From Alphaproteobacteria bacterium (GTDB taxonomy: Bacteria > Pseudomonadota > Alphaproteobacteria > UBA828), in the NCBI GenBank assembly GCA_965237415.1, contig CBDEFM010000001.1, positions 32,001 to 96,000 of the forward strand: a stretch of 64,000 nt of DNA. Direction: 5' to 3'. Of this stretch, positions 1 through 64,000 are shown one piece after another. The position numbers and the translations under genes were made by a program. The notes below the pieces were generated by a model. The model was not told where the DNA came from. It searched no databases and saw nothing but the letters and a program-made list of their open reading frames with translations. Each line of letters opens with the position of its first letter. Positions within the stretch are counted from its first letter, which is position 1.

Positions 1-625
1 ATTGCGTGGAGGGATCGGCCAGGACCCTCACGCAGGCTTCCGCGACGTTTTCCACGAACACGGGTTGCAGTCTCGTGCCTCCCGTTCCGAACAGCGGCAG
101 AACCGGGCTTTGCCGTGCCAGCGTCGCAAGCCTGTTCAGGAAGGAATCGCCCGGACCGAATATCACGCCGGGACGTAGGATCGTGACGTCATCGAAGGCC
201 TGCTTGACGAGGCTCTCTCCGATCCCCCGGGCACGGACATAACGCGAGTCCGACCCGGGATCGGCGCCCAGGCCGGAGATATGGATCAGCCGTAGGGCGC
301 CGGCCTGCTTCGTCTGCCGGGCGACGTGCAGAGCTCCCTCGCCGTGGATCCTGTCGAATGTCGTGCCCCCTTTTTCGACATAGTGGCCGACGGTGTTGAT
401 GACCGAAGCCGCACCTTCCACCGCCCGTGTGACCGTCGCCTCGTCCCATACATCCGCCTGCACCAGCTCGATCCGGCCGTCCGCGTCGAGCCGCCGCAGG
501 AAGACTGCGCGGTCGGGGTGGCGCACGCCCACACGCACGTCGTGCCCGGCGGCGGCCAGATGCTCCACGATCCGGCGGCCCAGGAACCCCGATCCCCCGA
601 ATACCGTCACTAATTTGGACGCCAT
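1..625 (-). CDS. Complex I NDUFA9-like atypical SDR / NAD(P)-binding protein (3' end runs off window)
   Basis: Manual translation from ATG at 625: MASKLVTVFGGSGFLGRRIVEHLAAAGHDVRVGVRHP...LIHISGLGAD...TILRPGVIFGPGDSFLN; Rossmann GGSGFLG. Absent from ORF track because there is no stop in the window. Confidence 0.85.
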   Translation of the reverse strand, partial: MASKLVTVFGGSGFLGRRIVEHLAAAGHDVRVGVRHPDRAVFLRRLDADGRIELVQADVWDEATVTRAVEGAASVINTVGHYVEKGGTTFDRIHGEGALHVARQTKQAGALRLIHISGLGADPGSDSRYVRARGIGESLVKQAFDDVTILRPGVIFGPGDSFLNRLATLARQSPVLPLFGTGGTRLQPVFVENVAEACVRVLADPSTQ

Positions 626-648
626 CGGCTCGACACCAGATTCCCCGT

Positions 649-2169
649 TCAGGAAACGGGGTAAGGCCGGCCCGGCCGGCCCACGGCCGCGAGGAACATG
701 ACCGACTTGCCAGCCGCGTGGGGCGAGAAGAATGCGGTCACGTCGTCATCGAGGAAAGTCAGCCCCGTGGCCCCCAGACCCAGTGCATAGGCGGCGAGAT
801 AGACCCTGCCGCCCCGTATCCCTCCTTCGAGCTCGGCCGCGCGATAGCCTCGGTCGCCGAAACGCGCCGTCACGCGTTGCAGGTCGGCGAGGAAGTAAAG
901 GTTGACGCTGGCCTCGCCCGCCAGGTCCTGCCCCAGCGCCAAGGCCGTCGCTTCCACCCGAAACGTTCCCTCGCGGAGCGGCTCCAGCCCGCCGTGCGCG
1001 GGCCTGTATGCGTAGGTTCCCGCGGGGAGCCCGTCGACGGCGTTGACGATCAGATAGAGGTCGCAGAGGGACGCTCCGGAGGGCGCCAGAAAGTCCGCGG
1101 CAATGGCGCGGTCGGTCCGGTCCAGGATCGTCGAGAGCTCGGTGAAGGAGATGCTTTTGCCGGTGAACCGGCGGCTCGATCCGCGACGCCGGATCACGGC
1201 CTCCAGCGGCTCGGCCGGAACCGCATCGTCCGCCGCTGGTTGCAGGGGGACGAGCCGGTCTGGAGAGGCTTCGGTGCCTTCGTCCATGGCCCCGCGCCAC
1301 ACGGCCGCCTCGGCGCCGGTGTTCAGGCAGGAGGCGGCGTGAACCGCTGGAATGTCCGGGTACGCCACCTCGTAACGCGAGAGCGGCTCCGTCGACAGTC
1401 CGAGCGGGGCAAGCCGGGGAGGGGCCGCGGCCTGAGCCGGACCGCCGCGCCCGATCGGCACCAGCATCAGAGACGCCTCCTTCTCAGGATCGACGTCGAG
1501 CAGCCGGTTGACGGGGTCGTCGGCATAACCGGCCACCAAGGCGGCCGGGAGTTCCAGGGCCGCCGCCTGCGCCAGGAGGTTGGCCGCCATGCAGCCCGAA
1601 TCCCACCAGGCGTGGCGATAGGCACGCACCTGGTACTTCCAGGCGTTGCGCCACCACGTGCTCGTCAGGACCAGCACCACCGGCGCGTCGGCCACGGCGG
1701 CGGGCGCGCCGCTCGCGTCGATGAGGACCTGCCGGCAATCGCCCGGCCGTAGCAGGCACACTGAGGAATCCTTCGGCTGGAACTGATAGACGCCGGCCGG
1801 CAGGTCTTTCAGGTCGGCGCAGATCACGTAGACCTCGATGTGGTAGAGTGCGCCGGTGCAAGGCGCACCGCGGAACAGCATCTCGCCGCCCGGATAGCGC
1901 CGCCGTTTGGTGATGCCGACCGCCGACAGCAGACGCGCCAGCTCATTCCGGGCAGGAACCCGGTCGCCACCGGGGTGTGCTCCCGGTTCCGCCAGCGCGG
2001 CCAGCGCCGGAACCGCCGAGTCCGGCAGATCGGTCGAGAGCGGCTGGCGCGCCAAGTCGATATAGATCTTGAAGGGGTGCGGCATGTTCGCAAAGTCGAG
2101 GGAGTGGGGATTGGCGCGAATGCGCTCCCACGAATGCTTGGTGGACTCGTGGTAGTCCAAGGCCCTCAT
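649..2169 (-). CDS. SagB/ThcOx-family dual nitroreductase-domain dehydrogenase
   Basis: YHESTKHS N-terminus, RGAPCTGALYHIEVY, WRNAWKYQVRAYRHAWWDSG; second domain with IRRRGSSRRF, GDRGYRAAELEGG and ATGLTFLDDDV. Confidence 0.85.
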   Translation of the reverse strand: MRALDYHESTKHSWERIRANPHSLDFANMPHPFKIYIDLARQPLSTDLPDSAVPALAALAEPGAHPGGDRVPARNELARLLSAVGITKRRRYPGGEMLFRGAPCTGALYHIEVYVICADLKDLPAGVYQFQPKDSSVCLLRPGDCRQVLIDASGAPAAVADAPVVLVLTSTWWRNAWKYQVRAYRHAWWDSGCMAANLLAQAAALELPAALVAGYADDPVNRLLDVDPEKEASLMLVPIGRGGPAQAAAPPRLAPLGLSTEPLSRYEVAYPDIPAVHAASCLNTGAEAAVWRGAMDEGTEASPDRLVPLQPAADDAVPAEPLEAVIRRRGSSRRFTGKSISFTELSTILDRTDRAIAADFLAPSGASLCDLYLIVNAVDGLPAGTYAYRPAHGGLEPLREGTFRVEATALALGQDLAGEASVNLYFLADLQRVTARFGDRGYRAAELEGGIRGGRVYLAAYALGLGATGLTFLDDDVTAFFSPHAAGKSVMFLAAVGRPGRPYPVS

Positions 2170-2179
2170 GATCCACCCG

Positions 2180-2956
2180 TCAGTGGTGCTCGGCCTGCCA
2201 TAGCGGCTTGCTCAGCTGCGCCGCGTAGCCGGACAGCATGACGTTGAAGCTCACGCTGATCCGGTCTCGATCGCCGCGGTTGGCGTCCACCGAATGCGGC
2301 AGCCACGCCGGGAACAGCAGGACCGTGCCCTCGCTCACCCGCACGACCACCTGGTCCGTATTGTCGGCGCTGAGCTCGACGACGGGCGGCCGCAGAATCC
2401 CCGTCTGGCTGCGCGGATCGTGAAAATTGATGGTGTCCCCGCCACTCGGCACCCGCACATAGTAGACGCCGCTCAGGAAGTTGTTGGGATGGCTGTGGAG
2501 CCCGTGTGCGGCGCCCGGCGCATTCATGTTGGCCCAGCAGCCGGTGATCTCGAACGCCACTTCGCCGATACGCAGATAGTCGAGGACGTCCCTCACGGTC
2601 ACGTCGATGCTTTCGATCAGTTCGTGAAACGCATCCAGCTTGTGCAAATCGTGCCCTGACTGCCAGCCGCGGCCTGCGGCCGGGGTGGCCATCCCGCGTC
2701 GCAGCGCGGCGAGCTTGGCAACGATCGCCTCGTTGATGCGGCGGCAGGCGTGGGGCCTGATCTCGGCCCTCCACACGACGGTCGGGAAGAGCCGCATCGC
2801 GCGGGCTTCCAAGATCGGGGACTGTTCCGTTCCCTCCACCGGCCGCCTCCGCCGCCGCTCCGCTTCAAGCGAGGCCACGCCGCCGACGCCAGGGAGGGCG
2901 ACCGGCGGTACCGCCACTCTATCAGTGTCGGTCCATTGCAGGGCGATATTCGACAT
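2180..2956 (-). CDS. 2OG-Fe(II) oxygenase superfamily (TIGR02466-like)
   Basis: CWANMN, HSHPNNFLSGVYYV, LLFPAWLPHSV, RISVSFN. Start may be further downstream (MRLFPT, 2797). Confidence 0.8.
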   Translation of the reverse strand: MSNIALQWTDTDRVAVPPVALPGVGGVASLEAERRRRRPVEGTEQSPILEARAMRLFPTVVWRAEIRPHACRRINEAIVAKLAALRRGMATPAAGRGWQSGHDLHKLDAFHELIESIDVTVRDVLDYLRIGEVAFEITGCWANMNAPGAAHGLHSHPNNFLSGVYYVRVPSGGDTINFHDPRSQTGILRPPVVELSADNTDQVVVRVSEGTVLLFPAWLPHSVDANRGDRDRISVSFNVMLSGYAAQLSKPLWQAEHH

Positions 2957-3100
2957 CCCGCCCCCGGCCGCCGCCTTTCGATGAAGCGGTCGTGACCTGC
3001 TCGCGTTCAGTCCGAGGGCCGTGACCCACGAGCCGAAGGGACCCGGGCCCGACTTCTCCGCCGCGTTCGCAACGGCTGTCGCTTGTGGTATTCCGGGGTC

Positions 3101-3655
3101 ATGGTGTGGATCAGGCCGGCAAGCCTATCGGACGCCTCCGCGATCGCCGACATCCAGGTCGAGACGTGGCGTGACACCTATGCCGGGCTGATCCCCGACA
3201 GGACGCTTCTGGGCCTGTCCCGCATGTGCCACATCGAGAGCTGGCGCCGGATCCTGCGTGACACACGGGCGGAATCTATCACGCGCGTGGCCGAGGGACC
3301 GGACTCCCGCGTCGTCGGCTTCGCCAACGCCGGCCGCGCGCGCCCGACGAACCTGCCCTATGACGGTGAGGTCTACACGCTCTATGTCCTGCCGGAACAC
3401 CAGGGTGCGGGTCACGGTCGGGGTCTGCTCGGCGCGCTGCTCTCGGCACTCTCGGCGGCCGGCTGTCGGAGCGCGTTGGTCTGGGTCTTGGCGGAGAACC
3501 CGGCTCGCTTTTTCTACGAGGCCATGGGCGGCACCCTCATCGCGACGCGGGAGGAGCCGTTCCACGGCGTCGTTCTCAGCGAGTGTGCGTATGGCTGGCC
3601 CGACCTCGGCCGCCACGCCGAAATGCGCACGTGGGCCTCCGACAGCAGCGGCTAG
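3101..3655 (+). CDS. GNAT family N-acetyltransferase
   Basis: IRPA...ETWRDTYAGLIP, LYVLPEHQGAGHGRGL (acetyl-CoA motif A), VWVLAENPARFFYEAMGG. Confidence 0.9.
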   Translation: MVWIRPASLSDASAIADIQVETWRDTYAGLIPDRTLLGLSRMCHIESWRRILRDTRAESITRVAEGPDSRVVGFANAGRARPTNLPYDGEVYTLYVLPEHQGAGHGRGLLGALLSALSAAGCRSALVWVLAENPARFFYEAMGGTLIATREEPFHGVVLSECAYGWPDLGRHAEMRTWASDSSG

Positions 3656-4116
3656 TGTTCTGTCCCAGAGATAGATGATATATTTATGGGCAGTTTCCTG
3701 TCAGGAGTCTGAGCTGGCCTCGCCCTGAGGTGGCCCCGGAAAATCGGGCAGGTCGCTAAGGTGTGCGCCACTTACAAATCTGATTTGCGGTACACTGAGG
3801 CTGACGTAGGGTTGCAGTTTCATCCTGTATCATGGTTATGATACAATAGCTTAGGGTTGCTGTCAAGGACGAATGGGGCTGGTTCGAACGACACAGAGAT
3901 CGACAAAGTGACACTGAGGAGTTGCGCTGGGGGATCAGGTGTGGAAGTTGGACTGGAACATCTATACAATCCTGTTGATCCGATAGATGGGATCTGTACG
4001 TAACCTATAAGTGATACGAGTGGTATGGCTATGAGGATTTCCCGAGGAATCTGTGTGACAACGTTTTCCATATGGAGATCTGCTGTGTTGCAGCTGACGC
4101 AGGCTTTTTCGGACGG

Positions 4117-4488
4117 ATGGCGGCCATGAGGGAGGATGCCAGCGGGCGCCGCCAGCGTGCCGTGATGGCGACCGATGAGGAGTGGGAACGGATCGGCCGG
4201 GCGGCTGCGGCGAGCGGCATGGACCTGTCGCGCTACGTGATCCATCGCGCGCTGGACCTGGCCCCTCTGCCGCCGGAAGTCCTGCGCCGGGCGGTGCGCG
4301 AGATGCTGGTGCTGTCCAGGCTGGAGGAGAGGCGGCTGCGCGGGGCCGGCGCCGGCGAGGCCTGGGAGGACGCTTGCGACGCGGTGGACGAATGGATCGA
4401 CCGGGAGGGCATGCTGGAGGGGCTGACCGATCCCGGCGCGGCGAACCGCTGGAAGGCGATTGGGCCGGCTGGAGAGGACGAGCCGTGA
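4117..4488 (+). CDS. Ribbon-helix-helix (MobC/TrwA/CopG-like) protein 1
   Basis: RRQRAVMATDEEWERIGRAAAASGMDLSRYVIHRAL fits the RHH beta-alpha-alpha pattern; upstream of relaxase. Confidence 0.65.
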   Translation: MAAMREDASGRRQRAVMATDEEWERIGRAAAASGMDLSRYVIHRALDLAPLPPEVLRRAVREMLVLSRLEERRLRGAGAGEAWEDACDAVDEWIDREGMLEGLTDPGAANRWKAIGPAGEDEP

Positions 4489-4796
4489 CGGAGGAGGCGG
4501 AGCGGTCCGGCAGGCGGCAGCGGAGCCTGCACTGCAAGCCTGCGGAGCAGGCGATGATCCGGGAGCGCGCGGCGGCGACGGAGAAGACAGTGTCGCGCTA
4601 TGTGATGGAGCTTGCGCTCGCCGACGATCCGGACCGCCATCCCCTGGTGCTGACGGAAGAGGAACAGGTGGAGCAGCAGGATGGGGTCCTGGAGTTGCAG
4701 GCATTGGCGCAGGCTCTCCGGCGCGAGCTTCCGGGCGGCAGCGGGCTGAGCCTGCTGAGCGCGATCTCCGTGCTTGCACGGGAGCGGGCGCCGTGA
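4485..4796 (+). CDS. Ribbon-helix-helix protein 2
   Basis: GTG overlaps previous TGA (GTGA); RRQRSLHCKPAEQAMIRERAAATEKTVSRYVMELAL. Confidence 0.65.
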   Translation: MTEEAERSGRRQRSLHCKPAEQAMIRERAAATEKTVSRYVMELALADDPDRHPLVLTEEEQVEQQDGVLELQALAQALRRELPGGSGLSLLSAISVLARERAP

Positions 4797-5248
4797 GACG
4801 GGCGCGGCGCCGCCGGAAGGTGGGCAAGCACATCTCGCTCTCGGCGACGGACGCGGATTGGGAGATCGTTCGCAGCAATGCAAAGCAGCGCGGCCTGTCG
4901 ATCGCGCGCTACCTGGTGGAGCTGGTGGAGCGGGACGCTTCGGAAGAGGACGCCGGTCCTGCGCTGGCGCTCGCGGCGGAAGAGCAGCGGGAGCAACTGG
5001 AGGCGGTGCGGGAGATTCGCGCGCTGATGCTGGAGGGGGAGGATGCGGGTCCCCTGGTGCGCGACATGCAGGAGCGGATCGCGGTGATGTTCGCCGCCTG
5101 GGCGTCTGCGATGGCCGGGTCGGGCCGCTCGGAAGAGCTGCGTGCGGCGCTCGCCTCGGTGCTGGGAGAGGAGCGAGCGCGCATCGCTGCGGCCTCGGTC
5201 GTGGCCTCGGTCGTGCCGTCTGCCGCGAAGCGGGCGAAGGTTCCGTAG
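4793..5248 (+). CDS. Ribbon-helix-helix protein 3
   Basis: GTGA overlap; KHISLSATDADWEIVRSNAKQRGLSIARYLVELV followed by a helical C-terminus. Confidence 0.65.
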   Translation: MRRARRRRKVGKHISLSATDADWEIVRSNAKQRGLSIARYLVELVERDASEEDAGPALALAAEEQREQLEAVREIRALMLEGEDAGPLVRDMQERIAVMFAAWASAMAGSGRSEELRAALASVLGEERARIAAASVVASVVPSAAKRAKVP

Positions 5249-5361
5249 GCCGGCGAAGGGAAGACGGACCCCCGCCAGGACCGGCTGCTGTGAGGCGGAC
5301 TCCGTCTCCGCCGCGACCCCGGTGAGGTGCAGGAGGTCGTCCACACGAGAGGAGGGGTAGC

Positions 5362-5733
5362 GTGACTGCGGACCGCGACGGCAAGAGCAGACAAGGCCAG
5401 CCGGACCTCCTGGCGAGCCTGCCGGCGGAGCGTCCGCCCGCTTCGCAGCCGGCACCCGGTATCGATCCGGCCGCGATCGAGGAATTGCTGACCGGGGTGC
5501 GGGACCTCCGCGAGCAGGTGGCCGGACTGAGCCGTGTCGCCGAGGGAGCGGCGGCCGCCAAACAGCCGGCGCCAGTAACGCCGGAGGCGCTCGAGGCCTG
5601 GGGCGACAAGCTCGTGAGCCGTGTCGCCGAGGCCGCGCGGACCGCGGACGCACCGGGGGACGAGGCGGCGGCGTTCCCCCTCTCTGCCTCTGCCGCTCAC
5701 CGGCGCGGCCTTATCCGAGGCCTGAGCCGATGA
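5362..5733 (+). CDS. Hypothetical protein (coiled-coil, possibly truncated), coupled to relaxase
   Basis: Strong RBS GAGGAGGGG before GTG; ATGA overlap with relaxase start; internal 18-bp direct repeat TGAGCCGTGTCGCCGAGG at 5528 and 5615. Confidence 0.5.
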   Translation: MTADRDGKSRQGQPDLLASLPAERPPASQPAPGIDPAAIEELLTGVRDLREQVAGLSRVAEGAAAAKQPAPVTPEALEAWGDKLVSRVAEAARTADAPGDEAAAFPLSASAAHRRGLIRGLSR

Positions 5734-8700
5734 CAGCCACGGTCGTGGTGGTTCGTTCGTCCGGCAAGGCGGTGATCTATTACGAGCGCGACGGCTACTA
5801 CCTCAAGAACGACCCCGAGCACCGCCAGGCGAGTTTTTGGTACGGGGATGCGGCGAAGGCGCTGGGGCTCAGGGCCCATGTGCGTCCGTCGCGCTTCGAA
5901 GCGGTGCTGTCGGGATACGTGCCCGGGACGGATCTGCGTCTCGGCCGGATGCGCGAGGGGCAGCACGAGCACCGGCCGGGCTGGGACATCACCCTGTCGG
6001 CGCCGAAGTCGGTGTCGCTGGAGGCGCTGGTGATGGGCGACCGCCGCGTGATCCGGGCTCACGACGAGGCGGTGCGCGCGACGCTCGACTTCGTGGAGGC
6101 GGAGCTTCTGCAGACCCGGGGCTGGGACCCGGCGACCCGCCGCCGCCCCCGGGTGAGCGCGAATGGCATGGTGGTGGCGGGGTTCCGGCATCTGGCGAGC
6201 CGCGACCAGGACCCGCAGCTGCACACCCACTGCGTGCTGGCCAACATGACGCGCACTGCCTCGGGCGAATGGCGGAGCGTGGAGCCGACGAAGATCCGCC
6301 GCAGCCAGAAGCTGATCGGAGCGTATTACCGGAACGAGCTGGCGCGGCGCCTCCAGGCGCTCGGCATGGCGGTGGCGCCGCGCATGGTGGGGCCGGTACC
6401 GGGGTTCGAGCTTGCGGGTTACGAGCGCTCGTTCATCGATGCCTTCTCGGGCCGGCGCCGGGCGATCCTGGAATACCTGGAACAAAAGGAGCTGTCCTAC
6501 ACGGCGGAGAATACGCAGATGGCGGCGCTGCACACGCGCCGGCGCAAGGAGGACCGGACTCTCGCGGACCTGGTGCCGGAATGGCGCGCGCGGGCCCAGG
6601 CACTGGGGCTGGTCCGGGAGAGAATGGCTCTGAGGCCACCCCGGCCCCTCGACCCGCTGACCGGCGAGCAGGTGAGAGTGCCGCGCGTGCCAGCGCCGGA
6701 CCTGCCGGCCAACGAGATCCGCAGCCAGAAGCGCGCGCCGGCGCTGCCGAAGCTGCCCCGCGACGGCGTTTCCGAAGGGGCGGAAGCGCGCCTCACAGGC
6801 GCGGGCTTCCGGGCGCCGGCGGAGCTGTTGCTGAAGCCGGAGCGGGGCGTTCTGGAGGCGGTGGCGCGGGCGGTGGCGCATGTTGCGGAGAGGCGCACCG
6901 CGGTCCCGGAGGCCGAGATCCGTGCGGTGGCGCTGGGACACGCGCCGGGGCGCTACACGCTGGCGGAGATCGACGCGGCGATCGCACGGCTTGTGCGTGA
7001 CGGCGAGCTGATCGAGGTGGAACGCCGGGGGATGGACCGGGCCTTCGTCACCGACCGGGCGGTGAAGGCTGAACGCCGCGTGCTGGCGTCGATGCGGGCG
7101 GGGCGCGGCAAGGGCATGGCGCTGGCGAACGGGGAGATGGTGGAGAAGCGGCTCGAGCCGTCGCGCCTCACCCGGGGCCAGAGGGAGGCGGTCCGCACGG
7201 TGCTGTTGTCGAACGACCTCGTGATCGGCGTGCAGGGCCATGCCGGCAGCGGCAAGACGACCATGCTGAGCGAGGTGAAGGAGCTACTCGGGGAGCGGAA
7301 GATACAGGGCCTGGCGCCGTCGGCCGTGGCCGCCCGGGTTCTCGCCAGGGAGGCCGGCATCCCCACGCGGACGCTGCAGTACTTCCTGACCCGCTTCGGC
7401 GACCTCTCGGACCCGGAGCGGCTGGCGCGGGCCCAGGCGGAGTACGCGGGCGCGGTTCTGGCGGTGGACGAGGCCTCGATGACCGGCAGCGTTCGCATGG
7501 AGGCGCTGCTGCGCGTCGCGCGCGCGCTGAAGGTGGCGCGGGTCGTGCTGGTGGGCGACACCAAACAGTTGAAGGCGGTGGATGCGGGGCAGCCCTTCCG
7601 TCTGCTGCAGAAGGCGGGCATGGCGACAGCGACGATGAAGGAGGTGAAGCGCCAGCGCGACCCGGAGCTGCGGGCTGCGGTGGGTCTTGCCCGGGAAGGG
7701 GAGCCGGGCGCGGCGATCGCGGGGCTGGGCAATCGGGTGCGCGAGGCGCCTCAGGAGGAGCTTGGGTTGGAGGCGGGGCGTCGCTGGCTCGCGCTGGCTC
7801 CGGAGCATCGGGCGGACACCCTGATCCTCGCCCCCACGCACGCGATCTGCCGGCAGGCGAACGAGGCCGTGCGCGAGGGGCTGGCGGAGGAAGGCCTGTT
7901 GAGGGGCCGCACACTCGCCGTCGACCGCCTGGTCAACCGGCGGCTCACCCGGGTGCAGGCCTCCGACATCCGGAGCTACGAGCCCGGCGACACCGTCGTG
8001 TTCCATCGCGACGTCTTCGGCTGCCGCGCGAACGACGTCTGCATCGTCATGGGCCACGACGACGGCAGGGTCGTGCTGGCCCATGCGGACGGCGAACGGC
8101 GGTTCCGGCCCTCGGGCAATGCGGCGGGCTATCTGGGCCTCTACGACACCGAGCGGATCGAGTTGCGTGCCGGCGACCTGATCCGCTGGACGCGCAACCG
8201 CAAGGCACCCCTCGCCCGCGGCAACCATCCCCAGGCGCCGGACCTGGTCAATGGCGGCGAGGCGGAGATCGTGGAGATCGGATACAAGCGGGTGCGCTTC
8301 CGCGACGGAGAGCGGGAGTTCAGTATCGCGCTCACCGACCCGCAGCTCCGCCATCTCGATCACGCGTATTGCTCGACCGTGCATTCTGCACAGGGCCGGA
8401 CGGCGCGGGGGGCGATCGCCGTGCTGGACGCAGGCGGCTGGGTCGACCCCGAGCTTTTTCATGTCGAGCTCAGCCGGGTCTCTGAGGCGTTCCTGCTGCT
8501 GACCGACGACCGGGAGGCGCTGACCGACGACCGGGAGGCGCTGATCGAGCGCCTTGAGGCGCAAGACTGGAGCGAGGACGGGGCGCTGGAGGCGTTGGGG
8601 ATCGACCTTTCCGAGCCCCCCGTGGTCGACCCCGAAGAGTTTGCGGCGCTGGCGGCGGACTGGCGGGCACTTCTGCGGGAGGGCGAGGAGAGGAACACCG

Positions 8701-10748
8701 TTCCGTTCTTCCTCACGGGCTACCGGGAAGTGATGGCGCGGGCTGCGGCGCTGGCGCAGATCGAGGACCTCCCGGAGGACATGCGCCGCCTTACCGGCAC
8801 CATGCTGGCGGAACACGAGGGGCATCTCGCGCGTGACCGCGAGGTGCGCGGCCTCGTCGAGCGCGTGCGCGACCATTGGCGGCGCTGGCCGGAGCTCGGC
8901 TGGGCGGCCTCCGCGCAGGGACTGCCCATCGAGGAGCTTGCCGAACACGATACCTGGCGCGAGGAAGGGGTGGCGCTTCTGGAGGCGGGCCGTGCCAGGC
9001 TCGGGGCGGACGGCGAGGCCGCACGCCATCTCCGTGCCATGCCGGGAGCGCGCGCCGGCCTGGAAGAGGCCATCGAGATGCTCGAGCGCACGCGGCTCCT
9101 CGACAATGCCGAACGCTTCGAACGGGCGTGGCCAGCGCTTCGCGAAGGGGCCTCGGAGATCGGCGTCCCGGAGCTGCATGCGCCCGGCCACCGGCTGGTG
9201 GCGGAGTTGGGCGAAAGGCTCGAGGCCGCCGAGGGGATCGATGCGCATGTACGGCGCGCGCTGGCGGAATGGCGGGAGGTCGAAGCGGCGCAGGTGGCGC
9301 TGGCGGAAGAGGTGCGCACCCTGCCCGGCCGCATCGCGGCGTGGCGGGAACGCCGGGCGGACCTGCCGCAGGACGAGCCCGGCGGGCTCGATCCGAAACA
9401 TCCCGCTCGCCGCGCCTGGCGCGAGGAAGGCGGTGCACTGGAGGCAGTGGCCGGGGACATGCTGCACCCCAAGAGCGTCCACGCGCCGCACCTGGCCGCC
9501 ATGCCGGGTGAGCGCAAGGCGCTGGTCGAGGCAACGAGCAGCCTCGAGAGCGCGCTGCTCGCGGTCGAGGCGCGGGAGAAGAACGTGCTGTCTGCGGTCG
9601 TGCGGCGGTCGGCGGACGAGCTCCGCCGAGACTGGAAGGCGCACCTCGCTGAGGCCGGGGCTGTCCGCGTCGATCCCTTCTACGTTCCGGGGCACGAAGA
9701 ACTCATCGACCGCCTGCAAAAGCTACGCGCCGACCCTGCCGTCGAGGAACTGCCCGAACGAGAACGCAACCAGATCGACTCCATCCTCGAACAAGACACG
9801 CGCCAGACCAAAGCCATCTTGCACGTCGACAACCATCTCGCCGAGGTCCAACGCTGCCGCAACCACCTCCAGGAGCTCCAGGATCTGGCATATACGTACA
9901 GACTCAAGCTTGAGAAGGTGCACTCCTACGACGAATGGCACGACACCGCAGAGCGCCTCTTCGCGGCGGGGAAGGCCATCACCGATGACCGGAAAACCTA
10001 CGGACCCTGCCTCGAACACCACCCCGGCGCCTGGAGCGGCGTCCACGCCGGCATCCGCGAGCTCGGCACGGCCCTGGGCCGCGCCACCACCTCCCTCCAT
10101 CACCGGCACCCCGAGCTTTACCTCGACCCCATCACCCGGCCCGTTCCCGACTCACAGCAGGCCATGGACGCCGACGCGAGCTACCGCCGCCTCCGCGACC
10201 AATGGCACACGCACGTCGCCCTGGCGGAGACCAGCCAAGCCCACCCCTACCACCTCAAGGGCCACGCCGCGCTCATCGACGCCATGCGCGAGCTACGCAA
10301 CCTGCCCGATCTCGCCACAAACGCTCAGCAGGCCCTCGATACCCTGCTCCACGACTACACCCCACTCCAACAGGTCCGACAGCACATCCACGCCTGTCTC
10401 GACAAAGCCGAGCACGCCTTGGAGGAGTACCAGCGCTTCAAGGACACCGTGCAAAAGCTTAGCCCACTGGACGTCGGCCTTGAGGACATCGAGGGCTATG
10501 GCGAATGGAAGGACCGCGCCCTGCGCCTGGCCGACGCCGGCGAGGCCATCCTCGCCGACCCGGAACGCTTCAGCATCCACCTCGACGACCACCCCGACGA
10601 CGCCAAGCGCATCCGTTCCAGCGTCGCACTCCTCAACACCGCCCTCGGGCGGGACGACGCATCCGAGCGTCGCGAACGACATCAATCCCTGTCCGAAGAC
10701 GAGAAGACCGCCGAACGCCTTTCACAACGCCGCGGCATCAAGCTCTAG
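5730..10748 (+). CDS. MOBF (TrwC/TraI-like) conjugative relaxase-helicase with repetitive C-terminal extension
   Basis: Y17Y18/Y23Y24 (IYYERDGYY), RPGWDITLSAPKSVS, HUH motif FRHLASRDQDPQLHTHCVLAN; SF1B helicase motifs GHAGSGKTT, VDEASM, GDTKQL and HAYCSTVHSAQGRT. Confidence 0.93.
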   Translation: MTATVVVVRSSGKAVIYYERDGYYLKNDPEHRQASFWYGDAAKALGLRAHVRPSRFEAVLSGYVPGTDLRLGRMREGQHEHRPGWDITLSAPKSVSLEALVMGDRRVIRAHDEAVRATLDFVEAELLQTRGWDPATRRRPRVSANGMVVAGFRHLASRDQDPQLHTHCVLANMTRTASGEWRSVEPTKIRRSQKLIGAYYRNELARRLQALGMAVAPRMVGPVPGFELAGYERSFIDAFSGRRRAILEYLEQKELSYTAENTQMAALHTRRRKEDRTLADLVPEWRARAQALGLVRERMALRPPRPLDPLTGEQVRVPRVPAPDLPANEIRSQKRAPALPKLPRDGVSEGAEARLTGAGFRAPAELLLKPERGVLEAVARAVAHVAERRTAVPEAEIRAVALGHAPGRYTLAEIDAAIARLVRDGELIEVERRGMDRAFVTDRAVKAERRVLASMRAGRGKGMALANGEMVEKRLEPSRLTRGQREAVRTVLLSNDLVIGVQGHAGSGKTTMLSEVKELLGERKIQGLAPSAVAARVLAREAGIPTRTLQYFLTRFGDLSDPERLARAQAEYAGAVLAVDEASMTGSVRMEALLRVARALKVARVVLVGDTKQLKAVDAGQPFRLLQKAGMATATMKEVKRQRDPELRAAVGLAREGEPGAAIAGLGNRVREAPQEELGLEAGRRWLALAPEHRADTLILAPTHAICRQANEAVREGLAEEGLLRGRTLAVDRLVNRRLTRVQASDIRSYEPGDTVVFHRDVFGCRANDVCIVMGHDDGRVVLAHADGERRFRPSGNAAGYLGLYDTERIELRAGDLIRWTRNRKAPLARGNHPQAPDLVNGGEAEIVEIGYKRVRFRDGEREFSIALTDPQLRHLDHAYCSTVHSAQGRTARGAIAVLDAGGWVDPELFHVELSRVSEAFLLLTDDREALTDDREALIERLEAQDWSEDGALEALGIDLSEPPVVDPEEFAALAADWRALLREGEERNTVPFFLTGYREVMARAAALAQIEDLPEDMRRLTGTMLAEHEGHLARDREVRGLVERVRDHWRRWPELGWAASAQGLPIEELAEHDTWREEGVALLEAGRARLGADGEAARHLRAMPGARAGLEEAIEMLERTRLLDNAERFERAWPALREGASEIGVPELHAPGHRLVAELGERLEAAEGIDAHVRRALAEWREVEAAQVALAEEVRTLPGRIAAWRERRADLPQDEPGGLDPKHPARRAWREEGGALEAVAGDMLHPKSVHAPHLAAMPGERKALVEATSSLESALLAVEAREKNVLSAVVRRSADELRRDWKAHLAEAGAVRVDPFYVPGHEELIDRLQKLRADPAVEELPERERNQIDSILEQDTRQTKAILHVDNHLAEVQRCRNHLQELQDLAYTYRLKLEKVHSYDEWHDTAERLFAAGKAITDDRKTYGPCLEHHPGAWSGVHAGIRELGTALGRATTSLHHRHPELYLDPITRPVPDSQQAMDADASYRRLRDQWHTHVALAETSQAHPYHLKGHAALIDAMRELRNLPDLATNAQQALDTLLHDYTPLQQVRQHIHACLDKAEHALEEYQRFKDTVQKLSPLDVGLEDIEGYGEWKDRALRLADAGEAILADPERFSIHLDDHPDDAKRIRSSVALLNTALGRDDASERRERHQSLSEDEKTAERLSQRRGIKL

Positions 10749-10856
10749 CGCTCGTCACAATTGGCATCCAGCGACACTGGATGGGCTCCCCAGTTCTCCC
10801 TGACTTCAGCGGGGTCCGTGACGACCACGGCCCACGGAACCCTTCCCATGAATCCG

Positions 10857-11603
10857 CTAGCCTTCGCTCCCCTTGGCGCCATTGGGCTGCTTGGCCGCGA
10901 AGGCCTGTCGCACGAGCTCCATCGCGTAAGCAATCTGGCGGGCGTTATCCACCTCCAGCTGGACGTCGCCGTTGCCCCAGAGCCCGAGATTGGTGATGTC
11001 GGCCGCAAGCCCGCGCGGATCGGAGATTTCGTCGAAGCGCATGTTGAGGGTGAGCAGGAGCCGGCGCTTCTGCGGCACGATGTCTGTGAAGTTGGTCTGC
11101 GTCTTGTAGGCGACGTAGTGCCTCGTGAACTCTTCGCGGACCTCCGGCGCGAGGCCGAGGATCTCCTGCCTGACCGCCTCGAAGAGGTCGTGCATCGGCG
11201 CGCCGGGACGCAGATGCGGGTGATGCTCGATGGCGTAGCGGCCGGCGCCGGCGCGCGGGGTCCTGTACGGTTCGAGGACGCGGTCGGGGAGAACCGGACG
11301 CTTCCAGATCCCGACCGCCTCGTCAGCGAGACGCGCGCCGCGGGCGCGGATGGTATCGCCGTCCCAGCGCTCCGTCTGCCGCAGGTCGGCGTTCAACCGC
11401 AGTGGGCTGTCGCGGTATCCCTTCTCGGCATCGCGCTTGTCGCGGAACGGCCTGTTGCCCATCTCCGGGTTGAAGGCGGTGAGGGTCAGGTTGCCGAGGG
11501 TATGGCGGAGGCTCTGCCAGGTCTGCGCCCAGTCGGGCCCGAGCTCGGCCTTCCATGTTTCCGGCAGGCGTTCGCCCTGCGGCATGATGTGATCGACCGT
11601 GTA
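10857..11603 (-). pseudogene. 5'-truncated GmrSD-like type IV restriction nuclease (DUF1524 HNH plus DUF5655-like C-terminus)
   Basis: YTVDHIMPQ...HTLGNLTLTAFNPEMGNRPF...SPLRLN, then HYVAYKTQTNFTDIVPQKRRL...GLWGNGDVQL. N-terminal DUF262 part is absent. Confidence 0.8.
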
Positions 11604-11604
11604 A

Positions 11605-12567
11605 GGCGGCCACGACGTGACGTTCGTCGACATCGTGGACGACCACGTCGACGCGATCGCGACGACCGGGCTTGCGATCGAGGGCCCGGTCGACCGCTTT
11701 ACCGCCACCGCGCCCGCCGTCACGCCCGACGCGCTGAGCGGCCGATACGGGCGCGCGCTTCTCTGCGTAAAGGGCCAGGACACGGACGCGGCGGTGCGCC
11801 GCCTCGCGCCATTCCTCGCCGATGACGGCTACGCCGTCTCCGTTCAGAACGGCCTCAACGAGCACACGATGGCAACGGTGCTGGGGCGCGAGCGCGTGAT
11901 CGGCTGCTTCGTCAATTTCGGAGCGGATTACATTGAACCTGGCCGTGTCCACTATGGCGGCCGCGGGGCCGTCGTGCTGGGCGAGCTCGACGGGCGGATG
12001 ACGCCGCGGCTCGACGCGCTCATCGATGTGTTCCGCGACTTCGAGAGCAACGCCCGGGCGAGCGCGAATATCTGGGGATACCTGTGGGGCAAGCTCGGCT
12101 ACGGCGCGCTGCTTTTCGCGACCGCGCTCGCCGATGATTCCATCGCCGACGCGCTGGCGCAACCGGCTCATCGCACGCTCTACCGCGCGCTCGGCGAAGA
12201 AGTCATGCGGGTCGCGCACGCCGGCGGCATTGCGCCCGAGGGCTTCAACGGCTTCGATCCTGCCGGCTTCGTCCCCGGCGCGGACGCGGCGGCTACCGAA
12301 CGTTCGATGTCGGCCATGGTGGCCCACAACCGCGGCTCGGCGAAATCGCACAGCGGGGTGTGGCGCGATCTCGCCGTCCGCAAGCGGCCGACGGAGGTTG
12401 AGCCGATGGTCGGCGCCGTCGCCCGCGAGGCCGCCCGGCACAGCATCGACACGCCTCTCCTGGCCCGGCTCACCGCCATGATCCACGAGATCGAGGAGGG
12501 ACGGCGCCCGCTCGATCGCGCCAACATCGACGCGCTCGCAGGCGAGGCGGCGCGACTGGCGGCCTGA
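11605..12567 (+). pseudogene. Ketopantoate reductase (PanE/ApbA) family, N-terminal Rossmann motif missing
   Basis: Frame begins GGHDVTFVD directly after in-frame TAA (11602-11604); LCVKGQDT, SVQNGLNE, LWGKL, RPTEVE present; no GxGxxG. Confidence 0.75.
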
Positions 12568-12571
12568 ACTG

Positions 12572-13339
12572 ATGGAAACAGCGTTCCGCGACAAGACGGC
12601 GATCGTCACCGGTGCGGGCCACGGCTTTGGCCGGGCCATTGCCCATGCCTTCGCCGTCCGGGGCGCGTGGGTCTTCGGCTGCGACATCAACGAGGACGCC
12701 CTCGCCATGACCGCGCGCGAGGCCCCGGCCGGCGACAGGCTGAGTGTGGGGCGGCTCGATGTCACGGACCGCGCCGCCGTTCGAACCTACGTCGATACGG
12801 CCCAGGCGCGAACCGGCGCCGTCGATATCCTCGTCAACAATGCCGGCGGGGTGCTCGGCCAAGTCGGGCAGCCCATCGAGGCGGTCGCCGCCGAGGACTG
12901 GCAGGCGCTCGTCGATGTCAACATGACCGCCGTTTTCACCATGGCGCAAGCGGTCGCCGCCGCGATGAAGGCGAAGGGGTCGGGCCGGGTGGTCAACATC
13001 TCGAGCGGCGCCGGGCTGCGCTACAGCCTGACCGGCATCCAGGCCTACGCTGCGGCCAAGGCCGGGCAGATCGGCCTCACCCGCCAGCTCGCGTTCGAGC
13101 TGGGACCTTACGGCATCACCGTCAACAGCATCGCCCCCGGCTTCGTTCGCTCCAACCCGGCGAGCGAGCGTCAGTGGCACGCGATGAAGGCCGAAGGTCA
13201 GGCTGCGCTGATCGAGAGCATGGCGACCCGGCGCCTCGGCTCGGTGGACGACATCGTCCATGCCGTCCTCTTCTTCGCGTCCGAGCAGTCGGGCTGGATC
13301 ACCGGCCAGACCCTCTCCGTGGACGGGGGGCGGCTGTGA
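12572..13339 (+). CDS. SDR family oxidoreductase (FabG-like)
   Basis: TGAGHGFG, NNAGG, YAAAK, SVDGG. Confidence 0.9.
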   Translation: METAFRDKTAIVTGAGHGFGRAIAHAFAVRGAWVFGCDINEDALAMTAREAPAGDRLSVGRLDVTDRAAVRTYVDTAQARTGAVDILVNNAGGVLGQVGQPIEAVAAEDWQALVDVNMTAVFTMAQAVAAAMKAKGSGRVVNISSGAGLRYSLTGIQAYAAAKAGQIGLTRQLAFELGPYGITVNSIAPGFVRSNPASERQWHAMKAEGQAALIESMATRRLGSVDDIVHAVLFFASEQSGWITGQTLSVDGGRL

Positions 13340-14739
13340 CACCGGCCGGCTATCTGGAGGCTCATCGCGATCGCTTCGTGGACGAGCTCCACGCCTTCGT
13401 CCGCATCCCCAGTATCAGCACCGACCCCGCCTATGCCGGGTCGATCGAGGAGGCCGCGCGCTACGTGGCGGCCCGGATGGAGAGCGCAGGCCTGGAGAAC
13501 GCGGCCCTCCTGCCGACGGAGGGCCACCCCCTGGTCTATGCCGACTGGTTGCACGCCGGCGACGCGCCGACGGTGCTGGTCTACGGCCACTACGACGTGC
13601 AGCCGGCCGATCCATTGGCGGACTGGACGAGCCCGCCCTTCGAGCCCGAGGTGCGGGACGACCGGCTCTACGGCCGCGGCGTCTCGGACGACAAGGGACC
13701 GATGTTCATCCCGGTTTGCGTGGCGGAAGCCTTCCTGCGGACCACCGAGCGCCTGCCCGTCAACCTCAAGTTCGTGATCGAAGGCGAGGAGGAGATGGGG
13801 AGCGCCCATCTCGCGGCCGGGGTACAGCGCTATCGCGACCGCCTGCAGGCCGACCTGGTTCTCTCGGCGGACGGTGCGCAGTGGCGGCCCGACCTCGTCA
13901 CCGTGAATGTCGCCAATCGCGGCATCGTATCCCTCAACCTCTCCCTGACGACAGCCGCCAAGGATCTCCATTCGGGTCGCTACGGCGGCACCGTCGCCAA
14001 CGCCGCGCATGCGCTGGGCCGCCTCGTGGCGAGCTTCCACGACGAGACGGGTCGCGTCGCCGTTGCCGGCTTCTACGACGACGTTCGCCCCCCGACCCGG
14101 TCCGAGCGCGAGGCGATGACCGCGATTCCCTTCGACGAGGCGGCGTATCTCGCCGCCGTCGGCGCGGCGTCGCCGGTCGGGGAGCCCGGCTACTCCACGC
14201 TCGAGCGCCAGTGGCTCCGACCCACTCTCGACGTCAACGGCCTCGGCTGCGGCTATCAGGGACCCGGAGTCAAGACGGTGATCCCGCACCGCGCCCAGGT
14301 CAAGATCTCGTGCCGGCTGGTGCCGGATCAGACGCCCCAGCGCATCCGCGCGTTGTTGGAGCGCCATTGCGAACGGCACGCGCCGCAAGGCATCAGGCTC
14401 GCGTTTGCCGATGATGGGATCGGCATGCCGCCGGCGAGCGTGCGCGAAGACCATCCGGCGCTCGCCGTCGTCGAGGATGTGCTGGAGGAGGTGCGCGGCG
14501 CGCGCCCGCTGCGCGTCCGTATGGGAGGGTCGATCCCCATCGGCGGCATCTTCCGCACCGAGTTGGGAATCGAGACGGTGTTCTTCTCGTTTTCGACGGG
14601 AGACGAGGACTTCCACGCACCCAACGAGTTCTTCCGCCTGTCGAGCTTTCGCGACGGGCTCTTGGCCTGGGAACGCTGCTTCGAGCGGCTCGGGCAGCAG
14701 ACCGCTGCGCATTACGCGCCGTTCCGCCACATCGGCTAG
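13336..14739 (+). CDS. M20 family dipeptidase
   Basis: GTGA overlap; YGHYDVQP, GRGVSDDKG, EGEEEMGS, DLHSG, FHAPNE. Confidence 0.9.
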   Translation: MTPAGYLEAHRDRFVDELHAFVRIPSISTDPAYAGSIEEAARYVAARMESAGLENAALLPTEGHPLVYADWLHAGDAPTVLVYGHYDVQPADPLADWTSPPFEPEVRDDRLYGRGVSDDKGPMFIPVCVAEAFLRTTERLPVNLKFVIEGEEEMGSAHLAAGVQRYRDRLQADLVLSADGAQWRPDLVTVNVANRGIVSLNLSLTTAAKDLHSGRYGGTVANAAHALGRLVASFHDETGRVAVAGFYDDVRPPTRSEREAMTAIPFDEAAYLAAVGAASPVGEPGYSTLERQWLRPTLDVNGLGCGYQGPGVKTVIPHRAQVKISCRLVPDQTPQRIRALLERHCERHAPQGIRLAFADDGIGMPPASVREDHPALAVVEDVLEEVRGARPLRVRMGGSIPIGGIFRTELGIETVFFSFSTGDEDFHAPNEFFRLSSFRDGLLAWERCFERLGQQTAAHYAPFRHIG

Positions 14740-15010
14740 CTCGGCCCTCATCTCGAACCGGTCTTGAACGTTTGTTCGTCGAGGTGTGGGCCCCTTGGGG
14801 CAGACATTTTTTGCGCGGCTGATTTGACCGGGGAGCGTGCCGAGGACCTGTACGACGAGACCGGGGGGCTCCTGATGCGAAGCCGCCGGCGGCCGCCGAC
14901 TGCGCCCGTCGTGTGGCACCCGCGCGGAGCGCGCGATGCATTGCGTTCGCGGCACCCTGCTGACACGCTCGCCCGGCGCAGCGGGTACGCGACAGGCCGA
15001 GGAGGCGAGT

Positions 15011-15820
15011 ATGGAAGGCTACGACGGCTACACCACGATGACTTTCGCGCGCGAGCGGCGCGTGCTCACCGTGACGTTCAACCGGCCCGCCGTCCTCAAC
15101 GCCGTGAGCGCGGCCATGCACAGCGAGATGGCGCGGCTCTTCTACGACATCGCCACCGATCATGAGACCGACATCGTCGTGCTCACCGGCGCGGGGCGCG
15201 CCTTCTGCGCCGGCAGCGACATGGACTGGCTCCAGAGCGCGGTCGACGACATCTCCGTCTTCGATCAGATCGCCGTCGAGGCGAAGCGGATCGTGTTCGG
15301 CCTCCTCGACCTGGAGAAGCCGGTCATCTGCCGGCTCAACGGCGACGCGGTCGGGCTCGGGGCCACGGTCGCGCTCTTCTGCGACATCATCATCGCTGCG
15401 GACGATGCACGGATCGGCGATCTCCACGTCAATATCGGGCTCTCGGCGGGCGATGGCGGGGCGATCATCTGGCCTCAGCTCATCGGCTACCCGCGCGCCA
15501 AGGAGTTCCTGATGACCGGCCGGCTGATCGACGGCGCCGAGGCGGCGGCGCTCGGCCTCGTGAACGAGGCGGTGCCGGCCGACGAGCTCGATGCCCGCGT
15601 CGAGCGGATGGTCGGCAAGCTGGAGCGGGGCGCGACCCAGGCGATCCGCTACACCAAGGTCTCGATCAACATCGGCCTCAAACAGCTCGCGCACGCGATG
15701 ATGGACGCCTCCATCGCCTACGAAAGCCTGACCAACGTCTCCGCCGACCATCGCGAAGGGCTCGCAGCCTTCCGCGAGCGCCGCAAGCCCGCGTTCGGCC
15801 GCGGCCGGGGGCGCTCGTGA
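15011..15820 (+). CDS. Enoyl-CoA hydratase/isomerase family
   Basis: RBS GGAGG; FNRPAVLNA, GAGRAFCAGSD, DHREGLAAFRERRKPAF. Confidence 0.9.
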   Translation: MEGYDGYTTMTFARERRVLTVTFNRPAVLNAVSAAMHSEMARLFYDIATDHETDIVVLTGAGRAFCAGSDMDWLQSAVDDISVFDQIAVEAKRIVFGLLDLEKPVICRLNGDAVGLGATVALFCDIIIAADDARIGDLHVNIGLSAGDGGAIIWPQLIGYPRAKEFLMTGRLIDGAEAAALGLVNEAVPADELDARVERMVGKLERGATQAIRYTKVSINIGLKQLAHAMMDASIAYESLTNVSADHREGLAAFRERRKPAFGRGRGRS

Positions 15821-17607
15821 GGCGCGCCGCGGCCGCGCGAGCCGATAGCGGAAAGCTTCCGGGGTGGGACCTCTCCGACCTCTACCCCAGCCCTGATTCG
15901 GACGAACTCCGTCGCGACCTGGACCGCGCAGCAGCGGCGGCATCCGCGCTGCAAGAAGAATTCGCGGGCTCGGTCGCCGCCCTGAGCGGCGAGGCCCTGG
16001 GCGGCCTAATCGCCCGTTACGAGGCGATCAAGGAGACCCTGGAGCGGCTCACGAGCTACGCCTACCTCGTCTACTGCACGGCGATGGACGACGCCGAGAC
16101 GGCGCAGTTCTTCCAGACCGTTCGCGAAGAGACCACCGCCACGGAAAGCCGGCTGCTCTTCCTCACGCTCGAACTCAACCGGATCGAGGACGACGCGCTC
16201 GAGGATAAGCTCAAGGCACCGGCGCTCGCCCGCTACGCGCCCTGGGTGCGGGACGTGCGGGCGTTTCGTCCCTTCCAGCTTTCCGACGAGGTGGAGCGGC
16301 TCCTGCTCGAGAAGCAGGTCGCCGGCCGCGCGGCCTGGATGCGGCTCTTCGACGAGACCATGGCGGCGCTGCGCTTCTCCGTGCGGGGCGAGGCGCTCAG
16401 CAGTGCCGAGGCGCTGAACCTGCTCTCGGACAAGGATCGCGACGTGCGCAGGGAGGCGGCGCAGGCGCTCGGTACCGTGCTCGGCGAGAACGTGCGCACC
16501 TTCGCGCTCATCACCAACACGCTCGCCAAGGACAAGGAGATCGAGGACCAGTGGCGCGGATTCGAGCGGCCGATCTCCGCGCGCAATCTGGGCAACAGGG
16601 TCGAGGACGAGGTGGTGGACGCACTGATCGCGGCCGTCGAGGCCGCGGCGCCGCGTCTTGCGCATCGCTACTACGCGCTCAAGGCGCGCTGGATGGGCGT
16701 GGACCGCCTCGACTACTGGGACCGCAACGCGCCGCTGCCCGAAGACGACGATCGGACGGTCGGCTGGGACGAGGCCATATCAACCGTGCTCGCGGCCTAC
16801 CGCGCCTTCTCACCCGAACTTGCTGGAATCGGCCAGCGCTTCTTCGAGAATGACTGGATCGACGTGCCCGTGCGCAACGGCAAATCGCCCGGCGCCTTCG
16901 CCCACCCCACGGTGCCGGGCGCCCATCCCTACCTGCTGCTCAACTATCAGGGCAAGGCGCGCGACGTGATGATTCTGGCCCACGAGCTCGGCCACGGAGT
17001 CCACCAGGTGCTCGCGGGCGGACAGGGCCTCTTGCTGGCGGAAACCCCGCTGACCCTCGCCGAGACCGCCTCGGTGTTCGGCGAGCAGCTCACCTTCCGC
17101 GCCCTGCTCGATGGCGAGAGCGAGCCTGAGCGCCGCCGGGTGATGCTGGCCGGCAAGGTCGAGGACATGCTCAACACGGTGGTGCGCCAGGTCGCCTTCT
17201 GTGCCTTCGAGCGGCGCGTGCACGAGGAGCGCCGCGCCGGCGAGCTCACGCCAGACCGCCTCTCCGAGCATTGGCTGGCGGTGCAAAGCGAGAGCCTAGG
17301 CCCGGCGCTGCGCTTCCACGACGAATACCGGTTCTACTGGGCCTACATCCCCCACTTCATCCACGCGCCCTTCTACGTCTACGCCTATGCCTTCGGCGAG
17401 TGCCTGGTGAACGCGCTCTACGCCGTCTATCGCGCCGAGCCGGCAGGCTTCGAGGAGAAATACCTGGACATGCTGCGGGCAGGCAGCAGCCTCAGGCACC
17501 GGGAGTTGTTGGCGCCGTTCGGCCTCGACGCGAGCGAGCCTGCATTCTGGTCGCGCGGCCTGGACGTAATCGCGGGCTTCGTCGACGAGCTGGAGGCGGC
17601 GCTCTAA
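15817..17607 (+). CDS. pepF: M3B oligoendopeptidase F
   Basis: WDLSDLY N-terminus, HELGH zinc motif, LAETASVFGE, HFIHAPFYVYAYAFG. Confidence 0.9.
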   Translation: MRRAAAARADSGKLPGWDLSDLYPSPDSDELRRDLDRAAAAASALQEEFAGSVAALSGEALGGLIARYEAIKETLERLTSYAYLVYCTAMDDAETAQFFQTVREETTATESRLLFLTLELNRIEDDALEDKLKAPALARYAPWVRDVRAFRPFQLSDEVERLLLEKQVAGRAAWMRLFDETMAALRFSVRGEALSSAEALNLLSDKDRDVRREAAQALGTVLGENVRTFALITNTLAKDKEIEDQWRGFERPISARNLGNRVEDEVVDALIAAVEAAAPRLAHRYYALKARWMGVDRLDYWDRNAPLPEDDDRTVGWDEAISTVLAAYRAFSPELAGIGQRFFENDWIDVPVRNGKSPGAFAHPTVPGAHPYLLLNYQGKARDVMILAHELGHGVHQVLAGGQGLLLAETPLTLAETASVFGEQLTFRALLDGESEPERRRVMLAGKVEDMLNTVVRQVAFCAFERRVHEERRAGELTPDRLSEHWLAVQSESLGPALRFHDEYRFYWAYIPHFIHAPFYVYAYAFGECLVNALYAVYRAEPAGFEEKYLDMLRAGSSLRHRELLAPFGLDASEPAFWSRGLDVIAGFVDELEAAL

Positions 17608-17615
17608 ACCGGTTT

Positions 17616-18200
17616 CTAAATCCGTTCGGAGAGCCAGATCGCGAGCCGGGTACCGCGCTTGACGGCGGCGCCGAGCGCCTCGTAGCCGGGCGCCCGCTCC
17701 GCCCCGTGGGCGAGGCCGGTCTCGCGGTGCCGGGCCTCGTCGGCGCCGAACTCCTCAAGCGTCTGGCGCAGTTCGGCCTCGTCCTCGCCGAGGCGCTGGG
17801 CCTGCGCCGCGTAGTGCTGCTCGATCACCTCTTCGACGGCGACGGTGCACGCCATCGCTGCCCGCTCGCCGAGCAGCGCGCTGGCGGCACCTAGCGCATA
17901 GCCTGCGACGTGCCACACCGGGGAGAGTGCGGTCGGCCGCACCCGGCGCTCGACCAGCAGCGCATCAAAAGCATCCAGATGAGCCTGCTCCGCCTCGGCC
18001 ATTTCGCGGATGGCGGGCGCGGCTCCGCTCCGGCCCAGCACCGCGAGCTGGCCGTCGTAGATCCGCTTGGCGCCGTACTCGCCGGCGTGATCCACGCGGA
18101 TCATGCGGGCGATCGTCTCCTCTGGCGCGGGGTCGCCGGGGAGCCGGTCCTCGCCCGTGACCGCGGGCCCCGCCTCTTCGCGCTTCTCTCGGCCGTTCAT
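17616..18200 (-). CDS. coq7: Demethoxyubiquinone hydroxylase (di-iron Coq7)
   Basis: MIRVDHAGEYGAKRIYDGQ, AMACTVAVEEVIEQHY, DEARH, AIWLSERI. Confidence 0.9.
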   Translation of the reverse strand: MNGREKREEAGPAVTGEDRLPGDPAPEETIARMIRVDHAGEYGAKRIYDGQLAVLGRSGAAPAIREMAEAEQAHLDAFDALLVERRVRPTALSPVWHVAGYALGAASALLGERAAMACTVAVEEVIEQHYAAQAQRLGEDEAELRQTLEEFGADEARHRETGLAHGAERAPGYEALGAAVKRGTRLAIWLSERI

Positions 18201-18685
18201 GCACCCGCCCTCCACAGCCGGGCCGCGCCCAAGGCCGCCAACGCGGCGAGGGCGACGGAGGCGATGGCGTTCCACCCCGCGAGCGAGACGCCGATCAGCG
18301 ACCAGGGCACCTCGTCGCAGCGCGTGAGCGGCGCCGCCATGACCTGGGCCCTGATGTCCTCGATCGTGCCGCCGCTCATCGGCGCGGCGCAGCTGCTCGC
18401 GAACCAGCCCTGCTCGACACCCACATGGTAGACCCCGTAACCGGCGGTCACCAGAAGGGCGAGGCCGCAGAGCGCGAGCAGCGCCATCCGCAGCCGGCCG
18501 CCGGTGACGACGGCGGCGGCGAGCCCCAGCCCGAAGACGGCGAAGTGGGGATAGCGCTGGATCAGACAGAGCGGACAGGGCGCGAGGCCGCCCACGTGCT
18601 GGGAGAGATAGGCGCCGAGCAGCAGCGCGGCGCTCGCCGCCGCGACGAGCAGCGGGATCGCGCGGCCGCCGACCCACCGCTGCAT
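18197..18685 (-). CDS. dsbB: Disulfide bond formation protein B family
   Basis: PCPLCLIQRYP, YHVGVEQGW, RCDEVPWSLIGVSLAGWN; hydrophobic helices. Confidence 0.85.
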   Translation of the reverse strand: MQRWVGGRAIPLLVAAASAALLLGAYLSQHVGGLAPCPLCLIQRYPHFAVFGLGLAAAVVTGGRLRMALLALCGLALLVTAGYGVYHVGVEQGWFASSCAAPMSGGTIEDIRAQVMAAPLTRCDEVPWSLIGVSLAGWNAIASVALAALAALGAARLWRAGA

Positions 18686-18701
18686 CGCCGCTCCCAAGGG
18701 G

Positions 18702-19163
18702 CTAGCCCGCCGCCGCCGGCCGCCGCCGAAGGAACGTGGTGCTAGTCATGGTCATGACCGCCTCGTCGCGCTGGTTGAGCACATCCATCCGGTAGCGCAC
18801 GATGCCGCGCTCGGGCTTGGATTGCGACGCCCGCACCTCGAGAATCTCGCCGGTGGAGCGGATCGTGTCGCCGGGGCGGACCGGCTGGAGCCAGCGAAGC
18901 TCTTCGACGCCGGGCGAGCCCAGGACGACCTCGGGCGCGAACACCCGCGCCTGGATCATCATGCGGAGCCCCGTGGCGATGGTCTGGATGCCGCTCGCGA
19001 TGATCCCGCCGTAGGGCCCGGCCTCGGCGTAGGCCGCGTCGATATGGAAGGGCTGCGGATCGTAGCGGAAGGCGAAGTCCATAATCTCCGCCTCGCTCAG
19101 GGTCTTGCCCCACGACTCGAACCGCATGCCGGGCGCCATATCCTCGAAATACCAGTTGTACAT
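18702..19163 (-). CDS. MaoC family dehydratase
   Basis: YFED, YDPQPFHID, GGIIASG, LRWLQPVRPGD. Confidence 0.9.
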   Translation of the reverse strand: MYNWYFEDMAPGMRFESWGKTLSEAEIMDFAFRYDPQPFHIDAAYAEAGPYGGIIASGIQTIATGLRMMIQARVFAPEVVLGSPGVEELRWLQPVRPGDTIRSTGEILEVRASQSKPERGIVRYRMDVLNQRDEAVMTMTSTTFLRRRPAAAG

Positions 19164-19328
19164 GGGAACTCCCGATGGCGAACGACTAATGTAGGGAGCG
19201 TGCGGCAGAGCGCCAAGCGCGGGCGTCTCAATCGCCCGCGGGCGCGAATACCCCCACCTCGCCCCGGCCCTCTCCGCCTGTTGTTCAGCGCGCAGAGGTG
19301 CCGGAAGATCTCAGTATCGAGTTTCGGG

Positions 19329-19943
19329 TCATGTTGCCGCCGCCCGCGCGAGCCTCTCGATCCTGGCCCAGTCACCGGCCGCGACGGCGTCTCTTGGTGC
19401 GATCCAGCTGCCGCCGACGCAGAGTACGTTCGGGAGTGAGAGGTAGTCGGCGGCGTTTAGGGCGTTGATGCCGCCGGTTGGGCAGAAGCGGATCTGTGGC
19501 AGGGGGGCGGCCCAGGCGGCCATGACCGGTGGCCCGCCGTTCGGGCCGGCGGGGAAAAACTTCAGCACGTCGAGGCCGCGCTCGAGCGCGCGCATCGCCT
19601 CGCCCGGGGTCGCGACGCCGGGCAGCATCGGCAGGCCGGCATCCTCGGCGGCGTCGAGCAGGCTGTTGGTGAAGCCGGGCGAGACGCCGAACCGGGCCCC
19701 GGCGGCGACCGCGGCGCGCACGTCCTCAGGCGTGAGCAGCGTCCCGGCGCCGACGATCGTGTCGGGGGCCGCCTCGGTCATCGCCCGGATGGCGTCAAGA
19801 GCGGCCGGCGTGCGCAATGTGACCTCGAGCACCCTGAGCCCGCCGCGGGACAGCGCCCGCGCCAGCGGCGCGGCGTGGGCGGCCTCCTCGACGGTGAGGA
19901 CCGGGATAACCGGGCCGAGCCGGCAGATCGTTTCGGCGTTCAT
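19329..19943 (-). CDS. eda: KDPG/KHG aldolase
   Basis: PVIPVL, LEVTLRT, VSPG, KFFPA, FCPTGGI, CVGGSW. Confidence 0.95.
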   Translation of the reverse strand: MNAETICRLGPVIPVLTVEEAAHAAPLARALSRGGLRVLEVTLRTPAALDAIRAMTEAAPDTIVGAGTLLTPEDVRAAVAAGARFGVSPGFTNSLLDAAEDAGLPMLPGVATPGEAMRALERGLDVLKFFPAGPNGGPPVMAAWAAPLPQIRFCPTGGINALNAADYLSLPNVLCVGGSWIAPRDAVAAGDWARIERLARAAAT

Positions 19944-21499
19944 CCCTCAAGCTCCCTGATGCGGGCGACCAGCCCGGCCGTCGATTGGTCGAGCCCGGCG
20001 TCGGCTCCGTCCTCGCCGCGCATGACCGGGGCCAGGCGTTGCGCCAGCGCCTTGCCGAGTTCGACACCGAACTGGTCGAAGGAATTGATGTCCCATATGG
20101 CCCCCATCGTGAACACCTTGTGCTCGTAGAGCGCGATCAGTCGGCCGAGCGCGAACGGGTCGAGCTGGCGGTGCAGGATGGTCGTAGACGGCCGGTCGCC
20201 CGGGAAGGTCCGGTGCGGCGCGAGGCGGTCGGCCTCGGCCACCGTCAGCCCGGGTCGTGCCTCGGCTTGCGCGCGGCCGAAGGCCAGCGCCGCGCTCTGC
20301 GCCAGGCAATTGGCAAGCAAGAGCCGATGGTGCTCCATGTCGGCATCGCGCGGCCGGGCGGCGGCGATGAAGTCGACGGGGATCACGTCGGTACCCTGGT
20401 GCAGGAGCTGGAAGAACGAGTGCTGCGCGTTGGTGCCCGGCTCGCCCCAGACGACCGGGCCGGTGGCGCAGGGGGTGGGCTTGCCGTCCTGCGTGACGCA
20501 CTTGCCGTTCGATTCCATTTCGAGCTGCTGGACATAGGCCGGGAAGCGCTCGAGCCGCTGGTCGTAGGGGATCAGCGCCACGGTCGGCCAGCCCATCGCG
20601 TTGCGCCGCCAGATGCCGGTGAGGGCGAACAGCACCGGCAGGTTCTCTTCAAGGGCCGCCTCGCGGAAATGCCGGTCCATCGCAGCGGCCCCGGCAAGAA
20701 AGTCCCGGAACCGCCCGGCGCCGATGGCAATGGCCAGGCTCAGCCCGATCGCACTCCAGAGCGAGTAGCGCCCGCCGACCCAGTCCCAGAAGCCGAAGAC
20801 CCGCTCCGCGGGGACGCCGAACTCGGCGCAGGCCGCGAGATTGGTCGAGACCGCCGCCATGTTGTCTGCCGCGTGACCGCCCAGCCAGGCCCGGGCGGAG
20901 CGGGCATTGGTCATCGACTCGAGCGTTGTGAAGGTCTTCGACGCGACGATGACCAGCGTTGTTGCCGGGTCGAGCCCTCGGAGCGTGTCGGCCAGATGCG
21001 CCCCGTCGACATTCGAGACAAAGTGCACGCGGGGTCCGTCATGGTCGGGCGACAGCGCCCGCACGGCCATGGCCGGGCCGAGATCGGAGCCGCCGATGCC
21101 GATGTTGATGACGTCGGTGAAGCTGCCGGCACGCACGCCCTCGGCGAAGGCGAGGACATCGGCGCGCGCACCCTCGACATCATCGCCCGGCGTCGGCGGC
21201 GCACCGCCGCGCAGCGCCATGTGGAGCGCCGCCCGGCCCTCGGTCCGGTTGACCGGCGCGCCCGCAAACATCGCCTCGCGCCGGCCTTCGACTTCCGCCG
21301 CCCGGGCAAGCGCGAGGAGCGCATCGAGCGCTGCAGCATCGAGCTTTTCCTTCGAGACGTCGATGCTCAGGTCCTCGAAGGCGAAGGAGAGCCGCTTGAA
21401 CCGTGCCGGATCGTTGGCGAACAGCGTGCGCAGATGGGTCGGGCGCAGGCGCGCGGCCTCGCGGTGAACCCTCTCCCAAGCGGCTTCGAGCGGGGTCAT
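19940..21499 (-). CDS. pgi: Glucose-6-phosphate isomerase
   Basis: [48 protein letters not shown]. Confidence 0.95.
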
Positions 21500-21505
21500 G
21501 ATCCC

Positions 21506-23320
21506 CTAGACAACGACCGCGGCGCCGGTTTCTGCCGAGCCGACATTGCTGCGGAAGGCGGCGAAGAGCTCGCGCCCGATGCCGCAGGCATTGGCCGAGA
21601 GATCGGCCTGCGCCGGCGCGCGCCCTGCGAATTCCGCCGGATCGCCGAGCACGTCGAGCCGGCCCGCCGCGGCGTCGAGCCGAAGCATATCGCCGTCGCG
21701 CACCCGTGCAATCGCCCCGCCCGCCGCGGCCTCGGGCGTGACATGGATGGCCGCGGGCACCTTGCCCGACGCGCCGGACATGCGCCCGTCGGTGAGCAGC
21801 GCCACACGGAAACCGCGGTCCTGCAAGACGCTGAGGACCGGCGTCAGCGAGTGCAGCTCGGGCATGCCGTTGGCCTGCGGGCCCTGGAAGCGCAGCACGC
21901 AGACAAAGTCGCGCTCCAGCTCGCCATTGCGGAACGCGGCCTTGACCTCTTCCTGATCCTGGAACACCCGGGCCGGGGCCTCGACGACGTGGTGCTCGGG
22001 CTTGACCGCCGAGGTCTTGATCACCGCCTGGCCGAGATTGCCGGTCAGCATGGCCAGCCCGCCGGTGCGTTGGAACGGATCGGCCGCGGGGCGCAGGATC
22101 CTGTCGTTCAGGCTCGCGCGCGCGCCGTCGCGCCAGGCGAGCCCATCATCGCCCAGCACCGGCTCAAGGGTGTAGCGGGCCAGACCGTCGCCGGCGACGG
22201 TGCGGACGTCGCCGTGCAGGAGCCCGGCCCCGAGCAGCTCGCCGATCATGAAGCCGAGCCCGCCGGCGGCGTGGAAATGGTTCACGTCGGCCAGCCCGTT
22301 GGGATAGACCCGCGCCATCAGCGGCGTGACGGCTGAGAGTTCCGCCATGTCGGACCAGTCGATCAGCACGCCCGCGGCACGGGCCATCGCCACGAGGTGC
22401 AGGGTCAGATTGGTCGACCCGCCCGTGGCGTGCAGGCCGACCATTCCATTGACGAAGGCGCGCTCGTCGAGCACCACGCTAACGGGCGTGTAGGAATTGC
22501 CGGTCGCGACGATCTCCAGCGCTCGCCGGGCTGCCGCTCGGGTCAGCGCCTCGCGGAGCGGCGTGCCGGGATTTACGAAGCTCGCGCCGGGCAGGTGCAG
22601 GCCCATGAACTCCATCAGCATCTGGTTCGAGTTCGCCGTGCCATAGAACGTGCAGGTGCCTGCGCCGTGATACGAGGCCATCTCGGCGGCCATCAGCTCG
22701 TCTCGGCCGATCTCGCCGCGGGCGAAGCGCTGGCGCACGGCGGCTTTCTCATCGTTCGGCAGGCCCGAGGTCATCGGCCCCGCCGGCGCGAAGATCGCCG
22801 GGATATGGCCGAAGGTGGCTGCCGCGATCGCAAGCCCGGGGACGATCTTGTCGCAGACGCCGAGGAAGATCGCAGCGTCGAAGCAGTTGTGCGACAGCGC
22901 CACGCCCGCCGCGAGTGCGATCACATCGCGGCTGAAGAGCGAGAGCTCCATGCCCGGCTGGCCCTGGGTGACACCATCGCACATCGCCGGCACGCCGCCG
23001 GCGACCTGGGCGGTGCCGCCTGCCTGCCGGGCCGCATCGCGGATCAGCGCGGGAAAGCCCTCGAACGGCTGGTGGGCCGAGAGCATGTCGTTATAGGCGG
23101 TGACGATACCGATGTTGCCGGCGGCGCTGCCGGCCTGGCTCGTCTTGTCCGCCTCCGGGCTGGCTGCGAAGGCGTGCGCAAGGTTGCCGCAGGAGAGATG
23201 CGACCGCGCCGGCCCGGCGTCTGCGGCCCCGGCCATGCGCTGGAGATATGCTGTGCGGAGGGTCCGGCTCCGCGCGCGGACCCGCTCGGTCACCTTGTGC
23301 ACGGTATCGTTCAGTGGCAT
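21506..23320 (-). CDS. edd: Phosphogluconate dehydratase
   Basis: [46 protein letters not shown]. Confidence 0.95.
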
Positions 23321-23341
23321 CGGGTTCTCCCGGTCATTGCC

Positions 23342-23995
23342 TCACGGCGCCCAGTAGACGATGGCGGGGGTCGGCCCGTCGAGGACCAGCCGGACCGGGG
23401 CATCGGCGGGGCCGGCCGCAGCCCTTGCCCCCTCAAGCGCCGCACGTTTGCCCGCACCATGGATCAGCACGAAGCACCGGCCCGCCCCGGTCAGCGCCGG
23501 CGCGGTCAGGGTGATGCGCTCCTCTGGCGCGCCGGGGGCGCGTAACCGCAGGGCCGGAGAGCCGCATTCCGCCGAAAGCGCCTCGTCCAGGCGGTCGGCA
23601 CCGGGGAAGAGTGAGGCGACGTGCAGATCCTCCCCCATCCCCAGCACGCAGGCATCGAGCGGCAGGAGCGCCGAGAGTGCCTGCTCGTCGTTGAGCGCCA
23701 CGAACCGCACCGCGCGGGCCGGGCCGGCGAAAAGCGTTCCGTCGAGCAGGCGCCGGTTCGAGCGCGGATGATCGGCGGGGACGCAGCGCTCGTCGGTGAG
23801 CGTCACCGCAACAGCCGCCCAGTCGAGCGCATGGCCGCCGAGCGCGGACAGGAACGCCACCGGGGTGGTGCCGCCTGGCACCGCCAGCGCGGCGCTGCCG
23901 GTGCCTCGAATCGCCGCCTCCAGCAGCGCCGCGATCTCGCCGGCCAGAAGACGGGCCAGCGCGCCCCGGTCCGCGGCCTCGACAATCCGCGTCAC
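23342..23995 (-). CDS. pgl: 6-phosphogluconolactonase
   Basis: VPGGTTP, TDERCVP..HPRSN, LGMGEDLHVASLFP, RITLT. Confidence 0.9.
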   Translation of the reverse strand: MTRIVEAADRGALARLLAGEIAALLEAAIRGTGSAALAVPGGTTPVAFLSALGGHALDWAAVAVTLTDERCVPADHPRSNRRLLDGTLFAGPARAVRFVALNDEQALSALLPLDACVLGMGEDLHVASLFPGADRLDEALSAECGSPALRLRAPGAPEERITLTAPALTGAGRCFVLIHGAGKRAALEGARAAAGPADAPVRLVLDGPTPAIVYWAP

Positions 23996-25455
23996 GCCGC
24001 GACCGCGCGCCAGCGCCGGCCGTCGCGATGCATCAGCATCAGCGCATCTTCAGGGCCCGATGAATAGCTGTCATAGGGTTGCGGCCGCTCGGGCGCGGCC
24101 TCCGCCGCAGCGATGATCGGATCGATCCAGCGCCAGGCCGCTTCGACCTCGTCACCGCGCATGAACAGCGTCTGGTCGCCGCGTATCACATCCATCACCA
24201 GCCGCTCATAGGCGTCCGGCATGCTCAGGCCCTCTGCACCCATGGTCTCGGCAAAGGTCATGTCGAGCGGCGCCTCGCAGAGCCGCATGCCGCCGGGGCC
24301 CGGCTCCTTGATAGTCAGTCTCAGCGTGATCCCCTCGTCGGGCTGCAGCCTGATCGCCAGCACGTTCGGACGCGTGCCACCCGCGCTCTCGGGGAAGATC
24401 GAATGTGGCGCGTCCTTGAAGACGACGGCGATCTCGGACATCCGCGCCCGTAGCCGCTTTCCGGTGCGCAGATAGAACGGCGCCCCGTTCCAGCGCCAGT
24501 TGGCGATCTCCGCCTTGATCGCCACGAAGCTCTCGGTGCGCGATCCGGGGTTCTCAGCATCCTCGCAATAGCCCGCCTCGCCATTGATGCCGCGATACTG
24601 GCCGCGCACCACGTCGCCAAGCCCGTCCAGCGGTTTCAGGCTGCGCAGCACCTTAAGCTTCTCATCGCGCACCGCATCCGGCTCAAAATGCGCCGGCGGC
24701 TCCATGGCGATGAGGCAGAGCAGTTGCAGAAGATGGTTCTGCATCATGTCCCGAATCGCGCCGTTCCGGTCATAATAGGCGCCCCGGCCGCCGACACCGA
24801 CCCGCTCGGCGACGGTGATCTGCACATGGTCGACATGGCGCGCGTTCCAGATCGGTTCGAACAGCGCATTGGCAAAGCGCAGCGCCATCAGGTTCTGCAC
24901 CGTCTCCTTCCCGAGATAGTGGTCGATCCGGTAGATCTGGCGCTCTTCGAACAGCGTCGCGAGCTGGCGGTTCAGCGCCTGCGCGCTCTCGAGATCGCGG
25001 CCCAGCGGCTTCTCGACGACCAGGCGCGTGTCCGGTGTCCGGCAGCCACTCGTCGCCAGCCTTTCGCTGATCGGGCCGAATAATTGCGGCGCCACCGAAA
25101 GATAGAAGGCCCGCATGCGCTCCGAGCCCTCGAGCCTGTCGCAGAGTGAAGCCCAGCCGCCCTCGCCCTCCGCATCGATGCGCACATAGTCGATCATGGC
25201 AAGGAAGACTGCCAACTGATCGGTATCGAGCTTGCCAGGACCCGCATGATCCCTGAGCGACGCCTCGGCCATATGGCGAAAGCCGTCGGCGTCGAGATCT
25301 CTTCGGGCAGCGGCAATGATCCTCGAACCCTGCAATGCCTGCCCGCCAAGCATCCGGCGATAGAGCGCGGGCAGCAGCTTGCGCTGCGCAAGATCGCCAG
25401 TGCCACCAAAGACCACAAGATCGAACGGATCGACCGGAATGACTCGCGCAACCAT
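23992..25455 (-). CDS. zwf: Glucose-6-phosphate 1-dehydrogenase
   Basis: FGGTGDLAQRKL, RIDHYLGKETVQN, PFYLRTGKR. Confidence 0.95.
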   Translation of the reverse strand: MVARVIPVDPFDLVVFGGTGDLAQRKLLPALYRRMLGGQALQGSRIIAAARRDLDADGFRHMAEASLRDHAGPGKLDTDQLAVFLAMIDYVRIDAEGEGGWASLCDRLEGSERMRAFYLSVAPQLFGPISERLATSGCRTPDTRLVVEKPLGRDLESAQALNRQLATLFEERQIYRIDHYLGKETVQNLMALRFANALFEPIWNARHVDHVQITVAERVGVGGRGAYYDRNGAIRDMMQNHLLQLLCLIAMEPPAHFEPDAVRDEKLKVLRSLKPLDGLGDVVRGQYRGINGEAGYCEDAENPGSRTESFVAIKAEIANWRWNGAPFYLRTGKRLRARMSEIAVVFKDAPHSIFPESAGGTRPNVLAIRLQPDEGITLRLTIKEPGPGGMRLCEAPLDMTFAETMGAEGLSMPDAYERLVMDVIRGDQTLFMRGDEVEAAWRWIDPIIAAAEAAPERPQPYDSYSSGPEDALMLMHRDGRRWRAVAA

Positions 25456-25457
25456 GA

Positions 25458-25850
25458 TCAGTCCACCTCAAACAGATTCAAATGCCGTGGCTGGCGCAAA
25501 CGAGGCCCGATGGAAGCGGTCGCGACACAAGCGGGGCAGCTCAGCTGGCCCAACATGTCGAGCAGTCCGGGCGTGGTCCGCAGGCTGTCCGCGAAGGCCT
25601 CTCGAAGCGCCGCACGGTAATTGCTCACGAACGTAGAGGGCAGCGTAGTTCCAAAACGCTCACTTATGATTTCGGACGCGACGGGAAAGCTTCTGCCGAC
25701 GAAGTTGCGAAAGACATAATCGGCATCGATGCGAATGTCATAGACCAGAAGCTCCTGGATCAGGAGATTTGCACTGATAACCTCGCTGTCAGCAATGACT
25801 CCATCGCAGTCGAATATTACCAGATCGACACTCTGCAATGCGTCGGCCAC
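25458..25850 (-). pseudogene. C-terminally truncated HAD-IA hydrolase
   Basis: IFDCDGVIADSE motif I; homology stops at motif II (CVATAS) at about aa 113; motifs III and IV absent. Confidence 0.7.
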
Positions 25851-26074
25851 CCTGCTGTTCCCTTCGCGTCAACGAAACCTTTCATGGCGCGGGTTCGACG
25901 GCAAGCGGCAGGCCGGCCGCACAGAGCGCCCCCGCAGTCTTCGAGACCAAGGGTGGTTCGGTCTCCCGTCCGCTTCTACCGCCGTCAAAATAACAACGAC
26001 GGCGATCAGACGAGATACAAGGCGGGAAGACGTGAAGCACGAGTTGTTTGGCGGGCGCCTCAACCGGCCTCGAA

Positions 26075-27283
26075 CTAGCCGTCGCGCGCCGCCGCCATGC
26101 GCTCGAAACCCCGCTCCAGGTCGGCGATGAGATCGTCCGGGTCCTCGAGGCCCGCGTAGATGCGGAGCAGCGGATACGTCGGATCCCAGCGGGTCGCATC
26201 GCGGAGCTTCCAGGGATAGGTGGGGAGCGCGAGGCTCTCGTAGCCGCCCCAGGAATAGCCGAGGCCGAAGAGCGCGAGGGAATCGAGGAAGGCATCGACC
26301 GCGGGCTCCGGCACCGGCTCCAGCACCACGCCGAAAAGGCTCGATGCGCCGGAGAAGTCGCGCTTCCAGAGCGCGTGACCGGGGTCGTCCTCCAGCGCGG
26401 GGTGAAGCACCTGGCGGACCTCCGGCCTCTCGCGGAACCAGCGGGCGAGCGCGAGGCCCGTCTCCTGATGCCGGTGCAGCCGGACGGAGAGCGTGCGCAG
26501 GCCGCGCAGCCCGAGATAGCAGTCGTCGGGGCCGGGTGCCGCGCCAAGCTCCTCGAAGATACGGCGGAGCGCCTCGACATGGGCCTCGGTGGTGGTGACC
26601 GCGCCCAGCATGGCGTCCGAATGGCCCACGATGTACTTGGTGCCGGCCTGGATCGAGATATCCGCGCCCAACCCCAGCGGCTGGCAGAAAAGCGGCGAGG
26701 CCCAGGTGTTGTCCACGACGAGGACCGCGCCCCGCTCATGGGCCGCAGCCGCCATCGCCGGAAAGTCCTGAACCTCGAAGGTGAGCGAGCCCGGCGATTC
26801 GCCGACCACCACGCTGGTGTTGGCACGCATCAGGTCAGCGATGCCGGCGCCGATGCAGGGGTCATAGAAGGTGGTCTCGACCCCCATGCGCTTCAGCAGG
26901 CCGTTCGCGAGGCTCCGCGTCGGGCCGTAGGCGCTGTCGGTCATCAGCACGTGGTCGCCGCTCTTCACGAAGGCGAGCAGCGCCGCCACGATCGCCGCCT
27001 TGCCGGAGCCGAACAGGTACGTCCGGTAGCCCTTCTCCAGCGTGGCGATGGAATCCTGCAGCGGGAAGGTCGTGGGCGTGCCGTAGCGGCCGTAATAGGT
27101 CTTGCCGTACTCGCGCGGGCCGAACGTGGCTTCCTTCAGCGCCGCCGCAGACTCATGCAGGATCGTCGACGCGTGATAGACGGGCGGATTGACAACACCG
27201 TGGTTCGCCGCCGGGTCGCGGCCGAGCACCGAGAGCAGGGTCTCGTCCCGATAGCGCCCCTTGTCGCCGCTATTCTTGGTCAT
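26075..27283 (-). CDS. metC: Cystathionine beta-lyase
   Basis: VNPPVYHAST, YGRYGTPT, DNTWA, AGTKYIVGHSD (PLP lysine), YSWGGYESL. Confidence 0.93.
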   Translation of the reverse strand: MTKNSGDKGRYRDETLLSVLGRDPAANHGVVNPPVYHASTILHESAAALKEATFGPREYGKTYYGRYGTPTTFPLQDSIATLEKGYRTYLFGSGKAAIVAALLAFVKSGDHVLMTDSAYGPTRSLANGLLKRMGVETTFYDPCIGAGIADLMRANTSVVVGESPGSLTFEVQDFPAMAAAAHERGAVLVVDNTWASPLFCQPLGLGADISIQAGTKYIVGHSDAMLGAVTTTEAHVEALRRIFEELGAAPGPDDCYLGLRGLRTLSVRLHRHQETGLALARWFRERPEVRQVLHPALEDDPGHALWKRDFSGASSLFGVVLEPVPEPAVDAFLDSLALFGLGYSWGGYESLALPTYPWKLRDATRWDPTYPLLRIYAGLEDPDDLIADLERGFERMAAARDG

Positions 27284-27320
27284 GGCTTGGCCGTGCGGCC
27301 GTGAACGCGCGATCGATCGA

Positions 27321-29042
27321 TCAAAGGTCGGCGAAGCAGTGGGTTTCCGCCGCGCCGCCGGGATGCGTCACCGCACCCTGGTAGGCGGGGCCCACGGTCA
27401 CCGCGTATTTCCAGAGCACGCCCGCCTGATAGTCGGTCGAACGCGGGGCCCAGGACTTGCGGCGCTCCGCGAGCTCCGCATCGGAGAGCGCGACGCTGAG
27501 TTCGCCGCTGGCCGCGTCGACGGTCACCTGGTCGCCGTCGCGCAGCAGGGCGATGGGGCCGCCCACCGCAGCTTCCGGCCCGACATGGCCGATGCAGAAG
27601 CCCCGCGTCGCGCCCGAGAACCGGCCGTCGGTGATAAGCGCCACCTCCTCGCCCTTGCCTTGCCCATAAATCTGCGAGGTAACGGCCAGCATCTCGCGCA
27701 TGCCGGGGCCGCCCTTGGGTCCCTCGTAGCGGATGACAATCACGTCGCCCGAGCGGTAGTCGCGGCTGACGATGGCCTTCATCGCTTCTTCCTCGGTGTC
27801 GAAGCAGCGCGCCGGCCCGACATGGCGAAGCCGCGAGAGGCCGGCGACCTTCACGATCGCGCCTTCCGGCGCGAGATTGCCGCTGAGTCCGACCAGGCCG
27901 CCGGTGGGCGAGAGCGGCGCAGACGTCGGCACCACCACGTCCTGCTCCGTGGGAAACGCGACATCGGCGAGGTTCTCGGCAAGCGTGCGGCCTGTCACGG
28001 TCATGCAGTCGCCGTGCAGGTAGCCGCCCTCAAGCAGCGCCTTGAGCACGATGGGCACGCCGCCCACCTCGAACAGGTCCTTCGCGACGTAGCGCCCGCC
28101 CGGCTTGAGGTCGGCGATATAGGGCGTGCGCTTGAACACCTCCGCCACAGCGGAGAGGTCGAAGTCGATCCCCGCCTCGTTCGCGATCGCGGGCAGGTGC
28201 AGCCCGGCGTTGGTCGAGCCGCCGGTCGCCGCCACCACGGTCGCCGCGTTCTCCATCGCCTTTCGGGTGACGATGTCGCGCGGGCGGAGGTTCTTCTCGA
28301 TCAGGTCCATGACGCAGGTGCCCGAGGCCACGGCGAACTCATCGCGGGATTCGTAGACCGCCGGCGCGCCGGCGGAGTGCGGCAACGCAAGGCCGATCGC
28401 CTCCGAGACGCAGGCCATGGTGTTGGCGGTGAACTGCCCGCCGCAGGAGCCGCCGGAAGGACACGCCACCGCCTCGATCTCGGCCAGGTCCTCCTCCGTG
28501 ACGTCGCCCTCGTTGAGCTTGCCGTAATATTCGTAGACATCCATCACCGTGACGTCCCTGCCCCGAAAGCGCCCCGGCAGGATGGAGCCGCCATAGAGGA
28601 AGACGCCCGGCACGTTGAGCCGCACCAGCGCCATCATCATGCCCGGCAGCGACTTGTCGCAGCCGGCGATGCCCACCAGCGCGTCATAGGAGTGCCCGCG
28701 CATGGTGAGCTCCACCGAGTCCGCAATCACGTCGCGGGAGACGAGCGACGACTTCATGCCCTGATGGCCCATGGCGATGCCGTCGGTCACCGTGATCGTG
28801 GTAAACTCGCGCGGGGTGCCGCCCGCCTCGTCCACGCCCGCCTTCGCCGCCTGCGCCTGTCGGCGGAGCGTGATGTTGCAGGGCGCAGTCTCGTTCCAGG
28901 TGGTCGCGACGCCCACGATGGGCCGGCTCATCGCCTGGCGGGAGACGCCCATGGCGTAGAAGAACGCCCTGTGCCCGGCGCTCTTGGCCCCCTCGGTGAT
29001 GTGCCTGCTCGGCAGCTTCGACTTGTCGAATTTCGTGCTCAT
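27321..29042 (-). CDS. ilvD: Dihydroxy-acid dehydratase
   Basis: PCN, TDGIAMGH, GCDKS, CGGQFTANTM, GPGMREM, TDGRFSG. Confidence 0.95.
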   Translation of the reverse strand: MSTKFDKSKLPSRHITEGAKSAGHRAFFYAMGVSRQAMSRPIVGVATTWNETAPCNITLRRQAQAAKAGVDEAGGTPREFTTITVTDGIAMGHQGMKSSLVSRDVIADSVELTMRGHSYDALVGIAGCDKSLPGMMMALVRLNVPGVFLYGGSILPGRFRGRDVTVMDVYEYYGKLNEGDVTEEDLAEIEAVACPSGGSCGGQFTANTMACVSEAIGLALPHSAGAPAVYESRDEFAVASGTCVMDLIEKNLRPRDIVTRKAMENAATVVAATGGSTNAGLHLPAIANEAGIDFDLSAVAEVFKRTPYIADLKPGGRYVAKDLFEVGGVPIVLKALLEGGYLHGDCMTVTGRTLAENLADVAFPTEQDVVVPTSAPLSPTGGLVGLSGNLAPEGAIVKVAGLSRLRHVGPARCFDTEEEAMKAIVSRDYRSGDVIVIRYEGPKGGPGMREMLAVTSQIYGQGKGEEVALITDGRFSGATRGFCIGHVGPEAAVGGPIALLRDGDQVTVDAASGELSVALSDAELAERRKSWAPRSTDYQAGVLWKYAVTVGPAYQGAVTHPGGAAETHCFADL

Positions 29043-29199
29043 GGCGCCCTTCCCCCCAACGCACCGCCCCAGTTGCGGGGCGGCGCTGCATCTGCCGCGC
29101 GGACCCGCCCGTCAGGCCGGGCCCGCCGGCGCACGGCTTACTCGCCCCCGTGGGCTGCGGTCAAGCCACGAACATCGCCCCGGCGATGTCAACACGCCG

Positions 29200-31851
29200 T
29201 TACGGCGCCGCGATACGCTCCAGCGCCGCCTTGAGCCGGGCCTCCGCCGTGCGCGCCTCGTCCAGCCGGCCGCGCTGCTCCTCGACCACGTGCGCCGGCG
29301 CCCGGGCGAGGAACTGCTCGTTATCGAGCTTGCGCTGGAGCGCGGCCATCTCCTTGCCCACCTTGCCGAGCTCCCGGTCGAGCCTCGCACGCTCCTTGTC
29401 GAACTCGATGACGCCAGCGAGCGGGAGCACGATCGTCGCCTCGTCCAGCATCATCTGCACCGAGCCGGACGGCACCTCGCCATCCAGCGGCGCGGCTCCG
29501 CTCAGCCGCGCGAGGCGCTCGATCACCTCCCGGTGGCGGGTGAGGCGCGCCGCCGTCTCCGGCCCGGCCCCGCGCAGCCCGAGCGCGATGCGCGCGCCTG
29601 CGGGAACGTTCATCTCGGCACGCACGGCGCGCACCGCGGTGACGAGCCGCACCACCCAGTCCATCTCCCGCGAGGCGGCGGGATCGCCGATGCCGTCGGC
29701 GGGCGCGGGCCAGGGCGCCGTGATGAGCGTGCCCGCCCGCCCCTCGTCGATCCGGCCCCAAAGCTCCTCCGAGACGAAGGGCATGAAGGGATGGAGGAGG
29801 CCGAGGATCGTGTCCAACACCCAGGCGGCCGTGGAGCGGGTTTCGTCCTTCGCCGGCCCGTCGGGACCGGAAAGCGTCGGCTTGGAGAACTCCAGGTACC
29901 AGTCGCAGAAGACATCCCAGGTGAAGTGGTAGACCGCGCCCGCCGCCGCGTCGAAGCGGTAGGCATCGAGCGCTCCGGTCACCTCGCGGGCGGCGCGGGC
30001 GGCCTCGCCCACGATCCAGCGGTTGATCTGGCCCTCGGCTTGGGCGGGGTCGAAACCGGGCACGGGCGAGCACCCGTTCGCCTCGCAAAAGCGCGCAGCG
30101 TTCCAGAGCTTGGTGGCGAAATTGCGGTAGCCGGCGACGCGGCTCTCGGCGAGCTTGATGTCCCGGCCCTGCGCCTCCATCGCCGCCAGCGTGAAGCGGA
30201 GCGCGTCGGCGCCATACTCGTCGATCAACGCGAGCGGGTCGATCACGTTCCCCTTGCTCTTGGACATCTTCTGCCCCGTCGCGTCGCGCACCAGCGCATG
30301 GATGTAGACGGTGCGGAAGGGGACATCGCCCATGAAGTGAAGCCCAAGCATCGCCATCCGGGCGACCCAGAAAAAAATGATGTCGAAGCCGGTGATCAGG
30401 TCGCTGTTCGGATAGTAGGTCTCGAGCGGCTCGGTGCGCTCGGGCCAGCCGAGGGTTGAGAACGGCCAGAGGCCCGAGCTGAACCAGGTGTCCAGCACGT
30501 CCTCGTCGCGCGTGAGCGGCTTGGGCCTGCCGTAGTGCTGCGCCGCCTGCTCTTCCGCTTCGGCCTCGGTGGCGGCGACGAAGACGTGGCCGTCGGGGCC
30601 GTACCACGCCGGGATGCGATGGCCCCACCAGAGCTGGCGCGAGATGCACCAGGGCTGGATGTTGCGCATCCACTCGAAATACGTGTTCTCCCAACGCGCG
30701 GGCACAAAGCGGATGCGGCCGTCCTCTACCGCCTCGATCGCGGGCTCGGCGAGGGTCTTGGCATCGACGTACCACTGATCGGTCAGCCACGGCTCGATGA
30801 CCGCGCCCGAGCGGTCGCCGTGGGGCACGGTGTGGACGTGCGGCTCCACCTTTTCGATCAGACCTTCGGCCTCCAGATCGGCGAGCACGCGCTCGCGCGC
30901 CTCCATGCGGTCGAGGCGGCGATAGGCCTCGGGCGCGTTCTCGTTGATCCGGGCCTCGGCGTCGAACACGTTGACGATGTCGAGGTCGTGGCGGCGGCCC
31001 ACCTCGAAATCGTTGAAGTCGTGGGCCGGGGTAATCTTCACCGCACCGGAGCCCTGGGCGGGATCGGCGTAGTCGTCGGCGACGACGGGCAAGCGGCGGC
31101 CGACGAGCGGCAGCAGGGCGTCGCTGCCGACGAGGCCCCGGTAACGCTCATCCTCCGGGTGCACGGCGACGGCGGTATCGCCCAGCATGGTCTCGGGCCG
31201 GGTGGTGGCGACGACGATGTGCTCCCCGGGCCGGCCTGCGATGGGATAGCGGACGTGCCAGAGCTTGCCGTCCCGCATCTCGCGCTGTTCGACCTCCAGG
31301 TCGGAGATCGCGGTGCCCAGCACCGGGTCCCAGTTGACCAGGCGCTTGTCGCGATAGATGAGGCCCTGGCGGTAGAGGGTGACGAACACCTTGATCACCG
31401 CCAGGCTCAGGCCCTCGTCCATGGTGAAGCGCTCCCTGGCCCAGTCGGGGGAGGCGCCGAGGCGGCGGAGCTGGCGCCCGATCGCGCCGCCCGATTCCGC
31501 CTTCCAGGACCACACCCGCTCGATGAACGCCTCGCGGCCGAGGGCACGGCGTTCCGTCCCCTCCTCCGCCAGCTGGCGCTCGACCACCATCTGCGTCGCG
31601 ATCCCCGCATGGTCCATGCCCGGCTGCCAGAGCGCGTTGCGCCCGGTCTTGCGGCGATAGCGGGTGAGCACATCCTGCAACGTGTTGTTGAGCGCATGCC
31701 CCATGTGCAGGCTGCCGGTGACGTTGGGCGGCGGCATCATCACGCACCACGGCACGCTCTCGCCGGGCCGGCCGGCGAAGCCGCCGCTCTTCTCCCAGAG
31801 ATCGTATAGACGGCCCTCGAAATCGGCAGGCCGATAGGTCTTCTCAAGCAT
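29200..31851 (-). CDS. valS: Valine--tRNA ligase
   Basis: MLEKTY start, PPPNVTGSLHMGH, KMSKSKGN, C-terminal coiled coil. Confidence 0.97.
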   Translation of the reverse strand: MLEKTYRPADFEGRLYDLWEKSGGFAGRPGESVPWCVMMPPPNVTGSLHMGHALNNTLQDVLTRYRRKTGRNALWQPGMDHAGIATQMVVERQLAEEGTERRALGREAFIERVWSWKAESGGAIGRQLRRLGASPDWARERFTMDEGLSLAVIKVFVTLYRQGLIYRDKRLVNWDPVLGTAISDLEVEQREMRDGKLWHVRYPIAGRPGEHIVVATTRPETMLGDTAVAVHPEDERYRGLVGSDALLPLVGRRLPVVADDYADPAQGSGAVKITPAHDFNDFEVGRRHDLDIVNVFDAEARINENAPEAYRRLDRMEARERVLADLEAEGLIEKVEPHVHTVPHGDRSGAVIEPWLTDQWYVDAKTLAEPAIEAVEDGRIRFVPARWENTYFEWMRNIQPWCISRQLWWGHRIPAWYGPDGHVFVAATEAEAEEQAAQHYGRPKPLTRDEDVLDTWFSSGLWPFSTLGWPERTEPLETYYPNSDLITGFDIIFFWVARMAMLGLHFMGDVPFRTVYIHALVRDATGQKMSKSKGNVIDPLALIDEYGADALRFTLAAMEAQGRDIKLAESRVAGYRNFATKLWNAARFCEANGCSPVPGFDPAQAEGQINRWIVGEAARAAREVTGALDAYRFDAAAGAVYHFTWDVFCDWYLEFSKPTLSGPDGPAKDETRSTAAWVLDTILGLLHPFMPFVSEELWGRIDEGRAGTLITAPWPAPADGIGDPAASREMDWVVRLVTAVRAVRAEMNVPAGARIALGLRGAGPETAARLTRHREVIERLARLSGAAPLDGEVPSGSVQMMLDEATIVLPLAGVIEFDKERARLDRELGKVGKEMAALQRKLDNEQFLARAPAHVVEEQRGRLDEARTAEARLKAALERIAAP

Positions 31852-31924
31852 CGTCGTCTCGTAACCGTTTCGGGAGGATGGGGCTAGTACGGAGGTAGGC
31901 GTGAAAGCACCCTTGGGGAACGTC

Positions 31925-32362
31925 TCACTCGGGCTCGGAGCGGCGCGTAGCTCGTTCGAGCTCGCGCTGTACAAGGCGCTCGACGATCGGCGGCATGTGC
32001 GTGTCGAGCCACGTCTGGAGCATCGGCCTGAGCGCCTCCAACATTTGCTCGTCAGTGGCCTTGCTGCCTTCGCCGGCCGGCCGGGGCGGTCGCTCGCCGG
32101 AGGGCGGAAACGAGAACGCTGGCGCGCCCTCGGCGGCCTGTCCTCGCTGGATCACATTGCCCTGCTCGTCGACCACGTCGATCAGATCGAGCACGTCATC
32201 GCCTCCGGAAGGCTTGGTCGCGGGCGGGGGCGAAGGTGGGGCCAAGGTCGCTGCATCTGCGTCCGCGCTCCGCCCGCGGCTCTCGCCCTCCGAGACGATC
32301 TGGCCGATCGACTCCAGGATCTGCTCCTTCGATAGGTCGTCGCTGGGCTTTCGGTTGGTCAT
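31925..32362 (-). CDS. popZ: PopZ / DUF2497 polar organizing protein
   Basis: N-terminal helix EQILESIGQIV, DDVLDL, C-terminal LRPMLQTWLDTHMPPIVERLVQRELER; adjacent to valS as is usual in alphaproteobacteria. Confidence 0.85.
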   Translation of the reverse strand: MTNRKPSDDLSKEQILESIGQIVSEGESRGRSADADAATLAPPSPPPATKPSGGDDVLDLIDVVDEQGNVIQRGQAAEGAPAFSFPPSGERPPRPAGEGSKATDEQMLEALRPMLQTWLDTHMPPIVERLVQRELERATRRSEPE

Positions 32363-32524
32363 GGCCCCGTGCCGGCGGGCGCGTGACGCGGCTCGGCTCC
32401 GAGCCTAGGTTATTCCGGTCACGATTGCCACCTCGCGCACCGATTCCGGGCAGCGGCGGTCGCCTTGGGCCGCCCCTTGGCTTATAATGTTCGGAGAGAG
32501 TCGCTTGAGAAGGAGCGGGACCAC

Positions 32525-32947
32525 TTGCCGATATCCACGCTGGAACAGCGCTGCGGCGAAATCGGCCTGAAGATGACCGAACAGAGGCGCGTGATCGCGC
32601 GCGTCCTCTCGGATGCGTCGGATCATCCCGACGTCGAGGGACTCTACCGGCGCGCTACCGAGATCGACCCCCGCATCAGCCTGGCGACGGTCTATCGCAC
32701 GGTCCGCCTCTTCGAGGAGTGCGGCCTGCTGGAACGCCATGACTTCCGCGACGGGCGGTCGCGCTACGAAGAGCACCCCGACGAGCACCACGACCATCTG
32801 ATCGACCTGACGTCGGGCAAGGTGGTGGAATTCCAGAACGAGGAGATCGAGGCGCTTCAGGCCGCCGTCGCCAAGGCGCTCGGCTACAAGCTCGTGGATC
32901 ACCGGTTGGAGCTCTACGCTGTCCCGCTGGAAACGCCCGAGGATTGA
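32525..32947 (+). CDS. fur: Fur/Mur family metal uptake regulator
   Basis: TTG start after GAAGGAG; MTEQRRVIARVL, HPDVE, ISLATVYRTVRLF, HHDHLID. Confidence 0.9.
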   Translation: MPISTLEQRCGEIGLKMTEQRRVIARVLSDASDHPDVEGLYRRATEIDPRISLATVYRTVRLFEECGLLERHDFRDGRSRYEEHPDEHHDHLIDLTSGKVVEFQNEEIEALQAAVAKALGYKLVDHRLELYAVPLETPED

Positions 32948-32962
32948 CGTACGAAGAAGCCC

Positions 32963-33745
32963 ATGACCGACGATGATTTCATCATGGCCGGGATCGTCGC
33001 CGGGAGCCTTGAGGTGCGCCTGGCGCGCTCACCGGCTGAGGTAGACGCCGTCCAGGCGCTGCGCTATCGCGTGTTCTACGAGGAGATGGCGGCCGACCCG
33101 AGCAGCGAGATGGCGGCGCGCGAGCGCGACTTCGACCGCTTCGATGCTTATTCCGACCATCTGCTTGTGATCGACCACGACCGCAGCGCCGGCGACAAGG
33201 TGGTCGGCACCTATCGCCTGCTCAGACGTTCGGTGGCGGACGCGCACGGCGGCTTCTATTCGTCCTGGGAGTACGACATCGACACGATCGTGGCCCATCC
33301 CGGCGAGATTCTGGAGCTCGGCCGCTCCTGCGTCGATCCCGCGTACCGCAACGGCACCACGATGACCCTGCTCTGGCGGGGCAACGCGACCTACGTGATG
33401 CACTACGACGTTCCGATCATGTTCGGCTGCGCCAGCTTCCCGGGTACGGACCCGGCGGCGCATGCGGCACCGCTCTCCTACCTTCATCACTTCCACCGCG
33501 CGCCGCCGGCGCTTTGCCCGCGCGCGAGGGACGAGCACTACGTCAATATGAACCTGATGCCGAAGGATGCGGTGGACAGGCGCGCCGCGCTCAAGGCGGT
33601 GCCGCCCTTGATCAAGGGCTATCTCCGGCTTAGTGGCTTCGTGGGCGACGGTGCGGTCATCGACCGGCAATGGGGCAGCGTCGATGTCAGCATCGTCGTC
33701 AAGACCGACCTCGTGACACAGCGCTACCTGGACAAGCTCACATGA
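32963..33745 (+). CDS. olsB: Ornithine lipid N-acyltransferase (GNAT)
   Basis: QALRYRVFYEEM, VGTYRLL, LELGRSCV, FGCASF, PPLIKGYLRL. Confidence 0.85.
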   Translation: MTDDDFIMAGIVAGSLEVRLARSPAEVDAVQALRYRVFYEEMAADPSSEMAARERDFDRFDAYSDHLLVIDHDRSAGDKVVGTYRLLRRSVADAHGGFYSSWEYDIDTIVAHPGEILELGRSCVDPAYRNGTTMTLLWRGNATYVMHYDVPIMFGCASFPGTDPAAHAAPLSYLHHFHRAPPALCPRARDEHYVNMNLMPKDAVDRRAALKAVPPLIKGYLRLSGFVGDGAVIDRQWGSVDVSIVVKTDLVTQRYLDKLT

Positions 33746-35058
33746 TCGCCTTCGCGGTGCTGCTCCGCTTCTTCGGCTGGACCGTCTGCCTGGTCCCGTT
33801 TCAGCTGGTTCTCATGGCGATCCGGGCGCCGCTTGCCAAACGTCTGCCCGTGGTCTGGCACCGGGGCGTGTGCCGCATCTTCGGATTCAGGATCGAGCGG
33901 TACGGTACGGTGTCGCGGACCGTGCCCACCCTCTTCGTCTGCAACCACACGTCCTACCTCGACATCAGCGCGCTTGGCGCCGTAGTGCCGGGAAGCTTCG
34001 TCGCCAAGGCCGAAGTGCGCAGCTGGCCGATGTTCGGCTTCCTCGCCAGGATGCAGCGGACCGTGTTCGTGGAGCGCCGCGCGTCGCGCACCGCTCACCA
34101 TCTCGACGACATGACCGCGCGGCTCGAGGCGGGCGACAACCTGATCCTGTTCCCGGAGGGCACCAGCAACGACGGCAACAGGGTGCTGCCGTTCAAGAGC
34201 GCCTTCTTCGGCATCGCCGAGAAGCCGGTCAGGAGCAAGCCGCTCGTGGTTCAGCCGGTCTCGATCGCCTACACGCGGCTGAACGGGATCCCCATGGGGC
34301 GGCCCTACAGGCCCTTCTACGCCTGGTACGGCGACATGGAGCTCGCGAGTCATCTGTGGACCGTGGCCGGCCTCGGCAACGCCACGATCGCCATTCAGTT
34401 TCACCCCCCGGTGACCATCGAGCAGTTCCGCTCCCGCAAGGAAATGGCCGAGGCCTGCCAGATCGCGATCGCCGACGGGGTCTCTCGCGCGATCAGCGGC
34501 AAGCTCTCGCCGCCGATCAGAAAACGCTTCTGGGCACCGAGACCCGCCTGAATCGCCCTCGCCGGCGAGGGCAGCCGGCACGATCGCCCGGCGCAAGGTG
34601 AGCGCGTCCACGGCCTCGGTCTGCGGTCTGAAGTAATAGCTGGGGCGGCGTCCGACGGGAGCGAATCCCAAGGCACGGTACAGGCGCAGTGCGGCGGTAT
34701 TGTCTTCCGCGACTTCGAGATAGAGAGCGCGGAGGTCGCGCCGGCTCACCCAATCGATCGCCGCATGCATCAGGGCGCGGGCGATGCCGCGCTCGCGCGC
34801 GGAAGGCGCCACGCCGAGCGACAGCACCTCGGCGCGTGCGTGGTTCGTACGGCCGAGAACGAAGCCCAGCGGCTCGTCCTCGCAGCGCCAGAGCAGGCCG
34901 AAGCCACCCGGAGCCTGTGCGATGCGGCCGATCAGCTCGGGCCGCCACGGTTCGTCGAAACAGCAGGCGTGGAGCGCCGCAACGGCGGAGAGGTCGCCCC
35001 CGCGGATCTCCGCGATCGACGCTGCCGCGATCGCCGGCGGATCACCCACGAGGGGCAT
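33724..35058 (-). CDS. rimI: RimI-like acetyltransferase whose frame continues ~280 codons antisense to olsA
   Basis: LHACCFDEPW, AEVLSLGVAP, YLEVAEDN..ALRLY..LGF..VGRRPSYY; domain ends near 34585, first in-frame stop at 33724. Confidence 0.75.
   Translation of the reverse strand: MPLVGDPPAIAAASIAEIRGGDLSAVAALHACCFDEPWRPELIGRIAQAPGGFGLLWRCEDEPLGFVLGRTNHARAEVLSLGVAPSARERGIARALMHAAIDWVSRRDLRALYLEVAEDNTAALRLYRALGFAPVGRRPSYYFRPQTEAVDALTLRRAIVPAALAGEGDSGGSRCPEAFSDRRRELAADRARDPVGDRDLAGLGHFLAGAELLDGHRGVKLNGDRGVAEAGHGPQMTRELHVAVPGVEGPVGPPHGDPVQPRVGDRDRLNHERLAPDRLLGDAEEGALERQHPVAVVAGALREQDQVVARLEPRGHVVEMVSGARRAALHEHGPLHPGEEAEHRPAAHFGLGDEASRHYGAKRADVEVGRVVADEEGGHGPRHRTVPLDPESEDAAHAPVPDHGQTFGKRRPDRHENQLKRDQADGPAEEAEQHREGDHVSLSR
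33742..34551 (+). CDS. olsA: Lysophospholipid/lyso-ornithine lipid acyltransferase (PlsC/OlsA)
   Basis: NHTSYLD (HX4D), FPEGTS; ATGA coupling to olsB. Confidence 0.75.
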   Translation: MIAFAVLLRFFGWTVCLVPFQLVLMAIRAPLAKRLPVVWHRGVCRIFGFRIERYGTVSRTVPTLFVCNHTSYLDISALGAVVPGSFVAKAEVRSWPMFGFLARMQRTVFVERRASRTAHHLDDMTARLEAGDNLILFPEGTSNDGNRVLPFKSAFFGIAEKPVRSKPLVVQPVSIAYTRLNGIPMGRPYRPFYAWYGDMELASHLWTVAGLGNATIAIQFHPPVTIEQFRSRKEMAEACQIAIADGVSRAISGKLSPPIRKRFWAPRPA

Positions 35059-35758
35059 TTCCTCCGGTGGGCCGGGCCTTGGGCCGCGCACCGGCCTCGC
35101 GCAGGTAAAGAGGTCGCACGGGCGCCGCAACGCCCCCCTCGGCCTCGGCCTCCGCCTCGGCACGGGCGGCGGCGCAGCGGACGAGCACGCGCGCATCGGG
35201 CGTTGGGGAGCCGCTTGCCGGGCGTGCCTCGATCGCAGGTGCTAACGCCGCAAGCGCGACCTCTTGCCCGGTTCCCACCACGACAAGTGGACTGCCGTTC
35301 CCCGCCGCCACGAACCCAGGCAACGCCTCGGCCGCCAGCGCCTGCGGCGGGCAGAGCGCGCGCAGCGAACGGTCGAAGAGCTGGGCATAGAGGCGTCCCC
35401 GCCCCGCATCGAGAGCAGCGAGAACCGGCCCGTCGCGCTCACCGGCAGGAACGCCGGCAGCGAGAACCTCGAGCGTGGAAAGCCCGATCAAGGGCCGCTT
35501 CAGAGCGAGGGCGAGACCGCGCGCGGTTGCCAGGCCGATCCGAATTCCGGTGAAGGAGCCGGGGCCGACCGTGACCGCGAACCGGTCGATCGCAGCGAGC
35601 GTCGTGCCCCCCTCGGCCGCGACCTCGCGCAGCATGGGCACGAGCGCCTCCGCATGCCTGCCGCCGGCCTCGATGCGCCTGTGGGCGGTCACCTCGCCCT
35701 CGGCCCAGAGCGCGGCCGAGCAGGCCGTCGTCGCCGTGTCGAACCCGAGTAGCCTCAT
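35042..35758 (-). CDS. tsaB: tRNA threonylcarbamoyladenosine biosynthesis protein TsaB
   Basis: MRLLGFDTAT..CSAAL, HAEALVP, GPGSFTGIRIG, PLYLR. Confidence 0.93.
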   Translation of the reverse strand: MRLLGFDTATTACSAALWAEGEVTAHRRIEAGGRHAEALVPMLREVAAEGGTTLAAIDRFAVTVGPGSFTGIRIGLATARGLALALKRPLIGLSTLEVLAAGVPAGERDGPVLAALDAGRGRLYAQLFDRSLRALCPPQALAAEALPGFVAAGNGSPLVVVGTGQEVALAALAPAIEARPASGSPTPDARVLVRCAAARAEAEAEAEGGVAAPVRPLYLREAGARPKARPTGGNAPRG

Positions 35759-35900
35759 CCGTGCGGAGCCATTCGCCAATTGCTGCCTTGCGTCCGCTCG
35801 TGGCGCTCTAGCACCCGCGCGGCTGCGGCCGCAACCATGCATCGCCGGACAAACCGGTGCTATTGTGGCGAATGCTCCCGGTCGCAACGCGACGACACCC

Positions 35901-36464
35901 ATGACCGGCCTGATCGAGATCGCTCCGCCTCGCTTCGACGTGTCGCTGGCGCTTGCCTACGCCAGCGACGACAACATCACGGGCCGCCGCATCTACCGCA
36001 GGGCAGCCTGCTACCTCCACGCCGACGCCGCGGCGCTGCTCGACCGCGCCATCGATCTCGCCGGCGCGCAGGGCCTGAAACTCGTTATCTTCGACGGCTA
36101 TCGCCCGGTCGAAGCGCAATGGGCGCTCTGGCAGCAGTGCCCGGACCCGACCTTCCTTGCGGACCCAAGACGCGGCTCGCCGCACTCGCGGGGCGTCGCG
36201 GTCGATCTCAGCCTTGCGGATCGGGAGACCGGCGCGACGCTCGACATGGGCACCGGCTTCGACGATCTGACGCCGCGCGCATTCCACGGCAGCGCCGCAC
36301 CGACGCCGGCTGCACAGCGCAACCGGATGCTGCTGCTCGGCCTGATGGCGTCGGCCGGCTGGGATCACTATCTCAACGAATGGTGGCACTACCAGATGTT
36401 CACGCCCCGCCGTTATCCCCTGCTCTGGGATACCGCTGCGGGCACCGGGTTGATGGCACCGTGA
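35901..36464 (+). CDS. ddpX: D-Ala-D-Ala dipeptidase (VanX/DdpX, M15D)
   Basis: FDGYRP, SPHSRGVAVD, DMGTGFD, EWWHY. Confidence 0.9.
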   Translation: MTGLIEIAPPRFDVSLALAYASDDNITGRRIYRRAACYLHADAAALLDRAIDLAGAQGLKLVIFDGYRPVEAQWALWQQCPDPTFLADPRRGSPHSRGVAVDLSLADRETGATLDMGTGFDDLTPRAFHGSAAPTPAAQRNRMLLLGLMASAGWDHYLNEWWHYQMFTPRRYPLLWDTAAGTGLMAP

Positions 36465-37498
36465 CGATCCGCTCGCTCTTCCTCTCCGGTCGCTCCATGT
36501 GCATCGCACTGGCCACCGCAATCATCGTTGCAACCGGCAGCACCGCGGCGCTTGCCGCCGATTCCGCCGTCCTCCTGATCTACCACCGGTTCGGCGAGGA
36601 CTCGTACCCGTCGACGAGCGTCACGATCGCCCAGCTCGAGGCGCACATCGAGCACCTCGCGAGCGGTGGCTACAGCGTGCTGCCGGTTCCGGAGATTCTC
36701 GCGGCGATCGATGCCGGCCAGCCACTGCCGGAGCGTACCGTCGGCATCACCGTCGACGACGCGACGCGCTCGACCTTCGAGGAAGCGTGGCCGCGATTCG
36801 AGGAGGCGGGTTTCCCGTTCACCGTCTTCGTCTCCACCGACGCGGTGGATCAGGGCCACGCCGGCATCATGAGCTGGGACGAACTGCGCCAACTGGTCGC
36901 GGCGGGCGTGACCATCGGCAATCACAGCGCCGCGCACGGCTACATGTGGCGCGGGGACGACGCGGAGAACCGAGCCGACCTGCTGCGCGCGCAGCGGCGG
37001 ATCAAGGAGAAGCTCGGCGTGGATGCCGCGCTCTTCGCCTATCCCTACGGCGAATGGAACGGCGCAGTTCGTGAGCTTGTCGCGGAGCTCGGATTCACCG
37101 CGGCCTTCGGCCAGCACTCAGGCGTCGTCGCGGCGCATTCGGACAGGCTCAACCTCCCGCGCTTCGCCTTGAATGAGAGCTTCGGAGACATCGACCGCTT
37201 CAGGTTGATCGCAGATACCCTGCCGCTCGGCGCCCGCGCCGTGACACCGACGGATCAGATCATCGTGGAGAATCCGCCGACGGTCGGTTTCACGATCGAG
37301 CCGCCCCTGCCTAACCCCGCCTCCCTCGCCTGCTATGCCTCGGGTGGCGTTGATGCCACGCTCGACCACAAGGACGGCGGCCGCGTCGAGGTGCAGTTCG
37401 ACCGGCCCTTCCCGACCGGACGGGCCCGGCTCAACTGTACCGCCCCCGCCAAGGGCGGGCGCTGGCACTGGTTTGGGCTTCAGTTCGTGGCGCCGTAG
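36461..37498 (+). CDS. Exported polysaccharide deacetylase (CE4)
   Basis: Signal peptide, LIYHRFGE, ITVDD, GNHSAAH, FAYPYG, LPRF. Confidence 0.85.
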   Translation: MTIRSLFLSGRSMCIALATAIIVATGSTAALAADSAVLLIYHRFGEDSYPSTSVTIAQLEAHIEHLASGGYSVLPVPEILAAIDAGQPLPERTVGITVDDATRSTFEEAWPRFEEAGFPFTVFVSTDAVDQGHAGIMSWDELRQLVAAGVTIGNHSAAHGYMWRGDDAENRADLLRAQRRIKEKLGVDAALFAYPYGEWNGAVRELVAELGFTAAFGQHSGVVAAHSDRLNLPRFALNESFGDIDRFRLIADTLPLGARAVTPTDQIIVENPPTVGFTIEPPLPNPASLACYASGGVDATLDHKDGGRVEVQFDRPFPTGRARLNCTAPAKGGRWHWFGLQFVAP

Positions 37499-37531
37499 AG
37501 CGAGTCCGATGGCGGCGAGTGCCGCCCCTGG

Positions 37532-37664
37532 CTAGTCACCTGAATCTGAAGTTCGCCACATAAAGACAACTATATTGCACGACCACATTCTTCGACAATA
37601 GAGCGACTTAGTGTGACGACACTGCCAATTGAAAATGATCTCAACTTCAGTGTCAGGTGACTAG
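37532..37664. mobile_element. 133-bp MITE with 22-bp terminal inverted repeats including CTAG
   Basis: CTAGTCACCTGAATCTGAAGTT ... AACTTCAGTGTCAGGTGACTAG (20/22 match); AT-rich interior. Confidence 0.75.
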
Positions 37665-38935
37665 ATAGGCTGCTCGCTCGGCAGGCCGGTCAACGCCGTC
37701 CACTGACGGTCGTTCAACCAAGCCCCGTCGAAGTCGTCCAACCGGTTCTGACGGATGATCTGGCGGATGGCTTGGACGTAAGCCGCCCGCCGCTCCGAAT
37801 ACTGGACCAATTCCCCGGCCAGGTCGTAACCGTCGATCGGCCTGCCGGCGCGACGCAGCTGAGCCCGCCGGTCGCGGAAGTCCTCGTAGGCCCAATGGCT
37901 GTTGAGATTGTGGACGTAGGCTCGCACCGCAGCGAGCAGGTTGTCGTGGCTGCGTACGCGATGCCGGCGATCGGCGTCGCGCCGCTCCGGCACCATACCC
38001 GTGACGGACTTGTACGTGTACTGACCGAAGAGCGCGTTGCCTTCCCGCACGAAGCGGGACGTACCCCATCCCGTCTCCTCCACCGCCTGCGCCAGAGCCA
38101 GCGATGGCGGCACGATATCGATCCGGCTCAGCAGGCCAGGCACGTCGAAAGGCGCGGCGCCGTAAAGCTCGGCGGTACCGATCAGCCACTCCCGGTCGGC
38201 AGCCGTCAACGCGCCGTCCCACAGGAGCCTCTCTCCCAGCCGCTCGACCCGCCAGCGCGTCGTGGTGATCTCCTCGTTCACCCGAAGGATGATCGGGAGA
38301 ACCGTCTGGACGAAGAGCCGCTTTTTCGTCTCCACGGACGAGACGTTGGCAAGGTCGTGCGGCAGCGCCTCCAGATAGAGACGCGGAACCGGCCTCGCCG
38401 CCGCCCGCACCTGGTCGAGCTCGTAGTCGAACGAAGCGAAACTCGCGATGACGGCGGTGACGGATGCCCTTGACGTCTTGGGCTTCGGGACGACCGACGG
38501 CACAGCGCTGTCCGGCACGGCACGCGCCATCACCGGCGGCTTCATCACCGGCGCCGGTGCCGGCGTGGGCTGCAGGTCTGCCGGAGAGAGGCGCATAACG
38601 GCGGCAGACGACGCGCTGATTGGCCGAGCGCGCACCACGACCGCCTCTTGCCATGCGGCCTCTTGCGGTTCGCCGGGCGGTACGTCCGAGAGAGAGAAGA
38701 CCAACCTGACACGGCCCGGCACGGCCGGCATGAGGGCTGCGGGCGCCAACTCTGCCGTCGCAGTGTCGGCCGCCTGCATCCACTGTGCGGCAAACAGAGT
38801 CAAATGCATCGGCGTGTGGGCCGCAGCCGGTTGAACGAGGTCGGTGCCGGCCGCGGAAACACCGAGAAGCGCCAGCGTCGCCACTCCCAGCGCACCCAGC
38901 GCTGACAGGGGAGCGGTTCTCCGGCTGCTCGCCAT
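37661..38935 (-). CDS. Bax-like glucosaminidase (GH73) domain protein
   Basis: KKRLF...LPII, IVPPSLALAQAVEETGWGTSRFVREGNALFGQ, NLNSHWAY, YSER. Start uncertain. Confidence 0.85.
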   Translation of the reverse strand: MASSRRTAPLSALGALGVATLALLGVSAAGTDLVQPAAAHTPMHLTLFAAQWMQAADTATAELAPAALMPAVPGRVRLVFSLSDVPPGEPQEAAWQEAVVVRARPISASSAAVMRLSPADLQPTPAPAPVMKPPVMARAVPDSAVPSVVPKPKTSRASVTAVIASFASFDYELDQVRAAARPVPRLYLEALPHDLANVSSVETKKRLFVQTVLPIILRVNEEITTTRWRVERLGERLLWDGALTAADREWLIGTAELYGAAPFDVPGLLSRIDIVPPSLALAQAVEETGWGTSRFVREGNALFGQYTYKSVTGMVPERRDADRRHRVRSHDNLLAAVRAYVHNLNSHWAYEDFRDRRAQLRRAGRPIDGYDLAGELVQYSERRAAYVQAIRQIIRQNRLDDFDGAWLNDRQWTALTGLPSEQPI

Positions 38936-39078
38936 CTCCTTCGCCGGTGGAAGCGAAGACCGACTCCACCCGCAGTCGAGGGCACTCCCTCTGCGCGCGC
39001 GCGCAGGGGCCCGCCCTTCGGCATTCATCAAAACGCCCTATCTCCCTCCCCGGCTTCGCCGGGAGCGCACGAGCCGTG

Positions 39079-39636
39079 CTAGACGGCGCGTACCTCCACG
39101 ACTTCCGGGATGTAGTGTTTCAGCATGTTCTCGATGCCCATTTTCAGGGTCATGGTCGAGCTGGGGCAGCCCTGACACGACCCCTGCAGCTGAAGCATCA
39201 CGATGCCGTTTTGAAAACCCTGGTAAGTGATGTCACCGCCGTCCTGCGCCACGGCCGGCCGTACTCGGGTATCGAGGAGCTCCTTGATCTGAGCGATGAT
39301 CTCCGCATCGGCGCCGTCGTCCGCCTCCCCCTCTGCCGTCTCTGCGGCATCGTCGAGGAGAAGCGGATGACCCGCAACGAAGTGCTCCATGATTACGCCG
39401 AGGATCACGGGTTTCAGCATTTGCCAATCGGCGTCGTCGGACTTGGAGACCGAGACGAAGTCGCCGCCGAAGAAGACCCCGGTGACGCCCTCGATCTGAA
39501 ACAGTCGCCGCGCCAACGGAGAACGTTCCGCCGATTCGACATCGCGGAAGTCCGCAGTCCCAGACGACATCACCGCCTCTCCGGGCAGAAATTTCAATGT
39601 CGCCGGGTTCGGGGTCCGCTCGGTCTGGATGAACAT
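39079..39636 (-). CDS. NifU/Nfu-type Fe-S cluster carrier
   Basis: MFIQTERTPNPATLKFLPG, VRPAVAQDGGDI, GSCQGCPSS (CxxC). Confidence 0.93.
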   Translation of the reverse strand: MFIQTERTPNPATLKFLPGEAVMSSGTADFRDVESAERSPLARRLFQIEGVTGVFFGGDFVSVSKSDDADWQMLKPVILGVIMEHFVAGHPLLLDDAAETAEGEADDGADAEIIAQIKELLDTRVRPAVAQDGGDITYQGFQNGIVMLQLQGSCQGCPSSTMTLKMGIENMLKHYIPEVVEVRAV

Positions 39637-39673
39637 GCTTTTCCCAACCCTGCCCACTATGGGCGCCTAACCG

Positions 39674-39758
39674 TTATCCAGAGTGCCTTCCACGTCAAGC
39701 CCAACGGCTATGCAGCTGTTTTATAGCGGGTTTTTGAGTACTGCACAGCTTATCCACA
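39674..39758 (+). promoter_or_regulatory. DnaA boxes
   Basis: Perfect TTATCCACA at 39750-39758 and one-mismatch TTATCCAGA at 39674-39682 in an AT-richer intergenic region. Confidence 0.4.
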
Positions 39759-39805
39759 GCGCCGGAACGTGTCGCGGACCCCTTGCGGCCCAGATGCGGA
39801 GCCGG

Positions 39806-40312
39806 CTACGTCAGGTCCTGGAGCTGTCGATCGTTCAGGTTGCCGGGGACAACCACGAGAGGGATGTTGAGCTGACCGGCGAGCTGACCGGCCAACCATG
39901 AAATCAACGACCCGTGTCCCTGATCGGGCGGGGCGGCGCCGACGACCAGAAGATTGATCGCCTCGTTCTCGCCGATATGGCCCAGGATCTCGTCGCCGAT
40001 ACGGCCCTCGCGCACCGCCATGCTCGGTGCCTCTCCCGTAACCTCCGTCACCTTCGCGGCCATGGATTGCAGAAGAAGCTCGGCTTCCTCCCGCGTCTCC
40101 TGCCGCATCAGCTCGCCGACCGCCGCCCAATGCTGGAACTCCGGCGGCTGCACGACGTGCAGGAGCGCGACATGCCCGCCGGAATTCCGGGCGCGTAGTG
40201 CGGCGAACCGCGCCGCGACCTCGGAGTGGCCGTCGTCCGCGACGCAGACCAGAAATGTGACCTGCCCGGCGACATGGGTCGCCCCCGGTTCGGGCGGCGC
40301 CTGCTCAGTCAT
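39806..40312 (-). CDS. Universal stress protein
   Basis: FLVCVAD, PPEFQHW, VREG, LLVVGAA, IPLVVVPGNL. Confidence 0.9.
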   Translation of the reverse strand: MTEQAPPEPGATHVAGQVTFLVCVADDGHSEVAARFAALRARNSGGHVALLHVVQPPEFQHWAAVGELMRQETREEAELLLQSMAAKVTEVTGEAPSMAVREGRIGDEILGHIGENEAINLLVVGAAPPDQGHGSLISWLAGQLAGQLNIPLVVVPGNLNDRQLQDLT

Positions 40313-40333
40313 GGCATCGATCCCGCCGCGTCC

Positions 40334-41104
40334 TCAGCCCTTGCGGAAGGCGAAGCTGCCCACCCATCCTGCCACCAGCGCCAACGCGATAGCAATGACG
40401 CCGTAGAGGGCTTCGTCCGTCCGCGCAAAGGTGGAAATGTCCGCCGAGAAGCCGGCCTTCTCGATATTCAGCGCCGCCGATCGCGTGCTGAGCACCTCGC
40501 CGTCGACCATGAGCAGCGCCTCCACCACGTAATCGCCGGTCGGCACGTGGGCGGGAAGGTCGATCGTCGTGCGGAACAAGCGCTCGTCGATGAACTCGAC
40601 CACGCCCAGCTCCGACCTGTACAGGGATTCGCGCTCCCTGTAGCGGTGGAGGGCGGCGCGGAACTCGTCGGCATCGCCCGACGTGTCGAACCAGATCGCC
40701 TCCAGCAACAGTCGCCCAGAGCCGAGCTGCTTGCGGTCGAGAAATTCGGCGTGCGCAATCTCTTCGAGTGGCCGCGACGCGGCGACGAAGTAGTAGCCGG
40801 GCACGTTGCGGAAGGCGATCGACTCCTGGTTGATCCAGACGCCGACGGTCTGACGCTTGCGGCGTACCACCACGGGCTCCTCGGGGCCGCGCACGGAGAC
40901 CACGACATCGCCCACCTCGTCGGTCGCGCCGAAGAGCAGGATCGACGTGCCGGCGAAGTTCGAATCGATCTCGATGCGCTGCGTCGAGAGCGCAATCAAC
41001 AGGGGCTCGTCAGGCCCCCCTTCCTCCGCCGCCGCGTACGTCACCGCCTGCGCTGCGACCGCCGCGGCGATCGCTGCCATCCCGATCTGGCGAAGAACAC
41101 GCAT
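40334..41104 (-). CDS. TIGR02186-family putative transmembrane protein
   Basis: IDSNFAGTSILLFG, VVRRKRQTVGVWIN, LFRT...LPAHVPTGDY, C-terminal TM helix; coupled to TauE. Confidence 0.8.
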   Translation of the reverse strand: MRVLRQIGMAAIAAAVAAQAVTYAAAEEGGPDEPLLIALSTQRIEIDSNFAGTSILLFGATDEVGDVVVSVRGPEEPVVVRRKRQTVGVWINQESIAFRNVPGYYFVAASRPLEEIAHAEFLDRKQLGSGRLLLEAIWFDTSGDADEFRAALHRYRERESLYRSELGVVEFIDERLFRTTIDLPAHVPTGDYVVEALLMVDGEVLSTRSAALNIEKAGFSADISTFARTDEALYGVIAIALALVAGWVGSFAFRKG

Positions 41105-42021
41105 CACGGACTGGCCCACAGCGGCGCGACGGCGAAGGGATCGTCCGGCATCACGACCAGCGAGTATGCGAGCCGCCCGCCGACAGCGAGCACCATGAGC
41201 GCCAGCAGACCTCTGAGATGTTCTGCCCGGATGCGCCCGCCGATGCGCGTACCGTATTGGGCGCCGATGACGGCACCGACCGCCAGCAGGAGGCCGAGGA
41301 TGATATCGACGTTGTTGTTGTTGACGGCGTGAGCGAAGCAGGAAACCGAGCTGATCACGATGATGCCGAACAGCGACGTGCCGACCACCACTGAAGTCGG
41401 CATGCCGATGAGGTAGATCATCGCAGGCACCATGAAGAACCCGCCGCCGACGCCCATGATGGAGGCGACGATGCCCATGAGGAAGCCGAGCACGAAGGGC
41501 GGGATCGCACTGACGTAGAGGCAGGAGCGCCGAAAGCGGAGCCTGAGCGGCAGGCCGTGTATCCAGGTGTGGACGTGGGCCTTGCGGCGGGACGCGCGTT
41601 GCCGGCGCGCCATCGCGCCCACGCTCTCGACCACCATCAGGCAGCCGACCACCCCGAGAAACAGCACGTAGGCGAGCGACACCACCAAGTCGATCTGGCC
41701 GGCATCGCTGAGCAGCTTGAAAATGAAGGCGCCGAGCCACGCACCGCCGATGCCGCCGCCGGAGACCAGAGCACCGATCAGAAAATCGACGTTGCCGCGG
41801 CGCCAATGCGCCATGGTGCCGGAGACCGACGAGGCGATGATCAGGTTGGTTCCGGTACCGACGGCGACCGACGGCGTGACGCCCAAGAAAATCAGCAACG
41901 GCGTCATCAGGAACCCGCCGCCGACGCCGAACATACCCGACAGCAGACCCACGCCGCCGCCGAGCACGAGCAGAATCAGCGCGTTGGCTGAAAGCTCGGC
42001 GATCGGGAGATAGATCTCCAT
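41104..42021 (-). CDS. Sulfite exporter TauE/SafE family
   Basis: MEIYLPIAE, SGMFGVGGGFLMTP, MGVGGGFFMVPAMIY. Confidence 0.88.
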   Translation of the reverse strand: MEIYLPIAELSANALILLVLGGGVGLLSGMFGVGGGFLMTPLLIFLGVTPSVAVGTGTNLIIASSVSGTMAHWRRGNVDFLIGALVSGGGIGGAWLGAFIFKLLSDAGQIDLVVSLAYVLFLGVVGCLMVVESVGAMARRQRASRRKAHVHTWIHGLPLRLRFRRSCLYVSAIPPFVLGFLMGIVASIMGVGGGFFMVPAMIYLIGMPTSVVVGTSLFGIIVISSVSCFAHAVNNNNVDIILGLLLAVGAVIGAQYGTRIGGRIRAEHLRGLLALMVLAVGGRLAYSLVVMPDDPFAVAPLWASP

Positions 42022-42152
42022 CGGCTGGTTCGGGTGGTGCGAGCAAGAATGCGCCCGCTACATGCGCCTCCCGCTCAAGGTGCGCAAGCGAAAAGTCTGG
42101 AATCGCACTGTTATTGCGGGAAACTGGCCTGCAATTTGCGGGCCGGCACCGC

Positions 42153-43145
42153 TCAGGCGTCGAGCAGCCCCATGATGCGCCGCACCTCGGCAAGGTTGGT
42201 GTCGGCGATGTTCCGTGCACGCTCTGCGCCGTCGGCCAGCACCCCGTCGATATAGGCGGGGTCCGCCTGCAGCTCGCGCATACGCTGGGCGATTGGGCCG
42301 AGCGTCTCGATCGCGAGATCCGCAAGCTTGCCCTTGAAGGCCGCGAAGCCCGTCCCGGTGTGCTCGGCAATAACCCGCTCCACGGGCTCGCCGGCGAGCG
42401 CAGCGTAGATGCTCAGCAGGTTCGCCGCCTCGGGCCGCCGTTCGGGGTCGAAGGCGAGGCCCGGCTCGGAATCGGTTTTGGCGCGCTTGATCTTGAGCGC
42501 GAGCGTGTCGGCGTCGTCGGTCAGATTGATGCGTGCGTAATCGGAGCCATCCGACTTGCTCATCTTGCTGCGCCCGTCCCGCAGGCTCATCACCCGCGTC
42601 GCGGCGCCGAAGATCATCGGCTCCGGCAGCGGGAAGAATTCCACATCGTAGGCGCGGTTGAAGGCGCCGGCGATATCGCGAGAGAGCTCGAGGTGCTGCT
42701 TCTGGTCCTCGCCCACCGGCACCGCGGTCGCGTGGTAGAGCAGGATGTCGGCGGCCATCAGCACCGGGTAGGCGTAGAGGCCGAGGAGTGCGCTGTCCCG
42801 CTTCTTCCCCGCCTTCTCCTTGAACTGGGTCATGCGGTTGAGCCAACCGAGCGGGGTGAAGCAGTTGAGGATCCAGGCGAGCTCCGCGTGTGCCGCCACG
42901 CTGCTCTGGTTGAAGATGATGCATTTTTTAGGGTCGAGCCCGGCGGCGAGCAGCCCGGCCGTGACCTCGCGCGTGTTGCCGGTGAGCTCCGTAGGGTCCT
43001 GCGGCACCGTGATCGCGTGCAGATCGACGATGCAGTAGAGGCAGTCGTACTCCCGCTGCATCGCGACCCAGTTCTTGATCGCGCCGAGGTAGTTGCCGAG
43101 GTGCAGGTTGCCGGTCGGCTGTACGCCGGAAAAGACCCGCTTCAT
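42153..43145 (-). CDS. trpS: Tryptophan--tRNA ligase
   Basis: [30 protein letters not shown]. Confidence 0.97.
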
Positions 43146-43196
43146 GTCATGAACGCTCCGCCGGGGCGCGCCTTATCGCGTCCCGGCGCGGTGCCG

Positions 43197-44762
43197 TCAA
43201 CCTTGGCCTTCCCCCTGGCCTTGCCGGCGGCTGAGAAGCGCGCGCATCTCGGTCACCGATACGGCCCCCAGGGCGGCGGCGAGAGCGCCGTAGCCCACGA
43301 GGCCGGCGGCGACGAGAGCGGCAAGCCCCGCAATGCGCACGCCTGTGGTTTCGAGCGGGGTCTCCAGGCCGAGTGCGATCCCCCACAAGAGCAGCGCCAT
43401 GCCGGCCGCCGCCGCGATCATGCGCGGGAGCCGGCGTTTCAGCCGACCGTCCGGCTTGAGGAAGCCTCGCCGCGCGAGACCCGCGGCCAGAAGGCCCACG
43501 TTGAGCCAGCCGGCGAGCGTGGTTGCCAGCGCGATCCCGACATGGGCGAGCGGCCCCATGAGCGCGAGGTTGAGCACGACATTCACCGTCAGGCAGAGGA
43601 TCGCGATCCGCACCGGTGTCCGCGTGTCCTGCCGCGCGAAGTAGCCGGGCGCCAGCACCTTGATCAGCACGAAGGCAGGGAGCCCGGCGGCATAGGCGAT
43701 GAGGGCGCCGGCCGTGGCGCTGCTCTCGTCGACCCCGAAGGCGCCGCGCTCGAACAGGACCGCGATCACGGGGCCCGCAATGACGATGAGCGCGACTGCC
43801 GCCGGCACCGCCAGCAGGAGCGCCATCTCGATTGCCCGGTTCAGGCTCCCGACCGCCTCCTCGACCTCGCCCGCCCGCAGCTGGCGGCTGAGCAGGGGCA
43901 AGAGCGCGGTCCCGACCGCGACGCCGACGACGCCGAGCGGAAGCTGGTTCACGCGGTCGGCGTAGTAGAGAAACGATACCGAGCCCGGCGGCAGCAGCGA
44001 TGCGATGATGATATCGACGACCAGGTTGATCTGGGCGACTCCGGCGCCGAGCGCCGCCGGCGCAGCGAGGATGAGCAGGCGCTTGACCCCCGGCGTGAGC
44101 CGCGGCCAGCGCAGGCGGAGCGACATTCCCGCCCGGGAGGCGGCAACGATCAACCAGACGAATTGAACGATCCCGCCGACCGTGACCCCGATCGCGAGCG
44201 CATGCCCCGGCGTCTCGGTCCAGCGCGCAAGGCCGAGCAAGGCCCCGATCAGGCAGAGGTTGAGCAGGATCGGCGTGGCCGCGACCGCAGCGAAGCGATA
44301 GAGCGAGTTCAGCACGCCGCCAAGCAGCGACACGAGCGAGATCAGGAGGATGTAGGGGAAGGTGAGGCGCGTGAGCTGCACGGTCAGATCGAGCTTCCCC
44401 GGCTCGTCGGCGAAGCCCGGTGCCAGGACGTGCATGAGCCACGGCATCACGATCTGAGCTGCGATGACGAGCACCAGCAGCGTCCACAGCAGGACAGTCA
44501 GAACGTCCTCCGCGAACGACTTGGCCGCCGCGCGCCCGTCGCGCTCCAGCACGCCCGCGAAGAGCGGCACGAAGGCTGCGTTGAACGCGCCCTCCGCGAA
44601 CAGCCGCCGCAGGAAGTTCGGCAGCTTGAAGGCGACGAAGAAGGCGTCCGCCACCGGCCCTGCCCCCAGGACCGAGGCGATCAGGATGTCGCGCAGGAAA
44701 CCGAGCACGCGCGAGCCCATGGTGTAGCCGCCGACGGTTGCGGCCCAGCGGGCGAGTGCCAT
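43197..44762 (-). CDS. murJ: Lipid II flippase MurJ
   Basis: SRVLGFLRD, AFKLPNFLRRLFAEGAF, YYADRVNQLPLG. Confidence 0.95.
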   Translation of the reverse strand: MALARWAATVGGYTMGSRVLGFLRDILIASVLGAGPVADAFFVAFKLPNFLRRLFAEGAFNAAFVPLFAGVLERDGRAAAKSFAEDVLTVLLWTLLVLVIAAQIVMPWLMHVLAPGFADEPGKLDLTVQLTRLTFPYILLISLVSLLGGVLNSLYRFAAVAATPILLNLCLIGALLGLARWTETPGHALAIGVTVGGIVQFVWLIVAASRAGMSLRLRWPRLTPGVKRLLILAAPAALGAGVAQINLVVDIIIASLLPPGSVSFLYYADRVNQLPLGVVGVAVGTALLPLLSRQLRAGEVEEAVGSLNRAIEMALLLAVPAAVALIVIAGPVIAVLFERGAFGVDESSATAGALIAYAAGLPAFVLIKVLAPGYFARQDTRTPVRIAILCLTVNVVLNLALMGPLAHVGIALATTLAGWLNVGLLAAGLARRGFLKPDGRLKRRLPRMIAAAAGMALLLWGIALGLETPLETTGVRIAGLAALVAAGLVGYGALAAALGAVSVTEMRALLSRRQGQGEGQG

Positions 44763-44784
44763 GGCTTGCGCGGGGGCCGGCGGC

Positions 44785-47559
44785 TCAGCCGGCCGCGCGG
44801 CGGCGCGGCACGGGATCGTCCGCGCGCCTGCCGGGCGCGACGCCGGCCTCGCGCCCGAGCATCTCGGTCAGGCGGCCCTGCACCTGCGCAACCTGGGCAT
44901 CGCGGGAGAGCTTCAGGCCGAAGCGGTCCCTGACGTAGAAGACATCGACGGCGCGGGAGCCGACCGTCGAGATGTGCGCCGAGCCGATCGAGACGCCGCA
45001 GGCGCTGAGCGTCCGCGTGATGTCGTAGAGGAGCCCCGGCCTGTCGCGCGCGCTCACCTCGATCACCGTGTAGCCGCGGCTCGCGCCGTTATCGACGAGG
45101 ACATGGGGCTCGAGGGCGATCGGGGCGGAGCGCGCCGGCCGCGGCGCGGCCACGAAGGCCGCGTCATCCGCACGTCCGGCGCCTGCGTCATCCTCGGAGA
45201 GCGCGCGGACCACGCTTTGCTCGAGCCGCTCCAGGCGCCCTTCGTCGCGGAACGCGCCGCCACCTGCGGCCTGGATCCAGATCGTGTCGATGGCCATCCC
45301 GTCGCCGGTGGTGAAGACGCGGGCATCGACGATGTTCGCCCCCGTAGTCGCCACCGCGCCGGCAATGGCGGCGAACAGGCCGATGTAATCGGGCGTGTAG
45401 AGCGTCATCTCCGTCGCGTCCCTGGCCCGGTCGATGCGGGTCTCGATCAGGGGCCCCCTGCCCCCGCCCCGCACGAAGCGGGCGTGGCGCTCCTGCATCG
45501 CGCTGTCGGTAGACAGCCAATAGGTAGCGGGGAGCCTGGTCTCGAAGTGCGCGATGTCGGCCTCGGTCCAGTCCGCGAGGCGGGCACGCAGTGCCTGCCG
45601 GGCCTTCGCCACGCGCGCGTCGCGGTCCTCGGCCTCGCGGCCGCCCGCGAGAACCGCCTCGGCGCGGTGGTAGAGCATGCGCAGGAGCGATCCTTTCCAC
45701 GCGGTCATGCGCCCCGGCCCAACGGCGGTGATGTCGGCCGCGGTTAGCACCAGCAGGAGCCTGAGACGCTCAAGCGAACGGACCCGGCCGACGAAATCGT
45801 CGACGGTGCGCGGATCGTTCGGGTCGCGCTTGAACGCGGTCATGCTGAACAGGAGATGCCAGCGGACCAGCCAGGCGGCGGTCTCGACCTCGTCGCGCGT
45901 GAATTCCAGCCGGGTGGCGACCTCGCGCGCGATCTCGGCGCCGATCTCCGAGTGGTCGCCACCCCGCCCCTTCGCAACATCATGCAGAAGCAGCGCGAGA
46001 TAGAGCACATCGCGCATCCGCAGTTGGGGAATGAGGGTGCTGGCGAGCGCCAGCTCGTCGGCTAGGGCGCCTCTCTCGATCGCGGCGAGCACGCCGATGG
46101 CACGGATGCTGTGCTCGTCGACCGTGTAGACGTGATAGAGATCGAGCTGGGTCTGCGCCACGACGCGGCCGAAATCCGGAAGAAAGCGACCCATCACGCC
46201 GGCCTCGTTCATCATCCGCAGGATCTTTTCGGGATTGTGCCTGTCGGTGAGGATCGCGCGGAAGGCGCGGTTGGCCTCCGGGTCGTCGCGCACCGATGCG
46301 GTGATCAGCCCGTGGCCCTGGTGGATCAGGCGGAGCGTTGCCGGATGAATGTCGCGGCCTTCGGTTTGCGCCCGGCGAAAGATCGTCACGAGGCGCACCG
46401 GGCGCTCGCTGAAGGTGCTTTCGCTGACCGCCGCGATGCGCCCGCCCGAGACGAAGAGCCCGTCGCGGGCGGGCCCGATCTCCGTCCCCGATCGGTGGAC
46501 CGGCGCGGTGTGGAGACGCTCCGCCTCCAGCACCGCGCAGAATACCCGCGTGAGCTCGCCGACAGACTTCGCGACGAGGAAATAGTGCTTCATGAACCGC
46601 TCGACAGCCAGATTGCCGCGGCGCGGCCCATAGCCCATGCGCGCCGCGATCTCGGGCTGGCGGTCGAAGGTGAGGCGATCCTCCGCGCGGTCGCAGACGA
46701 CGTGGAGGTGCGCCCGCACCCGCCAGAGGAAGTCCTCCGCCCGCGCGAAGCGATCATACTCGTGCCGGCTGAGCACACCGCGCTCGACGAGCTCGCCGAA
46801 ACGCTCGACGCGGAAGAGGTACTTGGCGATCCAGAACAGCACGTGGAGATCGCGCAATCCGCCCTTGCCGTCCTTTACGTTGGGCTCGAGGAGATAGCGC
46901 GAATCGCCCGCGCGTAGGTGGCGGGCGTCGCGTTCGTGAAGCTTGGCGGCGACGAACTCGGCCTCGGTGCCGGGCACCAACTCTGTGAGAAAACGCCGGC
47001 GGAACGCATCGTAGAGCGCCTGATCGCCCCACACATGGCGCGATTCGAGCACGGAGGTCCGGATCGTCATGTCCTCCTGCGCCCTTCGCAGACAATCGGA
47101 GACCGAGCGGGTCGCGTGGCCCACGGCGAGGCCGAGGTCCCACATCATGTAGAGCAGATGCTCGATGATCTGCTCGCTTCGGCCGGTCAGCTTGTAGGGG
47201 TGCAGGAAGAGAATATCGACATCGGAGTGAGGCGCCAGATCGCCCCGGCCATAGCCGCCGACCGCCACCAGGGAGAGGCGGCTCGCCGTGGTCGGATTGG
47301 GCTCGGGATAGACGACGTGCGACGCCCACTCCAGCAGCACGCGCAGCAGCTGGTCGATCAGGGAGGTCTGGGCCGCAACGATCTCGGCACCGGATGCCCC
47401 GGCTTCGAGGTGCCGGCAGAGCTCCCGACGGCCCTCGTCGCGGGTGCCTCTCGCAAGCTCCAGGACGGTCTTCCGGTCATCTCGACCGAGCCGGGCGACC
47501 GCTTGCGCGAAAGCCCGCCGGTCGAAAAGCGCCGCCGGCCGCGCGTCGGGCGCACTCAT
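44785..47559 (-). CDS. glnD: [Protein-PII] uridylyltransferase
   Basis: AVGGYGRGDLAPHSDVD, EPNVKDGKGGLRD, YHVYTVDEH, LLHDVAKGR, two ACT domains. Confidence 0.95.
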   Translation of the reverse strand: MSAPDARPAALFDRRAFAQAVARLGRDDRKTVLELARGTRDEGRRELCRHLEAGASGAEIVAAQTSLIDQLLRVLLEWASHVVYPEPNPTTASRLSLVAVGGYGRGDLAPHSDVDILFLHPYKLTGRSEQIIEHLLYMMWDLGLAVGHATRSVSDCLRRAQEDMTIRTSVLESRHVWGDQALYDAFRRRFLTELVPGTEAEFVAAKLHERDARHLRAGDSRYLLEPNVKDGKGGLRDLHVLFWIAKYLFRVERFGELVERGVLSRHEYDRFARAEDFLWRVRAHLHVVCDRAEDRLTFDRQPEIAARMGYGPRRGNLAVERFMKHYFLVAKSVGELTRVFCAVLEAERLHTAPVHRSGTEIGPARDGLFVSGGRIAAVSESTFSERPVRLVTIFRRAQTEGRDIHPATLRLIHQGHGLITASVRDDPEANRAFRAILTDRHNPEKILRMMNEAGVMGRFLPDFGRVVAQTQLDLYHVYTVDEHSIRAIGVLAAIERGALADELALASTLIPQLRMRDVLYLALLLHDVAKGRGGDHSEIGAEIAREVATRLEFTRDEVETAAWLVRWHLLFSMTAFKRDPNDPRTVDDFVGRVRSLERLRLLLVLTAADITAVGPGRMTAWKGSLLRMLYHRAEAVLAGGREAEDRDARVAKARQALRARLADWTEADIAHFETRLPATYWLSTDSAMQERHARFVRGGGRGPLIETRIDRARDATEMTLYTPDYIGLFAAIAGAVATTGANIVDARVFTTGDGMAIDTIWIQAAGGGAFRDEGRLERLEQSVVRALSEDDAGAGRADDAAFVAAPRPARSAPIALEPHVLVDNGASRGYTVIEVSARDRPGLLYDITRTLSACGVSIGSAHISTVGSRAVDVFYVRDRFGLKLSRDAQVAQVQGRLTEMLGREAGVAPGRRADDPVPRRRAAG

Positions 47560-47771
47560 CGCTGCACACGGGGGCTGCAACCCATCGTGGGCCCTACCCC
47601 GCCGGAACGCGAAGCCCACGCCGAGCCGGATCCCATGGCCCCGGACCTTGCCCCGAATACCGACCACCCGCAAGCGCACAACGGCCTGAGAGGTGCACGC
47701 GCACGTGTCGATCGGGCTCGTGCCCGTTGTGAGCGCATCCGATCAGCACGCATCTCAAGCTGCTCTTCACA

Positions 47772-47803
47772 TTGAATTGCGGTTGAATTGCGGTTGAATT
47801 GCA
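47772..47803. repeat. Three 11-bp direct repeats TTGAATTGC(GG)
   Basis: TTGAATTGCGG TTGAATTGCGG TTGAATTGCA in the glnD/rseP divergent intergenic region. Confidence 0.8.
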
Positions 47804-47923
47804 CGGCGCAGGCGCCACAGTGATATATACTCGACGATGCTACCCTGATCGCCTCACCGAACCGATCGCTCGGCCCGGCTCGACCCGGCGCCCGCGCCCC
47901 ATCATAACCGCACAGTGGCACCC

Positions 47924-49267
47924 ATGGATCTACTCGTCGACAAGCTGAACTATATCTGGCCGTTTCTCGCGATAATCACGCCCGTGGTTTTCTTCCACGA
48001 ACTTGGCCATTACCTGGTGGCCAGGATCAACGGCGTGCGCGTGGAAGTGTTCGCGGTCGGTTTCGGACCGGAGCTGTTCGGCATCGACGACCGTCACGGA
48101 ACGCGCTGGAAGCTCTGCGCGCTTCCGTTAGGCGGCTATGTGAAGTTCGCCGGCGACGCCGACGTCGCCAGCATGTCGGCCGAAGGCGACGGGCCGCTCC
48201 CGCCCGATTCATTCTACGCCAAATCGGTGGGGAAACGTTCGGCCATCGCGTTCGCGGGTCCGTTTGCGAACCTGCTGCTCGCGGCAGCGATCTTCGCCGT
48301 CTTCTTCATCGTGGTCGGCCAGCGATACACGCCGGTGGAGATCGGCGCCGTGCGCGAGGGCAGCCCTGCCGCCGTCGCTGGCCTCCAGCCGGGCGACAGG
48401 CTGGTCGAGCTCAACGGCAGCCGTGTCGAGCGGTTCGAGGAACTCCAGTTCACCCTCCTCCAGAGTCTGGGCGAGCCCATCACGCTTGCGGTCGAGCGCG
48501 GCGGCGCAGAGCTCGAGTTCACCGTGAAGCCGGAGATCGTCGAGGTGCTGGACGCCTTCGACCGGCCGCAGCAGCTGGGCGACATCGGCGTCCGGCCGTT
48601 CACGCCGGCCTCCGTCGCGCAGGTGGTCGCGGGCAGCCCGGCAGAGAGGGGCGGCCTGCAAGCGGGCGATAACATCGTCCGCATCGGAGACTCTGCGATC
48701 GAGAGCTTCGACCACCTTCGCACCATCGTGGAGCGGAACGCGGGAGTACCCCTCACCTTCGTCGTCGAACGCGGTGGTCGCGAGGTCCCGTTGACCGTGA
48801 CCCCGAACGACGTGAACGGGACGGGGCGGATCGGCGTCTACCCCGAAGAGCAGACTGCGTTCCGCGATTTGGGGGTCGGCGAGTCGATCTGGGCCGGCAT
48901 CGAACACACCTATACGCTCGCCGCCGCCAACCTCCGCGCGATCGGCCAGATGATCGTAGGAGCCCGCTCCACCGAGCAGCTGAGCGGACCCGTCGGTATC
49001 GCCGTCATGTCGCGAAGCGTGCTCGAGCGTGGCGTTTCCGGCTTCGTCGAGTTTGCAGCGCTGATCTCCATCGCCCTCGGCCTGATCAATCTGTTCCCGA
49101 TTCCGCCGCTCGACGGCGGACACCTGCTATACAACGGTCTGGAAGCCGCGTTCCGGCGCCCGCTCACCGCCCGGATTCAACAGATCGGCGCGACGGTCGG
49201 CCTGACGCTCGTTATCGCTTTGATGGTATGGGTGACCACGAAGGACATCATTGGCCTGACCTCATGA
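47924..49267 (+). CDS. rseP: RIP metalloprotease RseP (two PDZ domains)
   Basis: FFHELGH, FAVGFGP, PLGGYVKF, AGPFAN, NLFPIPPLDGGH. Confidence 0.95.
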   Translation: MDLLVDKLNYIWPFLAIITPVVFFHELGHYLVARINGVRVEVFAVGFGPELFGIDDRHGTRWKLCALPLGGYVKFAGDADVASMSAEGDGPLPPDSFYAKSVGKRSAIAFAGPFANLLLAAAIFAVFFIVVGQRYTPVEIGAVREGSPAAVAGLQPGDRLVELNGSRVERFEELQFTLLQSLGEPITLAVERGGAELEFTVKPEIVEVLDAFDRPQQLGDIGVRPFTPASVAQVVAGSPAERGGLQAGDNIVRIGDSAIESFDHLRTIVERNAGVPLTFVVERGGREVPLTVTPNDVNGTGRIGVYPEEQTAFRDLGVGESIWAGIEHTYTLAAANLRAIGQMIVGARSTEQLSGPVGIAVMSRSVLERGVSGFVEFAALISIALGLINLFPIPPLDGGHLLYNGLEAAFRRPLTARIQQIGATVGLTLVIALMVWVTTKDIIGLTS

Positions 49268-49320
49268 CCCAGCGAGCAAAGCCAATGCCAGGAGCGACAA
49301 CGGCACGCCCAAGGGGCCGG

Positions 49321-51579
49321 ATGCGACACATCGTCTGGCTGACGGCGCTCATCCTCGGCCTGTGGATCGGTGCTGCAACGGCACAGGAGAGCACGATCGG
49401 GTCCGTCCTCGTCGAGGGCAATGTGCGCATCGAGGTGGACACCATACGGTCCTATATGGCGATCGGCCCGGGCGACGAATTCGATTCCGATGCGGTCAAC
49501 GAGTCCCTCAAGAGCCTGTTCGCGACCGGCCTGTTCGCCGATGTGGCCATTCGGCGGGAAGGAAGCGCGCTGGTCGTCAGAGTGATCGAGAACCCGATCA
49601 TCAATCGCGTGGCTTTCGAGGGAAACGACGCCATCGAGGACAGCGAGCTCGAAGCCGAGATTCAGCTCCAGCCGCGCGCGGTCTACACCCGGCCGCGGGT
49701 GCAGTCGGATCTGCAGCGGTTGACCGAGATCTACCGGCGCAGCGGTCGTTTCGCCGCCACCATCGAGCCCAAGGTCATCCAGCTTCCGCAAAACCGGGTC
49801 GATCTCGTTTTCGAGGTGAACGAGGGGCCGATTACGGAAGTGCAGCGGATCAACTTCCTCGGCAACACTCACTTCAGCGACAGTGCGCTCCGGGACGTCA
49901 TCCAGACCGTAGAGAGTGCGTGGTATCGCTTCGCCACGAGTGCCGACACCTACGATCCCGACCGGCTGACGTTCGATCGCGAGCTGCTTCGCCGCTTCTA
50001 CCTCGCCAACGGCTACGTCGATTTCCGCGTGATCTCAGCGGTCGCCGAACTGACGCCGGATCGCCGCGACTTCATCATCACCTTCTCGCTCGAGGAGGGC
50101 GAGCGCTATCGGGTCGCCGCCATCGATATTCAAAGCAGGCTGCGGGACCTCGCGCCGGAGGACCTCTTCCCCATCGTCGAAATCGAAGAGGGAGACTGGT
50201 ACGACGCGGATCAGGTCGAGGACACGCTGCTCGCGCTGACGGAAGTCGTCGGCAGCCGCGGGTACGCCTTTGCCGACGTCAGCCCCCAAGTCGAACCGAA
50301 TCGCGAGGCGAATACCGTCGACGTGACCTTCGAAGTCGACGAGGGCCCGCGGGTCTATGTCGAGCGCATCGACATCGTCGGCAATGTCCGCACCCTTGAC
50401 GAGGTAATTCGTCGCGAGTTTCGGCTGGCGGAGGGAGATGCCTTCAACACGGCCCTCATTCGCCGCTCGCGACAGCGCATCATGAACCTCGGCTTCTTCA
50501 GCCAGGTCGATATCGACACCAGCGAAGGCACGGCACCGGACCGCACCGTCCTTACGGTGGAGGTCAGCGAAGTGGCCACGGGCGAGCTCAGCTTCGGCGC
50601 CGGCGTCTCGTCCGCCGAGGGTGTGCTCGGTGACATCGCCATTCGGGAGCGCAACCTGCTCGGCCGAGGACAAGAGCTCCGGCTCGCGCTTACGGTTTCC
50701 GAAAGTCACCAGGAGATCGATCTGAGCTTCACCGAGCCCTACTTCATGGACCGCGACGTCGCCGCCGGCGTCGACGTGTTCCGGAGAACGGTCGATCTGC
50801 AGGACGAAAGTTCATTCGATCGAGAGACCATCGGCTTCGTGACGCGAGCAGGTTATCCGTTGGCCGAGCGGCTGCGGCATACCGTCTCCTACACACTCAA
50901 GAACGATGAAGTCAGCGATGTTTCTCCCTCCACATCGCGATTCATTGCCGCGCAGGAGGGCGAGACGACCACCTCGGCGGTTGCCCATAGGCTGGAGTAC
51001 GACCTGCGCGACAGCCGCATCGACCCGACCGATGGCTACGTCGTCCGCTTCGGGCAGGAGCTCGCCGGGCTCGGCGGCGATGCGCAGTTCCTCAAGCACA
51101 CACTCACCTACGGCCACTTTTATTCGATCGCGGACGGGTGGGTGTTGAGCGCGATCGCGCGTGCCGGGCATATTTTCGGCATCGACGACGATGTGCGTAT
51201 CGTCGATCACTTCTTCCTCGGCGGCCGCAGGCTCCGGGGCTTCGAGCCAAGTGGCGTCGGCCCTCGCGATGCCGAAACCGGCGATGCGCTCGGCGGCAAT
51301 CTGTTCTATTCGCTGTCGGGCGAGCTGGGCTTTCCACTCGGCCTTCCCGATGAGATCAACCTGCGGGGCGCGATCTTCGTGGACGTGGGCACCCTTACCA
51401 CGATCGACGAATCAGGGCCGGAGCTTCTGGACGAAAGCTCGCCTCGGCTCTCCGCCGGCGTCGGGATCAATTTCCGCTCGCCGCTGGGTCCGATCCGGCT
51501 CGACTTCGCGCGGGCTCTCATAAAGGAAGACTTCGATCGAACCGAGAATTTCCGCTTCAGCTTCGGAACGAGGTTCTAG
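49321..51579 (+). CDS. bamA: Outer membrane protein assembly factor BamA
   Basis: Signal peptide, POTRA repeats, LRGFEPSGVGPRD, terminal FSFGTRF. Alternative start 49264. Confidence 0.95.
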   Translation: MRHIVWLTALILGLWIGAATAQESTIGSVLVEGNVRIEVDTIRSYMAIGPGDEFDSDAVNESLKSLFATGLFADVAIRREGSALVVRVIENPIINRVAFEGNDAIEDSELEAEIQLQPRAVYTRPRVQSDLQRLTEIYRRSGRFAATIEPKVIQLPQNRVDLVFEVNEGPITEVQRINFLGNTHFSDSALRDVIQTVESAWYRFATSADTYDPDRLTFDRELLRRFYLANGYVDFRVISAVAELTPDRRDFIITFSLEEGERYRVAAIDIQSRLRDLAPEDLFPIVEIEEGDWYDADQVEDTLLALTEVVGSRGYAFADVSPQVEPNREANTVDVTFEVDEGPRVYVERIDIVGNVRTLDEVIRREFRLAEGDAFNTALIRRSRQRIMNLGFFSQVDIDTSEGTAPDRTVLTVEVSEVATGELSFGAGVSSAEGVLGDIAIRERNLLGRGQELRLALTVSESHQEIDLSFTEPYFMDRDVAAGVDVFRRTVDLQDESSFDRETIGFVTRAGYPLAERLRHTVSYTLKNDEVSDVSPSTSRFIAAQEGETTTSAVAHRLEYDLRDSRIDPTDGYVVRFGQELAGLGGDAQFLKHTLTYGHFYSIADGWVLSAIARAGHIFGIDDDVRIVDHFFLGGRRLRGFEPSGVGPRDAETGDALGGNLFYSLSGELGFPLGLPDEINLRGAIFVDVGTLTTIDESGPELLDESSPRLSAGVGINFRSPLGPIRLDFARALIKEDFDRTENFRFSFGTRF

Positions 51580-51581
51580 CC

Positions 51582-52142
51582 ATGCGGGGATGGAGACGGC
51601 TCTGGCTGGTGCTCGCGCTCGCGGTCCCTTGTGCCCTGGGCAGCACCGCCGGTGCCTGGGCAGAAGAGCACGGGACGCGGATCGCCATCATCGAGATGGG
51701 GCGGATTCTCCAGGAGGCGACAGCCATCCACTCGATCCGGAGCCAAGGCGAGGCGCAGCGCAGGGCCTATGCCGAAGAGGCACAGCGCGAGGCGGAGCGG
51801 CTACGGGGAGTTCGGGACGAACTCATTCAGCAGCAGACGTTGCTCGCGCCCGCCGCCTTCGAGGAACGCCAGCGCGTTTTCAACGCCGAAGTCGCGACCG
51901 CCGACCAGAGGGCCAAGGCGCAGAACCAAATGCTGCAGCGCGCCGTCGCGGAGGGTGAGGTCCGCTTCCGCGAGGCCCTCGGCACCGTTGTCGCGGAGCT
52001 GGCGGAGGCGCGGGGTATCGAGATCGTATTGCCGGTCCACGCCTCGCTGTTCTCCGTCGCGGAGTTCAATCTGACCGACCTGGTCATCGAACGGTTGAAC
52101 GAAGCGTTCCCCGAGATTGCGCTGACGTTCGACGAGAGCTGA
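51582..52142 (+). CDS. skp: OmpH/Skp chaperone
   Basis: Signal peptide, IAIIEMGRI, coiled coil, [11 protein letters not shown]; position after bamA. Confidence 0.85.
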
Positions 52143-53170
52143 TGCCCGATCCACGCTTCTTCGCCGTGGCGGGTCCGTTCGCGCTGGCCGAGATCGCCGA
52201 GGCCGTCGGCGCGCTTCTCGCGGCCGGTGCAGACCCGGCGAAGACGCTCAGCGATGTGGCTCCGCTCGGGCAAGCGGGGCCCGAGCACCTGAGCTTCCTC
52301 GACAATCGCAAGTACGTCGAAGCGTTCGCCATCTGCCGCGCCGGCGCCTGCATCGCACCGGCTGCGTTGGCCGACCGCGCGCCGCCAGACGTGGCGATAT
52401 TGACGAGCGAGGCTCCGTACAAGTCTTACGCGCTGGCCGCAGCCTTGTTCTATCCCGTGTCAGCGCCCACACCGGAGGTGCATCCTGCGGCGGTCATCGA
52501 CCCGGCGGCGACGGTCGGCGAAGGGTGCCGGATCGAGGCCGGCGCCGTCATCGAGGCCAGCGCGCGCCTAGGCGCTCGCTGCCTGATCGGGGCCAACGTC
52601 ACGATCGGGACTGCGGTCGAGATCGGCGAAGATACGCGAATCGGTGCCGGCGCCTCGCTCAGCCATTGCATCGTGGGCGCACGGGTGTCGATCTTTCCCG
52701 GAGTGCGGATCGGCCAGGAGGGCTTCGGCTTCGCGGTCGACAAGAGCGGCCACGTGAGGGTTCCCCAGCTCGGCCGCGTCCTGATCGAGGATGATGTCGA
52801 GATCGGCGCCAACACCACCATCGACCGCGGAGCCGGCCCCGATACCGTGATCGGCCAAGGCTGCCGCATCGACAATCTGGTGCAAATCGCCCACAACGTC
52901 CGCATCGGGCGCGGCACCATGATCGCGGCGCAAGCCGGCATCGCGGGCAGCGCCAGGATCGGCGACTTCGTGCTGATCGGCGGGCAGGTGGGGGTGGTGG
53001 GCCACCTCACGGTTGGCGACGGTGTGCGGCTCGTCGGCCAGAGCGGCATAATCCGCGACATCGAGCCGGGCGAGACCTACGCCGGCACGCCCGCCGTGCC
53101 GATCCGGCAATGGCACCGTCAAACCGCACAGTTGGCGCGACTGGCAAGAGGCAGAGCGTCCCCGGAATGA
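52142..53170 (+). CDS. lpxD: UDP-3-O-acylglucosamine N-acyltransferase
   Basis: MPDPRFF, hexapeptide repeats, [22 protein letters not shown]. Confidence 0.95.
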
Positions 53171-53637
53171 ACGAGACGACACCGAAGCAGACCGTGGAGC
53201 GCATGGACATCGAGGATATCCTCGAGGCGATCCCCCACCGTTATCCGTTCCTCATGATAGACCGGGTCATCGACGTGATCCCGGACGAGAGCGCCATCGG
53301 CATCAAGAACGTATCGATCAACGAATCGTATTTTCACGGCCACTTCCCGCGCCGGCCGGTGATGCCGGGCGTGCTGATCATCGAATCGATGGCACAGAGT
53401 GCCGCCGTGCTCGTGGTGGCGACCCTTGGCTCGGCGATGGCGGGCAAGCTCGTGTACTTCATGTCGATCGACGACTGCCGCTTCCGACGGCCCGTGGTGC
53501 CGGGTGATCAGCTTTTCGTCCATGTGACCAAGAAGCACCGCCGCCGGAACGTGTGGAAGTTCGAGGCCAGAGCTGCAGTGGACGACCAGACGGTCGCGGA
53601 AGCGACATACTCGGCGATGATCCTGGAAGACAGCTGA
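53167..53637 (+). CDS. fabZ: 3-hydroxyacyl-ACP dehydratase
   Basis: [31 protein letters not shown]. Confidence 0.95.
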
Positions 53638-53638
53638 C

Positions 53639-54439
53639 GTGGCGGATATTCACCCGACCGCGATCGTCGAGCCCGGCGCCGAGCTCGGCGAGGGCGTCAG
53701 CATCGGCCCTTACTGCATCGTGGGTGGCGACGTCGTGCTCGGCGACGAGGTTCGGCTGGTCTCGCACGCCGTCGTTGCCGGCCGCACGACCATCGGGCCG
53801 CGCACGAGCATCTATCCCTTCGCCTCGATCGGCCATCCGCCCCAGGACACCAAGTACCGGGGCGAGCCGTCGCGTCTGGAGATCGGCGTCGACAACGTCA
53901 TCCGCGAGCACGTGACCATGAGTCCGGGGACGCCTCACGGCCGCATGCTGACGCGCGTCGGCAACAACTGCCTGTTCATGATCGCAACCCACGTCGCCCA
54001 TGACTGCATCGTGGGCGACCATGTCGTCATGGCCAACAATGCGACCTTGGGCGGCCACGTGAGGGTGGACGACTGGGCCATTCTCGGCGGCCTCGCCGGC
54101 GTGCATCAGTTCGTTCGCATCGGGCGCCACGCGATCGTCGGCGGCATGTCCGGCGTCGAGCACGACATCATCCCTTACGGCTCTGCTATGGGCGACCGCG
54201 CCCGGCTGACGGGGCTCAACTTGATCGGGCTCAAGCGCCGGGGCTTCAGCCGCGACATCGTCCACGATCTCCGGCGTGCCTTCCGCCTGCTTTTTGCGCA
54301 AGAGGGGACTATGTCGGAGCGTCTCGCGGACGTTGCCGAGCTGTTCCGGGACAACGAGCCGGTCATGGACATCGTCGACTTCATACGGCTCGATCGCGAC
54401 CGCTCGATATGCCAGCCCCGGGACGATGGAAACGAGTAG
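53639..54439 (+). CDS. lpxA: UDP-N-acetylglucosamine O-acyltransferase
   Basis: IHPTAIVE, PPQDTKY, HVAHDC, HQFVRIG, GLNLIGLKRRGF. Confidence 0.95.
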   Translation: MADIHPTAIVEPGAELGEGVSIGPYCIVGGDVVLGDEVRLVSHAVVAGRTTIGPRTSIYPFASIGHPPQDTKYRGEPSRLEIGVDNVIREHVTMSPGTPHGRMLTRVGNNCLFMIATHVAHDCIVGDHVVMANNATLGGHVRVDDWAILGGLAGVHQFVRIGRHAIVGGMSGVEHDIIPYGSAMGDRARLTGLNLIGLKRRGFSRDIVHDLRRAFRLLFAQEGTMSERLADVAELFRDNEPVMDIVDFIRLDRDRSICQPRDDGNE

Positions 54440-55244
54440 TCTCGGGATCCTTGCCGGCGGCGGACCGCTGCCGGGCCTCATCGCGCGAGCCTCGGTCGGT
54501 GAAGGCCGCGATGTCCTGGTCATCGCCTTCGAAGGCGAAACGGACCCGGCGACGTGCGAAGGCGTTCCACACCGTTGGCTCGGGCTCGGCGCGGTCGGCG
54601 CCCTCCTCAAGGCGCTGCGGCGGGCAAACTGCCGCGAGGTGGTGCTTGCCGGTTCGATCCGCCGGCCGTCTCTCTCCACCATCAGACCGGACCTGCGCGG
54701 CATGCGCCTCATGGGACGCATCGCAAGCGCGCGGGGCAAGGGCGACGACGCACTCCTCTCGCTGGTGATCGCGGAGCTCGAGGAGGAGGGCTATGCCGTG
54801 GTCGGCGTCGACGACCTGATTGCGTCCTTGTGCGCGCCTGCGGGCGTGATCGGCGAGCGCGCACCCGACGACGTTGCCGAACGCGACATCGCCATCGGCG
54901 TCGAAGCCGCGCGCGCGCTCGGCGCCCACGATATCGGCCAAGCCGTCGTCGTGCAGGCCGGGCGCGTTCTCGGTGTCGAGGGCGTCGAAGGAACGGACGG
55001 GCTTATCGAACGCTGTGCCGCGCTTCAGGAGGCGGGGCCGGGCGCGGTGCTCGTCAAGATGAGGAAGCCGGGCCAGGAGCGTCGGGCCGACCTTCCGACG
55101 ATCGGGCTCACCACGATCGAGAAGCTCGCGGAGGCCGGCTTCAGCGGCGTGGCGTTCGAGGCGGGCGAGACGCTGATCCTGGAGCGCGCTCAGGCGGTCG
55201 CGCGCGCCGACGCGCACGGCGTGTTCATGATCGGCGTGAGCTGA
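54426..55244 (+). CDS. lpxI: UDP-2,3-diacylglucosamine diphosphatase LpxI
   Basis: LGILAGGGPLP, GDDALL, DIGQAVVV, EGTDGLI, QERRADLPTIG. Confidence 0.9.
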   Translation: METSSLGILAGGGPLPGLIARASVGEGRDVLVIAFEGETDPATCEGVPHRWLGLGAVGALLKALRRANCREVVLAGSIRRPSLSTIRPDLRGMRLMGRIASARGKGDDALLSLVIAELEEEGYAVVGVDDLIASLCAPAGVIGERAPDDVAERDIAIGVEAARALGAHDIGQAVVVQAGRVLGVEGVEGTDGLIERCAALQEAGPGAVLVKMRKPGQERRADLPTIGLTTIEKLAEAGFSGVAFEAGETLILERAQAVARADAHGVFMIGVS

Positions 55245-55252
55245 CGGACGAA

Positions 55253-56443
55253 ATGATTCGGGACGCGCCGCTGATCTTCCTGATTGCCGGCGAGCCGTCC
55301 GGCGATCTCATCGCTTCCCGCCTGATGGCGGCGCTCAAGCGGCGCTCAGGCAACGGCGTGCGGTTCGCCGGTATCGGCGGTCCGCTCATGGCCGAACAGG
55401 GGCTGGAGAGCCTGTTCCCCTACTCCGAGCTCTCGATGCTGGGGGTTTTGGAAGTCGTGCCCCACGTGCCGCGCTTGCTTGCGCGTATTCGGGCCACCGC
55501 GCGCACCGCGCGCCGGCTGCGGCCGGCGGCCTTCGTCTCGGTCGACGTGCCGGGTTTCGCGCTCCGTGTCGCGCGCAGGCTGAAGGGTGCCGACTTTCCC
55601 CTGATCCACTATGTGGCGCCCACCGTCTGGGCCTACCGGCCGGGGCGCGCGGCGGAGATCGCGCGCTATCTCGACCGCGTGCTTTGCCTCTTCCCGTTCG
55701 AACCACCCTATTTCGAGGCGGAGGGCCTGAACGCGAGCTTCGTCGGCCACCCCCTGGTGGAAGAGCCCATCGACGATGCCAACGGGCCGGCCTTCCGCAG
55801 ACGCCACGGCATCGCGCCGGCACAACCCGTGATCGCCGTCTTGCCAGGCAGCCGGGCCAGCGAGCTGCGCCGGCATGAGCCGGTGTTCGGAGAGGTCGTG
55901 CGAATGCTCGCCCGGCGCATCGAGGGTCTCCGCATCCTGGTGCCAACGCTGCCGCAGAACCGCGCGACTGTTGCCGCCCAGACCGCGTCATGGGGGGCGT
56001 CGGTTACCGTGGTCGAGGGCAAGGCGGAAAAGTATGCCGCGTTCGCGGCGAGCGACGTGGCGCTCACGGCCTCCGGCATGGCGACGCTGGAACTCGCGCT
56101 CGCAGGTGTTCCCATGATCGTCTGCTATCGGGCTAACCCGCTGACGGCGGCGATCGCGCGGCGAGTCGTCACGGTGCCGTATGTCGCGATGCCCAACATC
56201 ATCGCCGATCGCCCAGCCGCACCGGAATTCTTGCAGCGCGATTGCACCCCCCGACGCCTCGTGCCCGCGGTCGAGCAACTGCTTCAGGACCCCGACCGCC
56301 AGCGCGAGCAGATCGACAGCTTCAGTGAGATCGCCGCCCGGCTCGGACGCGGCGGCCCACCGCCGAGCGAACGCGCGGCCGAGGCTGTGCTGCACATGAT
56401 CGATGGGACGGCGCAGCGTGGCCACCGACCCACCGCGCGCTGA
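55253..56443 (+). CDS. lpxB: Lipid-A-disaccharide synthase
   Basis: IAGEPSGD, HYVAPTVWAYR, LFPFE, VGHPL, LPGSRASE, ASGMATLELAL. Confidence 0.95.
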   Translation: MIRDAPLIFLIAGEPSGDLIASRLMAALKRRSGNGVRFAGIGGPLMAEQGLESLFPYSELSMLGVLEVVPHVPRLLARIRATARTARRLRPAAFVSVDVPGFALRVARRLKGADFPLIHYVAPTVWAYRPGRAAEIARYLDRVLCLFPFEPPYFEAEGLNASFVGHPLVEEPIDDANGPAFRRRHGIAPAQPVIAVLPGSRASELRRHEPVFGEVVRMLARRIEGLRILVPTLPQNRATVAAQTASWGASVTVVEGKAEKYAAFAASDVALTASGMATLELALAGVPMIVCYRANPLTAAIARRVVTVPYVAMPNIIADRPAAPEFLQRDCTPRRLVPAVEQLLQDPDRQREQIDSFSEIAARLGRGGPPPSERAAEAVLHMIDGTAQRGHRPTAR

Positions 56444-56451
56444 CGGTTGCA

Positions 56452-57354
56452 ATGGCGCTGTCGCTCATCCTCATCCTCATCGCCGGCATCAACTTCAGCC
56501 TGCTGATCCCGGTCAACAAGATCGCCGGCGACGCCGGATTCCCCAATTTCGCCTATGTGTTCTGGTACGCCCTTGGCGCCGGGTTGATTCTGCTGGTCCC
56601 GGCGATCATCCGTCGCGAGCTGCCGCAACTCACGGTGCCGCACCTCAGGCTCTATTTCATCAGCGCCACATTGGGCTTCGCTTTTCCGTTCGCGCTGCTC
56701 GCTTTCGTCGCCACCAAACTGCCCTCTGGCGTCACCGTTCTCCTGATCACGCTCACGCCGCTCTTCACCTATTCCCTCGCGGTCATCGCGCGGCTGGAGC
56801 GCTTTCAACCCATCTGCGCGGCGGGGCTCTTGGCGGGCATCGCCGGGGTCCTCCTCATCGTCATTCCGGGCGACAGCCTGCCGGCACCGAGCATGGCCGT
56901 CTGGTTTCTTATCGCGCTGCTGATTCCCTTCGGGTTCGGGGCGCTCAACGTGATCGTCGAGCGCTTTCGCCCGCCCGAGGCGTCTTCGCTCGGGCTTGCG
57001 ATCGGCAACCTCTTCGCCGGTGCGCTGCTGCTCCTCCCGTTCTTGCCGGCAACCGGCCAGCTCTACCTCTTCCCCGGGCCGGATCTGGACGGCGATCTCG
57101 CGCTCGTCGCGGCGGTCGTCATCAACGCGATCATGTGGCCGATGTTCTACATAATCGTGCGCCGCGCCGGCGCCTCGCTCTTCTCCATCATGACGATCAT
57201 CGGTGTGGTCGGCGGTATCGGTTGGGGCATCCTCTTCTTCGACGAGACCCACTCTGCCTATGTGTGGGGCGCCGCAGGGCTCATGCTTGCCGCCTTCGTC
57301 ATGATGGTGATTGGCTCGATCCGCTCCCGCGGGCCTGCCGCGCACGCCGACTGA
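56452..57354 (+). CDS. DMT/EamA family transporter
   Basis: About 10 hydrophobic segments in two repeats; WGILFFDE. Confidence 0.8.
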   Translation: MALSLILILIAGINFSLLIPVNKIAGDAGFPNFAYVFWYALGAGLILLVPAIIRRELPQLTVPHLRLYFISATLGFAFPFALLAFVATKLPSGVTVLLITLTPLFTYSLAVIARLERFQPICAAGLLAGIAGVLLIVIPGDSLPAPSMAVWFLIALLIPFGFGALNVIVERFRPPEASSLGLAIGNLFAGALLLLPFLPATGQLYLFPGPDLDGDLALVAAVVINAIMWPMFYIIVRRAGASLFSIMTIIGVVGGIGWGILFFDETHSAYVWGAAGLMLAAFVMMVIGSIRSRGPAAHAD

Positions 57355-57445
57355 GCGCCTGACGCAGGAGCGCGTTCGACATCTCGCGCACGATGGCGTC
57401 GACGCGTCGCGCGAGGATGGGCGTGGCGACCGGGTCCCTTATCAT
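57299..57445 (-). pseudogene. N-terminal fragment of a hydantoinase B/oxoprolinase gene
   Basis: MIRDPVATPILARRVDAIVREMSNALLR resembles the family N-terminus, then runs into the antisense of the EamA gene. Confidence 0.5.
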
Positions 57446-57498
57446 CCCGGCCGACCCGTGGGGCGGCGCCCCTCGTATCGTTCTCCGCCGCCGCCGGC

Positions 57499-57523
57499 AA
57501 AAAAGTGCTCGCCGATGGCGAGC
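57499..57523 (-). terminator. Rho-independent terminator of cold-shock gene
   Basis: Minus strand GCTCGCC-ATC-GGCGAGC followed by ACTTTTTT. Confidence 0.7.
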
Positions 57524-57527
57524 GGCC

Positions 57528-58082
57528 TCAGATCAGCTCGACATTGGTCGCCTGCGGCCCGCGCGGGCCTTGCGTGATCGTCAGCCGCACGCGCTGCTGA
57601 GGCTCCAGATCGTCGATGCCGGAACGGGCCAGCACCTTGGCATGGATGAACACGTCCTGCCCGCCGCTGTCCGGCGTGACGAAGCCGTAGCTCTTGCCCA
57701 CGTTATAGAACTTGACCGTGCCCTCGACTTCCTCGGTCGGGCCCGTCGGCTCGTCATAGCGCCGGCTCTGGAAGCCGCCGGGGCCGGGGCCGGGGCGGCG
57801 CGGCCGGTCTCCCCGCGGCGGCATGACGGTCGCCGTCGAGGTATCGACGTCAAGGATTTGCGAGACCTGCGGGCCTTTCTGCCCCTGCACGATCTCGCAT
57901 TTGACGGTGGCCCCTTGGGGCAGCGAGTCGAAGCCAGCCCGCTCGACCGCGGACACATGGCAAAAGACATCGGGGGAGCCGTCGTCGGGCACAAGAAAGC
58001 CGAATCCCTTGGTCGGGTTGAACCACTTGACCTGGGCCGTGATTGAGTCGCCTTCGGTAGGCGGCGAACTGATGTCTGACAT
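57528..58082 (-). CDS. Tandem cold-shock domain protein
   Basis: Two CSDs: VKWFNPTKGFGF...DVFCH and VKFYNVGKSYGF...DVFIH, with an R/G/P-rich linker. Confidence 0.92.
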   Translation of the reverse strand: MSDISSPPTEGDSITAQVKWFNPTKGFGFLVPDDGSPDVFCHVSAVERAGFDSLPQGATVKCEIVQGQKGPQVSQILDVDTSTATVMPPRGDRPRRPGPGPGGFQSRRYDEPTGPTEEVEGTVKFYNVGKSYGFVTPDSGGQDVFIHAKVLARSGIDDLEPQQRVRLTITQGPRGPQATNVELI

Positions 58083-58319
58083 GATGGACCAACTTGTTTG
58101 CTGTGAGATGGGCGCCTCGGCGGGTTCTCCCGCTTCGTTGGGAGCAACATCATAGCGGCTTCCGCGTCGGCTCCACATTTTATTCTGCGCGTTCCGCATC
58201 CCGTGCACGAAATTGTTGAGCGGCAGGCGCAAGCCCGGAACGCGAGACATTGACGGCAGGGGCAGCACCGCCTTACCGTCCGGGCCAGATCGCGCAACGC
58301 CACCGGGGAGGCTGCAGCC

Positions 58320-59252
58320 ATGTCGGAATCGAAGGGAATCGCTTACTGCCAGGGACGCTACATGCCGATCGAGGAGGCGTCGATACCGATCCTCGACCCG
58401 GCCTTCCACAAGAGCGATGTGGTGTTCGACGCTGTCACGGTCTGCGATGGCGTCTTCTTCCGCCTCGACGACCATATGCAGCGCTTCTACGATTCGTGCG
58501 TGCATGTGCGGCTCACACCGCCGCTGCCTGACGCAGAAATCAGGCAGATCATGGCGCAGTGCGCCCACCGTGCAGGCTTCACGAATTCGATCGTCTATGT
58601 GCTTTGCACGCGCGGGCGCTACGCCGGCGGTGCCGCATTCGGCGATCCGCGTAACTCCGAAAACGAGCTGATCGCCTACGCGGTGCCCTATTACACCATC
58701 GTGCCTGAGCCGAAGGTGAAGTCGGGCGCGCATCTCTGGATCGCAAACACCCGCCGCGCACCGGACGCCGCCATCAACCAGCGGTGCAAGAACTTCAACC
58801 GGATGGACCTGACCGCCGCCCACTTCGAGGCGCTCGACAACGGCGCGGACCAGCCCGTTCTTCTCTCCACCGACGGCTACCTCACGGAAGGCCCCGGCTT
58901 CAACGTCTGGATCATCCGCGACGGCAAGGCGCTGACCCCCGGCGACAACCTGCTGGAGGGCATCACCCGCAAGACCGTGTTCGATCTCTGCCAGGACATT
59001 GGCATGGAGGCCGAGGCGGCCGATCTGAGGGCGGAAGACCTCGAAGAAGCCGGCGAGGCGTTCATCTCGTCCTCCGGCGGGGGCGTCATGCCGGTGGTCC
59101 GGGTCAACGACAAGTCCATCGGCAACGGCGCGCCCGGCATCACCACCGGCCGGCTTTCCGACCTCTACTGGTCGAAGCGCGCAGACGGCTGGCACGCGAC
59201 GCCGGTCGCCGACCTGTTGGAAGACGAAGAAGAGCAGGCGGCTAGCGCTTAA
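58320..59252 (+). CDS. Fold-type IV PLP aminotransferase, (R)-amine transaminase-like
   Basis: GVFFRLDDHMQRF, catalytic K in RCKNFN, LTEGPGFNV, LEGITRKTV, SSSGGGVMPV. Confidence 0.85.
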   Translation: MSESKGIAYCQGRYMPIEEASIPILDPAFHKSDVVFDAVTVCDGVFFRLDDHMQRFYDSCVHVRLTPPLPDAEIRQIMAQCAHRAGFTNSIVYVLCTRGRYAGGAAFGDPRNSENELIAYAVPYYTIVPEPKVKSGAHLWIANTRRAPDAAINQRCKNFNRMDLTAAHFEALDNGADQPVLLSTDGYLTEGPGFNVWIIRDGKALTPGDNLLEGITRKTVFDLCQDIGMEAEAADLRAEDLEEAGEAFISSSGGGVMPVVRVNDKSIGNGAPGITTGRLSDLYWSKRADGWHATPVADLLEDEEEQAASA

Positions 59253-59363
59253 GAGTTGTTTCGCTCACGGTAGCCGGCCTTCGGCCGGCGCCTCCGCGAG
59301 GGCGCCGCAGGAGCGGCGGGCCGCGGTCGCGGCCTACCGCGAGTCCGTCCCAGACGGACTCGC
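59253..59363. repeat. Multi-hairpin GTAG-headed REP/BIME-like element
   Basis: GTAG-CCGGCC-TTC-GGCCGG on plus strand, GTAG-GCCGCG-AC-CGCGGC on minus strand, plus GCGAGTCCGTC-CCA-GACGGACTCGC. Confidence 0.55.
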
Positions 59364-59379
59364 TCTGGAGGGTGCACCC

Positions 59380-60138
59380 TCACGCCGGGGCGCCGAGACG
59401 CTTCAGCGAGGCGGGCGCGACGGAGAAGATCTCGCCCCAGCCGGCGATGCGGCTCGGATCGACGCCGGCGAGCGCGAGCGTGCCCCAGAGCGCCGCCGCC
59501 ACGCTGTCGTAGACCGGGCGGCCGGCTTCCGCCTCCATCTGCGCGGCGTGGGGCGCGCCCTTCAGGTTCGTGCAGACGGCGGCGATCGCCTCCGGCTCGG
59601 CACCCACCACGGCGCGGATCATGTCTTCGGTCTCCGCCGCGGGGATCGTGGCGTACCCGAAGGTGTCGTCGCTGTCCAGATGGCGCTCGGCCACGCATTC
59701 GAAGCCCTCGCGTCGATAGGTCTCGATGATCGCCTCCTGCAACGCGTCCTCGAACGGCGTGACCAGGGCGAAGCGTTTGATTCCCCGGCTGCGGAAGAGC
59801 TCGGTCAGCGCCAGCGTCGCACTCGTCGCCGGAATGCCGGTCTCGCGCGCGATCGCTTCGCAGAGCCGGCGGTCGAAGTCAGGGCCGAGCCAGCTGCCGG
59901 CGGTGCCGTTCCAGCAGATGGCATGGACTCGGGCGTCCGCCAGCAAGCGCGCGGCGGCGAGCATGGGCTCATCGGCGAACTGAGACGTTGCGTCATCGCC
60001 GAGCGAAATATGGGTCACCCGCACCCGGCTGAAATGCGCGGTCACATCGGGCAGGTCGCTAAGCAGGGCATAGGTCACGGGCTCCAGCACCGTGTTGAGC
60101 GACGGCGTGATCATGCCGATACGCGTCTGGCTCTGCAT
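59380..60138 (-). CDS. Asp/Glu racemase - maleate isomerase family protein
   Basis: IGMITPSLNTVLEP, ICWNGTAGSW, AVCTNL, PVYDSV. Confidence 0.85.
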   Translation of the reverse strand: MQSQTRIGMITPSLNTVLEPVTYALLSDLPDVTAHFSRVRVTHISLGDDATSQFADEPMLAAARLLADARVHAICWNGTAGSWLGPDFDRRLCEAIARETGIPATSATLALTELFRSRGIKRFALVTPFEDALQEAIIETYRREGFECVAERHLDSDDTFGYATIPAAETEDMIRAVVGAEPEAIAAVCTNLKGAPHAAQMEAEAGRPVYDSVAAALWGTLALAGVDPSRIAGWGEIFSVAPASLKRLGAPA

Positions 60139-60169
60139 GGGTTGCTCCAGTCCGACGTTGCGTCTTCGG

Positions 60170-61735
60170 TCAGGGCGCGCTCACGCACGCATTGGGAGAC
60201 ATCACGTGAGCAACGCCTGTCGCGGTGCCGCTCTGCGGATCCCAAACGGCCGCGTTCGGGCAGGCATACGCCGACGGATGAACCCCGTGCGGCCGCACCG
60301 CGATCGCAAACCGCGCCTCCAACAGGGCAAGCGTCTCCGCCGGCAGCCTGGCATCGGCCTCGACGAGATCGGGGCCATCGACATTGATGCGCGGGCAGTG
60401 CGCGGCGTCGTCCGGGCTCATTCCGAAATCCGCGAGGAAGGAGAGCAGCTGCGCGACGGCGGGGAGGATACGGCGCCCGCCGGAGGCGCCGAGCGCCGCG
60501 CGCCGCCCGTCCGCAAGCTCGACGAGGGTGGGGCACATGTTGGAGAGCGGCCGCTTGCCGGGCGCGATCGAGTTGGGTCCGCCAGGCCGAGGGTCGAACC
60601 ACATGATCCCGTTGTTCATCAGGACCCCGGTCTGCGGCAGCATCACCTTGGCGCCGAAGGGAGAAAGCAGGGTCTGGGTCAGCGCGACCACGGTGCCGTC
60701 CCGGTCCGCGACGCCGAGATGGCTCGTGCAGGACGCAGGGTCCCCGCCGGTGCCCTCGCCCATGGCCCGGAGACGCTCGGCGTAGGCGGCGCGCAATGCC
60801 TCGGCGTAAGCCGCGTAGGCCTCGCCGCCGGGGGGCGCCGCGCCGGGGACGAGCGAGGCGGCGAGGCGGTTCAAGACATCGATCAGCGTCGGCCCTGCGG
60901 TCAGTCCCGGCGCGGTGCTGACCAGAGCATCGCCGTAGCGGGTCGCCGGGGCCTCCTCGACTTGGGCTTCGTAGTCCGCCAGATCGGTGTCCGTTAACCG
61001 GCCGCCGAGCGCCGCCATGTCGGCGCAAATGGCCCGCGCAATCTCGCCAGTATAGAAGTCGGCGGGCCCGGCCTCGGCGAGCCTCCGAAGCGTCTCCGCC
61101 AGCGATCCCAAGCGGATGCGGGGCGCGTCGCCGGTCCAGGGCGTGGCCTTTGGATAGCCATCCGCGAGATAGGTGGCGGCGCAGCCGGGGTTCTGCGTGA
61201 GCTCCGGCGCGGATGCCGCAATCGCGACGGTGGCATGCCAGTCCACCTCCATGCCCCGCTCGGCCAAAGCGCACGCGGGCGCCACGAGGTCGGCCCAGCC
61301 CCAACTGCCGAAGCGCTCGTGCGCCAACGCGAGGCCCGCGACCTGCCCCGGCACCGCGACCGCAAACGGACCGCGCGTGTTGCGGTCGCCCTTGACAGCC
61401 GGCCAGCCGAACAAGTCCGCGCCGGCCTCGCCGGTGAGCGGGTAGTCCGCCGGGTCCAATGCGCCGGGCGCCACCATCCCGAAGGAGACGGCATACGTCT
61501 GGGCCTCGACTGCGGGGCGAACGAGCATGTACCCGCCACCGCCGAGCCCGCTCATCCAGGGCTCGACCGTAGCCAGCGCAAGGCTCGCGGCGATGGCGGC
61601 GTCGACGGCATTGCCGCCGTCCGCCAGCACCCGCGCGCCGGCCTCGGACGCGGCCTGGTGCTGGGTCGCGACCACCCCTCCGCGGCTCGTCACCGCGGGC
61701 TTGCGGACGACCCAGCGTTCCGGATTCTCCGTCAC
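60170..61735 (-). CDS. Gamma-glutamyltransferase family (Ntn hydrolase)
   Basis: GGNAVDAAIA, EPWMSGLGGGG, CTSHLGVADRDG, NNGIMWFDP, PGKRPLSNM, GASGGRRI. Confidence 0.9.
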   Translation of the reverse strand: MTENPERWVVRKPAVTSRGGVVATQHQAASEAGARVLADGGNAVDAAIAASLALATVEPWMSGLGGGGYMLVRPAVEAQTYAVSFGMVAPGALDPADYPLTGEAGADLFGWPAVKGDRNTRGPFAVAVPGQVAGLALAHERFGSWGWADLVAPACALAERGMEVDWHATVAIAASAPELTQNPGCAATYLADGYPKATPWTGDAPRIRLGSLAETLRRLAEAGPADFYTGEIARAICADMAALGGRLTDTDLADYEAQVEEAPATRYGDALVSTAPGLTAGPTLIDVLNRLAASLVPGAAPPGGEAYAAYAEALRAAYAERLRAMGEGTGGDPASCTSHLGVADRDGTVVALTQTLLSPFGAKVMLPQTGVLMNNGIMWFDPRPGGPNSIAPGKRPLSNMCPTLVELADGRRAALGASGGRRILPAVAQLLSFLADFGMSPDDAAHCPRINVDGPDLVEADARLPAETLALLEARFAIAVRPHGVHPSAYACPNAAVWDPQSGTATGVAHVMSPNACVSAP

Positions 61736-61781
61736 CGCCGAAACTCAGGCCTGCCGCAGGGAGGGCCGGGCAGCACGAGTG

Positions 61782-63347
61782 CTACACGCTCTGCCAATCC
61801 GCGCTCTTCTCCAGCGCGTCGGCGACCTTGAGCACCGTGAGATCGTCGAAGTGGCGGCCCACGATCTGGCAGCCGATCGGCAGGTCGTCGCTCACCCCGC
61901 AGGGCACGCTGATCGCCGGATGGCCGGTCAGATTGAACTGCGGCGTGTTGTTGATCATGCTGAGCGCCCGCGACATGTACTCCCCGAAATCGGCATCCAG
62001 GCTCGGGATCGGCGCCGGCAGATGCGGAATGGTCGGCAGCACCAGCACGTCCACCTCGGCGAGCGCCTTGTCGTAGGCTTCGGTCAGCCGCCTGCGCTGG
62101 TTCTGCGCCTTCGCATAATAGGTGCCGTGGTAGTAGCGCTTGAGATACCCGCCGAGCAGGAGGACGTTCTTCACGGTCAACGGATAGTCGTTCTGGCGGG
62201 TGAGTGCGGCGCGGGACGCATGCTCCAGAAACTGGGTGTTGTAGTAGCCGAACCAGCCGGTGCCGACGCCGCCCGACTTGAGCATGAACTCGGTCGCGCC
62301 CTCGGCCGCGATGGCGAACCAGACCCTGAGCCCATGGTAATGCTGGGGCACCGAGACCTCGGTGACCGTGGCCCCACGCTCCTCCAGCCGCCGCACCGCG
62401 GCGCGCACCGCCTCGTCCACCGCCGGCTCGCTCCCCGGCAGGCCGAACTCGGGCCAGCTCTCGGTCGTCTGGCCGAAGCCTTCGCTGAGCACGCCGATGC
62501 GGATCCCTTCGCAGCCCGCGCCGATGGCCGGCATGTAGTCCTGCACATAATCCGCAGGGATCACGCCCCGCTGGCGCGGATCGAGGGGGTCGGGGCCAGC
62601 CAGCACCGAGAGCATGCGGGCCGTGTTCTCAACCGTGTTCGTCATAGGCCCGATGTGGTCGAGGGTCATGTCGATCGCGAGGCACCCGGTATAGGGAATG
62701 AGGCCGAAGGTCGCCTTGTGCCCGACCACGCCGCACCAGGAGGCGGGGATGCGGATCGAGCCGCCCTGATCGCCGCCGATGGCCATGGCCACGTCGCCGG
62801 CGGCGACCGCGGCGGCGCTCCCCTTCGACGAGCCGCCGGGCGCATGGGTGGGCTTGCGCGGATTGCGCACCGGGCCGTAGCCGCTGGTGTGGCCGCCGCC
62901 GGAGAAGGAGAAGTCCGCGCAGGCCGTCTTGCCGACGATGGTGGCGCCCGCGTCGAGCAGGCGGGTCACGATGGTGGCGTCGATGATGGGCACGTAGCCT
63001 TCGAGGGCGCGCGCGCCGTTCATCATCGGCAGGCCGGCCACGGAGACCACGTCCTTGATGCCGATCTCCTCGCCCGCGAGGGAACCCGAATCGGCGCCCT
63101 TGATCTCGGCTCGCCAGTACCAGGCGTTGTAGGGGTTCTCGTCGGGGTGCGGCCGGTAACCCGAGGTCCGCGGATAGGCGACGGCCGGGCGTTCCTCCGG
63201 CATGTCGTCGATGTGGCGCAGGCTCGCGATCGCGCCCCGCATGGCGTCCCGTTGGTTGGTGAGGTCGTCGAGCGTCATGTCGAGCCCAAAATCCTGGGCG
63301 ATTGCTGCGAGCTGATTGACGGAGGGAAGTTCCGGACCGCGCGACAT
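61782..63347 (-). CDS. Amidase signature family amidase
   Basis: ENPYNAWY, IKD, GGSSKGS, GGDQGGSIRIPASWCG (Lys-Ser-Ser triad). Confidence 0.92.
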   Translation of the reverse strand: MSRGPELPSVNQLAAIAQDFGLDMTLDDLTNQRDAMRGAIASLRHIDDMPEERPAVAYPRTSGYRPHPDENPYNAWYWRAEIKGADSGSLAGEEIGIKDVVSVAGLPMMNGARALEGYVPIIDATIVTRLLDAGATIVGKTACADFSFSGGGHTSGYGPVRNPRKPTHAPGGSSKGSAAAVAAGDVAMAIGGDQGGSIRIPASWCGVVGHKATFGLIPYTGCLAIDMTLDHIGPMTNTVENTARMLSVLAGPDPLDPRQRGVIPADYVQDYMPAIGAGCEGIRIGVLSEGFGQTTESWPEFGLPGSEPAVDEAVRAAVRRLEERGATVTEVSVPQHYHGLRVWFAIAAEGATEFMLKSGGVGTGWFGYYNTQFLEHASRAALTRQNDYPLTVKNVLLLGGYLKRYYHGTYYAKAQNQRRRLTEAYDKALAEVDVLVLPTIPHLPAPIPSLDADFGEYMSRALSMINNTPQFNLTGHPAISVPCGVSDDLPIGCQIVGRHFDDLTVLKVADALEKSADWQSV

Positions 63348-63488
63348 GGGGACCTCGTTCGTTTGGTGGGGGGCGGCCTCCGATCCTAGCCCGGATTTCT
63401 CACCACGGTCACGGCCCGCGTCGCGTCCCGCGCGTCTTCCGTCACCGAGCGCGGATGCACGATGCGAGCAGTACGTTAATTCTCATGC

Positions 63489-63542
63489 GGGATTCGGCGG
63501 GATTAAGTGGGATTAAGTGGGATGAATGGGACAAATGGGATT
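63489..63542 (+). repeat. Six phased GGGA repeats
   Basis: GGGA at 63489, 63499, 63509, 63519, 63528 and 63537. Confidence 0.8.
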
Positions 63543-63630
63543 CCGCGGGGCAGGCAGCGGCCGTCCTCGATAACGGTGGCGGCGACGGCGTCGCGCGGGC
63601 CTGAAAGGGACCGCACGCGGAACAATGTTC

Positions 63631-63696
63631 CGCACGCCCGCAGGGTCGTGCGTGCGGAAATATTGAGTCTCGCACGCTCGCAGGGTCGTGCGCGCG
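63631..63696. repeat. Two 26-nt self-complementary direct repeats, 40-nt period
   Basis: CGCACGCCCGCAGGGTCGTGCGTGCG (63631) and CGCACGCTCGCAGGGTCGTGCGCGCG (63671). Confidence 0.75.
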
Positions 63697-63940
63697 AAGT
63701 AGGGGCGCGCACGTGCGCTGCATGTTCTTGCACTGCATGGCTAAATGTTGGCGCGGACGGCACGCGCCGTGCACCGCACTATGATCCGGGGAGTTGGGAG
63801 GGAAGAGACCCTTCCCGTCCGCCCCCGCCCGACAGCGCTGGGCACGCCTGGCACCGATCCCGATGGCCGCGACCCTGGGCCGCGGCTACCATCGCAGGCG
63901 CACCATGCGGATGGACCGTGCGAACCGGGGCTGAAAGACC

Positions 63941-64000
63941 GTGACACCCGCGCCAAGGGCCGAGCGCCTGCGCGATCACTTCATCGGCTGGCAGTGCCGG
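63941..64000 (+). CDS. Hypothetical protein, 5' end only
   Basis: GTG then TPAPRAERLRDHFIGWQCR, open to the window edge. Confidence 0.45.
   Translation, partial: MTPAPRAERLRDHFIGWQCR

Follow-up and report, generated by a model that had tools for sequence, protein, structure and literature searches.

Three NikA-like ribbon-helix-helix genes beside a MOBF relaxase in a probable remnant of an integrative mobilisable element

Close to the left end of the 64-kb window, by which we refer to the whole stretch of DNA that was analysed, three small genes for NikA-like ribbon-helix-helix (RHH) proteins are followed by a fourth small ORF and by the gene for a MOBF relaxase-helicase (Table 1). It is likely that this locus is the DNA-processing module from the attL side of an integrative mobilisable element (IME) of which the other end has been lost, and in which the RHH proteins serve the relaxase as accessory factors. 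The original prediction had taken the locus for an undescribed mobilisation system. Since complete relatives contain integrases and a relaxase-type hairpin, with an F-type T4SS and coupling proteins encoded elsewhere in the genome, the system is instead an integrative mobilisable element, which is a known kind.

Table 1. Features of the locus in window coordinates
Feature	Position	Strand	Description
Target DNA	3725-3764	+	Outer 40 nt, left inverted repeat of an IS3-like element; ends with GGTGT (3760-3764)
attL-side non-coding region	3765-4125	+	Repeats and conserved blocks between GGTGT and RHH1
RHH1	4126-4488	+	120 aa from ATG 4126; 123 aa from 4117; NikA-like ribbon-helix-helix
RHH2	4485-4796	+	103 aa; NikA-like ribbon-helix-helix; GTG over the RHH1 TGA
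RHH3	4793-5248	+	151 aa; NikA-like ribbon-helix-helix; GTGA overlap with RHH2
ORF4	5362-5733	+	123 aa; no family assigned; shares ATGA with the relaxase gene
MOBF relaxase-helicase	5730-10748	+	1672 aa; TrwC 12-291, SF1B helicase about 480-940
GmrSD-type gene fragment with DUF5655	10857-11607	-	Cargo; type IV restriction; N-terminal half gone
Deletion or rearrangement junction	11607/11608	.	Island fragment stops, chromosomal DNA begins

The RHH proteins, ORF4 and the relaxase

The layout of the genes agreed with the original prediction, in which three small ORFs stood in tandem with GTGA overlaps and a fourth ORF was coupled to the relaxase gene through ATGA. In the alignment of the copies, the ATG at 4126 was the RHH1 start retained by relatives. 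The further proposal that the small ORFs encode RHH paralogues with differing strands was supported. Their paralogy was confirmed by profile-profile comparison of the orthologue alignments, which matched RHH1 to RHH2 with 96.9% probability (E 1.4e-10), RHH2 to RHH3 with 98.8% probability over 71 columns (E 5.7e-17), and RHH1 to RHH3 with 96.9% probability. The P.L.L..EEQ helix that had been described as common to the second and third copies falls inside these 71 columns. The RHH2 strand has the signature R.RSL.C, RHH1 has a conserved LTDPGAA.RW motif in its C-terminal helical hairpin, and the C-terminal helical domain of RHH3 is longer.

The scores of RHH1, RHH2 and RHH3 against the Pfam NikA-like family PF21983 were 24.4, 23.3 and 20.0 bits, all under the cut-off of 27 bits, which was exceeded by the RHH2 orthologue of sub-family 2 with 39.5 bits. 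NikA-like matches at E<=0.01 were obtained for 20/20 orthologues of RHH1, 20/20 of RHH2 and 17/20 of RHH3, and the NikA-like family was the best match for 57 of the 60 orthologues. Furthermore, the RHH2 orthologue profile matched NikA (2ba3) in the PDB with an E value of 1.1e-4.

The AF2 monomer model of RHH1 (pLDDT 73) has an extended N-terminus followed by helices at residues 17-29 and 34-43, and that of RHH3 (pLDDT 72.7) likewise begins with an extended segment and places its helices at 16-28 and 33-43. In Foldseek searches, NikA 2ba3 ranked first for the RHH1 model, though with an E value of 1.1, and the RHH proteins AtaR, Arc, CopG, ParG and NikA ranked first for the RHH3 model, every E value being above 1. 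Neither model contains a strand; since the RHH sheet is expected to form in the dimer only, a strandless monomer model neither proves nor disproves the fold. A complex prediction for RHH2 and RHH3, based on own alignments, gave a score of 0.58, versus 0.08 for the best of 3 controls, with at least 92% of the contacts agreeing between runs and a partner pLDDT of at least 73. Of 157 solved complexes, 116 passed the mark for such predictions, as did 2 of 215 mismatched pairs; scores of 0.60 or less that passed it came from 18 of the 157 solved complexes and from both of the passing mismatched pairs. The original prediction had raised hetero-oligomers, or the reading of several oriT variants by one relaxase, as possible roles of the triplet. 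The prediction thus gives weak support for a pairing of RHH2 with RHH3, and it does not distinguish hetero- from homodimers, since any two RHH proteins may pass through their likeness to solved RHH dimers.

As had also been predicted, the triplet was conserved in the neighbourhood of relaxase homologues. Three orthologous RHH genes were present at 22 of 24 related loci, a count that is silent on relaxase homologues without RHH1 since the loci were located via RHH1. The triplet loci span four sub-families within one alphaproteobacterial genus, and each orthologue has a separate beta-strand signature. The triplet was kept with the relaxase gene in either a co-directional or a convergent orientation, and the complete order RHH1-RHH2-RHH3-ORF4-relaxase, with an aligned relaxase of at least 1300 aa, was found in 5 of 14 close loci. 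Matches to RHH1 were identified in 17 of the 20 other genomes of the genus, with a maximum of 41 in one genome. With RHH1 as the sole query, only 1 weak match was obtained in 28 genomes from other genera of the order, and the search of plasmid records gave nothing at E 0.01. Among the genomes searched, the family of RHH-bearing elements is multi-copy and confined to one genus.

ORF4 is a shortened form of a protein of at least 227 aa in relatives. It shares 64% identity with a 227-aa relative over the N-terminal 105 residues of the latter, and split matches were observed in relatives. A comparison with the 381-aa ORF upstream of the relaxase gene in sub-family 2 gave no significant likeness (E 0.33). 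The relaxase scored 257 bits against TrwC (cut-off 25), 159 bits against AAA_30 and 263 bits against the NCBIfam MobF model (cut-off 100). It has YY at positions 17 and 23, a His motif with HTH at 165, and Walker A at 506, and thus shows the features by which a MOBF enzyme is recognised, namely a TrwC domain over the cut-off, tyrosine pairs, a histidine triad and a fused SF1B helicase. The closest plasmid relaxases were at most 36.7% identical over at most 58% of the query, and the long C-terminal region is without plasmid relatives. A BLASTP self-comparison of the relaxase revealed no internal repeats at E 1e-3; inspection by eye showed nothing beyond degenerate copies of an L..MPG-type motif.

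Insertion sites, complete relatives and truncation

Homology among the copies begins directly after GGTGT. By our own reading of the alignment, this applied to 19 of the 25 informative copies in sub-family 1, while 3/25 started behind an internal duplication and 3/25 contained a one-base variant; in sub-family 2, the left end followed GGTGT in 9 of 11 copies. The pentamer was part of the target in all 5 sites with a known uninterrupted copy, the targets being an IS3-like repeat, a coupling-protein gene, an IS21 istA gene, a chromosomal gene and a tRNA-Pro gene. The 41 nt that precede the window copy were considered as a possible part of the island and rejected, being the end of the targeted IS3-like element. 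The genome contains these 40-41 nt three more times, followed by differing sequence and in one case by an orfA-like start, and the DNA outside the repeat is unrelated in other island copies that bear the IS3-like repeat. The remainder of the IS3-like element had no match in the fetched loci.

To the right of GGTGT, the attL-side region starts with about 20 nt of variable, AT-rich sequence, followed by blocks that are conserved in an alignment of 25 copies and by repeats, TAGGGTTGC at 3807 and 3852 and ACACTGAGG at 3792 and 3911, with an 8-nt inverted repeat at 3826-3845. Sub-family 2 shows, by eye, a matching order of blocks. The region is a candidate for the RHH binding region and the operon promoter, and it apparently constitutes one half of an oriT region, the hairpin half being absent from the window copy.

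The complete relatives are integrative mobilisable elements of 18 to 37 kb that insert 3' of GGTGT. They start with attL, the repeat region, RHH1-RHH2-RHH3, the relaxase gene and cargo, and end with two tandem tyrosine integrase genes, a hairpin, a 10-nt core ending with GGTGT, and attR. Two elements, both of sub-family 2, could be delimited in full from their two junctions and a direct repeat of 10 nt. The first, in genome G045, measures 36.6 kb, and the second, in genome G043, at least 22 kb. In both of these, the integrase pair was located 62-118 bp inside attR, and another pair was identified at C1:275767-278043. Of 23 cargo ORFs scanned in the 36.6-kb element, none matched a T4SS family.

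The hairpin, GCACC-N3-GGTGC, is located on the attR side, opposite the accessory region on the attL side. Searched for in 5 genomes, the attR hairpin motif had 23 occurrences, spread over 4 of them, versus 0 for the reversed pattern, with an integrase gene just inside the hairpin at 23/23 sites and a core ending with GGTGT at 20/23. Matching cores also paired attL with attR in a 29-kb element and in an 18-kb element of the sub-family to which the window copy belongs, located in genome G047 at about C6:2915265-2933278; the latter was partly fetched and is taken to be complete from the core match. A search for the joined attR-attL junction, as attP or in tandem, yielded 10 near-matches in 21 genomes, and none of the 6 that were inspected continued into the left end or the RHH1 gene.

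The window copy consists of the attL-side 7.9 kb (approximately) alone and is cut at 11607/11608. The GmrSD_C match of the cargo gene begins at profile position 47, and relatives contain full-length genes of 756 aa with GmrSD_N. Homology to these full-length copies ends at 11608, and the right-flank homology of other genomes begins at 11607; on the left flank, homology stops at 3655. The ketopantoate-reductase gene to the right of the junction matches ApbA from profile position 25, the first 24 positions being missing. About 100 bp conserved to the right of the GmrSD gene were considered as an RNA gene or att site, and this was rejected, with no Rfam family at 4 loci and no tRNA at 6 loci; by our own reading of the alignment, this stretch is a fragment of a DsbA-like gene that was carried along. 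Another right junction was sought through the coupling-protein gene beside the copy at C1:579947, and the lost N-terminal part of this gene was absent from the genome.

As expected for an IME, the window copy has its own relaxase and accessory genes and no T4SS genes. Of the site-specific recombinase and the two att sites that also define such elements, it retains attL alone, whereas the complete relatives contain the recombinase and both sites. The predicted lack of T4SS, coupling-protein and integrase genes was borne out for the window among 45 ORFs scanned for families, which were chosen by length and third-position GC, so that small genes may have escaped the scan. The lack of an integrase is not, however, a property of the system, as had been thought: the window copy is truncated, and complete relatives have tandem tyrosine integrases. 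A pattern search for the hairpin motif found none in the window, which also lacks the arrangement of an R388/F-type oriT, with an inverted repeat 5' of the nick and the nick sequence on one DNA with the accessory sites.

Without the hairpin, the integrases and attR, the window copy has probably lost the ability to move on its own. None of its four genes has lost its open reading frame, as would be expected if the truncation were recent or if a function were retained in trans. A check of the rest of the genome for transfer genes, as the original prediction had suggested, revealed an F-type T4SS outside the window, at C1 309-330 kb, with TraL, TraE, TraK, TraB, TraC, TraN, TraH, TraG and a coupling protein; this system is a candidate helper for mobilisation. 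For genome annotation, the lesson is that a relaxase found with neither an integrase nor a T4SS can simply mark the remaining arm of a disrupted island, and that such islands can be delimited by GGTGT at attL and by the hairpin with the integrase pair at attR.

Proposed mechanism and alternative explanations

We propose that the complete element would be excised by the integrase pair, giving a circle in which the attR hairpin and the 10-nt core are joined to the attL repeat region of about 350 bp and the RHH operon. The three NikA-like proteins, each with its own recognition strand, would bind the joined region as accessory factors of the relaxosome, and would probably also act as autoregulators. 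They would assist the MOBF relaxase in nicking beside the hairpin, after which a conjugative element resident in the cell may supply the T4SS and coupling protein by which the relaxase-led strand exits. Insertion 3' of a GGTGT in the recipient would be carried out by the integrases.

A different role for the RHH proteins would be that of island transcription regulators or antitoxin-like proteins, outside the relaxosome. Plasmid RHH accessory proteins often repress their own operon as well, MobC of RA3 reportedly being one example, and weak matches were obtained to the RHH antitoxins TacA1 and ParD (in Pfam) and AtaR and KacA (in profile or Foldseek searches). We nevertheless consider this explanation improbable, given that no toxin-like gene is located downstream of any RHH gene, that the best family is NikA-like for 57/60 orthologues, and that the RHH genes always accompany a MOBF relaxase and adjoin the att/hairpin junction. 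Regulation and relaxosome function are, moreover, mutually compatible.

It is also conceivable that the RHH proteins, ORF4 and the relaxase form a self-sufficient minimal cassette, with the relaxase inserting the strand at GGTGT and no need for an integrase. The pentamer directly in front of the left end also precedes the nick of F TraI (PMC3074121, excerpt), TrwC integrates transferred DNA at nic-containing targets with enhancement by the RHH protein TrwA (PMC3264647, excerpt), and many copies have no integrase in the fetched stretch. However, these integrase-less copies terminate in deletions, IS elements or gene fragments, whereas an integrase gene is found just inside all 23 attR-type ends, with pairs in the delimited elements and at C1:275767-278043. 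The 10-nt direct target repeat is what a staggered recombinase exchange would be expected to leave, rather than a single-strand joint at nic, and such a cassette is in our judgement quite improbable.

The HUH nuclease fused to a helicase, the fixed left end beside a short target motif and the variable appearance of the right ends of partial copies would all suit a rolling-circle transposon of the IS91 or Helitron type, driven by the relaxase-helicase with read-through at the unfixed end. The variation at the right ends is, however, due to cargo differences, IS insertions and deletions, and complete copies have defined right ends with hairpin, core and integrases. In IS91-like transposons, the HUH enzyme is the sole recombinase and one end is fixed with read-through at the other, which does not describe these complete copies. 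IS91-like or relaxase-only transposition was abandoned after the complete elements had revealed integrases and a defined attR, and we regard it as very improbable.

Within the IME interpretation, a more specific proposal concerns the oriT itself. The hairpin and the accessory region are located at attR and attL, respectively, and would thus be joined only after excision. Integration may therefore split the oriT, leaving the hairpin and GGTGT core at attR and the RHH region with the RHH and relaxase genes tens of kb away at attL, so that a working oriT would exist in the excised circle only. Crossover and nick would then fall within the same 10 nt, the RHH proteins would build the relaxosome on the joined junction, and the relaxase, which could join strands at GGTGT as TrwC does, may contribute to insertion or excision alongside the integrases. 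We put this forward tentatively, as a possibility that we rate as rather doubtful.

Comparison with known systems

The PF21983 NikA-like family covers mobilisation proteins of the MobA/MbeA type, and the relaxase NikB of R64 belongs to MOBP. The RHH proteins described here resemble NikA of R64 (PDB 2ba3) and PF21983 in their putative N-terminal basic strand and two predicted helices, which comprise about 40 residues, and in the location of their genes upstream of the relaxase gene. They differ from NikA in that there are three paralogues rather than one, in that the models suggest 60 to 100 extra residues at the C-terminus that form a helical domain, and in that the partner relaxase is of the MOBF type.

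The TrwA-TrwB-TrwC system of R388 is similar in combining an RHH accessory protein with a MOBF relaxase-helicase that has two tyrosine pairs. The hairpin beside the att core has 5-nt arms and two following bases identical to those of R388 IR2 as printed in PMC4176350 and two other papers; in the former (excerpt), the IR2 loop is GAAA and the proximal arm is essential. In contrast to IR2, the loop is 3 nt long and the arm is 12 nt from the junction. Unlike in R388, no coupling protein gene separates the accessory genes from the relaxase gene, the accessory genes are located 3' of the presumed nick, and the element is integrated. The two nearest plasmid relatives have the order small ORF(s)-T4CP-MobF.

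Both TraY and TraM of the F plasmid have RHH-type folds, and F thus resembles our elements in having more than one accessory factor of this type with a MOBF relaxase, TraI. The F nick follows GGTGT (PMC3074121, excerpt), the pentamer with which the core of the RHH-bearing elements ends, and TraM is an oriT-binding tetramer (PMC3159463, excerpt). Unlike the three paralogues described here, the two F proteins are different from each other, and F, as a plasmid, encodes a T4SS of its own. In pLS20, two auxiliary relaxosome proteins of the RHH type, Aux1 and Aux2, are encoded upstream of the relaxase gene, and both are essential (PMC5675868, excerpt); compared by description only, our elements differ in having three proteins, and pLS20 is a Gram-positive conjugative plasmid. 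Three separate RHH genes exceed the one or two of the published systems compared.

The noteworthy aspects are the fixed set of three RHH proteins, the MOBF relaxase in a canonical IME and an oriT that is apparently split by integration. If our interpretation is correct, the genus holds a prolific family of MOBF-based IMEs, a class without members in the available part of a 2017 review (PMC5704250), with two unusual traits: a fixed trio of specialised RHH proteins and oriT halves that are separated by integration. Such elements would provide a natural system for studies of the division of labour among RHH proteins at one oriT, the gating of transfer by excision, and the sharing of one site by nick and crossover. 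They resemble canonical IMEs such as NBU1 and Tn4555, which have their own integrase, relaxase and oriT, contain no T4SS, depend on a helper and are often decayed (PMC5704250, excerpt). As of 2017, the same excerpt knows of no canonical IME with a MobF relaxase and of none described in Proteobacteria. In contrast to those IMEs, the elements described here have a MOBF relaxase, an alphaproteobacterial host and two tandem integrases, and their hairpin and accessory region are located at opposite ends of the integrated element.

Three RHH paralogues beside a MOBF relaxase

The ORF map and the sequence confirmed that three small ORFs (RHH1, RHH2 and RHH3) are chained by GTGA overlaps and that a fourth (ORF4) is coupled by ATGA to an ORF of 1672 aa. 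The best Pfam family of the three was NikA-like (PF21983), at 24.4, 23.3, and 20.0 bits, respectively, all below the 27-bit cut-off. In sets of 20 orthologues per RHH protein, selected from related loci in four sub-families, NikA-like matches at E<=0.01 were obtained for all 20 RHH1, all 20 RHH2 and 17 of the 20 RHH3 sequences, and one RHH2 orthologue exceeded the cut-off with 39.5 bits. The predicted paralogy was borne out by profile-profile comparisons of RHH1 with RHH2 (96.9% probability, E 1.4e-10), RHH2 with RHH3 (98.8%, E 5.7e-17, over 71 columns that include the previously noted P.L.L..EEQ helix) and RHH1 with RHH3 (96.9%). Against the PDB, the RHH2 profile matched the solved NikA fragment 2ba3 (E 1.1e-4), and the RHH1 and RHH3 profiles gave weak matches only. 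AlphaFold2 monomers of RHH1 and RHH3 (pLDDT 73.0 and 72.7) consisted of an extended N-terminal piece, two helices, and a helical C-terminal domain; RHH proteins (NikA, AtaR, Arc, CopG, ParG, and similar) took the top Foldseek ranks, but with no E below 1, so the fold assignment depends mainly on the sequence profiles. The strand signatures were retained within each lineage across the sub-families: R.QRAVMAT in RHH1, R.RSL.C in RHH2 and ..IS.S(C/A)TD in RHH3. Judged from these sequences, the triplication is old and its three products are specialised. Mixed oligomers of the RHH proteins may exist: a complex prediction for RHH2 and RHH3 lent them weak support, with a score of 0.58 where the best control reached 0.08. 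Most passes at this level are false unless the pairing is likely beforehand, and likeness to solved dimers may let any RHH pair pass.

The 1672-aa protein was identified by profile search as a MOBF relaxase-helicase (TrwC 257 bits, NCBIfam MobF 263 bits, AAA_30 159 bits), with tyrosine pairs at residues 17 and 23, a histidine motif at about 165, and Walker A at 506. ORF4 matched no Pfam or NCBIfam family. No plasmid relaxase exceeded 36.7% identity to this protein or covered more than 58% of it, and its C-terminal third was without plasmid relatives; the two nearest plasmids have an R388-like order of small ORF(s), coupling protein, and MobF. It was also noted, by eye, that the C-terminal third contains degenerate hL..MPG....L repeats, and that this part differs in length among relatives of 1588 to 2034 aa.

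Close relatives of RHH1 were found at 14 loci in alphaproteobacterial MAGs, 5 of which had RHH1-2-3 and ORF4 together with a relaxase that aligned over at least 1300 residues; 2 had a truncated relaxase and the others were partial. Within the genus, 17 of the 20 other genomes had RHH1 matches (maximum 41 in one genome), as compared with one weak match in 28 genomes from other genera of the order. A search of 5.8 billion proteins yielded 367 relatives of RHH1, of which those with a source name were annotated as hypothetical, and plasmid records yielded zero matches to it. As predicted, the triplet is conserved beside relaxase homologues: of 24 loci, all selected via RHH1, 22 had three RHH ORFs in tandem according to a domain HMM. 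The relaxase lies downstream of the triplet in the sub-family of the window and is convergent with it in the more distant sub-families, and the association has thus outlasted a rearrangement.

Coordinates of the features discussed
Feature	Sequence	Position
Last flank homology on the left	window	3655
GGTGT at left end (attL)	window	3760-3764
RHH1	window	4126-4488
RHH2	window	4485-4796
RHH3	window	4793-5248
GTGA overlaps	window	4485-4488, 4793-4796
ORF4	window	5362-5733
ATGA overlap	window	5730-5733
Relaxase	window	5730-10748
Relaxase C-terminal third (residues ~1000-1670)	window	8700-10700
Flank homology restarts	window	11607
Cut in GmrSD-type gene	window	11607/11608
ApbA ORF	window	11617-12567
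107-kb span	G000:C1 (window's genome)	275660-382377
attR-type end	G000:C1	275669
Integrase pair	G000:C1	275767-278043
F-type T4SS	G000:C1	309-333 kb (with coupling protein and second MOBF relaxase)
RHH-triplet attL	G000:C1	382365
attR-type hairpin and core	G000:C2	76434-76458
Cargo of 36.6-kb element	L127, L126 (G045:C6)	L127:1968-4385
20-nt repeat array	L069 (G048:C1:1757901-1767000)	~5300-5480, minus strand

Ends and target sites of the element

In 26 aligned copies, homology starts directly after GGTGT, and the DNA to the left is unrelated. Reading the alignment by eye, we found GGTGT directly at the boundary in 19 of the 25 informative copies, behind a duplication of the element's first bases in 3, and as a one-base variant in 3. 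The left ends of sub-family 2 follow GGTGT (9/11) or GGCGT (2/11). In all 5 cases with a known uninterrupted copy, GGTGT was native to the target. Targets were the end of an IS3-like element (the case of the window copy), a coupling-protein gene, an IS21 istA gene, a chromosomal gene, and the 5' end of tRNA-Pro. Additional variation was observed at this spot: in one locus, a tandem array of the 20-nt repeat CACCAAAGGATAGTGATTTG separates GGTGT from the left end, duplications of 8 nt and ~45 nt are present in two further copies, and L120 and L123, loci 99.3% identical elsewhere, differ wholly in the first 20 nt past GGTGT.

The far junctions of two elements were located by means of empty sites, giving complete elements of 36.6 kb (G045) and at least 22 kb (G043, divided between two contigs). 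Both right ends consist of TTAGCACC, three bases, GGTGCG, one base, and a 10-nt target repeat (the core) ending in GGTGT; a tandem pair of tyrosine integrase genes lies 62-118 bp inward. Of 5 further genomes, 4 contained the hairpin motif, with 23 occurrences in all (reversed control, 0); an integrase gene lay just inside at 23 of 23 sites, and the core ended in GGTGT at 20. Matching 10-nt cores joined attL and attR into a 29-kb element, and the ends of an ~18-kb element of the window's own sub-family within an IS3-like repeat. Defined ends, direct repeats, and integrase pairs thus make the family a set of integrative mobilisable elements (IMEs). Among the cargo genes of the 36.6-kb element are those for a Phd/PIN toxin-antitoxin pair, a large serine recombinase, an ECF-type sigma factor, two transposases (one Mu-like with an AAA helper, one Tn5-like), and a Calx-beta protein of 1673 aa.

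The window copy and its genome

The window contained zero hairpin motifs and, among the ORFs scanned, zero integrases. Its island lies between the points where chromosomal flank homology in other genomes stops and restarts; at the latter a GmrSD-type cargo gene, 756 aa in relatives, is cut. The fragment overlaps an ApbA (ketopantoate reductase) ORF lacking the first 24 domain-profile positions; the deletion that took the right part of the island probably also truncated this gene. ORF4 is here of the short form. Since the island is truncated, the missing integrase reflects decay, not design. The original prediction was thus right about a conserved, specialised RHH triplet at a relaxase and wrong about an integrase-less, undescribed system: the locus is a truncated arm of an IME, whose complete relatives carry two tandem tyrosine integrases at the far end.

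The flanks of the island are not adjacent in the closest genome, G048, which marks the island as a rearrangement point. On another contig of the window's genome, an attR-type hairpin and core (GTTAAGGTGT) is joined to the rest of the IS3-like element that contributes the left repeat in front of the window copy, with IS21 and IS110 genes in place of the integrase; this could be the lost right end. At four loci in two genomes (L082, L099, L107, and L083; G048, G039), DsbA-like gene fragments of varied length follow the full GmrSD gene; elsewhere in the genus the DsbA-like gene is present once, and the fragments thus point to segmental duplication of the island together with its flank. The genus, including the window, is rich in IS elements (IS3, IS5, IS21, IS110, IS1595, Mutator, Tn5-like).

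The reported lack of a T4SS and coupling protein holds for the window and, as far as scanned, for the 36.6-kb relative, but not for the rest of the genome, in which we found an F-type T4SS (TraL, TraE, TraK, TraB, TraC, TraN, TraH, TraG) with a TrwB-type coupling protein and a second MOBF relaxase. This genome yielded 9 matches to TrwC, and the RHH-relaxase locus recurs in it as several partial copies. An attR-type end with an integrase pair and an RHH-triplet attL share the core GAGGAGGTGT; the 107 kb between them contain this F-type T4SS along with a mer operon, a coupling protein, and a TrwC relaxase of 1076 aa. The span may represent either a single large conjugative element belonging to the family or several nested ones.

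Proposed working and relation to known systems

While the element is integrated, attR carries the hairpin and core, and attL carries a ~350-bp repeat region together with the RHH genes. On excision, the two parts would be brought together as an oriT of the type usual for MOBF. In the assemblies of 21 genomes, none of the near-matches inspected was a joined attR-attL junction. The three RHH proteins would bind the attL-side repeats and aid relaxase nicking near the core; candidate sites are TAGGGTTGC (twice), ACACTGAGG (twice), and one inverted repeat, with blocks conserved in 25 copies. A resident T4SS would export the strand, and the integrase pair would insert the element at GGTGT.

The element is otherwise of a known class; its notable traits are the triple RHH set, a MOBF relaxase in an IME, and an oriT apparently divided by integration. 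The F plasmid has two RHH-type relaxosome proteins by fold, TraY and TraM. Relaxosomes with one RHH protein (NikA; TrwA, PMC3264647) or two (pLS20 Aux1 and Aux2, PMC5675868) are described, and a narrow search of literature outside subscription journals found no description of three paralogous RHH genes at one relaxase. As of 2017, a review lists no canonical IME with a MobF relaxase and none in Proteobacteria (PMC5704250); both absences may have been overtaken by later surveys. F is nicked after GGTGT, the printed oligonucleotides ending and starting at nic (PMC3074121). TrwC can integrate transferred DNA at nic-like targets, with enhancement by TrwA (PMC3264647), which leaves room for the relaxase of this family to act at the shared GGTGT site. 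The attR hairpin of the family shares its arms, and the two bases that follow, with R388 IR2, whose sequence strings occur in PMC4176350; according to that paper, TrwC requires the proximal arm, and the loop is free.

Follow-up and report, generated by a model that had tools for sequence, protein, structure and literature searches.

The last ~710 residues of a relaxase-helicase encoded in the window (the whole 64-kb stretch of DNA analysed here) consist of four in-register copies of an all-helical unit, each 160-190 aa long. The unit is an undescribed, portable helical domain. It is a variation on the known theme of repeated C-terminal domains of relaxases, while the domain itself is new. We tentatively propose that the units, together with the short tail behind them, form a T4SS substrate module.

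The carrier gene is intact and translates without a stop (Table 1). Judged from its sequence, the 1672-aa product is a relaxase-helicase of the MOBF (TrwC/TraI) type. Pfam places the TrwC relaxase domain PF08751 at aa 12-291 (E 3e-76) and AAA_30 at aa 480-666 (E 1.6e-46), and the NCBIfam MobF model NF041492 reaches 263 bits (cut-off 100). These matches uphold the MOBF relaxase with helicase domain that an earlier, sequence-only reading had named. The SF1B helicase region reaches to about aa 950. Pairs of tyrosines (YY) at aa 17-18 and 23-24 and an H..HTH motif at aa 154-167 are present, which we take to be the catalytic residues, and a Walker A motif (GSGKT) lies at aa 506. The F-type TraI model TIGR02760 gave 373.5 bits, under its cut-off of 929.85, and NF010263 gave 362 bits, under 2212, so that by these models the protein would not count as equivalent to F-type TraI over its full length.

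Table 1. Features of the relaxase gene, its repeat region and the surrounding module (positions in the window)
Feature	Position	Strand	Description
TrwB-type coupling protein stub	3783..3896	-	first 38 codons; left end of the stranded module
NikA-like gene	4072..4488	+	138 aa, upstream of the relaxase gene; PF21983 E 4e-5, 24.1 bits, under the 27-bit cut-off
Second, weak NikA-like match	4460-5248 (frame)	+	E 0.0024
MOBF relaxase-helicase gene	5730..10748	+	intact, 1672 aa, stop-free translation
Unit 1	8607..9083	+	aa 960-1118; Trp of motif A 978, Trp of motif B 1076, motif C 1099
Unit 2	9084..9581	+	aa 1119-1284; hybrid unit; Trp of motif A 1134
Unit 3	9582..10151	+	aa 1285-1474; Trp of motif A 1302, Trp of motif B 1403, motif C 1426
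Unit 4 (terminal)	10152..10664	+	aa 1475-1645; Trp of motif A 1492, Trp of motif B 1593, motif C 1616
C-terminal tail	10665..10745	+	aa 1646-1672; predicted disordered, ends SQRRGIKL
GmrSD-like restriction endonuclease, 3' fragment	10860..11606	-	aa 343-591 of 591; right end of the stranded module

The sequence-only reading had described the repeat by twelve motif strings, and all of them, including the four Trp residues of motif A, were found where it placed them. It had let the repeat start at nt 8640, which is aa 971; the repeat itself stands, but the region opens at about aa 960 (nt 8607). The Trp of motif B follows that of motif A after 98, 96, 101 and 101 residues in units 1 to 4, and motif C begins exactly 25 residues past motif B in all four. 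Identity between unit types is 12-31%, and the motifs that are conserved between the paralogous units are the Trp, PF..PGY and HL..PG.

Self-BLAST of the whole protein returned the identity match alone, and a comparison of unit against unit was required to show the repeats. In pairwise blastp, units 3 and 4 gave a long, in-register alignment (E 1.8e-19, 180 columns, 32% identity). Significant matches were also seen for units 1 and 3 (E 7.5e-11), 1 and 2 (E 1.1e-5) and 1 and 4 (E 4.3e-4), while the pairs 2/3 and 2/4 reached no significance by themselves. Profiles built from orthologues of one unit only (116-118 sequences per profile) were then scored against the window protein, with 1000 shuffled units per profile as control; the top score of a shuffled unit was 6.6-10.0 bits. 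Cross-scores were 93-99 bits between units 3 and 4, 28-33 bits between units 1 and 3, 19-25 bits between units 1 and 4 and 21-22 bits between units 1 and 2. The direct scores of unit 2 with units 3 and 4 (2-8 bits) stay within those of the shuffled units, and unit 2 is therefore tied to the family via unit 1 only. An HMM of the four units detects a fifth unit, absent from its training set, in homologues of 1811 aa (E ~1e-21). The significant internal self-alignment on which the sequence-only reading had made its proposal depend was thus obtained, and it is confirmed that the four-copy repeat is genuine and exceeds chance.

The model of a single unit (aa 1466-1648) has a pLDDT of 90.4 and a pTM of 0.71; its helices span model residues 10-36, 47-58, 65-111, 125-143, 146-155 and 157-173. 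Each unit is predicted to be an elongated rod around a central helix of 47 residues, and its C-terminal half is modelled as a three-helix bundle. In a model of all four units, the last helix of each unit is continuous with the first one of the unit that follows. Here pLDDT is ~76-90 for unit 1, 47-84 for unit 2, the least confident of the units, mostly 85-96 for unit 3 and ~35 for the tail. Among the 40 distinct tails listed, the tail is conserved with a basic extreme end, and the net charge across the last 20 residues lies between -2 and +2.

Searches with the 1672-aa protein and the repeat region gave no Pfam, NCBIfam, PHROGs or PDB-sequence match over the unit, PHROGs has no family for the repeat region, and no Pfam, NCBIfam or PDB entry matched over the unit in the scanned family members. 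The best PDB sequence match is a designed helical protein (E 0.0026), and in the PDB sequence search with the protein and the unit profile no BID chain appeared at E <= 10. Foldseek returned nothing at E <= 0.001 in PDB or BFVD for the single-unit model. Its structure matches are generic, three-helix bundles or spectrin-like, and lie in a range described by the tool itself as usual for helical bundles. Spectrin/plakin, the GAT domain, tubulin cofactor A and the Not5 N-terminus resemble the unit in having similar predicted antiparallel three-helix bundles, a continuous long helix and a tandem rod; a spectrin repeat is a three-helix bundle of ~106 aa, and a continuous helix joins neighbouring repeats. 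Foldseek matches of the four-unit model were long helical-repeat proteins (best E 4.6e-3, TM ~0.1) and were discarded as uninformative, and the top score in the ESM Atlas (0.77) was under the usable level. A description of the domain was not found in literature searches. The unit had been called unassigned and a Foldseek comparison suggested for it; with generic helical-bundle matches, no specific fold and no sequence family, this assignment holds.

Relaxases that bear the unit have one to six copies, always after the helicase and followed by a short tail. The protein P0122 (2577 aa) has 16-17 units, with a median identity of 34% among 16 of them, and RRRR at its C-terminus. The variation in copy number for which the sequence-only reading had proposed to search with an HMM of the four units is therefore seen, ranging from 1 to at least 16. 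Alignment of the four-unit protein to the five-unit P0006 leaves an in-register gap of 146 aa, and its junction falls between HAP and HL of motif C. The N-terminal part of unit 2 corresponds to unit 2 of the five-unit relatives, and the part past motif C to their unit 3. These alignments indicate that the four-unit form arose from the five-unit form by a deletion of exactly one period and that copy number shifts via in-register recombination. Within one and the same gene pair, units 3-4 have a dS 3-6 times as high as the enzymatic part. Their dN/dS is 0.26-0.86, with values below 1 in every unit comparison, and the units appear to be less tightly constrained than most of the enzyme. A profile search yielded 618 representative clusters at 50% identity. 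The unit is nearly confined to a single uncultured alphaproteobacterial genus (18 of 20 genomes), and tblastn with the repeat region found no match in the 72,556 plasmid records of PLSDB.

A search for carriers other than relaxases, also proposed beforehand, was successful. These carriers bear YAcAr/SLOG and DUF4326 domains; YAcAr and DUF4326 are predicted NAD+/ADP-ribose conflict domains. In P0265 (1411 aa), two YAcAr and two DUF4326 domains are followed by units at aa 936-1389 and a tail of 22 aa, and in P0199, P0248 and P0261 (1005-1028 aa) YAcAr is joined with units. The C-terminal tail of the P0199-type proteins is proline-rich and not basic. In P0127 a relaxase is followed by units and then by a C-terminal YAcAr. 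In at least 12 places, counted by comparison of coordinates in three other genomes and the source genome, a separate YAcAr gene stands upstream of the unit-bearing relaxase, at a distance of 3.6-6.2 kb from a unit match. These genes belong to the unit-bearing elements. A first metagenome scan for the context of the YAcAr-unit fusions gave no relatives, and a second gave 535, from which 80 loci (697 kb) were retained. They matched the unit-less N-terminal and YAcAr part only and held no units, and neither a MOBF relaxase nor a TrwB-type coupling protein was found in the 697 kb. Some candidates were rejected as non-relaxase carriers. P0062 (AAA_22 and five units) is most likely an insertion chimera, because its unrelated ATPase part (aa 1-173) jumps abruptly to relaxase sequence at a point corresponding to ~aa 690 of the window protein. 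L024 and L025 of the source genome, unit-bearing ORFs lacking a relaxase domain, are 3' remnants of relaxase genes.

The BID domain is the described relaxase C-terminal domain that could have accounted for the units, a possibility that the sequence-only reading had named as its refutation; a confident match was not found. PF17841 (BID, Bep_C_terminal) was not detected in the entire protein at E <= 1 or in the single units at E <= 10, while the same library detects it in two stretches of the Agrobacterium pAtC58 TraA (E 4.1e-17). Alignment of 59 units to aa 1001-1542 of this TraA with hhalign gave a probability of 0.13% over 11 columns, at a sensitivity limited by the use of a single target sequence (the C-terminal 542 aa). 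No BID chain is among the structure matches listed by Foldseek for the unit model. On the basis of the PF17841 and hhalign results, we rejected the unit as a BID by sequence.

Nevertheless, units and BIDs have much in common. Both are helical, elongated and found in Alphaproteobacteria, C-terminal after a relaxase-helicase, in one to several copies, and also on non-relaxase cargo enzymes, with a short tail behind them. Their long axes are comparable (~70 A for BID in the available part of PMC6509941; 47 residues in the modelled central helix of the unit). The same portion of that article reports BIDs on relaxases, toxins (PezT/Zeta) and effectors (Bartonella Beps), and secondary functions gained by non-terminal BIDs of Bartonella effectors. 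The differences concern size (~100 aa for BID versus 160-190 aa), carrier (MobA/MobL relaxases versus a MOBF (TrwC) relaxase) and coupling protein (VirD4-type versus a linked TrwB-type). Moreover, there are one or two BIDs in relaxases and up to four in Beps, whereas relaxases have up to six units and one protein has at least 16, and the tail is charged in BID proteins but merely weakly basic behind the units. Other larger structured elements of MOBF proteins that recruit to a conjugative T4SS are TSA/TSB of TraI (F/R1) and residues 796-802 of TrwC (PMC10025392 and PMC6509941, as far as their available text goes). In contrast to the units, which are an add-on past the helicase, these signals are non-repeated and lie within the helicase-like region. 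The source genome also has short TrwC-type relaxases that carry no units.

In the window, the relaxase gene belongs to a module that is cut off on either side and lies among housekeeping genes. Homology to other copies of the module begins at 3725-3781. At the left end, the stub matches aa 1-38 of the coupling protein of L017 (tblastn, 45% identity, E 2.8e-5), and the remainder of the gene is missing. At the right end, the endonuclease fragment is 94% identical to the L010 protein and matches GmrSD_C from profile position 47 (E 2e-18) and DUF5655 (E 2.3e-10). The gene at 4072..4488 shares 87-89% identity with its positional counterparts in L011 and L017, and its product is probably a NikA-like ribbon-helix-helix relaxosome accessory protein. 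The 64 kb hold neither a T4SS nor a complete coupling protein gene; the relaxase, if active, would need both from elsewhere in the genome. Such components exist. In L017, a TrwB-type coupling protein (PF10412, E 2.9e-134) and a NikA-like gene adjoin the unit-bearing relaxase. The source genome has three coupling protein genes, 85-89% identical over aa 1-428 (the C-terminal ~150 aa of the coupling protein vary), as well as VirB10-like and VirB4-like (AAA_10) genes at 311-315 kb of contig C1. Two TrwC-type open frames of ~1075 aa adjoin near-identical coupling proteins, and the third coupling protein gene adjoins relaxase fragments; the unit HMM finds no match in these frames and fragments. Because the adjoining TrwC-type frames have no units, the units are dispensable for the function of a TrwB-type coupling protein. 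Several other relaxase fragments of the source genome still bear units.

For the substrate module, we suppose that units and tail would dock the carrier protein onto the coupling protein or the relaxosome, and that the tail region could offer an easily unfolded, translocation-competent C-terminus, by analogy to BID and the charged tail of TraA relaxases and Bartonella effectors. Coupling-protein binding, any role in transfer and any activity in the recipient cell are inferred. Delivery is favoured because the units are modular and C-terminal after the helicase with a short tail behind them, because the same layout on YAcAr/DUF4326 cargo mirrors BID, and because YAcAr genes are part of the unit-bearing elements. 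It is also favoured by the conserved tail with its basic end (RRRR in P0122), by the cassette-like evolution of the region (one-period deletion, raised dS), and by the existence of a cognate machine, to which L017, the stub in the window and the coupling proteins and VirB10-/VirB4-like genes of the source genome point. The proposal is weakened because R388-type TrwC is recruited via an internal signal (residues 796-802, according to the accessible text of PMC10025392), because unit-less TrwC-type frames adjoin near-identical coupling proteins, and because 4-17 copies exceed what a docking signal would be expected to need. The nearly neutral tail charge and the proline-rich tail of the P0199 type, the looser constraint on the units than on most of the enzyme, the YAcAr loci from metagenomes with neither MOBF relaxase nor TrwB-type coupling protein, and the isolation of the window copy from a coupling protein and T4SS weaken it further. 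A wider claim, which we consider doubtful, is that the unit is a lineage-specific delivery domain of BID-independent origin that, together with the short basic tail, makes any fused protein a substrate of a TrwB-type T4SS, with a copy number tuned by recombination. Its substrates would include relaxases, YAcAr/DUF4326 counter-defence enzymes that act on NAD+/ADP-ribose, and the protein with at least 16 units. If true, such a domain could have aided the rise of the relaxase-bearing elements to dozens of copies per chromosome.

The predicted shape of the unit could also be explained without secretion. The units may form a flexible rod, similar to spectrin and tunable in length, that acts as spacer or scaffold for the relaxase in the relaxosome, for example by bridging the oriT-bound relaxase and the membrane machine or by oligomerising the relaxase. 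The elongated helical rod suggested by the model, the helix that runs from one unit into the next, and a copy number that varies freely in whole periods (1 to at least 16), typical of rod domains, are consistent with this. However, a rod leaves the units on relaxase-less YAcAr/DUF4326 enzymes unexplained, its structural matches are within the common range for helical bundles, and three motifs conserved between paralogues suggest a specific surface or turn; we regard a spacer as rather unlikely. The enzymes that a spacer does not explain are in line with another function, in which the units enter the recipient cell with the relaxase and bind host or defence factors as effector or decoy, for instance to protect the incoming DNA or to titrate out a nuclease or sensor, with diverged copies widening the range of targets. 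The co-occurrence with predicted NAD+/ADP-ribose conflict domains argues for this, as do the high divergence of paralogous units (12-31%; median 34% in P0122), their fast, mosaic evolution and the GmrSD-like defence gene as cargo of the same element; the secondary functions of non-terminal Bartonella BIDs, described in the part of PMC6509941 available, offer a precedent. Yet no similarity to known anti-defence proteins was seen (no PHROGs family; none in BFVD at E <= 0.001), dN/dS below 1 throughout gives no sign of positive selection at the given resolution, and the idea comes with no named target. We consider such a role distinctly unlikely.

The evolutionary data also bear on whether the units have any role in transfer. 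They could be a largely dispensable, lineage-specific expansion that arose by slippage or unequal recombination, and the window gene a decaying relic. The truncated module stranded among housekeeping genes, the several unit-bearing relaxase fragments in the source genome, weaker constraint on the units (dN/dS up to 0.86) than on most of the enzyme, and a family nearly limited to one genus would agree with this. On the other hand, the frame of 1672 aa is unbroken and keeps its catalytic motifs, the fold of the unit is predicted with confidence (pLDDT 90.4), motifs are kept across paralogues of 12-31% identity, dN/dS stays under 1, and the family comprises 618 clusters at 50% identity, with the unit recruited onto other enzymes. 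We consider an expansion of this kind very improbable.

The choice of protein substrates by conjugative T4SSs is still incompletely understood, and few structured signals are known (TSA/TSB of TraI, one motif of TrwC, and BID). If the delivery module proposed here is real, a second modular domain, unrelated to BID and present on relaxases as well as conflict-related enzymes, would be a separate, natural test case of how substrates are recruited. It might also serve as a new tag to deliver proteins, and would help to find those proteins of uncultured Alphaproteobacteria that travel with the DNA. If the unit is merely a spacer or a dispensable expansion, its value is confined to annotation. In either case, the finding documents an undescribed domain family.

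Polyvalent proteins of conjugative elements and phages are multidomain proteins that join conflict-related enzymes and are thought to enter a new host with the DNA (PMC5512222, in the part available). The terms SLOG, YpsA, DUF4326 and TrwC are absent from the main text of that article as far as it is available. P0265 and P0127 fit the polyvalent-protein pattern set out there by Iyer et al. 2017.

The C-terminal part of the relaxase is built of four tandem units, and the repeat is real. In the window protein, every motif string and position of the sequence-only reading was found to be exact: the motif-A tryptophans lie at aa 978, 1134, 1302 and 1492, and the motif-B tryptophans 96–101 residues C-terminal of them. 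Motif C follows motif B at a spacing of exactly 25 residues in all four units. The internal self-similarity that this reading predicted was significant both in BLAST of unit against unit and with single-unit profiles. BLAST returned long, in-register alignments for units 3 and 4 (E 1.8e-19), 1 and 3 (7.5e-11), 1 and 2 (1.1e-5) and 1 and 4 (4.3e-4), and the pairs 2/3 and 2/4 were not significant. Profiles made from orthologues of one unit only (116–118 sequences each) scored 19–99 bits on the other window units; among 1000 shuffled units the top score did not exceed 10 bits. For unit 2 versus unit 3 or 4 the scores were 2–8 bits, no higher than those of the shuffles, and unit 2 therefore belongs to the family via unit 1 only. 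When homologues were searched with an HMM of the four units, those of 1811 aa showed one more unit, a fifth (E about 1e-21), and one of 2018 aa showed six.

Features of the module, the relaxase, the terminal-unit model and unit-bearing proteins (nucleotide positions refer to the window)
Feature	Position or length	Strand	Remarks
TrwB-type coupling protein gene	3896-3783	-	38-codon stub; left end of module
NikA-like accessory genes, one or two	4072-4488; within 4460-5248		Weak matches; inside module
Relaxase gene	5730-10748	+	Single ORF, 1672 aa (window translation)
TrwC relaxase domain	aa 12-291	+	Pfam, E 3e-76
AAA_30 SF1B helicase	aa 480-666	+	Pfam, E 1.6e-46
Units 1 to 4	aa 960-1118, 1119-1284, 1285-1474, 1475-1645	+	Followed by tail, aa 1646-1672
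GmrSD-like restriction gene with DUF5655	11606-10860	-	Last 249 of 591 codons; right end of module
Helices of terminal-unit model	model residues 10-36, 47-58, 65-111, 125-143, 146-155, 157-173
P0199, P0248, P0261	1005-1028 aa		Units flanking YAcAr/SLOG domain; no relaxase domain (Pfam)
P0265	1411 aa		2x YAcAr and 2x DUF4326, then units aa 936-1389; no relaxase domain (Pfam)
P0190			Units and YAcAr; no relaxase domain (Pfam)
P0127			Relaxase; YAcAr C-terminal of units (Pfam)
P0143, P0126			Relaxase variants; DUF7146 between helicase and units (Pfam)

The enzymatic part of the protein has the N-terminal Tyr pairs, the H..HTH motif and the GSGKT Walker A motif, as expected. It scored 263 bits with the NCBIfam MobF model (cut-off 100), and the scores of the full-length F-type TraI models of NCBIfam were far under their cut-offs. 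The repeat region (aa 960–1672), taken by the sequence-only reading as unassigned, had no Pfam or NCBIfam match when the whole protein was scanned (E ≤ 1) and no match in the PDB sequence library, and the four units scanned singly against Pfam gave no family match at E ≤ 10. As the family has no entry in the four libraries searched or in the PDB, and literature searches found no description of the domain in the papers covered, it appears to be undescribed. Directly N-terminal of the repeat region lies a 7-aa tandem duplication, TDDREAL-TDDREAL (aa 925–938, window 8502–8543), which is a single copy in the consensus of 118 homologues.

BID, the Bep intracellular delivery domain (Pfam PF17841), was the described relaxase C-terminal domain with which the unit was compared. 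TraA of Agrobacterium pAtC58, a relaxase with a BID for which transfer has been demonstrated (PMC6509941, PMC10025392), served as positive control and was matched by PF17841 with an E-value of 4.1e-17, adjoining MobA_MobL and AAA_30. The window protein and each of its units gave no PF17841 match, and when the unit alignment was compared by hhalign with the C-terminal 542 aa of this TraA, the probability was 0.13%. By sequence, the unit is not BID. It also differs in length (160–190 aa versus about 100 aa for BID), in its carrier (a MOBF relaxase, whereas the BID-bearing TraA is a MobA/MobL relaxase) and in the coupling protein, which is TrwB-type where linked to a unit-bearing relaxase and VirD4-type for BID. 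As a theme, modular helical domains at the C-terminus that are common to alphaproteobacterial relaxases and effectors are already known from BID.

An AlphaFold2 model of aa 960–1672, with 119 aligned sequences as input, was all-helical (mean pLDDT 79), with the final helix of one unit continuous with helix 1 of the unit that follows. The pLDDT was about 85–96 for units 3 and 4, weakest for unit 2 among the units, and about 35 for the final ~30 residues. The terminal unit modelled alone, from an alignment of 59 units drawn from 16 loci and the window, was confident (pLDDT 90.4, pTM 0.71). In this model helix 1 is followed by a loop with the conserved PF..PGY of motif A, motif B corresponds to helix 4, and motif C (HL..PG) forms the turn preceding the last helix. 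Model residues about 79–176 superposed on the three-helix bundles of the GAT domain, tubulin cofactor A and Not5 with an rmsd of 2.4–4.9 Å over 83–112 residues. Since the tool cautions that helical bundles often give such values, the model shows the unit as an elongated rod whose helical architecture is generic; structure comparison of the terminal-unit model found no specific structural relative.

Copy-number variation and non-relaxase carriers, both raised by the sequence-only reading, were found. Clustered at 90%, relatives of the repeat region numbered 310 and came, with few exceptions, from ENA assemblies; nearly all were proteins of 1665–2018 aa with both TrwC and AAA_30. Searching 1.84 billion representatives with the unit profile gave 618 proteins with E ≤ 1e-3, of which 380 reached ≤ 1e-10 and 124 reached ≤ 1e-30; among the best 150 of these, relaxases bear 1 to 6 units. 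Aligned with the five-unit form, the four-unit form of the window shows a single clean gap of 146 aa, whose junction, between HAP and HL, falls within motif C of adjacent units. It follows that in-register recombination alters the copy number and that unit 2 of the window is a hybrid. A Pfam scan of 25 chosen proteins revealed carriers with a YAcAr domain and no relaxase domain (P0199, P0248, P0261, P0265, P0190). P0122 (2577 aa) consists of 16–17 diverged units and nothing else, with a median pairwise identity of 34% among 16 of them and the C-terminus RRRR; it may be incomplete, because its first residue falls inside a unit. P0062 was rejected as a carrier: it is a chimeric ORF in which an AAA_22 ATPase (aa 1–173) is fused directly to relaxase sequence, corresponding to the window protein from about aa 690 onward and followed by five units, on the same 6.17-Mb chromosome as the loci L009 and L010. 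Its structure suggests that a mobile element inserted into a relaxase gene.

The window is chromosomal housekeeping DNA (ValRS, TrpRS, MurJ, GlnD, Entner-Doudoroff genes, IlvD), and no T4SS was found in its 64 kb. Similarity to other copies of the element is confined to about 3725–3781 through 11174–11608, flanked by a GNAT gene on one side and a ketopantoate reductase gene on the other. Both ends of the module are truncated, which leaves a stranded remnant about 7.8 kb long, holding the weak NikA-like gene or genes, a stretch without assignment and the intact relaxase. In the genome containing the window (G000), TrwC was matched nine times, and there are three genes for TrwB-type coupling proteins, 85–89% identical to the one adjoining the unit-bearing relaxase in L017. 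Two of the three adjoin TrwC-type ORFs of ~1075 aa without units, and the third adjoins relaxase fragments. VirB10-like and VirB4-like (AAA_10) genes lie at C1:311–315 kb; PF03135 itself had no match in this genome. The module occurs a second time in this genome (C1:579947–582982 and C1:620257–621183), beside a coupling protein gene that looks intact. Identity to the window is 89% for the upstream region of this copy and 99.4% for the first 814 nt of the relaxase gene; beyond this point the relaxase is broken, with a further piece (95% identical) about 38 kb away.

In relatives, the neighbours of unit-bearing relaxases are mostly transposases. Coordinate comparison in G006, G155, G191 and G000 placed a separate YAcAr gene upstream of the unit-bearing relaxase, 3.6–6.2 kb from a unit match, in at least 12 places; these genes, L022:5178–6338 (G000:C2:845177–846337) among them, lie about 1.5 kb upstream of the relaxases. 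The product of these genes has about 380 aa, with an unassigned N-terminal domain and YAcAr/SLOG. At least 535 distant, unit-less relatives of it occur in metagenomes, and no MOBF relaxase or TrwB-type coupling protein was found near them in the 80 loci kept.

As a tentative best explanation, units and tail would form a T4SS substrate module working like BID plus tail. This is suggested by the portability and C-terminal position of the helical unit, the conserved, predicted-disordered tail with its basic end, the free variation in copy number, the occurrence of units on relaxases and conflict-type enzymes of the same elements, and, where modules are intact, the linkage of the relaxase to a TrwB-type coupling protein. 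Against it stand the weak charge of the tail and the unit-less TrwC-type frames adjoining two near-identical coupling protein genes; moreover, MOBF relaxases already have internal signals (PMC10025392). A spectrin-like spacer formed by the units is a rather unlikely explanation, a role as recipient-cell effector or decoy is unlikely, and that the units are a dispensable expansion we regard as improbable.

Simple Nei-Gojobori estimates on pairwise alignments of the window gene with four homologues (L009–L012) gave dN/dS values of 0.26–0.86 for the units versus 0.09–0.65 for the enzymatic parts. In the same pairs, dS of units 3–4 (window 9582–10664) was 3–6 times that of the N-terminal two thirds (relaxase and helicase), and the C-terminal cassette thus has a history partly its own. 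These alignments indicate recombination or cassette exchange within the relaxase gene.

Of 20 other species-level genomes of the same uncultured genus, 18 had the unit, with up to 50 matches per genome; it was found in none of 16 genomes of other genera of the family and, as a weak match, in one of five genomes of another family of the order. A class-wide sample of 400 genomes had strong matches in four, from two other families, and three marginal ones; a phylum-wide sample of 400 genomes gave marginal partial matches only (E 2.5e-5 or weaker), and PLSDB plasmids gave none. The twelve loci of named records come from MAGs that carry the label Alphaproteobacteria or Rhodospirillales. L011 and L016, on one contig of a MAG labelled Dehalococcoidia, have relaxase genes with 86–94% DNA identity to the window gene; either the contig was binned wrongly or the transfer of the gene is very recent. 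Within chromosomes of the genus (G000 on C1 and C2, G404, G405, G411) the relaxase-bearing elements have multiplied, some same-genome copies have identical scores, and transposases flank many of the copies.
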